Source: a virus
Lineage: Duplodnaviria; Heunggongvirae; Uroviricota; Caudoviricetes
IMG/VR virus record: IMGVR_UViG_2675903413_000005
DNA length: 22,174 bases
Direction: 5' to 3' (one strand)
The position numbers and the translations under genes are program-made. Positions 1-22,174 of this stretch are shown piece by piece. The notes below the pieces were generated by a model. The model ran no database searches, had not been told where the DNA came from, and saw only the letters and a program-made list of their open reading frames with translations. How positions within the stretch are numbered: the first letter of the stretch is position 1; the number at the start of each line of letters is the position of its first letter.

Positions 1-19
1 CTATTTGATAAATATTAAA

Positions 20-1315
20 TTAATTTTTCATTGCTTCGTTATGGGGCATGGTTGGGGCAAACTCGCTTAACTGTGTATTTAACAAAGCTACCTGTGCATT
101 ATTGTTTTCAGACATCCATTTTCCGTATACCTGAAATACCATTTGCGCATCTGCATGGCCCATCTGGTTTGCTATAAATGCCGGGTTAGCACCAGCTGTC
201 AGCGACCAGCAGGCATAAGTATGTCTCGACTGATATGATTTTCGATGGCGGAGTCCGGCACGTTTTATCGCTGCGTCCCACATCTGCCTTATTGAGTCAA
301 CGGTAAAATGGTCACCATAATTTTTTACTCTCGCTGACACTTCAGGTTGAAAAACAAAGGTGCATTTTTGTTTTTCTGTTCTGCCATACTCTCTGAGGTG
401 AACATCAATGATATGCTCTTTGCTCAGTCTCGTTAATGTCATCTGACTCCGGAGAGCGTCGATTGCTGGCTTAATAAGATGAATGACCCGATTGGTTCCC
501 GCCTGTGTTTTTGGTACCGTGAAACGGTCTTTTGCTAAATTTCTCCTGATCATCATTGTTCCATTTTTCAGATCTATGTCCTCCCATCCAAGTGCACACA
601 GCTCACCAGGGCGAACTCCAGTATAAACAGAAACACACCATAAATTTTTTGCTTGCTGATTTCTGCACGCATCGATAAGACGGATAAATTCTTCCCGCGA
701 AAGAGGATCCGGAATGGTTCTTGATTCCTTTAATGGCGAGATCCCCTTAAACGGATTATCTGCCAGGTAACCGTTATCAACACCAAACTGGAACACGGCG
801 TTAAGATTTGTCATGTAATTATTTACAGTTACAGCCGATCTCCCTGGTTGTGTAACAATATAGTTACTTTTGGGGATCTGGTATCCAGTCAGTAACTCTT
901 TACGAACCTCCAGTAATTTTTCTTTATTAATCGATGAGGCAAGATTTTTTTCACCGATTATGCTCAGGATATTTTTGATGACGGCACGGTATGTGTTGAG
1001 TGATGTTTTGGCGACTTCAGTTTCTTTCAGTGCCAGAAATTTTTCAGCCAGTTCTTTTATGGTTAAATCTTGTCGGGCCTCACCAAATTTTTCCAGATTG
1101 CGTGAGGAGGGAAACTGTTTTGCATAGTCGAAAACACCAGTTTTTATTGCGTAACAAACAGAGGAGCGTAGTTCACCTGCAACGCGCCTGTTTTTTGCTG
1201 TGTCAGGAACCCCCAGATTTTCCCTGACTCTTACGTCTTTATAAACAAACCAGATACGTAATTTCCCTCCATGGTTTTCCACGCCTGTCGGATATTTCAT
1301 TTCAACTTCTCTCAT
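20..1315 (-). CDS. Phage integrase, tyrosine recombinase family
   Basis: 431-aa ORF; C-terminal catalytic region with RHTYACW ... MGHADAQMVFQVYGKW (His and Tyr of the tyrosine recombinase active site); N-terminus resembles lambdoid prophage integrases. Alternative start at the second Met (MKYP, coordinate 1300). Confidence 0.9.
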   Translation of the reverse strand: MREVEMKYPTGVENHGGKLRIWFVYKDVRVRENLGVPDTAKNRRVAGELRSSVCYAIKTGVFDYAKQFPSSRNLEKFGEARQDLTIKELAEKFLALKETEVAKTSLNTYRAVIKNILSIIGEKNLASSINKEKLLEVRKELLTGYQIPKSNYIVTQPGRSAVTVNNYMTNLNAVFQFGVDNGYLADNPFKGISPLKESRTIPDPLSREEFIRLIDACRNQQAKNLWCVSVYTGVRPGELCALGWEDIDLKNGTMMIRRNLAKDRFTVPKTQAGTNRVIHLIKPAIDALRSQMTLTRLSKEHIIDVHLREYGRTEKQKCTFVFQPEVSARVKNYGDHFTVDSIRQMWDAAIKRAGLRHRKSYQSRHTYACWSLTAGANPAFIANQMGHADAQMVFQVYGKWMSENNNAQVALLNTQLSEFAPTMPHNEAMKN

Positions 1316-1334
1316 TAGTTAGTGTGGCTTTTAG

Positions 1335-1586
1335 TCAAGTAAGATGACGTCTTGGTCTCGCTGATGCCTGGCGCTCAATCCAGCGATCAATTTCTTCCAG
1401 GTTGTAAAAGCATGGACTGTTATCCCATGGCATACCGTCATGAGCGACATGCTTATATTCCCTTCCTTCCATAAACGATTTTTCCCGGGCCTTTTTTAAC
1501 GTACCTTTTTTTATTCCTTTCAGCGCAATTAACTGCTCTTCGGATACCCATTTGCCGGGAGAGACAATCATGATTACTTCGCTCAT
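1335..1586 (-). CDS. Excisionase-like small protein (Xis position)
   Basis: 83-aa ORF immediately upstream of and co-oriented with the integrase; size and position typical of lambdoid xis; function by synteny only. Confidence 0.5.
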   Translation of the reverse strand: MSEVIMIVSPGKWVSEEQLIALKGIKKGTLKKAREKSFMEGREYKHVAHDGMPWDNSPCFYNLEEIDRWIERQASARPRRHLT

Positions 1587-1658
1587 CGATTTCTTTATCT
1601 CTTACATCAGACGAGCGCCGGTTGCAGAATACCAGTCACAACCGGCGACAGTTGAACA

Positions 1659-3893
1659 TTAAGAATCAGCCTGACTCGGGATCAGTTTTTGCCAGATAAC
1701 TGAAACGTATTTTGCCTGGTAACGGGCGTCATCAAGTGCATTATGGCGCTCACCTTCGAATGGAATAGCCGTTCTGGCATCGAAGTCTATGGCTTTCCCC
1801 AGCTCAACGATTGTGCGTACATCGCGATCGTTGTAGTAACGCCACGGGCAGGGGATCCCCTGCCGTTCGTATGAACGGCGCAAAATCGTGTTGTCGAAGT
1901 TGGCTCCATTTCCCCAAACCTGAACAAAAAATTCACCGGAGTTTTCGTCGATAAATTCTCGCAATTGTAACAGTGCATCATCTAACGGGATTTCATCGGT
2001 CATAATGGCAGATTGCGCTTCGCGTGATTGCTTAAGCCACCATTTAATGGTGTCCCGATCAATGACTCCGCCAGCAGTTTCCAGATCGATAGTCTTACTA
2101 AATTCCGGTCCCATATCTCCGGTTTGCGGATCGAAAAATATTGCACCTATTGAGATGATCGGGGCATCAGGATTTTTTCCCATGGTTTCAAGGTCGATCA
2201 TTAGATGGTCACACGTCCTGCTGGTGGATGTGATTTCGTGATGACCGTTCACCTTAATTGGGTGATCTGCCGTCTCGCCAGTTTCATTATCGCTATTGTG
2301 ATGCTGATTGCCGCCAGTGTTCTCCTTGTGTGGATGTTCAGCGCCTTCCATTTCCTCCGGATCATCTTCCTGAACTTCAACCTGATACTCTTCATCGAAT
2401 GTTTCTTGGTATGTTGCGTCGCCCATCACCGCGCCACAATCAGGGCAGTTGCCGCCGCCGGTCTGACCGCAGGCGGTGCAGACTTTTTCCACTTCCTGTT
2501 GCGCTACTGGTTCAGGCTGTTTCGTTTCTGGCTCGTTTTGTAACGCATTTGGACTGTTTTGTTCCGCTTTTTGGTAGTTCCGTTCCGATTCATGCTGGTT
2601 CTGGTTCACAGAATCGCGGGTCTGGAGCCCCTTAACCCATTTCGGATCATTCGGGTCACTAATCCCTTCAACAAATTCACCACGTGATGCAGCAAGCAAC
2701 TTATCGGCGTCAGGCTGGCTGATATTGGCTGCCTGCATAATTTTGTTTACTTCGTCAGCGGTAACTTTTATCGGCTCTGGTTGTTCTGAATCTTCAGCGG
2801 TATCTACATTTTGCGGTAAGCCCGTGTATGTGCCATTTTTTCGGGCAAAATATTCTTCTTTTGTGATTTCAGTGGCGCCAGCAGCCAGTGCCTTATCCAG
2901 ACCAGAGAGTTTGTTTGCGCGACCGTATTTTTCTCCGTCCTTATCTGCGAAGAGGAAATAGAACGGCCCCTCACGCTCTACAGATGGTTCAGCTTCCGGC
3001 GCGGTTTCATTTTTTGGGATATCAGATACCTCAGTTTCCACTGCATCAGTTTGTGTTTCTGATGACTGGAGAACATCAACAGTGCCCAGGTCTGTTTCTT
3101 CATTCTCAAACACGCCCTTTGTCGTCAGGTATTCGCAGATATATTTGTTCAGTGCTACGGGATCTTTGTGAATGTCGATCGGACGCTCACGGACAAGGCC
3201 AAAAATAGTTTGGCGGTCGTAGCGAAGGGCATCAGGCTGTTTGCGCATTGATGCCGAGATACGCTTCCAGTCTTCGCGGTCGTTGTCGATAACTTCTTTT
3301 TTTGCCCAGCGATGGATGCTGCCGTCAATGTTTCCGGCATCCACATCACTAGGCCAGAGAGCGTAGGCCAGTTCGTCATCCAGTGTTTTCCATGTCTGCT
3401 TGTATTCGCGATGAATGGCAGCAATGACCGGGCTGATTTTTCCTGTTGAATTTTCAGTGTACTGTTGATTGGCTCTGGCGCGGGCGAGATCAACAACAGA
3501 CGTGTATTTTCCGGTTTCCTTGCGTTCACCTTCGCGACGTTTTTTCCAGATGCGCATCTCTGCCTGAATTTCGGGCCATTTAGCACCAGGAATACATTTA
3601 TGCTTAACCCACCCAATGGCGTGCAACTTAAGCTCCGGATACATGGCGTTAACTTCTGGCATTTTCATCAACGCTTCAACGATATGTCCGTCGAATGTTG
3701 CCATGTCTTCCTGCAACAATTCCTGTGCGCTAATAACCATATCAACGGTGATGTTTTCACATGTGTCGAACTTAACCATGACAGCGTTCTGTACTTCAGG
3801 GGCCAGCTTGTCAAAAGTGACGTTCATCGGATCGGATTCAGTCTCAACCGGGACAAAAGAAGCAGACTCCTCATCCCAGCGGTTTTCCTGCAT
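1659..3893 (-). CDS. Prophage exonuclease with C-terminal DnaQ-like DEDDh 3'-5' exonuclease domain
   Basis: 744-aa ORF; C-terminal motifs MIDLETMG (Exo I), WGNGANFD (Exo II), HNALDDAR (Exo III); central CTACGQTGGGNCPDCG zinc-ribbon-like motif; acidic low-complexity linker. Confidence 0.8.
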   Translation of the reverse strand: MQENRWDEESASFVPVETESDPMNVTFDKLAPEVQNAVMVKFDTCENITVDMVISAQELLQEDMATFDGHIVEALMKMPEVNAMYPELKLHAIGWVKHKCIPGAKWPEIQAEMRIWKKRREGERKETGKYTSVVDLARARANQQYTENSTGKISPVIAAIHREYKQTWKTLDDELAYALWPSDVDAGNIDGSIHRWAKKEVIDNDREDWKRISASMRKQPDALRYDRQTIFGLVRERPIDIHKDPVALNKYICEYLTTKGVFENEETDLGTVDVLQSSETQTDAVETEVSDIPKNETAPEAEPSVEREGPFYFLFADKDGEKYGRANKLSGLDKALAAGATEITKEEYFARKNGTYTGLPQNVDTAEDSEQPEPIKVTADEVNKIMQAANISQPDADKLLAASRGEFVEGISDPNDPKWVKGLQTRDSVNQNQHESERNYQKAEQNSPNALQNEPETKQPEPVAQQEVEKVCTACGQTGGGNCPDCGAVMGDATYQETFDEEYQVEVQEDDPEEMEGAEHPHKENTGGNQHHNSDNETGETADHPIKVNGHHEITSTSRTCDHLMIDLETMGKNPDAPIISIGAIFFDPQTGDMGPEFSKTIDLETAGGVIDRDTIKWWLKQSREAQSAIMTDEIPLDDALLQLREFIDENSGEFFVQVWGNGANFDNTILRRSYERQGIPCPWRYYNDRDVRTIVELGKAIDFDARTAIPFEGERHNALDDARYQAKYVSVIWQKLIPSQADS

Positions 3894-4138
3894 ATATTCA
3901 GCATCCCATGAATCGAGGGCAGGGCGGGGTATGTAATCATTCTGGCAATGCTTAATGCCGCTGCTTTTTCCAGATTGGTGATATCCTGCTCCAGAGCGGA
4001 CAGATTTTCAGCCTGCTTAGCCCTGGCTTCATTAGCCCATTTCAGATCCTGCGCTGCATTAATTTTCTGGCGCATCCACTCATAAAGTTCATCATCGGTA
4101 TAGTCTGGCGCGATGATGACGGGTTCTCGTTTCTGCAT
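3824..4138 (-). CDS. Hypothetical small early protein (3' end uncertain; overlaps the exonuclease start by about 70 nt)
   Basis: ORF beginning MQKREPVIIAPDYTDDELYEWMRQ...; the first ~60 residues look protein-like, the tail is low complexity; a shorter natural product or alternative exonuclease start is possible. Confidence 0.4.
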   Translation of the reverse strand: MQKREPVIIAPDYTDDELYEWMRQKINAAQDLKWANEARAKQAENLSALEQDITNLEKAAALSIARMITYPALPSIHGMLNICRKTAGMRSLLLLSRLRLNPIR

Positions 4139-4167
4139 ACTGATTCCTCGCGGTGCTGTTTCGCTTA

Positions 4168-4296
4168 TCAGCCGTTAGATTTTGCCGAACTGGAAAGCGC
4201 CTGTTTAAACTCACTGAAGCTGAGAGCTTCTTCGCCTTCGGCAAGGCCTTCGAAGTATTCTTCGTAAGCCTTTTCCATGATTGTGTCGAAATCCAT
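4168..4296 (-). CDS. Hypothetical 42-aa acidic protein (below the ORF-track length cut-off)
   Basis: ATG at 4296 preceded by GGTGA Shine-Dalgarno 5 nt upstream; translation MDFDTIMEKAYEEYFEGLAEGEEALSFSEFKQALSSSAKSNG; start lies 1 nt after the stop of the upstream ORF (TGA-T-ATG). The 69-aa ORF 4092..4301 in another frame is low-complexity and likely spurious. Confidence 0.4.
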   Translation of the reverse strand: MDFDTIMEKAYEEYFEGLAEGEEALSFSEFKQALSSSAKSNG

Positions 4297-4297
4297 A

Positions 4298-4453
4298 TCA
4301 CTCACCTGAGTTTCTTTCCAGCCAGCGACGGGCACCATTTTCGGTTTTAAACGTTTTGCTTTTGGTATACGTCATTGCGGTGAACGTGCCGTCCTGGTTT
4401 GGAAACACGCCGTACACCAGAGATTCGTTGTTGCCAAGATCGATAGTATCCAT
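4298..4453 (-). CDS. Hypothetical 51-aa protein
   Basis: ATG at 4453 preceded by TGAGGT Shine-Dalgarno; translation MDTIDLGNNESLVYGVFPNQDGTFTAMTYTKSKTFKTENGARRWLERNSGE. The 83-aa version in the ORF track needs a TTG start without RBS. Confidence 0.45.
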   Translation of the reverse strand: MDTIDLGNNESLVYGVFPNQDGTFTAMTYTKSKTFKTENGARRWLERNSGE

Positions 4454-4507
4454 GCTGACCTCATTTCCCCTTAACGCTGGGGTAACTGGACTGCCTGGGC
4501 CAATGAC

Positions 4508-4732
4508 GTGCGCACAATGCGGATGCTGGATGGCAGAAGCCACAGACAAATTTGCGAAATGTTTGGTCGGGTTCAGCGAGATCCATTCTGGGTAAAAAAC
4601 ATCATGAGCCCGTCAAAGCTCCGCGAAAAATGGGACGAACTGGTCATCCGCCTGGGACGTTCACCTGTACAGCGTTGTGTTAATCATATTTCTGAACCGG
4701 ATACAGAAATTCCGCCTGGTTTCAGAGGATAA
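4508..4732 (+). CDS. Hypothetical 74-aa protein (GTG start; possibly shorter, from ATG 4604)
   Basis: First rightward ORF after the divergent region; no strong RBS; no recognisable motif. Confidence 0.3.
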   Translation: MRTMRMLDGRSHRQICEMFGRVQRDPFWVKNIMSPSKLREKWDELVIRLGRSPVQRCVNHISEPDTEIPPGFRG

Positions 4733-4772
4733 GTGTTGATTTCAGGTCATGAGGTAATTTTAAGGGGGACTT

Positions 4773-5195
4773 GTGGCAAAAGTTTTTACACAAGAAGAGC
4801 GGGAAAAAATTAAATGGCAGGTGGTGGAACTCGTGCGCCAGAGCGGCCGTGAGACGTTACGGCAACTGGAAGCTAAAACAGGTGCGACTAGATATCTGAT
4901 GAGCGTTCTTGCCAGAGAGCTGGTAGCCAGTGGCGATGTATACAACTCCGGCTACGGGTTATTCCCCTCTGAACAGGCGCGTAAGGACTGGCAAAACGCC
5001 CGCAAAAAACTCTCGAGGGCAAAGGTGAAGAAACCTGCTGTGGTTGATCCGGACCTTATCTGGTCATCACCTGACGGAGAAATACGTCGCTACGACAGTC
5101 GCCTAAACATAATCTGTCGCGAGTGCCGGAAGAGCGAAGTTATGCAGCGCATACTGGCTTTCTATCAGGGTAATTTTCAGGACGTGGCGCAGTGA
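4773..5195 (+). CDS. Hypothetical 140-aa protein, possible HTH DNA-binding protein, translationally coupled to the downstream methyltransferase
   Basis: GTG start at 4773 with AAGGGGG Shine-Dalgarno at 4763-4769; stop overlaps the next start (GTGA at 5192-5195); N-terminal region RETLRQLEAKTGATRYLMSVLARELV is helix-turn-helix-like. Confidence 0.6.
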   Translation: MAKVFTQEEREKIKWQVVELVRQSGRETLRQLEAKTGATRYLMSVLARELVASGDVYNSGYGLFPSEQARKDWQNARKKLSRAKVKKPAVVDPDLIWSSPDGEIRRYDSRLNIICRECRKSEVMQRILAFYQGNFQDVAQ

Positions 5196-5548
5196 GTGCA
5201 CCGGCAACCATTCTTGATATGTGCTGTGGCAGCCGCATGTTCTGGTTCGATAAGTCTGACGAACGGGCGATATTCAGCGATATCAGAAAAGAAGGATACA
5301 CATTACGCAATGGGAGACGCTTGATTATCAGCCCTGACATTATCGCAGATTTTCGTGCATTATCATTTGCAGACGCATCTTTTTCGATGGTTGTATTAGA
5401 CCCTCCGCATCTTGAGAGTGTTGGTGATAACGCCTGGATGGGAAAGAAATATGGACGGCTGAATAAAGATGCCTGGCGTGATGATTCGCGACAGAGATTT
5501 AAAGAAGCCTTTCGGGTGTTGAGGCCGCACGGCGTTCTGATTTTTTAA
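5192..5548 (+). CDS. Small class-I SAM-dependent methyltransferase with DPPH motif (N6-adenine/N4-cytosine amino-methyltransferase type); possibly truncated
   Basis: Motif I-like DMCCGSRMFW near the N-terminus and catalytic motif IV VVLDPPH about 60 residues later; terminates at TAA 5546-5548 but the same frame stays open for 29 more codons (WNETQIPVSQILALTDRKPVICQRTGKKR). Confidence 0.65.
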   Translation: MSAPATILDMCCGSRMFWFDKSDERAIFSDIRKEGYTLRNGRRLIISPDIIADFRALSFADASFSMVVLDPPHLESVGDNAWMGKKYGRLNKDAWRDDSRQRFKEAFRVLRPHGVLIF

Positions 5549-5810
5549 TGGAATGAAACGCAAATACCGGTAAGCCAGATTCTGGCACTGACAGACAGAA
5601 AACCTGTTATCTGTCAACGAACAGGGAAAAAACGATAAAACCCACTGGATTATTTTTATGAAAGAGGCATCCAGTGAGTAGATTCGTAAGGCTACAGATA
5701 CGTATATCTGAATAATTAAATTCAGTTCTGTAAATAAAATTTAATCCTTAACCGGATGGATTTCTGCACCCTCAGAACATCAGGAGGCCGCCCGAAAGGG
5801 CGGTAGTGAA

Positions 5811-5993
5811 ATGCGAAAGTTCAAAATTATTATTGAAACGGGAATAGCTGGTGGAGATTTTGAGGATGTATTCGAAGTGGACGATGACGCAACACCTGAG
5901 GAAATTCATGACGGAGCATAAGAAATTTTCTTTAACTACTGCAATTACTCATACCACGAAATAAAAGACGATGAGGAAGAACAAAGTGGCTGA
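5811..5993 (+). pseudogene. Small ORF unit 1: 36 codons to TAA at 5919, frame open for 23 more codons to TGA 5991
   Basis: ATG 5811; MRKFKIIIETGIAGGDFEDVFEVDDDATPEEIHDGA then stop, then EIFFNYCNYSYHEIKDDEEEQSG; terminal TGA overlaps the start of unit 2. Could equally be an intact 36-aa peptide gene. Confidence 0.3.
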
Positions 5994-6162
5994 TTTTTGT
6001 TCAGCTAAATATAACATCAGTTTTGAAGAGCGGGATGAACTATTAATGGACTATGGTGAGTTACGCGGTGGAAGTGCTGCTGATGTCGAATCCTAGCGTG
6101 ATGACTATGAAGCGGGAAAAACTCCGGTCGAAGCATATTGTGATGAGTGGGGCGATGAATGA
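5986..6162 (+). pseudogene. Small ORF unit 2: 36 codons to TAG at 6094, frame open for 21 more codons to TGA 6160
   Basis: GTG 5986 with GAGGA Shine-Dalgarno at 5973-5977; VADFCSAKYNISFEERDELLMDYGELRGGSAADVES then stop, then RDDYEAGKTPVEAYCDEWGDE; terminal TGA overlaps the ATG of unit 3 (ATGA). Confidence 0.3.
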
Positions 6163-6446
6163 GCGAGATTAATTATCAGGAAGGGCATGAAACGGCGGGG
6201 CAAGCAAAACCAGTGGCATGGCGATATCGCTACGTGAAAAAAGGCGTTACGGACTTTCAGGGGAAGTAGTGGTCTGGTGACTGGAAATATGTACCGAAAA
6301 AAGAGGATTGTAACGACAGGCCGAACTATCAAATTCAGGCCTTATTCACTGCCTCACCAGTCCCAGTTACATCAGAAGAACTGGTTAAAGCTGTGCACTT
6401 TTATGAACAACTAAAACGCGAAAATCCACCAACATCCGGCAACTAG
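6159..6446 (+). pseudogene. Small ORF unit 3: 36 codons to TAG at 6267, frame open for 58 more codons
   Basis: ATG 6159; MSEINYQEGHETAGQAKPVAWRYRYVKKGVTDFQGK then stop, then WSGDWKYVPKKEDCNDRPNYQIQALFTASPVPVTSEELVKAVHFYEQLKRENPPTSGN; protein-like composition on both sides of the stop. Confidence 0.35.
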
Positions 6447-6700
6447 ATTAATGGATTAACTATGTCGGTTAAACGACCAGCCAACTGAAAAAGCGGAAAC
6501 CTGATTACAGGTTGCCAGATAAGGCAATGAGCTACCTGGCGCGGAACGGACTGATAAGTATGGGGAATGTTTTACGATGAACCTTTAGACTAAAGAGTTT
6601 GTAACGCTATGTAAGTGATTTTTTCTGGTTTAGATATTTATATGTCCGGCCAAATTGAGGTGTGTTTAAATGTAATTGCACATTGATTGTAGGAGGAATA

Positions 6701-6880
6701 ATGAAAAACGCATTGCAGTTTTTGTTTGTTGCGTTCTGGTTGTTCGCATCATGTATGCCCATCATCTTCACAGCAAGGTATATGGAAAAAGTTGATGTTT
6801 TGATATTAATATTTGGATATATAAATGCCCTTTTTTTAGGGGTGTTCATGGCGGTCATGTGCATTGAATACTGGCGGTAA
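6701..6880 (+). CDS. Small hydrophobic membrane protein with two predicted transmembrane helices (59 aa)
   Basis: Canonical AGGAGG Shine-Dalgarno 6 nt before ATG 6701; MKNALQFLFVAFWLFASCMPIIFTARYMEKVDVLILIFGYINALFLGVFMAVMCIEYWR; AT-rich codon usage unlike its neighbours. Confidence 0.6.
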   Translation: MKNALQFLFVAFWLFASCMPIIFTARYMEKVDVLILIFGYINALFLGVFMAVMCIEYWR

Positions 6881-7186
6881 ATACAGCGAACTCCATTGGT
6901 TTAGTTGGATATTTACTGTGCTGGACAAAAACGGTTTGCGGGGAAATCTTAGTTAAGTAGAATGACTGCGGGTGCTTGAGGCTATCTGCCTCGGGCATGG
7001 ACACCAACGGCAGATAGAGAAAAGCCCCAGTTAACATTACGCGTCCTGCAAGACGCTTAACATTAATCTGAGGCCAATTTCATGCTAGACACATGTAGGT
7101 TAGCCTCTTACGTGCCGAAAGGCACGGAGAAGCAGGCTATTGTTAACACCAAGCTGTAATGTCCCCTTTGAACCATTCTAAAATGT

Positions 7187-7213
7187 CCCCAGACAATTCT
7201 CTGGGGGATTTTT
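7187..7213 (+). promoter_or_regulatory. Terminator-like hairpin (CCCCAGA caattc TCTGGGG + TTTTT) ending 2 nt before the transposase ATG and containing its GGGGGA ribosome-binding site
   Basis: 7-bp GC-rich stem 7187-7193 / 7200-7206, T-run 7209-7213, ATG at 7215; would block read-through transcription and sequester the RBS. Confidence 0.5.
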
Positions 7214-7214
7214 C

Positions 7215-8528
7215 ATGATCAAAGAGACTGTTACGATGAGTCATAAGGAACTCCACCGACTTCAGATTATTCAGGAACAAGCTGCGGCACGCATTGGCAT
7301 TTCTATTCGGCAGGTTAAACGTCTGGTGCAACGGTATAGAAATGAAGGGCCTTCTGGTCTGGTTTCCCACCGACGTGGAAAGCGTCCTAATAATTCCTTT
7401 TCTACTGAATTCAGAGCAACAGTAATTTCACTCCTCAAAGGCCGTTACGCTGATTTTGGACCTACGTTTGCGTGCGAAAAATTGCGCGAGATACACGGTT
7501 TATCTTTATCCGTTGAAACTCTCAGAAAGTGGATGATAGAAGAGGGGTTATGGCGTGAACGCCGTCGTAAAATTGCCCGTATATATCAACGCCGCATGCG
7601 ACGACCATCTTACGGTGAACTGATCCAGATTGATGGCTCACCTCATGACTGGTTTGAAAATCGAGGCCCCAGATGTACACTGATCGTTTTCATTGATGAT
7701 GCCACCAGTGCGTTGATGGCGTTGCGTTTTGTGCCTGCTGAAACAACCCGGGCTTACATGGAAACCCTCCGGGGTTACCTTAATGATCATGGCGTACCGC
7801 TCGCTCTCTACTCTGATAGACACAGTATATTCAGGGTAAATAACCCAGAGCGGGAAGGTGAGCTGACCCAGTTCACTCGTGCGATAAAGACACTGGGCAT
7901 CGAGCCAATCCATGCCAACAGCCCGCAGGCAAAAGGGCGGGTAGAGCGCGCCAATCAGACACTACAGGACAGGCTGGTCAAAGAAATGCGGCTTCAGAAT
8001 ATCAGTGATATTGAAACAGCAAATGCATGGTTGCCGACCTTTATTGAAGCCTATAACAACCGATTCGCTACGTCGCCTCGTACTACTGATAATGCTCATC
8101 TTGATGTGCACCATTCTGAAGAGGAACTGGGTTATATCTTCAGCCTACAGGCGAAGCGCGTTCTGTCTAAAAATCTCACTTTCCAGTACAAAAGCAGTGC
8201 GTTTCAGGTACGCAGTGAGGGCCGGGGATATCGACTTAGGCATTCGGTTGTTACTGTATGCGAGAACTTTGACGGTGAAATTAACGTTCTGTATGACGGG
8301 AAAGCGCTGGGCTGGGAAAAGTATGTTGATGGCCCGGAGCCTATACCACTGGATGATGAAAAGAGTGTCCATGAACGAGTGGATAATGCCCGTATTGATT
8401 TACGCTCAAAATACTATGTTAAACCTAAAGCTGACCATCCCTGGCTTACGCGCCGAACGCAAAGTCATCAGCAAGTTAAGCCCCCGAAGTTACCTAAAAA
8501 GAAGCCTGATCCCGATAAAAAAGATTGA
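7215..8528 (+). CDS. DDE transposase, rve (integrase-core) superfamily, IS481/ISNCY-like
   Basis: 437-aa ORF; N-terminal HTH-like region; DDE triad in typical context (LIQIDGSPHDW ... LYSDRHSIF ... ANSPQAKGRVERANQTLQDRL); single uninterrupted ORF. Confidence 0.85.
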   Translation: MIKETVTMSHKELHRLQIIQEQAAARIGISIRQVKRLVQRYRNEGPSGLVSHRRGKRPNNSFSTEFRATVISLLKGRYADFGPTFACEKLREIHGLSLSVETLRKWMIEEGLWRERRRKIARIYQRRMRRPSYGELIQIDGSPHDWFENRGPRCTLIVFIDDATSALMALRFVPAETTRAYMETLRGYLNDHGVPLALYSDRHSIFRVNNPEREGELTQFTRAIKTLGIEPIHANSPQAKGRVERANQTLQDRLVKEMRLQNISDIETANAWLPTFIEAYNNRFATSPRTTDNAHLDVHHSEEELGYIFSLQAKRVLSKNLTFQYKSSAFQVRSEGRGYRLRHSVVTVCENFDGEINVLYDGKALGWEKYVDGPEPIPLDDEKSVHERVDNARIDLRSKYYVKPKADHPWLTRRTQSHQQVKPPKLPKKKPDPDKKD

Positions 8529-8924
8529 AACCAAGATCGATTCGGTTGAGTGCATATCCATTCATAGGGTAGATTCTTAAGTCGCGTTTCTGGTGTTCAT
8601 TTTCGGGTGGTTTGTTACTTGTTTTACCGGGGATATGCCAGAAACGCGCTGAGTCAGTCTGGGCGGTGCGCGTAATGAGGCGTTATGGTAAATAGCCTAT
8701 GCTAATGTCCGCTAAGAGCAAGAAGCGGAAGTTGGCAGTTTTGTGGACTGTCCCCACAAAAGTGACTACAGAAATAGTTGCAATTCATAATTGATCATGG
8801 GTTGTCAGTTAAACTCGTGGCGATTTAAATAGACTAATTGGGAGTGCGTCCATTACTTATATCTTGTAATGTTAACTATCAGAAATGATACAAAGATAAT
8901 ATGTCTTTAAAGAAAAGGCTGATG

Positions 8925-8950
8925 GCGAAAAGTGGCCCGATGAGGGCCAC
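8925..8950 (-). terminator. Rho-independent terminator of flxA
   Basis: On the minus strand: stem GTGGCCC / GGGCCAC (8932-8938 / 8944-8950), 5-nt loop, followed by TTTTCGC; about 15 nt downstream of the flxA stop. Confidence 0.6.
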
Positions 8951-8964
8951 AATACGGCTGTCAC

Positions 8965-9297
8965 TTAGACGTAAATATCAATGGTGCCAGCGGTATTTGT
9001 ATCGTCTTTTTTCTCTTCTTTTTTATCAGGCTGAACTGTCGCGTCTTCATTCTTTTTCTCTGCCTGCTGCCTTAACAACTGCTCCAGTTGAGCCCAGAGG
9101 CTTTCAATTTGCTTCTGTACCAATGCAGCCATTTCTTTTTTCTGCTGTGTCGTCATCCCCTCTTCCGATGAGATTTTCCCAAGCTTTTCAGTCAGCACCT
9201 GAATTTGTCTTGTGATTTTGGCTATTTCTGATGTTCCTTCCGGGGCGGAGTTGTTTGAAATAACGGTTGAGGTATTTCCCTGAATTGTGACAGACAT
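8965..9297 (-). CDS. flxA: FlxA (sigma-28 / FliA-regulated protein of Qin-type prophages)
   Basis: 110-aa ORF MSVTIQGNTSTVISNNSAPEGTSEIAKITRQIQVLTEKL...; AAGGAG Shine-Dalgarno; consensus sigma-28 promoter immediately upstream. Confidence 0.8.
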   Translation of the reverse strand: MSVTIQGNTSTVISNNSAPEGTSEIAKITRQIQVLTEKLGKISSEEGMTTQQKKEMAALVQKQIESLWAQLEQLLRQQAEKKNEDATVQPDKKEEKKDDTNTAGTIDIYV

Positions 9298-9320
9298 AGA
9301 TTTCTCCTTTTAAAAAAGCA

Positions 9321-9347
9321 CTATCGGCATGCACAAAAAAATCTTTA
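9321..9347 (-). promoter_or_regulatory. Sigma-28 (FliA) promoter of flxA
   Basis: Minus strand reads TAAAGATT - 11 nt - GCCGATAG, against consensus TAAAGTTT-N11-GCCGATAA; about 25-50 nt upstream of the flxA start. Confidence 0.7.
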
Positions 9348-9499
9348 ATCGTATTTCTTGTGTCATTAATTGTTTGATGTTCAGATTGTTTTCCTCGCGG
9401 GCTGGCGCGCCTCAGAAAGTAAAGCTTGTTGACAGGGGTAAACGTTCGGCAATAATTTTCTGCCGCATGCGGGTGTTGCATAAAACGTGTTACGTTCCT

Positions 9500-9805
9500 T
9501 TATCGACAGGTCAGGTCACCGCTCACCCGCCGACGAGAAAGCAACACTGACATGCTAAAGCAAAAAATAGATGAATAAGTTGAGTTGTGCATATGTAGCC
9601 TGACCGTCACAAAGTATATGGTGTCTGTACCAGTAAGATGATGGCCGGACTCTTTAAAAACGAGCTGACCTGCACAATACAGGATGGACTTAGCAATGGC
9701 TGCTCCTGGCACAAAGCGGACAGTGATCACCGTTCTTACGACTACTTTCTGACTTCCTTCGTGACTTGCCCTAAGCATGTTGTAGTGCGATACTTGTAAT
9801 GACAT
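9500..9805 (-). CDS. Hypothetical 101-aa ORF in the position occupied by ydfV in K-12 Qin
   Basis: ORF-track entry only; composition not strongly protein-like; would be divergent from relB and overlap the relO region. Confidence 0.25.
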   Translation of the reverse strand: MSLQVSHYNMLRASHEGSQKVVVRTVITVRFVPGAAIAKSILYCAGQLVFKESGHHLTGTDTIYFVTVRLHMHNSTYSSIFCFSMSVLLSRRRVSGDLTCR

Positions 9806-9818
9806 TTGTAATTACAAG
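9793..9818 (+). promoter_or_regulatory. relBE operator (relO) repeats overlapping the relB promoter
   Basis: CTTGTAAT gacatttgta ATTACAAG: perfect 8-nt inverted repeat plus a second direct TTGTAAT copy; 12 nt upstream of the relB ATG. Confidence 0.7.
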
Positions 9819-9829
9819 AGGTGTAAGAC

Positions 9830-10069
9830 ATGGGTAGCATTAACCTGCGTATTGACGATGAACTTAAAGCGCGTTCTTACGCCGCGCTTGAAAAAATGGG
9901 TGTAACTCCTTCTGAAGCGCTTCGTCTCATGCTCGAGTATATCGCTGACAATGAACGCTTGCCGTTCAAACAGACACTCCTGAGTGATGAAGATGCTGAA
10001 CTTGTGGAGATAGTGAAAGAACGGCTTCGTAATCCTAAGCCAGTACGTGTGACGCTGGATGAACTCTGA
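9830..10069 (+). CDS. relB: RelB antitoxin
   Basis: 79-aa ORF MGSINLRIDDELKARSYAALEKMGVTPSEALRLMLEYIADNERLPFKQ...; stop overlaps the relE start (TGATG). Confidence 0.9.
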   Translation: MGSINLRIDDELKARSYAALEKMGVTPSEALRLMLEYIADNERLPFKQTLLSDEDAELVEIVKERLRNPKPVRVTLDEL

Positions 10070-10356
10070 TGGCGTATTTTCTGGATTTTGACGAGCGGGC
10101 ACTAAAGGAATGGCGAAAGCTGGGCTCGACGGTACGTGAACAGTTGAAAAAGAAGCTGGTTGAAGTACTTGAGTCACCCCGGATTGAAGCAAACAAGCTC
10201 CGTGGTATGCCTGATTGTTACAAGATTAAGCTCCGGTCTTCAGGCTATCGCCTTGTATACCAGGTTATAGACGAGAAAGTTGTCGTTTTCGTGATTTCTG
10301 TTGGGAAAAGAGAACGCTCGGAAGTATATAGCGAGGCGGTCAAACGCATTCTCTGA
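10069..10356 (+). CDS. relE: RelE mRNA-interferase toxin
   Basis: 95-aa ORF MAYFLDFDERALKEWRKLGSTVREQLKKKLVEVLESPRIEANKLRGMPDCYKIKLRSSGYRLVYQVIDEKVVVFVISVGKRERSEVY... Confidence 0.9.
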   Translation: MAYFLDFDERALKEWRKLGSTVREQLKKKLVEVLESPRIEANKLRGMPDCYKIKLRSSGYRLVYQVIDEKVVVFVISVGKRERSEVYSEAVKRIL

Positions 10357-10427
10357 ACCAAAGCATGACATCTCTGTTTCGCACCGAAGGTGACACTTCT
10401 GCTTTGCGTTGACAGGAGAAGCAGGCT

Positions 10428-10583
10428 ATGAAGCAGCAAAAGGCGATGTTAATCGCCCTGATCGTCATCTGTTTAACCGTCATAGTGACGGCACTGGTAA
10501 CGAGGAAAGACCTCTGCGAGGTACGAATCCGAACCGGCCAGACGGAGGTCGCTGTCTTCACAGCTTACGAACCTGAGGAGTAA
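10428..10583 (+). CDS. hokD: Hok-family membrane toxin HokD (RelF), third gene of the relBE operon
   Basis: 51-aa ORF not in the ORF track: MKQQKAMLIALIVICLTVIVTALVTRKDLCEVRIRTGQTEVAVFTAYEPEE; single transmembrane helix plus conserved Hok C-terminus. Confidence 0.85.
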   Translation: MKQQKAMLIALIVICLTVIVTALVTRKDLCEVRIRTGQTEVAVFTAYEPEE

Positions 10584-10651
10584 GAGACCCGGCGGGGGAG
10601 AAATCCCTCGCCACCTCTGATGTGGCAGGCATCCTCAACGCACCCGCACTT

Positions 10652-10684
10652 AACCCGCTTCGGCGGGTTTTTGTTTTTATTTTC
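10652..10684 (+). terminator. Rho-independent terminator after relB-relE-hokD
   Basis: AACCCGC ttcg GCGGGTT followed by TTTTGTTTTTATTTT. Confidence 0.8.
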
Positions 10685-10799
10685 AACGCGTTTGAAGTTC
10701 TGGACGGTGCCGGAATAGAATCAAAAATACTTAAGTAGCGCGCAGGGATAAGAGGGATGGTCCCTTAAAGGGGAGAGCTAATTATCCGGAAGGATTCTG

Positions 10800-11516
10800 A
10801 TGATGAACATCGAAGAACTGCGTAAAATTTTTTGTGAAGATGGCCTCTATGCTGTGTGCGTTGAAATGGCAGCGCAGGGGATGGTGAAGTCGAAAGCACC
10901 ACTTGGGTTGGCCTTATTTCTGGCAAAAGTTGGTGTTCAGGACCCTCAGTTTGCGATTGAAGGCCTGCTAAATTACGCGATGGCACTGGATAACCCGACA
11001 TTGAACAAATTGAGTGAAGAAATCCGGTTACAGATTATTCCTTACCTCGTGAGTTTTGCCTTTGCTGATTACTCCAGGTCTGCGGCAAGTAAGGCTCGCT
11101 GTGAGCATTGTTCAGGTACGGGATTTTATAATGTATTGCGCGAAGTGGTGAAACACTACAGACGCGGGGAATCTGTAATCAAGGAAGAATGGGTGAAGGA
11201 ACTATGTCAGCATTGCCATGGTAAGGGCGAAGCCAGCACAGCGTGCAGAGGGTGTAAGGGTAAAGGGATTGTTCTGGATGAAAAAAGAACCCGGTTTCAT
11301 GGCGTACCGGTATATAAGATTTGTGGGCGTTGTAATGGAAACCGGTTTAGTCGTTTACCGACCACGCTGGCACGACGTCATGTCCAGAAGCTGGTACCAG
11401 ACCTGACCGATTATCAGTGGTATAAGGGGTATGCGGACGTCATTGGTAAACTGGTAACAAAGTGCTGGCAGGAAGAAGCATACGCGGAAGCGCAATTGAG
11501 GAAGGTGACGAGATAA
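10800..11516 (+). CDS. Zinc-finger protein in the late-antiterminator (Q) position; four DnaJ-type CxxCxGxG motifs
   Basis: 238-aa ORF with GGAAGGA Shine-Dalgarno; motifs CEHCSGTG, CQHCHGKG, CRGCKGKG, CGRCNGN; lies where quuQ sits in K-12 Qin; followed by a promoter-like element and terminator. Confidence 0.5.
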   Translation: MMNIEELRKIFCEDGLYAVCVEMAAQGMVKSKAPLGLALFLAKVGVQDPQFAIEGLLNYAMALDNPTLNKLSEEIRLQIIPYLVSFAFADYSRSAASKARCEHCSGTGFYNVLREVVKHYRRGESVIKEEWVKELCQHCHGKGEASTACRGCKGKGIVLDEKRTRFHGVPVYKICGRCNGNRFSRLPTTLARRHVQKLVPDLTDYQWYKGYADVIGKLVTKCWQEEAYAEAQLRKVTR

Positions 11517-11546
11517 ATGATTTTTGCTGAAGATGGCGACATGATG

Positions 11547-11576
11547 TTTGCATTTTTCAAAAAATATGGATAAAAT
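11547..11576 (+). promoter_or_regulatory. Candidate late promoter (pR'-like) downstream of the Q-like gene
   Basis: TTTGCA (11547-11552), 18-nt spacer, TAAAAT (11571-11576); about 45 nt upstream of a strong terminator, by analogy with lambda pR'/tR'. Confidence 0.3.
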
Positions 11577-11621
11577 TTTTTCAACGATGGGCTTTGTATA
11601 CCCGACGTTAAGAAAAAGTAG

Positions 11622-11651
11622 AAAACCCGCTGATGAGCGGGTTTTGTGCTT
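11622..11651 (+). terminator. Rho-independent terminator (tR'-like)
   Basis: AAAACCCGCT gatg AGCGGGTTTT followed by GTGCTTT. Confidence 0.75.
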
Positions 11652-11937
11652 TAAATGGGGCAATGGTAATGTTGAATCTCATCCCGGGACTCATGTCTGT
11701 TAACTTATTATTTAGCTGGTGACTTGGTTATTTGCCTGATGTTTAAAATGTTTTCTTCCAGTACAATGTCCCTAAACACAATGAGTCTGCTTATTATATT
11801 ATTAGCAGAGCTATTACGGCCAAAGTACAGCATAAGCTTTTAAAGCCAATCAACCAGTCATCAAGACAGACGGGGTTATTCATAAAAACTCTCCATGTGT
11901 GATCCGATGGGGCCTGAAATTAAAGCTTTAATATAGC

Positions 11938-12150
11938 TCATGAAAGGTAAACATTGGCAGCTGAAGGGCCACGCAGACCATTTATCCGGCAAAATTCCAC
12001 GCGTAATCCGGTGGTAATTTCTTCTGCATCGCGGAGATTGAGCGCTGAAACATGAAGCTGGACATCGATACGACCATCGGATGGGGTGATAAGACCCTTG
12101 CCGCTTTTGCCGTCAAAGGTTTTGACAATTCCTGTCATTTTACGGGACAA
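11938..12150 (-). CDS. cspF: Cold-shock-domain protein, CspF/CspH type
   Basis: 70-aa [73 protein letters not shown]. Confidence 0.85.
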
Positions 12151-12450
12151 AAAAATTCCTTAATACTGATAACTTGGCGCACTATACACACGTTCCTGAA
12201 GAAAGCTATAGTTTTTTGATGGGGTTGAAGATGGCTGGATGTCTAAAATAAACATTGCTTCATATGTTCAACTATGCGTTAATGATTGCGTCGGTTTGAA
12301 GAACAGACGATATACGAAGTAGTTTACTAAAGCAGTTCTCATTTCAGGTGTTATTCACTTATTCCTTCTTTGAGTCTCTCCAATTAAGTACGAAGTCGTT
12401 TCTGTTATGCAAACCATTTATGCCGAAAGGCTCAAGTTAAGGAATGTAGA

Positions 12451-12666
12451 ATGTCAAATAAAATGACTGGTTTAGTAAAATGGTTTAACGCTGATAAAGG
12501 TTTCGGCTTTATTTCTCCTGTTGATGGTAGTAAAGATGTGTTTGTGCATTTTTCTGCGATTCAGAATGATAATTATCGAACCTTATTTGAAGGTCAAAAG
12601 GTTACCTTCTCTATAGAGAGTGGTGCTAAAGGTCCTGCAGCAGCAAATGTCATCATTACTGATTAA
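12451..12666 (+). CDS. cspB: Cold-shock protein CspB-like
   Basis: 71-aa [74 protein letters not shown] with RNP motifs; long AT-rich 5' leader (12151-12450). Confidence 0.9.
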
Positions 12667-12947
12667 AATTCATCGCTCGTCTGTATACGATAACGAAGAA
12701 GGCTGATGCCTGAGTAGAGATACGGACAGAGTAGTGAATATTGGATCTCTTTAATAAAAAGTAAGGAGGTCCAATACATGAAACAATGGCTAGCATATTT
12801 GGCAAAATCTTAATCAGGAAAAGTATGCTAACCATTGTGGTGAAGTGCAGGTTTGCTGCATGAATAGTTTTACAGCAGAAGCTAACTGCTGGCATGGCAA
12901 AACAAAGTGCGTAAGTGGATGACTCCCACAAAAAGCACCACAATCTC

Positions 12948-12972
12948 AAACCCGCTCAGGCGGGTTTTTTAT
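12948..12972 (+). terminator. Rho-independent terminator about 280 nt downstream of cspB
   Basis: AAACCCGC tcag GCGGGTTT followed by TTTTATT. Confidence 0.75.
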
Positions 12973-13029
12973 TATCTGCTTTAAATATATTATTAAAATA
13001 TAAAAAATACTTGTTACTAATAAAATCAA

Positions 13030-13200
13030 TCAGGCTACAGCTTTAAGATTTGTCTGGAATACTTTGTTGCAATGAGGGCAGATCAAAAGGGCACCTTTTT
13101 GTACTCTTGAAAAACTGTGTTCTGACTCTTGGGTGCAGTTTGGGCAGGAACATTTAACGAGATAATTACGGCGTGATTTTGAGTTTTTACGTTCTGACAT
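13030..13200 (-). CDS. Small zinc-ribbon protein (56 aa, CxCxxC ... CxxC)
   Basis: MSERKNSKSRRNYLVKCSCPNCTQESEHSFSRVQKGALLICPHCNKVFQTNLKAVA; start chosen at the Met with an upstream AGGA; the ORF-track version extends 17 codons further. Confidence 0.45.
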   Translation of the reverse strand: MSERKNSKSRRNYLVKCSCPNCTQESEHSFSRVQKGALLICPHCNKVFQTNLKAVA

Positions 13201-13419
13201 AGGCTTTTCCTGTATAAATGGCCGTATACAGTACACTAAATATGAAAACATTTCTCGTATTATTATTTTATATATGACTTTCTTTCAAAATAATTACCCA
13301 CATTTTTAATGTGTATGTTTTTTTAGCGCCGTTGAGAACAACGTGTGCTGTCAAAACTACCCCGTAGACTCCGATCTTTTCAAACATATTGCACCATCCG
13401 TGTACATCGGGGTGAGGAT

Positions 13420-13635
13420 ATGAAATCAATGGATAAGTTAACAACAGGTGTTGCCTATGGCACATCGGCGGGTAATGCTGGTTTCTGGGCATTGCAGTTA
13501 CTCGATAAAGTAACTCCGTCACAGTGGGCTGCAATCGGTGTGCTGGGTAGCCTGGTTTTTGGCCTGCTGACGTATCTGACAAATCTTTATTTCAAGATTA
13601 AAGAAGACAGGCGTAAGGCTGCGAGAGGAGAGTAA
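13420..13635 (+). CDS. essQ: Phage-21-type class II holin (pinholin) with dual translational start
   Basis: 71-aa product [71 protein letters not shown]; Met1-Lys-Ser-Met4 dual start; two transmembrane helices; GGGGTGAGG Shine-Dalgarno. Confidence 0.85.
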
Positions 13636-13639
13636 TCCA

Positions 13640-13947
13640 ATGACTCAAGACTATGAACTGGTTGTGAAAGGAGTCCGTAATTTTGAGAATAAAGTTACGG
13701 TAACTGTAGCCTTACAGGACAAAGAACGCTTTGACGGTGAAATTTTTGACCTGGATGTCGCCATGGACCGTGTTGAAGGAGCTGCGCTGGAGTTTTATGA
13801 GGCAGCAGCCAGAAGGAGCGTCCGGCAAGTCTTCCTGGAAGTAGCAGAAAAATTGTCAGAAAAAGTTGAGTCTTATCTGCAGCATCAGTACTCCTTTAAG
13901 ATTGAAAATCCTGCCAATAAGCACGAGCGTCCTCATCATAAATATCT

Positions 13948-13951
<4 letters not shown>
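13640..13951 (+). CDS. ydfR: YdfR-like protein (unknown function) between holin and endolysin
   Basis: 103-aa ORF in the position occupied by ydfR in K-12 Qin; stop overlaps the endolysin start. Confidence 0.7.
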
Positions 13952-14975
<1,024 letters not shown>

Positions 14976-15337
14976 GGTAATATTAAATCGGAACATTTAC
15001 ATCGCGGAATGTAAAATTTAAATAAAAAGGACTCTTCCATGAGCCAAAATTCCTGAAATCTTAAGGGTAAGATAAAAGGTCTTAATCAGAATGACACGTT
15101 TTATTAATAAATAAAGCTATTCTTTCATTGCTGTGTTTTTCTTTACAAAAGTAATCCTTGCTATGGGTGGTTAATCATGCGTTAATGGTGTTCTGGTTTG
15201 TTACAAATTTATCTGAAGCAGTCATTGTTATAATTTTATTATTTGTACCTCTTGAGATTTCCTTGTTGGTTTTTCTCTCTGATATTTTTTTTCGGACCAT
15301 TCTGCCCAAGGGCTAATTTCTTCAAAAGGTAATAATT

Positions 15338-15550
15338 ATGTCTAACAAAATGACTGGTTTAGTGAAATGGTTTAACCCTGAAAAAGGTTTTGGTTTCATC
15401 ACGCCGAAAGATGGCAGCAAAGATGTGTTTGTCCATTTCTCAGCAATTCAGAGCAACGATTTCAAAACATTAACTGAGAATCAGGAAGTTGAATTTGGTA
15501 TTGAGAACGGACCTAAAGGTCCTGCCGCTGTTCATGTAGTGGCGCTTTGA
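15338..15550 (+). CDS. cspI: Cold-shock protein CspI-like
   Basis: 70-aa [73 protein letters not shown]; long AT-rich leader (14976-15337). Confidence 0.9.
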
Positions 15551-15754
15551 GGTAGACAATATTACAAACCATATTCACTTTAGATGCCCGTGTTGTCATG
15601 GTTCCCAGTATAGAACATCATCTTTTGATGTTTCTGACATGAATCCTTTCGGGGCAAAATGTATCTTTTGTAAATCAATGATGATTACATTTGATAATAT
15701 TTCACAATACTTAAATGCCAGCCGTCTGTCGTTGGATTTAAAAAAGTGAAAATG

Positions 15755-15778
15755 AAGGCTCCTTCGGGAGCTTTTTTG
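15755..15778 (+). terminator. Rho-independent terminator downstream of cspI
   Basis: AAGGCTCC ttcg GGAGCTT followed by TTTTTGCT. Confidence 0.75.
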
Positions 15779-15821
15779 CTTGGTGTCTATTCGATGGATA
15801 CTCACATACTACGGTAACATC

Positions 15822-16052
15822 ATGAAAAAAATCATAGTTTTTTTTAACTCTGAACCAGCAGTGGTAGTGCCAGCGATGACTGGAGTTAACACCATCATGC
15901 GTGAATATCCAAATGGCGAAAAAACACACCTTACTGTAATGGCCGCAGGGTTTCCATCTCTGACCGGAGATCATAAAGTCATTTATGTAGCCGCGGATCG
16001 ACATGTTACTTCAGAAGAAATTCTGGAAGCAGCAATAAGGCTCTTGAGTTGA
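15822..16052 (+). CDS. Hypothetical 76-aa protein
   Basis: ATG 15822 (MKKIIVFFNSEPAVVVPAMTGVNTIMREYPNGEKTHLTVMAAGFPSLTGDHKVIYVAADRHVTSEEILEAAIRLLS); no clear RBS; the ORF-track version uses an upstream TTG inside the terminator. Confidence 0.4.
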   Translation: MKKIIVFFNSEPAVVVPAMTGVNTIMREYPNGEKTHLTVMAAGFPSLTGDHKVIYVAADRHVTSEEILEAAIRLLS

Positions 16053-16220
16053 TTTGATGCTATTGCATTGATAATTCAGGAAAATTCTCTTTGTCTGTTT
16101 GTGTAAAATTTAGACTATCGTATGTTGATTATTGCGATGTTTCATCTTATCTTTTACACGTTTGCACCATATAATCGACTTACTGTGTAACTGGAAAGTC
16201 ATAACAGACTAAAAGAGGAA

Positions 16221-16397
16221 ATGATGAATATTGAAAACTTAAAAACAAAAGCAGAAGCAGATATTTCTGAATATATAACAAAAAAAATTATTGAACTTAA
16301 GAAAAAGACCGGGAAAGAAGTTACCAGTATTCAGTTTACCGCACGGGAAAAAATGACGGGTCTTGAAAGCTATGATGTCAAGATTAATTTAATCTGA
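16221..16397 (+). CDS. gnsB: GnsB-like protein (Gns family)
   Basis: 58-aa ORF not in the ORF track: MMNIENLKTKAEADISEYITKKIIELKKKTGKEVTSIQFTAREKMTGLESYDVKINLI; AAGAGGAA Shine-Dalgarno; weak terminator-like hairpin at 16427-16449. Confidence 0.75.
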   Translation: MMNIENLKTKAEADISEYITKKIIELKKKTGKEVTSIQFTAREKMTGLESYDVKINLI

Positions 16398-16548
16398 TGT
16401 ATTCAATAATAAAATTTATCCATAAACCTCGTTTTTACGGGGTTTTGTTATATTTGAATGGTTCCGAATATCTAAATCACAATTGTTGATGGTTTTTATT
16501 AAACCAATGCAGTCCGGCTCAGGAGTGAGAGAAGCCGGACGTTATGGT

Positions 16549-16974
16549 TTAGCGTGGTAAGATCTGTGTAGTTTTCTGGATGCTTTCAGTAAATAGTAAT
16601 GAATTATCAAAGGTATAGTAATATCTTTTTTGTTCGTGGATATTTGTAACCCACCGAAAAACTCCTGCTTTAGCAAGGTTTCTTCTGTATTCCTGAAATG
16701 TGATCTCTCTGGATTTCAGCTTATTAGAGGTCGTTTCTATAAGATGCCTATCCTTTGAAAATTTGACAGACACAATGTTTTTTAGGCCCTTTAATAACAC
16801 TGTATTATCATTTTTTAATACAATATGAACATTCTCTGTGGCTAAATAGTAAATGTAATGTGAGACATTGTGACGTTTTAGCTCAGAATAAAACCATTGA
16901 TAGTTTAAATCGTTTCGAACTTTATCAAATATTTGTTTAAAAATGACTACCTGATCCATAGATAAACCTTCCAT
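16549..16974 (-). CDS. ydfO: YdfO-like protein (DUF1398-type prophage protein)
   Basis: 141-aa ORF in the position of ydfO in K-12 Qin between gnsB and ynfO; AT-rich. Confidence 0.7.
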
Positions 16975-17016
16975 GTGATATGAGGGGGCGTAGTCTGCAC
17001 GATTATCTAAATTGCT

Positions 17017-17250
17017 TCAATCTGGTCTGACCTGTTTTCTGAGCAATTCAGTAATGTCACTCTTTTCTTTGTTTGCTTCAGAAGAAACTCTTTTTTCTGA
17101 GCACAGTCTCCGGCGGCAGGCTTCAATGACCCAGGCTGAGAAATTCCCGGACCCTTTTTGCTCAAGAGCGATGTTAATTTGTTCAATCATTTGGTTAGGA
17201 AAGCGGATGTTGCGGGTTGTTGTTCTGCGGGTTCTGTTCTTCGTTGACAT
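17017..17250 (-). CDS. ynfO: YnfO-like small basic protein
   Basis: 77-aa ORF adjacent to the cos region, in the position of ynfO in K-12 Qin. Confidence 0.65.
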   Translation of the reverse strand: MSTKNRTRRTTTRNIRFPNQMIEQINIALEQKGSGNFSAWVIEACRRRLCSEKRVSSEANKEKSDITELLRKQVRPD

Positions 17251-17449
17251 GAGGTTGCCCCGTATTCAGTGTCGCTGATTTGTATTGTCTGAAGTTGTTT
17301 TTACGTTAAGTTGATGCAGATCAATTAATATGATACCTGCGTCATAATTGATTATTTGACGTGGTTTGATGGCGTAGATGCACGTTGTGACATGCAGATG
17401 ATAATTATTATCATTTTGCGGGTCCTTTCCGGCGATCCGACAGGTTACG

Positions 17450-17461
17450 GGGCGGTGACCT
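17450..17461 (+). other. Lambda-type cosN cohesive-end site (GGGCGGTGACCT) with flanking cosQ and cosB
   Basis: Matches the lambda 12-nt cohesive end GGGCGGCGACCT with one substitution; flanks match my recollection of the lambda right end and cosB region upstream of Nu1. Confidence 0.8.
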
Positions 17462-17638
17462 CGCGGGTTTTCGCTATTTATGAAAATTTTCCGGTTTAAG
17501 GCATTTCCGTTCTTCTTCGTCGTAACTTAATGTTTTTATTTAAAATACCCCCTGAAAAGAAAGGAAACGACAGGTGCTGAAAACGAGCTTTTGGGCCTCT
17601 GTCGTTTCCTTTCTCTGTTTTTGGCCGTGGAATGAACA

Positions 17639-18184
17639 ATGGAAGTCAACAAAAAGCAGCTGGCTGACATTTTCGGTGCGAGTATCCGTACCATTCAGAA
17701 CTGGCAGGAACAGGGAATGCCCGTTCTGCGAGGCGGTGGCAAGGGTAATGAGGTGCTTTATGACTCTGCCGCCGTTATAAGATGGTATGCCGAAAGGGAT
17801 GCTGAAATTGAGAACGAAAAGCTGCGCCGGGAAGTTGAAGAACTGCGGCAGGCCAGCGAGACAGATCTCCAGCCAGGGACTATTGAGTACGAACGCCATC
17901 GACTTACGCGTGCGCAGGCCGACGCACAGGAGCTGAAAAATGCCAGAGACTCCGCTGAAGTGGTGGAAACCGCATTCTGTACTTTCGTGCTGTCGCGGAT
18001 CGCAGGTGAAATTGCCAGTATTCTCGACGGGATCCCCCTGTCGGTGCAGCGGCGTTTTCCGGAACTGGAAAACCGACATGTTGATTTCCTGAAACGGGAT
18101 ATCATCAAAGCCATGAACAAAGCAGCCGCGCTGGATGAACTGATACCGGGGTTGCTGAGTGAATATATCGAACAGTCAGGTTAA
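17639..18184 (+). CDS. nu1: Terminase small subunit Nu1 (lambda-type)
   Basis: 181-aa ORF MEVNKKQLADIFGASIRTIQNWQEQGMPVLRGGGKGNEVLYDSAAV..., near-identical to lambda Nu1 as recalled; sits immediately downstream of cos. Confidence 0.95.
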   Translation: MEVNKKQLADIFGASIRTIQNWQEQGMPVLRGGGKGNEVLYDSAAVIRWYAERDAEIENEKLRREVEELRQASETDLQPGTIEYERHRLTRAQADAQELKNARDSAEVVETAFCTFVLSRIAGEIASILDGIPLSVQRRFPELENRHVDFLKRDIIKAMNKAAALDELIPGLLSEYIEQSG

Positions 18185-19642
18185 CAGGCTGCGGCATTTT
18201 GTCCGCGCCGGGCTTCGCTCACTGTTCAGGCCGGAGCCACAGACCGCCGTTGAATGGGCGGATGCTAATTACTATCTCCCGAAAGAATCCGCATACCAGG
18301 AAGGGCGCTGGGAAACACTGCCCTTTCAGCGGGCCATCATGAATGCGATGGGCAGCGACTACATCCGTGAGGTGAATGTGGTGAAGTCTGCCCGTGTCGG
18401 TTATTCCAAAATGCTGCTGGGTGTTTATGCCTACTTTATAGAGCATAAGCAGCGCAACACCCTTATCTGGTTGCCGACGGATGGTGATGCCGAGAACTTT
18501 ATGAAAACCCACGTTGAGCCGACCATCCGCGATATTCCGTCGCTGCTGGCGCTGGCTCCGTGGTATGGCAAAAAGCACCGGGATAACACGCTCACTATGA
18601 AGCGTTTTTCCAATGGTCGTGGCTTCTGGTGCCTGGGCGGTAAAGCGGCAAAAAACTACCGTGAAAAGTCGGTGGATGTGGCGGGTTATGATGAACTTGC
18701 TGCCTTTGATGAGGATATTGAACAGGAAGGCTCTCCGACGTTCCTTGGCGACAAACGTTTGAAGGCTCGGTCTGGCCAAAGTCCATCCGTGGCTCCACGC
18801 CCAAAGTGAGAGGCACCTGCCAGATTGAGCGTGCAGCCAGTGAATCCCTGCATTTTATGCGTTTTCATGTTGCCTGCCCGCACTGCGGGGAGGAGCAGTA
18901 TCTTAAATTTGGCGACAAAGAGACGCCGTTTGGCCTCAAATGGACGCCGGATGACCCCTCCAGCGTGTTTTATCTCTGCGAGCATAATGCCTGCGTCATC
19001 CGCCAGCAGGAGCTGGACTTTACTGATGCCCGTTATATCTGCGAAAAGACCGGGATCTGGACCCGTGATGGCATTCTCTGGTTTTCGTCATCCGGTGAAG
19101 AGATTGAGCCGCCGGACAGTGTGACCTTTCACATCTGGACGGCGTACAGCCCGTTCACCACCTGGGTGCAGATTGTCAAAGACTGGATGAAGACGAAAGG
19201 GGATACGGGAAAACGTAAAACCTTCGTGAACACCACGCTCGGTGAGACATGGGAAGCGAAAATCGGCGAACGTCCGGATGCTGAGGTGATGGCGGAGCGG
19301 AAAGAGCATTATTCAGCGCCCGTTCCTGACCGTGTGGCTTACCTGACCGCCGGTATCGACTCCCAGCTGGACCGCTACGAAATGCGCGTATGGGGATGGG
19401 GGCCGGGTGAGGAAAGCTGGCTGATTGACCGGCAGATTATTATGGGTCGCCACGACGATGAACAGACGCTGCTGCGTGTGGATGAGGCCATCAATAAAAC
19501 CTATACCCGCCGGAATGGTGCAGAAATGTCGGTATCCCGTATCTGCTGGGATACTGGCGGGATTGACCCGACCATTGTGTATGAACGCTCGAAAAAACAT
19601 GGGCTGTTCCGGGTGATCCCCATTAAAGGGGCATCCGTCTAA
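18159..19642 (+). pseudogene. A: Terminase large subunit A, N-terminal ~495 codons; frameshifted near 18759 and truncated at an inversion junction near 19640
   Basis: Two consecutive ORFs (18159..18809 and 18806..19642) together read as continuous lambda gpA sequence; the first leaves the gpA frame after GDKR; the second ends ...IPIKGASV at a TAA. Confidence 0.9.
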
Positions 19643-19950
19643 TGCCGTTGTAACCGGTCATCCCCGAGTACGGCTGCAGCGCCCGCGTCCGGCTGACCAG
19701 CGTGCCGGACACCGGCAGCACGGCGATGCCGTTCATGACCTGATAACTGCGGGCCTGTCGTGGTCCGTCATCATCACCGGATAATGCCAGCGTCGCGAGT
19801 GCCTCCTGGGCAGTCAGGCTGTCGCCGGACACCGCATCCGTCAGGCGGCTGATCCCAAGCTGGCCTGCAAGCGCACAAAAGAAAACCCGCGCATAGGCGG
19901 GTTCAAGCATCAGCGGCTCATTAAAAGCCATGCTGGCAATATGCGGGAGA

Positions 19951-19970
<20 letters not shown>
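19623..19970 (-). pseudogene. C: Capsid assembly protease C, N-terminal fragment (about 110 codons) ending at the inversion junction
   Basis: GTG start at 19970; MTAELRNLPHIASMAFNEPLMLEPAYARVFFCALAGQ... as in lambda gpC through ...MTGYNGI, then 5 unrelated codons (antisense of A) and a stop. Confidence 0.85.

Positions 19971-22174
<2,204 letters not shown>

Follow-up and report, generated by a model that had tools for sequence, protein, structure and literature searches.

The region at positions 5811–6446 of the window (the whole stretch of 22,174 nucleotides that was analyzed) is, with little room for doubt, a set of dead genes of the Qin cryptic prophage of Escherichia coli, each with its own inactivating stop codon, in which the decay is ordinary and the codon index shared by the three stops is coincidental. 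Sequence comparison established the homology of the genes across their stops, the ancestral codons at those positions, the presence of extra lesions, the relaxed pattern of substitution, and the separability of the decay of unit 3. From the same comparisons we infer that the 36-codon stubs would not be functional. The locus is a case of ordinary pseudogenization already largely captured in public annotation: PGAP/RefSeq gives unit 1 as a "DUF7167 family protein, internal stop" pseudogene and unit 3 as a "hypothetical protein, frameshifted; internal stop" pseudogene, and unit 2 has no annotation in RefSeq for the Qin-type locus.

Location and layout of the locus

In matching genomes the region was flanked by dicA/dicC, relBE, hokD, cspB/F/I, and flxA, which identifies the window as Qin, a lambdoid cryptic prophage of E. 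coli. The gene order in matching chromosomes was dicB/dicA/dicC, a replication gene, a DUF977 gene, the methyltransferase, and units 1 to 3, followed on the 3' side by an ISNCY transposase, ydfW, flxA, relBE, hokD, csp genes, a lysis cassette, and terminase remnants. Qin is a "grounded", mutation-prone prophage found in approximately 48% of E. coli/Shigella genomes (PMC6379469). At an identity of 99% or above, the 636-nt stretch recurred in 505 complete records of E. coli, which came from unrelated strains, hosts, and lineages; a sequencing or assembly artifact was therefore excluded, since hundreds of independent complete genomes carried the identical sequence. The locus occurs in roughly 1,960 E. 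coli genomes, and the natural Qin-type strains E. coli W and ATCC 8739 were 100% identical to the window here.

Several other features of the window were observed. Compared with the closest genomes (N61, L084, and L001), the Qin copy in the window was without two blocks, with junctions at 3927–3933 and 4483–4484. The first absent block was approximately 1.24 kb long and contained ydfD and dicB. The second, of approximately 1.7–2.1 kb, spanned dicA, dicC, a ydaT-like gene, and the replication gene's 5' portion. This copy has therefore lost both the cell-division inhibitor and the region of its repressor. N61 had the best coverage among 5,426 E. coli genomes and was the sole full-window match among the matches listed, in three pieces rather than one. 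An Rfam match to sok antitoxin RNA (104 bits, above the gathering score) was located at 6970–7141 on the plus strand, and directly 3' of it an intact-looking ISNCY-family transposase ORF of 437 aa occupied 7215–8528 (plus strand). Since relatives carry a hok ("host killer"/hokD-like) gene at this place, the insertion sequence may have interrupted a second Qin hok/sok locus. Two Rfam matches to the cspA thermoregulator were found at 12290–12682 and 15192–15577; judged by their offset from the N61 annotation, they match the leader regions of cspB and cspI, two known cold-shock genes of Qin. On the plus strand, an ORF from ATG 6701 to 6880 behind taggaggaataATG encoded a hydrophobic, membrane-protein-like sequence of approximately 59 aa. 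It was overlapped on the minus strand by an 85-aa ORF at 6607–6864, which is the one annotated in phage records ("hornerin"/hypothetical), and neither of the two was annotated by PGAP in the E. coli records viewed.

The geometry of the three ORFs given in an earlier note on this DNA was reproduced exactly. Unit 1 ran from ATG 5811 to TAA 5919–5921, unit 2 from GTG 5986 to TAG 6094–6096, and unit 3 from ATG 6159 to TAG 6267–6269, each with 36 codons before the stop. After the stop the frame stayed open for 23 codons to TGA 5991–5993 in unit 1, for 21 codons to TGA 6160–6162 in unit 2, and for 58 codons to TAG 6444–6446 in unit 3. The stop/start overlaps GTGGCTGA (5986–5993) and ATGA (6159–6162) were present as described, and so was the TAA at 5546 in the methyltransferase gene, followed by 29 open codons to TAA 5636. 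The mechanical ORF list began unit 2 at an in-frame upstream ATG at 5971 (41 aa); GTG 5986 occupies the position homologous to the ATG start codon of the intact relatives, and this alignment justified both the choice of start for unit 2 and the count that places its stop at codon 37.

Upstream of unit 1, the ribosome-binding region (5782–5804, plus strand) contained a Shine-Dalgarno sequence, AGGAGG (5782–5787), followed by a hairpin before ATG 5811. The hairpin had a stem formed by 5787–5793 and 5798–5804 (GCCGCCC/GGGCGGU) closed by a GAAA tetraloop, and the predicted RNA fold of the region had a free energy of -17.4 kcal/mol (z = -3.2). The region was invariant in the alignment with phage 640R1. 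The AGGAGG lay 23 nt 5' of the ATG with the hairpin in between (5782–5813), an arrangement that looks like a "split" ribosome-binding site, in which the hairpin would bring the Shine-Dalgarno sequence near the start codon. The AT-rich spacer between the methyltransferase gene and unit 1 contained an inverted repeat, CTGAAT-AATTAA-ATTCAG (5708–5725). Most of this repeat is kept in phage 640R1, and it may serve as a binding site for a protein.

Intact relatives and the lesions of each gene

We collected 80 IMG/VR loci with unit 1 as the query and 80 more with an intact unit 3 as the query. At the same place, related phages and prophages had intact overlapping ORFs of 60, 58, and 171 aa. Among the 160 loci, unit 1 encoded 60 aa in 113, unit 2 encoded 58 aa in 115, and unit 3 encoded 171 aa in 89, with a C-terminal variant of 119 aa in 8; the 36-aa forms were confined to 3–5 nearly identical alleles of one haplotype. 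Phage vB_EcoS-640R1 had overlapping ORFs of 60 and 58 aa at the site of units 1 and 2; its codons were AAA where the window has TAA 5919, TGG where it has TAG 6094, and ATG where it has GTG 5986.

Unit 1 (5811–5993, plus strand) is a gene of the DUF7167 family with 60 codons when intact, inactivated by a K37-to-stop change (AAA to TAA, A to T at 5919). Its readthrough translation matched Pfam DUF7167 over profile positions 1–60 of 60 (E = 9.9e-14) and phrog_1997 over positions 1–57 of 57 (E = 1.6e-29), and codon 37 was AAA in all 16 intact haplotypes. DUF7167 was the sole Pfam match for unit 1, and Pfam gave none for units 2 and 3. Searches of PDB sequences with the intact proteins returned spurious weak matches only, and literature searches on DUF7167 and PhiR42_1 found nothing.

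Unit 2 (5986–6162, plus strand), a gene of the phrog_519 family with 58 codons when intact, shared 8 nt with unit 1 and 4 nt with unit 3. It carried a W37-to-stop change (TGG to TAG, G to A at 6095), and its start codon had degraded from ATG to GTG at 5986 (M1V). An ATG start and TGG at codon 37 were found in 24 of 24 intact haplotypes. The readthrough translation matched phrog_519 over residues 1–58 (E = 1.6e-13), and a scan of species-representative genomes with unit 2 gave no confirmed relatives.

Unit 3 (6159–6580, plus strand), a gene of the phrog_660 family with 171 codons when intact, had at least four lesions, of which those 3' of codon 37 were read from the DNA alignment to intact 171-codon genes. 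The first was the TAG at codon 37 (6267–6269), where intact relatives had ATG, CAG, CCG, or TCG. Between two "(E/D)NPP" repeats, 90 nt had been lost in frame at 6422/6423. A second nonsense change, CAG to TAG, was found at 6444–6446, where the aligned CAG lies approximately 125 codons from the start of the intact gene, and the loss of 4 nt at approximately 6477/6478 shifted the frame. The true C-terminus, LPDKAMSYLARNGLISMGNVLR, persisted in another frame and ended at the natural stop, TGA 6578–6580. The match to phrog_660 (E = 2.3e-28) crossed the stop at codon 37. The "58-codon extension" of the earlier note consequently ended at a stop that is itself the second premature stop of the gene. 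Indels in the A-run 5' of TAG 6267 were segregating among Qin-type copies and hit the unit 3 stub in several.

The methyltransferase pseudogene (5192–5666, plus strand) carried a nonsense change and a 1-nt insertion. The former was K119 to stop (AAA to TAA at 5546–5548, with AAA in intact relatives), and the latter was an extra G in the GGG run at 5623–5625, where relatives had GG ("AACAGG-AAAAAA"), which shifted the frame of the conserved C-terminal segment "KTHWIIFMK". The repaired translation matched the phrog_954 DNA methyltransferase over residues 5–161 (E = 6.7e-80), and intact homologues were approximately 160 aa long. In RefSeq, the 118-aa stub (ORF 5192–5548) is entered as WP_001310834.1, a normal "class I SAM-dependent methyltransferase".

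All four genes thus displayed full-length family matches across their stops and sense codons and open ORFs in their orthologues, and constraint was relaxed on the Qin branch for units 1 and 2 together (on small counts). The protein-like appearance of the text on both sides of the stops, on which the earlier note had remarked, was borne out by profile matches of the readthrough translations that ran across the stops, and the homologues proved continuous there, the profile families being matched end to end. That note had left decay, a family of short peptides, and readthrough side by side, and had proposed that homologous loci with sense codons at these positions and no regularity at codon 37 would mark plain pseudogenes. 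Such loci were found, and of its three readings decay is upheld, and the peptide family and readthrough are not.

Every Qin-type copy had the TAA and the extra G in the methyltransferase gene, the TAA in unit 1, the GTG and TAG in unit 2, and the TAG in unit 3; in one such copy TAG 6094 had since become TAA. Every other lineage had AAA in the methyltransferase gene, AAA in unit 1, ATG and TGG in unit 2, and ATG, CAG, CCG, or TCG in unit 3. The lesions of the methyltransferase gene, unit 1, and unit 2 always occurred together on one haplotype. E. coli 23CRST022 (L165, 1201–1970) had intact units 1 and 2, both annotated as normal CDSs in its RefSeq genome, next to a unit 3 with all four lesions of the window. 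Approximately one-third of the evenly spaced sample rows resembled the 23CRST022 type (H65–H85), one of which was inspected (H66, L165), and a haplotype with intact units 1 and 2 and a decayed unit 3 appears to be common in E. coli chromosomes. The occurrence of intact units 1 and 2 beside a decayed unit 3 in many genomes indicated that the stop of unit 3 is historically separate from the other two.

Phage vB_EcoS-640R1 (L003, 2552–3157) was likewise a mosaic of intact units 1 and 2 and a decayed Qin-type unit 3. In the mosaic haplotypes the recombination boundary fell close to the 3' end of unit 2, a stretch that has the same sequence in every lineage. A +2 A insertion in 640R1 created a spurious 85-aa out-of-frame ORF that has been annotated as a gene.

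The history best supported by these observations is as follows. In functional relatives, the early rightward operon 3' of the replication genes consists of the methyltransferase gene and three unrelated small genes, whose products are a DUF7167 protein of 60 aa, an acidic protein of 58 aa, and a protein of 171 aa. The stop/start overlaps of the intact relatives (ATGGCTGA and ATGA) suggested that these genes are probably translationally coupled, and such coupling would also have operated in the ancestor. The coupling proposed in the earlier note is a property of the ancestral genes in their intact form (60, 58, and 171 aa) and not of the 36-codon units. Once the prophage was grounded, the module in the Qin lineage would no longer have been selected, and each gene gained its own inactivating mutations; an early stop in an upstream gene would remove the coupled translation of the next gene and so relax selection further. 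The open in-frame extensions are the rest of the old coding sequence, too recent to have acquired further stops.

Substitution pattern, codon 37, and alternative readings

A change was assigned to the Qin branch when the window differed from every intact haplotype at that site. On this branch, unit 1 had 4 nonsynonymous changes, 1 nonsense change, and 1 synonymous change; unit 2 had 8 nonsynonymous (M1V included), 1 nonsense, and 4 synonymous changes; the first 90 codons of unit 3 had 6 nonsynonymous and 5 synonymous changes plus the stop; and the methyltransferase gene had 17 nonsynonymous, 1 nonsense, and 16 synonymous changes. For units 1 and 2 together, the ratio of nonsynonymous or nonsense to synonymous changes was 14:5 among those fixed on the Qin branch and 26:42 among polymorphisms of the intact clade (Fisher p = 0.009, with small counts), and the same contrast for the four genes together was marginal (p = 0.057). 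Constraint thus looks relaxed on the Qin branch, and the substitutions look neutral. Stops arise from approximately 4–6% of random substitutions in these genes. Units 1 to 3 had 3 stops against approximately 1.6 expected (P = 0.21), and with the methyltransferase gene included there were 4 against approximately 2.9 (P = 0.32). An excess of nonsense mutations was not supported, the number of stops fitting neutral drift.

The Qin-branch substitutions of unit 2 were clustered (5998–6095) at 6030/6031/6034, 6056/6057, and 6086/6091/6095, and those of unit 1 at 5900/5914/5919 were likewise close together. Events that changed several nucleotides at once, or recombination with a lineage outside the sample, may account for the clusters in the two units.

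We considered whether the 36-aa N-terminal stubs could be genuine small-protein genes, retained or newly exploited after truncation. Unit 1 retains a strong Shine-Dalgarno sequence and an ATG, the haplotype is nearly invariant in approximately 500 genomes, and the equality of the stub lengths is striking. Against this, the 36-aa forms belonged to the single Qin-type haplotype, all other lineages being full length, and the three stubs had no sequence similarity to one another. No sign of purifying selection on the stubs was seen among 44 Qin-type copies, in which the polymorphism inside the stubs was 7 nonsynonymous to 2 synonymous and the SNP density was equal to that of the flanks. Unit 2 now starts with GTG and has 8 fixed nonsynonymous changes, and the A-run indels disrupt the stub of unit 3 in several copies. 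We consider functional stubs of this kind highly improbable.

The agreement of the three stops at codon 37 was examined with a mutation model built from the ancestral sequences, in which only codons one substitution away from a stop were counted, at kappa values of 1 and 2. The model gave a chance of 0.7–1.9e-4 (approximately 1 in 5,000 to 1 in 13,000) that the first stops of three genes would independently coincide in codon index, for a pattern picked post hoc. The surprise expressed in the earlier note is therefore justified numerically (approximately 1e-4 a priori), but the pattern was chosen after the fact and no mechanism behind it was supported. If the match were not random, it could reflect a mutational bias at a fixed distance from coupled starts, or a selected truncation that silences a toxic operon, and the Qin-branch substitutions that lie near the stops in unit 1 (5900, 5914, and 5919) and unit 2 (6086, 6091, and 6095) could be taken, together with the low a priori chance, to favor this. 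However, the substitution types and ancestral codons of the stops differed: AAA to TAA by A to T in unit 1, TGG to TAG by G to A in unit 2, and, in unit 3, a TAG one step from CAG or TCG, probably by C to T from CAG. Codon 37 was not hit again in approximately 115 intact-lineage loci, and independent truncations of unit 3 elsewhere left products of 20, 70, 129, 132, and 156 aa. The other nonsense codons of the segment, at codon 119 of the methyltransferase gene and at TAG 6444 in unit 3, also lie at other positions, the stop of unit 3 occurs in many genomes that have neither of the other two, and the pattern had been selected post hoc from a genome-wide reading. A bias or selected truncation of this sort is accordingly very doubtful, and no mutational hotspot at codon 37 was seen in approximately 115 independent intact-lineage loci.

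The three units had no significant matches to one another in blastp or blastn, and no tandem repeat or periodicity was found across them. A paralogous or tandem array was rejected on these grounds. The "array" of equal 36-codon ORFs with designed extensions described in the earlier note thus dissolves into genes unrelated in sequence, with stops that came from different codons by different substitutions, and with a unit 3 stop that is found in many genomes without those of units 1 and 2. That each of the three genes has its first stop at codon 37 is coincidental. To any cause other than chance, be it position-dependent mutagenesis or selection at a fixed distance from the coupled starts, or functional micropeptide stubs of approximately 36 aa, we assign only a very small probability.

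Least credible of all, and close to negligible, is the reading that the stops are read through, by a programmed mechanism or a suppressor tRNA, to yield full-length proteins at a regulated low level: the frame does stay open past each stop with downstream text that is still protein-like, and amber-suppressor strains would read both TAGs (some laboratory strains carry the amber suppressor supE44), but the homologues have sense codons rather than conserved stops, UAA, which leaks least of the stop codons in E. coli, accounts for two of the four, and the substitution pattern is relaxed. The indels and second TAG in unit 3 and the frameshift in the methyltransferase gene also mean that readthrough could not restore these proteins. 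ARAGORN found no tRNA gene in the window, and at 5192–6600 no Rfam family reached the gathering score, the only matches in the window being the sok RNA at 6970–7141 and the two cspA elements elsewhere; both results stand against readthrough.

Significance and comparison with known systems

The biological weight of ordinary decay at this locus is small: such loss of genes is textbook behavior for a grounded prophage, and public annotation already lists units 1 and 3 as pseudogenes. It serves as a caution that chance can produce a numerical regularity, here the shared codon 37 of three stops, which vanishes when homologues are compared. With the methyltransferase stub entered in RefSeq as an ordinary protein and unit 2 left unannotated, the locus could mislead surveys of small ORFs or "de novo genes" in Qin. 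The intact module (DUF7167, phrog_519, and phrog_660) is widespread in lambdoid phages of E. coli and is a more interesting target than the decayed copy.

Among known systems, programmed stop-codon readthrough shares with the locus the open in-frame continuation after the stop. It differs in that the stops here were not conserved among homologues and were UAA and UAG rather than the leakier UGA, that no stimulatory element was found, and that further lesions lay downstream. With the coupled early accessory genes of lambdoid phages, the intact relatives share the 8-nt (ATGGCTGA) and 4-nt (ATGA) overlaps and the location 3' of the replication genes. Unlike these, the window had premature stops 62–64 nt before the next start, so that coupling has presumably been lost. 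The closest likeness was to the pseudogenes of cryptic ("grounded") E. coli prophages such as Qin, Rac, DLP12, e14, and CP4-57, to which the locus, being Qin itself with several independent lesions, corresponds. Shared as well were the relaxed ratio of nonsynonymous to synonymous changes, the neighboring IS insertion and deletions, and the occurrence of intact orthologues among related phages. Nothing substantive set the locus apart from such pseudogenes, and its sole curiosity was the first stop at codon 37 in three neighboring genes.

Follow-up and report, generated by a model that had tools for sequence, protein, structure and literature searches.

A structured region upstream of a prophage transposase gene is very probably the junction of an orphaned hok/sok leader with a relBE-carrying IS1202-family transposon

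The window, a stretch of 22,174 nucleotides from viral record IMGVR_UViG_2675903413_000005, is a Qin-type lambdoid prophage of E. coli, with genes running from dicA and dicC to flxA, ydfV, relB, relE, hokD and rem. Over 6600–7300 its sequence is 100% identical to that of strain ATCC 8739. Upstream of a transposase gene in this prophage lies a segment, 6941–7214, which the first-pass annotation had taken for one densely structured leader of that gene. The features found or predicted there and further downstream are listed in Table 1. Within the transposon the gene order is transposase, flxA, ydfV, relB and relE. For comparison, related loci (designated L002 and so on) were drawn from genomes, viral contigs, metagenomes and plasmids.

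Table 1. Features of the hok/sok leader, the transposon and the displaced hok gene (window coordinates)
Feature	Position	Strand	Basis or remark
Putative hok promoter	-35 TTGCGG 6936–6941; -10 TAGAAT 6958–6963	+	Predicted only
hok mRNA 5′ leader, truncated inside hok ATG	6970–7140	+	Rfam RF01794 and alignment with intact loci
5′ tac stem-loop, including perfect 9-bp stem	6970–7028	+	-26.8 kcal/mol, z = -3.4
Sok-like antisense RNA gene (predicted)	7012–7092, approximate ends	-	Strand-specific fold
Truncated mok-like ORF, 25 aa	7082–7159	+	ORF list; SD GAGG 7071–7074
hok Shine-Dalgarno (SD) hairpin ("domain V-like")	7101–7139	+	SD GGAG 7126–7129
Left 15-bp target-site duplication copy, GGAGAAGCAGGCTAT	7126–7140		Exact 15-mer repeat
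IS1202-family (ISEsa1-type) transposon with relBE, 3,274 bp	7141–10414	+	Ends adjoin the duplication copies
Left inverted repeat (IRL), 28 bp	7141–7168	+	21/28 positions match IRR
Hairpin and T-run over transposase SD (GGGGGA 7203–7208)	7186–7213	+	Terminator-like call
Transposase, 437 aa	7215–8528	+	NCBIfam NF033594 transpos_ISNCY_2, 456 bits (cut-off 250)
relB	9830–10069	+	100% identical to RelB of K-12 and ATCC 8739
relE	10069–10356	+	100% identical to RelE of K-12 and ATCC 8739
Right inverted repeat (IRR)	10387–10414	-	Best reverse-complement match to IRL in the window
Right 15-bp target-site duplication copy	10415–10429		Gives hokD its SD and the "AT" of its ATG
Displaced hok ORF (hokD/relF), 51 aa	10428–10583	+	ORF list; contiguous with the leader in L003

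All of the secondary structures that had been reported upstream of the transposase gene were recovered. In the 9-bp stem, CTATCTGCC at 6982–6990 pairs with GGCAGATAG at 7009–7017. The direct repeat TTAACATTA occurs at 7031–7039 and 7057–7065 around GCGTC/GACGC. The 39-nt hairpin folds at -20.4 kcal/mol (z = -5.4), and a hairpin at 7186–7207, followed by ATTTTTC, stands directly 5′ of the transposase ATG at 7215. This is more structure than chance provides: the 245 nt of 6970–7214 fold at -86.4 kcal/mol (z = -4.9), compared with -64.1 ± 4.6 kcal/mol for shuffled versions, and 0 of 200 shuffles were as good as the native sequence. Short stems are common, and the hairpins could in principle be chance features of AT-balanced intergenic DNA, an option that had been left standing. 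But with z-scores of -3.4 to -5.6, an Rfam E-value of 5e-23 and features conserved across genera, we give this explanation practically no credence.

To the left of 7141, the structures belong to a known RNA family. The Rfam model RF01794 ("sok") matched 6970–7141 on the plus strand with 104.1 bits, compared with a gathering score of 59 (E = 5e-23). The match spans the full model (1–157), whose consensus begins GGGUGCUUGAGG and finishes in AUG. In the intact loci L002 and L003, the RF01794 match lies on the strand of the hok CDS and ends 5 nt into it; the model thus represents the sense hok mRNA leader, with the antisense Sok within it. A minus-strand "sok" match in the window (18.9 bits, E = 0.25) was dismissed as an echo of the palindromic stems. 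The first-pass annotation had itself named a covariance-model match to a known element as a result that would tell against its reading, and a known element now explains 6970–7141.

The putative hok promoter ends 7 nt before the Rfam match begins and lies in a stretch that is kept in the intact locus L002. A consensus scan of 6880–7300 called no promoter for hok, sok or the transposase gene, and for this reason all three promoters are treated as putative. We use the name tac and the nomenclature of hok leaders after PMC9841398. The 9-bp stem, which lies within the tac stem-loop, is part of a 20-nt inverted repeat (6971–6990/7009–7028). Among nine leaders, the stem-loop shows compensatory changes from A-U to U-A in four and from C-G to U-A in two. 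From the nine leaders, RNAalifold rebuilt the tac stem and, in part, the remaining stems, and double changes appeared at only three pairs; conservation of the hairpins was judged from per-sequence folds rather than from this consensus.

The TTAACATTA repeat and the GCGTC hairpin together make up a Sok-like hairpin at 7026–7070. With G·U pairs used, its minus-strand fold reaches -21.2 kcal/mol, compared with -11.9 kcal/mol for the plus strand. The minus strand was favoured by 6.7–9.3 kcal/mol in 9/9 leaders of differing sequence. This bias is what a Sok antisense RNA would show; the ends of such an RNA and its expression are predicted. The start codon of the mok-like ORF (7082) aligns with an ATG conserved in all leaders compared. 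The ORF itself extends 19 nt into the transposon and then meets a TAA stop.

The 39-nt hairpin had been compared with domain V of a group II intron, which it resembles in having AGC at positions 2–4, a GAAA loop and a two-tier stem. However, the Rfam models of group II introns gave no match, either at E ≤ 1 over 6700–9200 or at E ≤ 10 over 7085–7230 (146 nt). The adjoining ORF encodes a DDE transposase of the ISNCY/IS1202 type and no reverse transcriptase, and the flank is a hok leader. The hairpin aligns base for base with the hok SD hairpin of the intact loci. Its two-tier form is kept in 13 distinct hok leaders with differing stem sequences, such as GUUGC/GCAAC with CCGC/GCGG in L040 and CCC/GGG in L144. 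An intron remnant is therefore extremely improbable, and the hairpin is homologous to the hok SD hairpin.

The segment from about 6936 to 7140 is very probably the orphaned front half of a hok/sok locus, the ancestral type I toxin-antitoxin locus of hokD. It comprises a putative promoter and the 5′ untranslated leader, with the tac stem-loop, a predicted minus-strand Sok gene, the SD and start codon of mok and the hok SD hairpin. The covariance score above the gathering score and the predicted antisense Sok hairpin opposite the mok start both point to hok/sok. The hok ORF is not contiguous with the leader and an overlapping mok, which makes this a disrupted member of the family. "Remnant of another element", one of the options first offered for the region, was thus right for 6941–7140, where a hok/sok locus has been truncated. 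The predicted sok -35 box contains an A-to-C change, at 7125, which probably weakens it, so that the leader may be a silent fossil.

Compared with the intact loci (L002, and L003 with the order hokD-rem-ydfU), identity ends at GGCTAT|, inside the hok ATG. The aligned identity extends to ...GGAGAAGCAGGCTAT and then breaks at 7140/7141. This sharp break means that the features of the region are not one unit. The filled site equals the empty site of L003 plus 3,274 bp plus a 15-bp duplication. The hok ORF at the far side, 3.3 kb from the leader, is the gene annotated hokD in K-12 and is directly preceded by the same 15-mer. In this arrangement, an IS1202-family transposon has split the hok start codon between its T and its G, with a duplication of 15 bp. 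Because the duplication includes the hok SD and the "AT", the displaced ORF keeps its translation signals and loses mok/Sok control. With its SD and ATG rebuilt by the duplication, the ORF now stands directly behind relE in the K-12 order relB-relE-hokD, and the mok/Sok control region has been left behind, 3.3 kb upstream.

These data bear on the proposal that all 274 nt are encoded by the IS and serve its transposase as a structured leader or RNA cofactor. In favour of that proposal are the strong structure of the region and the direction of the hok promoter, which would point at the transposase gene. But the duplication and the inverted repeat place the end of the element at 7141, and the homology break divides the region into two unrelated elements. 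The same transposon end adjoins unrelated DNA at at least 21 other junctions, and the leader stands unchanged before intact hok genes with no transposase or transposon nearby. Moreover, the 11 hok leaders found beside the element share only 59–79% identity across insertions (median 66%), whereas the element ends have a median of 95%. We consider a single transposase leader or cofactor very unlikely. With high confidence, we conclude that the region is a junction of two elements, the orphaned front half of hok/sok and a relBE transposon in the hok ATG, and that the position of the transposon is not accidental.

Only the last 74 nt of the region are transposon. They contain the IRL, two AATGTCCCC sub-repeats and the hairpin with its T-run. 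The description of the latter as a hairpin sequestering the ribosome-binding site stands, and the hairpin is the transposon's own, with a structure kept down to about 60% transposase identity. It has the form of a terminator or RBS-occluding hairpin, GC-rich and with a T-run, overlapping the SD. Within 6880–7300, 7186–7207 is the sole terminator-like site (0.2 expected). Pairing between the second AATGTCCCC sub-repeat and the G-rich SD is kept in 11 relatives, as far as the same level of transposase identity; the hairpin has a z-score of -1.1 in L033 and of -2.8 to -4.7 in the other ten. L035 and L039 have an A-T to G-C exchange and a G·U pair, and the hairpin shows one clear compensatory exchange only. 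Its arms could each be conserved for other reasons: the C-run might serve transposase binding, and the G-run is the SD. Judged by its position, the hairpin would terminate or translationally silence transcripts entering from outside, here those from the hok promoter. From a putative weak promoter of the element itself (TTGAAC 7168–7173, GACAAT 7192–7197), transcripts would begin within the hairpin, so that the SD would stay free. The hairpin would in this way follow the classic arrangement of an IS end.

The transposon begins TGTTAACACC... and finishes ...GCGTTGACA, and these ends adjoin the two duplication copies. When the IRR is read inward (TGTCAACGCA...), it agrees with the IRL at 21 of 28 positions, and both begin TGT. 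Inverted repeats that open with TGT and contain a conserved block at about position 20 are described for the IS1202 family (bioRxiv 10.1101/2022.12.17.520857). A 19-nt sub-repeat ending in AATGTCCCC is found at 7148–7166 and again at 7172–7190, and the two are candidate, indeed probable, transposase-binding sites. The IRR closely resembles that of the simple 1.36–1.44-kb relatives L033 and L034 (TGTCAATCCAATTCAGAAGTGTCCCCTT vs TGTCAACGCAAAGCAGAAGTGTCACCTT), which have 15–16-bp duplications, and is therefore the genuine right end of the family. No inverted repeat was found just 3′ of the transposase gene (8530–8900), which contains only IRL-like motifs in direct orientation.

Complete copies of the transposon have in common a left module (7141 to about 8729) and a right module (9702–10414) with relB, relE and the IRR, and vary in the cargo between the two. 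In E. coli the cargo is flxA and ydfV. L148 carries ncrABCY and chrBA, and L005 carries ISEsa2, a cytochrome b/b6-domain gene and a cation-diffusion transporter gene. Independent copies of 2.6–14 kb have the same IRL and IRR, each with its own 13–16-bp duplication, at at least ten sites other than that of the window. Part of the copies found are the 6,093-bp copies in L008, L009, L012 and L013 (duplication GGAGAAGAAGGCCAT), the 6,092-bp copy in L011 (GGAGAAGAAGCCATG), the 6,093-bp copy in L014 (GATATGCTGACAAA), and those of 4,600 bp in L018 (TACCAAAACAAGCCCC), 4,275 bp in L038 (CATTAAGCTGCAAAT) and 14,068 bp in L148 (GGAGATGTATGGGTCC). Four copies have no IRR inside the locus examined: L007, a 14-kb form that runs off the locus, L010, which is rearranged after the cargo, L021 and L039. 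Among plasmids, 831 records contain the left module and 784 the right one, and the two modules are distributed alike over the genera. Plasmid matches to 8570–8729 only were considered as a transposase-less mobile derivative; the one examined, L147, is an IS26 truncation.

Members of the IS1202 family have imperfect inverted repeats of about 24–28 bp and duplications of 5–6, 15–17 or 27–28 bp, depending on the subgroup. The element in the window has the family transposase, terminal inverted repeats beginning TGT and a 15-bp duplication within the allowed range. It departs from the compact form of the family (1.3–2 kb, single ORF) in its size, 3.3–14 kb among the copies, and in its conserved relBE arm and variable cargo, and is better described as a transporter IS or a unit transposon on an IS1202-family core. 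Compared with the 3,301-bp copies L004 and L017, its transposase has a 27-bp in-frame N-terminal deletion (9 aa), and this copy may therefore be immobile. From their sequences, both halves of the region, the hok leader and the transposon copy, may be decaying.

The window is not the only place where this transposon meets a hok gene. RF01794 matches end exactly at the IRL in L007, L011, L014, L023, L025 and L039, which come from different genera, and the right flanks of hok-located copies encode different Hok proteins. We counted 24 clusters of hok-type junctions by pattern and added six by inspection (L040, L021, L161, L212, L168 and L235), which gives about 30 of about 51 distinct junctions. 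The 51 are those of the enterobacterial clade, and distant IS species caught by a loose pattern were excluded. L168 and L235 are IRR-duplication-IRL junctions. About 40% of junctions lie outside hok loci, which makes this a preference and not a strict specificity. The sample comes from public assemblies and is biased, and some hok-type clusters may share ancestry.

At the junctions outside hok loci a short motif recurs. In 8 of 21 such junctions, GCA starts 19–21 nt before the IRL, directly 5′ of the duplicated segment, where about one is expected (binomial P ~3e-6). At the SD/start region of hok the transposon family inserts repeatedly, and there insertion is apparently keyed to a (G)GCA(A) motif directly 5′ of the 15-bp duplicated segment.

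The same distribution might have arisen with no targeting of hok, by a single entry followed by spread among hok loci through homologous recombination in the flanks. Hok leaders and ORFs do have conserved blocks in common, and L144 has its left flank from one hok locus and its right flank from hokD, which means that recombination between copies occurs. However, both duplication copies match the variant of their own locus (GGAGAAGCAGGCTAT, GGAGAAGAAGGCCAT, GGAGAAGAAGCCATG, GATATGCTGACAAA and GGAGATGTATGGGTCC). The register of insertion shifts by -1 to +10 nt relative to the site in the window, even within one leader type, and the copy in L021 is inverted. Spread through hok flanks also does not account for GCA at the same offset in the non-hok sites. 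We regard it as unlikely, and argue for repeated transposition into hok start regions rather than one ancient event.

The flagged feature itself is ordinary, a known RNA family beside a transposon end. What lies around it is less so. On balance, we favour a broader reading in which "ISEsa1" is the transposase arm of an IS1202-family transposon of 3.3–14 kb, whose other arm consists of relBE and the true IRR. In this reading, which we hold with some reserve, the transposon prefers the hok SD/start at (G)GCA(A) plus the 15-bp duplicated segment, strands Sok and mok, sets the toxin ORF behind relE, and created the relB-relE-hokD operon of K-12. The 1,609 bp of ISEsa1 correspond to the conserved left module only, and our results indicate that the ISfinder entry, with this length and no duplication, covers only part of the mobile unit. 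In the literature searchable to us, mostly outside subscription journals, we found no description of a relationship between ISEsa1, relBE and hok. As far as that literature goes, the true extent of the transposon, its fixed relBE arm and its preference for hok starts are new.

The relBE genes of E. coli are the paradigm of type II toxin-antitoxin systems, and here they are a built-in module of a transposon. Insertion into the hok start codon explains how hokD/relF comes to lie within the relB operon and to lack Sok control. For the IS1202 family, the repeated choice of hok starts would be a target preference of a new kind. Of 72,556 enterobacterial plasmids sampled, about 800, or about 1%, contain the transposon family. 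One copy carries genes for nickel/cobalt and chromate resistance, and others carry a cation-diffusion transporter.

In architecture, the leader matches two known systems, hok/sok of plasmid R1 and its prophage homologue hokW-sokW, from Sp5 in E. coli O157 (PMC9841398; PMC8621323). Common to them are the tac stem-loop, an antisense Sok hairpin that faces the start region of mok, the SD and ATG of mok and the hok SD hairpin. Unlike theirs, the leader in the window is severed from the toxin ORF and from the 3′ fbi element, so that fold-back control by tac and fbi cannot operate. Its Sok hairpin has a 16–18-nt extension, seen in the Qin/lambdoid clade only.

The locus is the same as hokD (relF) of the Qin prophage of K-12, the third gene of the relB operon, with the same order and identical annotated proteins. 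K-12 has lost the stretch from ydfX to the position equivalent to 8343 of the window, and with it the hok leader, the IRL and 86% of the transposase gene, the remnant of which is annotated "ydfW". As a result of this loss, the origin of the arrangement is invisible in K-12 and visible in the window. Pedersen and Gerdes (1999) reportedly put the state of hokD down to a "major genetic rearrangement".

Like ISEsa1 and the IS1202 family, the element in the window has an NF033594 transposase and inverted repeats that start TGT and contain the conserved block near position 20. Its duplications of 15–16 bp fall within the 15–17-bp range of the ISTde1 subgroup (PMC10132070; bioRxiv 10.1101/2022.12.17.520857). 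ISEsa1 is listed in ISfinder with 1,609 bp, an IR of 15/22 and no duplication detected, and on these grounds was placed in an odd subgroup (PMC10132070). Unlike the listed ISEsa1, the mobile unit described here reaches to an IRR beyond relBE and makes duplications.

Oriented, position-specific insertion is also a property of the ISAjo2/ISAba32-type members of the IS1202 family, whose targets are dif/pdif (XerC/D) sites. There too, the insertions lie beside a short sequence, partly palindromic and frequent among plasmids, and tandem insertions occur. In contrast to these members, the present transposon has as its target the SD/start of a type I toxin gene and not a Xer site, its duplication is 15 bp instead of 5–6 bp, and its preference holds for about 60% of junctions and is not near-absolute. 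A comparable case of a toxin-antitoxin pair as backbone rather than cargo is found in Tn3-family transposons with type II pairs (PMC7157771). Unlike those, the present element has an IS1202-family DDE transposase of the rve type, and its toxin-antitoxin pair sits beside the right end and reads outward into the target.

The transposase gene in the window carries a 27-bp in-frame deletion relative to the 3,301-bp copies of the transposon at two related loci (L004 and L017), which removes nine amino acids (SINRHITQE) and is flanked by short ATTCAGGA/CTCAGGA repeats. The window's copy, with this shortened transposase, is probably immobile. In E. coli K-12, a deletion extends from ydfX to the position equivalent to window 8343, and the annotated gene "ydfW" is the final 49 codons of the transposase ORF.

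In the hok/sok leader, the A-to-C change converts GGCAA to GGCAC. As a result, the inner stem of the hok Shine-Dalgarno hairpin becomes longer (−21.0 versus −16.1 kcal/mol), and the predicted −35 box of the antisense sok gene, which on the minus strand would read TTGCCT, becomes GTGCCT. The C was found in 35 of the 60 viral contigs.

Features in the window and at related loci
Feature	Location	Details
A-to-C change in hok/sok leader	window 7125
Transposase deletion	window ~7270-7277	27 bp
K-12 "ydfW"	window 8379-8528
IRL-like sequence	window 8688-8721	direct; end of conserved left module
IRL-like sequence	window 8749-8761	direct; just past left module, in E. coli-specific cargo
cspA thermoregulator (Rfam)	window 12290-12682	159 bits
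cspA thermoregulator (Rfam)	window 15192-15577	113 bits
Weak IRR-core match	window 17232-17249	TTCTGCTTTGCGTTGACA; 3 mismatches in 18
isrO (Rfam)	L018 4837-4950, minus strand	spans IRL junction
Plasmid transposon version	NZ_CP126870.1 83506-97573	14,068 bp

Two sequences resembling the left inverted repeat (20 of 34 positions identical to IRL; TGTCCGC and TGTCCCC motifs) lie within the transposon. The weak IRR-core match is probably due to chance. The two cspA thermoregulator matches presumably correspond to leader regions of cold-shock genes in the prophage.

Junctions at hok-type targets were also seen in metagenome contigs. In two of them (L168 and L235), the order is IRR, 15-bp hok-type duplication, IRL, which reflects either tandem insertions at a regenerated target or the junctions of circular intermediates. 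In two others (L161 and L212), the hok-type duplication to the left of IRL is adjoined by different sequence ending ...GAACTTACACA, perhaps the terminus of a separate element with the same target. Non-hok insertion sites also occur. Metagenome contigs from two different organisms (L158 and L245) have homologous flanks ending ...ACGGCTGGCAA(T), and these represent a second recurrent target. At the related locus L018, the match to isrO, an Hfq-binding sRNA, overlaps a non-hok insertion site.

In the transposon version on plasmid pEh5_OXA48, the cargo includes genes for resistance to nickel/cobalt (ncrABCY) and to chromate (chrBA). This version sits within a hok-like leader, and its target duplication is GGAGATGTATGGGTCC.

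Follow-up and report, generated by a model that had tools for sequence, protein, structure and literature searches.

Passive-prophage helper packaging, described by the Feiss laboratory in tandem dilysogens, established that a repressed chromosomal cos can be used in trans by the terminase of a lytically growing helper of matching specificity (PMC4669245). After cutting, terminase remains on the cosB/nu1 side and packaging proceeds that way, with the cosQ side left exposed to nucleases (PMC4669245, PMC4856287), and packaging from a lone prophage cos stalls to give a tailless, non-infectious particle (Feiss et al., PMC4669245). The cos-nohD region of the E. coli K-12 prophage DLP12 undergoes frequent recombination with infecting lambda, and the junctions cluster at cos (De Paepe 2014, PMC3945230): in lambda x DLP12 crosses, about half of the recombinant ones adjoin it. 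In lambda, nohD, the DLP12 homologue of nohA, functions as TerS (PMC3945230). Finally, cos-type PICIs (e.g., EcCICFT073 with Rpp) combine an integrase with a lambda-like cosQ-cosN and need helper virion proteins (PMC6092414, PMC9026076). Both fates of a lone prophage cos that meets a helper, dead-end packaging and cos-adjacent recombination, have thus already been described, and nohA and the cos of the lambdoid cryptic prophage Qin are known, annotated features. Lambda terminase is also said to cut the K-12 chromosome at cryptic-prophage cos sites, reportedly in work by Kotani et al. in Nucleic Acids Res in 1992; our literature search for such cutting returned nothing usable.

We analyzed a window of 22,174 nucleotides from IMG/VR record IMGVR_UViG_2675903413_000005. 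Judged from sequence comparison, the region of interest consists of a packaging origin (cosQ-cosN-I2-cosB) and the small-terminase gene nohA, both belonging to a Qin copy in mid-decay at the rspB/ydfJ insertion site, and its descent from a PhiR42_1-type phage is very recent. The rspB/ydfJ locus matches in strains N61, K-12, EcE.CRE.COL and LR-03, the flanks themselves lying outside the window, and the characteristic gene order of Qin at this site is dic, relBE-hokD, csp, lysis and nohA. For the right end of the element and the chromosome around it, which also lie outside the window, E. coli N61, the closest complete genome, served as a proxy, giving an estimated element size of ~25-28 kb (one figure being ~25.4 kb), or 52-58% of the length of lambda. 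We regard it as probable that the element is a decayed Qin relic of a PhiR42_1-type phage, that its cos is most likely still competent in trans and that its cargo is not packaged with it.

Lambda 48141-48502 joined to 1-2194 is colinear with window positions 17088-19641 across cos, with 64 small differences in the alignment. The packaging-termination signal cosQ (GGGTCCT) occupies 17420-17426 on the plus strand, placed there by pattern match and by mapping to lambda 48473-48479, which we take to be the exact cosQ coordinates of Wieczorek and Feiss in 2001. The stretch around it (lambda 48472-48485) is fully identical in the window, and three nearby differences (48467, 48471 and 48486) are common to the phage genomes PhiR42_1, Kati and 2H10. 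The heptamer keeps its lambda spacing of 23 bp before the cohesive-end sequence, and the composite pattern cosQ-N21-cosN has one match in the window and none in 100 shuffles. cosN (17448-17463, plus strand) comprises the 12-base cohesive-end sequence GGGCGGTGACCT at 17450-17461 and CG dinucleotides beside both nick positions; it matches lambda GGGCGGCGACCT at 11 of 12 bases, the exception being C7->T at 17456, which is the single substitution that an earlier note on this DNA had described.

Lambda bp 8-53 are identical in the window with no indel, so the cosN-to-cosB spacing is unaltered. This stretch contains I2, the intrinsically bent spacer for initiation (lambda bp 18-50; 17467-17499, plus strand, identical to lambda), for which the bp 18-50 definition, the essential bp 30-35 and the requirement for correct cosN-cosB spacing have been reported (PMC4856287). 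R3, the critical TerS binding site (lambda bp 50-65; 17499-17514, plus strand), differs from lambda in the alignment only by G54->A at 17503, a change common to PhiR42_1 and K-12 Qin. This base immediately precedes the TerS contact segment (bp 55-63), in which bp 56, 58 and 59 are sensitive to mutation (PMC9026076); all three are unchanged here, as is the whole of bp 55-65. Between R3 and R2, the I1 core carries the IHF consensus match AATAAAAACATTA (17528-17540, minus strand, identical to lambda 79-91), and two differences in the interval (bp 73 and 102) fall outside this match and are common to deposited phage genomes. The TerS binding sites R2 (17558-17573, minus strand, inverted) and R1 (17599-17614, plus strand) are exact 16-mers. 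The earlier note's view that the flanking cosQ and cosB sequence is preserved therefore stands, and the comparison of cosN and the R sites with lambda that it proposed found no mutation at known TerS contact bases. This cos is structurally complete, none of the bases with a known role in terminase or IHF binding being altered, and it is probably cleavable in trans by a terminase of lambda specificity, since the contact bases are unchanged and changes at cosN bp 7-12 are reported to be mild (PMC4669245, PMC9026076, PMC4856287).

The T7 form of cosN is rare, occurring in one of 5426 complete E. coli genomes, whereas C7 is present at 8380 places in 4474 of them, and in IMG/VR T7 was found in 2 contigs and C7 in at least 120. 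The predominance of C7 in E. coli could reflect constraint instead of shared descent. On a rival reading, C7->T, alone or together with R3 G54A, would block nicking and leave an inert fossil with no helper interaction. The absence of the T7 41-mer from GenBank phage records points the same way, but little weight attaches to it, as the junction cannot occur in records that begin at cos. A private frameshift in A in the same strain is likewise consistent with relaxed constraint; nevertheless, T7 adjoins intact nu1, A and B in both of the IMG/VR contigs, and strain EC12 has it in a prophage that looks complete. [quoted passage not shown] Altogether, we consider a dead cos unlikely, and cutting despite C7->T would be expected. 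Both C7->T and the gpA frameshift are absent from N61 and PhiR42_1, suggesting recent changes confined to a single strain, although sequencing errors could also account for them.

The gene nohA (17639-18184, plus strand; Pfam, PDB and annotation) encodes a Nu1-type small terminase subunit of 181 aa, full length as the earlier note had read it, whose match to Pfam Phage_Nu1 (PF07471; E = 2.4e-101) spans profile positions 1-164 of 164. PDB matches of the protein are 6HN7, over residues 1-98, and 1J9I, over residues 1-68. NohA differs from lambda Nu1 only by K48R, A75T and L132I, with the recognition helix (17-24) and wing (31-39) unchanged, and the protein is annotated as WP_000453611.1 in N61, EcE.CRE.COL and LR-03. 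At the nucleotide level, these 3 non-synonymous differences from lambda nu1 are accompanied by 5 synonymous ones. Since nohA is nucleotide-identical to PhiR42_1 nu1, the differences from lambda record divergence between phages and not evolution in the cryptic state, and a reading of selection on nohA from its substitution pattern was rejected for the same reason. A Nu1 encoded in cis is in any case unnecessary for packaging in trans.

The large subunit gene is broken, and it is both frameshifted and split by an inversion, as the earlier note had inferred. The N-terminal gpA (TerL) fragment (18159-18809, plus strand) has residues 1-200 in frame, including Walker A at residue 76, followed by 16 out-of-frame codons and a stop. 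The frame is lost through a 1-nt deletion (lambda bp 1311, window 18758/18759). Residues 217-494 continue in the shifted frame (18806-19641, plus strand) to the inversion junction at lambda 2194, where the gene is cut. Beyond 19641, inverted lambda 4748->2214 is joined, placing on the minus strand a 5' fragment of gene C (S49 peptidase; lambda 4748-4418, 19640-19970, from alignment and annotation), the portal gene B as an intact ORF of 533 aa (19951-21552), the head-tail joining gene W of 68 aa (21549-21755) and a C-terminal gpA fragment with residues 502-641 in the window (21752-22174), which runs off the window end. In N61, this inverted C-terminal part of gpA extends to lambda 2193 and then abuts an stf fragment. 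A functional lambda terminase has a 641-aa gpA with its ATPase, nuclease and portal-binding parts in one frame; here, the C-terminal part lies inverted 2.1 kb away. The left inversion junction (19640-19641) has a shared TA, which is common to every crossover, and the junction occurs in two of the 5426 genomes. The neighboring PinQ invertase was considered as the agent of inversion and dropped, as no hix- or gix-like 26-mer was found at the junctions or the parental lambda sites with up to 9 mismatches.

Elsewhere in the window, the O-like replication gene, the immunity region (dicA/dicC) and Q are all truncated, so the replication and late-control region is damaged as well, while the intact Int (431 aa) and Xis (83 aa) match their PhiR42_1 counterparts exactly. 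Decay has been idiosyncratic, with K-12, N61, LR-03 and the window each having different further deletions, and other strains retain a near-complete prophage with an identical NohA protein. We propose that cos and nohA survive here because all of the events that wrecked the morphogenetic region, a gene C-to-stf deletion, reciprocal inversion of lambda 2194-4748 and the private 1-nt deletion in A, fall to their right. The element is best described as an ordinary decaying relic, and we found no evidence for functional retention of its cos or nohA. The cos-nu1 region is also kept in K-12 Qin, K-12 DLP12, N61 and LR-03, where deletions repeatedly stop just to its right. Such recurrent retention leaves some room for selection.

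All of relBE, hokD, cspF, cspB and cspI map to the cosQ side of the site, at coordinates lower than 17450, and with the published polarity of terminase this places the toxin and cold-shock cargo on the side of cos that is not packaged. The window contains one cos-like site, and in N61 one was found in 117 kb centered on the locus (17-mer, up to 3 mismatches), and the 58 kb to each side of it contain no other cos. A helper-packageable substrate has two cos in the same orientation ~38-51 kb apart, an arrangement that N61, as proxy, lacks. If published lambda and DLP12 behavior applies here, TerS dimers and IHF would assemble on R3-I1-R2 and TerL would then nick cosN. Terminase would stay on the nu1 side and translocate to the right through the A fragment, the inverted B-W, tfaQ, pinQ, ydfK, ydfJ and the flanking chromosome. 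A dead-end, tailless and non-infectious particle is predicted, because ending packaging needs a downstream cosQ-cosN and N61 has only one cos, so that the head would fill and stall. The free cosQ-side end, bearing ynfO, ydfO, gnsB, cspI and the remaining cargo, would be recombinogenic and might allow homologous exchange into related phages. By analogy with DLP12, the documented route of cargo into helper phages would be cos-stimulated homologous recombination and not packaging of the element (De Paepe 2014, PMC3945230). The earlier note had suggested that a lambda-like helper terminase could recognize and package the element in trans, carrying the toxin and cold-shock genes along. Recognition and cutting are likely, because cos is complete and its known contact bases are unchanged, but productive packaging is not expected, and the polarity, the single cos in N61 and the small size and truncated replication genes of the element speak against carriage of the cargo.

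Lambda heads have a lower packaging limit of ~78% and an upper limit of ~105% of genome length, and a single unit of the element falls below the former. Packaging of the whole element would need excision and concatemers of units of ~25-28 kb. A cos-type satellite, in which a lambda-like helper terminase puts the entire element, along with its toxin and cold-shock genes, into infectious particles, could be reconciled with the complete cos, with an Int and Xis identical to those of PhiR42_1 and with the arithmetic of two ~25.4-kb copies (~50.8 kb), which lie just inside the upper limit, and E. coli PICIs illustrate that lambda and phi80 can mobilize cos-bearing islands (PMC6092414). Nevertheless, we judge it very unlikely. 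Packaging would proceed away from the cargo (PMC4669245, PMC4856287), the chromosomal context in N61 offers a single cos, one unit is 52-58% of lambda, and concatemers are unlikely with the O-like gene, the dicA/dicC region and Q truncated. In addition, annotation of the identical N61 locus contains no AlpA, primase-replicase (pri-rep) or Rpp, and K-12 defective prophages did not excise upon lambda infection (PMC3945230).

Less probable still is that the element continues to travel as a unit, with a related helper excising ~25.4 kb, helper or host recombination joining copies and two units being packed cos-to-cos (~50.8 kb, ~105% of lambda), thereby moving relBE, hokD and the csp genes, and with cos-nu1 retention in Qin- and DLP12-type relics reflecting selection for residual mobility; if true, decaying prophages would retain a satellite-like escape route. 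Selected retention of cos-nohA (perhaps with the gpA N-terminal fragment) as a decoy or interference module that would divert or poison the terminase of superinfecting lambdoid phages, or as a recombination handle of benefit to host or element, is the least probable reading, for although cos-nu1 survives in the window as in K-12 Qin, K-12 DLP12, N61 and LR-03 despite independent deletions starting just to its right, initiation at a prophage cos wastes proheads (Feiss et al., PMC4669245) and the 216-aa gpA fragment keeps the N-terminal TerS-binding region (PMC9026076), one to few chromosomal cos copies would face hundreds of phage genomes, the identity of nohA to the phage gene leaves no cryptic-state selection signal to read, the private frameshift and cosN change resemble decay, the K-12 NohA C-terminus (the TerL-binding end) is replaced by junction sequence, and late expression is doubtful with Q truncated.

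With the decayed-relic reading preferred, the locus has little significance beyond bookkeeping, and the useful results are negative or clarifying. For example, no satellite-like mechanism is needed to explain spread of the cargo, because a complete 48.7-kb Qin-type lambdoid phage genome, PhiR42_1 (GenBank PV340562.1), carries the same cargo. Its viability as a phage is taken solely from the GenBank record, and a literature search for a paper describing the PhiR phages found none. PhiR42_1 is at least 99.9% identical to the window over shared parts, with identical Int, Xis and Nu1 proteins, and has relBE, hokD, cspF, cspB, cspI, gnsB and ydfO in the same order to the left of cos. In PhiR42_1, cosN is canonical, A is intact and the head and tail module is complete. 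Compared with this genome, the window shows four deletions, the inversion, cosN C7T and the A frameshift; the last two are the only differences over the 2.3 kb from 17300 to 19641.

Comparison with the systems described at the outset places the window among defective lambdoid prophages. Productive packaging in tandem dilysogens needs two cos of like orientation, spaced by one genome length, unlike the single cos here (with N61 as proxy). PICIs and the window have in common an integrated element, an integrase, a lambda-like cosQ-cosN and dependence on helper virion proteins; however, PICIs lack lambda cosB and use Rpp to retarget TerS, whereas cosB and TerS are both genuine in the window. PICIs also have AlpA-controlled induction, carry a primase-replicase and an ori of their own, are about a third as large as the helper and have no phage lysis or structural genes, while the window has no PICI modules and, in an element of 25-28 kb, carries lysis and head remnants: a lysis cassette, the portal gene and W. 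DLP12 likewise is a defective lambdoid prophage of E. coli K-12 that retains R/Rz-cos-nu1 and an A stub, but it is a different prophage at a different locus, with the R3 variant C53T and with R70L in NohD in place of the window's K48R. The closest counterpart is Qin of K-12 (nohA, b1548), which shares the rspB/ydfJ site, 99.8% identity over 7.3 kb up to nohA and the gene order relBE-hokD ... cspF-cspB-lysis-cspI-gnsB-ydfO-ynfO-cos-nohA. Its cos has G54A and the variants at bp 73, 102, 134, 145 and 176 in common with the window, although its cosN is canonical at C7, unlike the window's T7. In K-12 Qin, the deletion starts at codon 176 of nohA, leaving a 189-aa fusion, and A, W, B and C are lost entirely; int there is a pseudogene. 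The window, unlike K-12 Qin, is without dicB and dicA/dicC, but it has intact int and xis and keeps 494 codons of A together with the inverted C'-B-W-'A block.

A copy of Qin, a lambdoid cryptic prophage of Escherichia coli, makes up the window, which is essentially 100% identical to the rspB/ydfJ locus of strain N61 and about 99.8% identical to the Qin region of K-12 MG1655; in both records the small terminase subunit gene is annotated as nohA, DNA-packaging protein. Positions 17088-19641 are colinear with phage lambda 48141-48502 joined to 1-2194, across the cohesive-end site, with 64 small differences. A complete Qin-type genome, Escherichia phage PhiR42_1 (GenBank PV340562.1; 48,668 bp), carries int, xis, exoVIII, ydfD, dicA/dicC, an O-like gene, flxA, relBE, hokD, rem, ydfU and Q, then cspF, cspB, lysis genes, cspI, ynfN, gnsB, ydfO, ynfO, cos and nu1, and finally A through J, lom, stf, tfa, pinQ and ydfK. 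It is at least 99.9% identical to the window wherever the two overlap outside deletions, with identical Int and Xis proteins. Since its cargo includes relBE, hokD, cspF, cspB, cspI, gnsB and ydfK, full-length Qin relatives bearing that cargo exist. In other strains this locus holds a prophage that is nearly complete and encodes the same NohA protein and an intact large subunit.

As the earlier note had claimed, a cos site is present, and cosQ, cosN and the cosB parts could all be mapped against lambda. Placed by Feiss laboratory coordinates (PMC4669245, PMC9026076, PMC4856287), the subsites are cosQ (GGGTCCT, 17420-17426), the 12-base cohesive-end sequence cosN with both flanking CG dinucleotides (17450-17461), I2 (lambda bp 18-50; 17467-17499), R3 (lambda bp 50-65; 17499-17514), an IHF consensus match (17528-17540), R2 (17558-17573, minus strand) and R1 (17599-17614). 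The composite cosQ-cosN pattern matched once in the window and in 0 of 100 shuffles. From cosQ to the nohA start codon (lambda 48473 to bp 190), differences from lambda fall at 48486, cosN bp 7 (C to T), R3 bp 54 (G to A) and bp 73, 102, 134, 145 and 176, with a 1-bp deletion at 138; two more, 48467 and 48471, immediately precede cosQ. No difference from lambda was found in the R3 segment contacted by the small subunit (bp 55-63, mutation-sensitive positions 56, 58 and 59), the critical I2 segment, the IHF core, R2 or R1. PhiR42_1 has every cos-region difference, 48467 and 48471 included, except cosN bp 7; most also occur in phages Kati and 2H10 or in K-12 Qin, none in all three, and K-12 Qin keeps the lambda bases upstream of cosN.

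Nu1, likewise claimed to be full length, is encoded by the 181-residue nohA (17639-18184). The protein has a full-length Pfam Phage_Nu1 match and a further match to the DNA-binding domain of Nu1, whose structure is solved; three substitutions, K48R, A75T and L132I, separate it from lambda Nu1, and it is identical to the PhiR42_1 small subunit. Antisense to nohA, a 179-aa ORF (17540-18079, minus strand) recurs in two IMG/VR loci (L014 and L015), most likely simply through conservation of nohA; nothing marks it as a gene. The large subunit is indeed both frameshifted and split by an inversion: the gpA gene, which begins at 18159, loses its frame after residue 200 through a 1-nt deletion at lambda bp 1311, residues 217-494 continue in a different frame up to 19641, and the C-terminal part lies on the minus strand of the inverted block. 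At junction 19640/19641 the sequence joins inverted lambda 4748 to 2214, a block that also holds, on the minus strand, a 5' fragment of C and intact B (19951-21552) and W (21549-21755) ORFs. In N61 this block ends at lambda 2193, directly next to a fragment of stf (about lambda 21370), with tfaQ and pinQ beyond it. Together, these layouts indicate a history of C-to-stf deletion plus a reciprocal, conservative inversion. A TA dinucleotide occurs at every crossover of the inversion (lambda 2194 and 4748) and of the C-to-stf deletion. The inversion junctions (window 19640-19641; N61 locus L003, 37137-37138) are reciprocal, and no base was gained or lost at them. Although pinQ lies just downstream, a search of the junctions and the parental lambda sites for hix- or gix-like 26-mers, with up to 9 mismatches allowed, gave none. 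Among 5426 complete E. coli genomes, just two, N61 and LR-03, have the inversion junction.

The cosN C7-to-T change and the gpA frameshift are the only differences from PhiR42_1 over 17300-19641 and two of only five point differences from N61 in 17.7 kb. A census of complete E. coli genomes with a 41-mer centred on cosN found the T7 form in one (EC12) and the C7 form at 8380 places in 4474 genomes. Both changes therefore appear to be recent private mutations, although they are possibly sequencing errors. Feiss et al. (PMC4669245) report very little effect for many of the mutations in cosN bp 7-12 and frequent natural variation there (N15 at 9 and 12; Gifsy-1 at 8, 9 and 11); they also report that lambda terminase is as efficient on N15 cosN as on its own site. 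Outside the window, the T7 allele was seen in three lambdoid prophages or contigs with intact terminase and portal genes: an apparently complete EC12 prophage (locus L009, 20001-20041) and the IMG/VR contigs L014 and L015, the latter with a Qin-like late region. In the two IMG/VR contigs T7 adjoins an intact nu1 (181 aa), A (641 aa) and B (533 aa). Judged from sequence and published genetics, a lambda-specificity terminase would quite probably cleave the T7 site.

Relative to PhiR42_1, four segments are absent: the ydfD/dicB side, dicA/dicC to the 5' part of the O-like gene, rem to the 5' part of Q, and C' to stf. Junctions at 3927-3933 and 4483-4484 (7-bp and 2-bp overlaps) mark two deletions relative to both N61 and PhiR42_1, one of which removed dicA, dicC and a YdaT/cII-like gene and cut into the O-like gene; the Qin immunity and division-inhibitor region is thus lost in this strain. 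A 1.7-kb deletion at 10862-10869, also present in N61, took out rem and ydfU and truncated the antiterminator gene Q at its 5' end, making late-operon expression, nohA included, doubtful. LR-03 has the inversion and has lost int, xis, lysis genes, cspF, cspB and cspI; decay is still under way, in a pattern that differs between strains. Independent head/tail deletions (K-12 loci L007 and L008, N61 L003, LR-03 L137) have their right end in stf/tfa, and their left ends lie at nohA codon 176 (K-12 Qin), about 100 codons into A (K-12 DLP12) and in C (N61-type allele). In every case cos survives to the left of the deletion, along with most or all of nu1, which could reflect chance, a deletion hot spot or selection.

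The earlier note had also proposed that a helper could package the element in trans together with its toxin and cold-shock genes. Recognition by a lambda-like terminase is likely on the mapped sites, but transfer of the cargo through packaging is unlikely, as the cargo is on the wrong side of cos. Lambda terminase binds at cosB, introduces nicks in cosN and then remains with the end that carries cosB, whose DNA it translocates; the other end, with cosQ, is exposed to nucleases, and termination requires a downstream cosQ-cosN (PMC4669245, PMC4856287). RelBE (about 9830-10356), hokD (10428-10583), cspF (11938-12150), cspB (12451-12666) and cspI (15338-15550) all map to the left of 17450, the side that is not packaged. 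Starting at this cos, packaging would instead proceed through the broken gpA gene, the inverted block, tfaQ, pinQ and ydfK into ydfJ and, in the N61 layout, onward in the direction of mar and lsr. A 117-kb stretch of N61 with this locus at its centre contains a single cos, and the predicted product with a helper is a filled, stalled, tailless, non-infectious particle. On the cargo side, an Rfam sok antitoxin RNA match (6970-7141, plus strand; 104 bits), about 3.3 kb from hokD and shortly before a fragment of an ISNCY transposase gene (7215-8528), hints at another hok/sok-type locus that has no annotation, or at what is left of one. Rfam cspA thermoregulator 5'-UTR matches (12290-12682 and 15192-15577, plus strand) lie upstream of cspB and cspI, whose predicted cold-responsive leader is kept.

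Packaging of the whole element is unlikely. The N61 element spans about 28.3 kb between 11-bp direct repeats at its ends, and that of the window's strain, missing a further 1240 and 1693 bp, an estimated 25.4 kb; this is 52-58% of lambda length, and the lower limit for stable lambda particles is roughly 78%. Besides being undersized, the element has truncated replication and late-regulation genes and lacks every module that defines cos-type PICIs. Packaging of a two-unit concatemer (about 50.8 kb), which would lie at the very top of the packageable size range, is a low-probability reading.

The same dead-end particle has been described for a prophage sharing its helper's specificity (Feiss et al., PMC4669245), and the defective prophages of K-12 did not excise during lambda infection (PMC3945230). 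The productive route is recombination (Feiss et al., PMC4669245; De Paepe et al., PMC3945230). Recombinants of lambda with DLP12 are ~100-fold commoner than those via Qin and Rac tail-fibre homologies, half of their junctions adjoin cos, and the DLP12 relative nohD replaces nu1 in viable recombinants (PMC3945230). The cos-nohA feature of the window is a relic of a type described before, in a prophage that is itself known.
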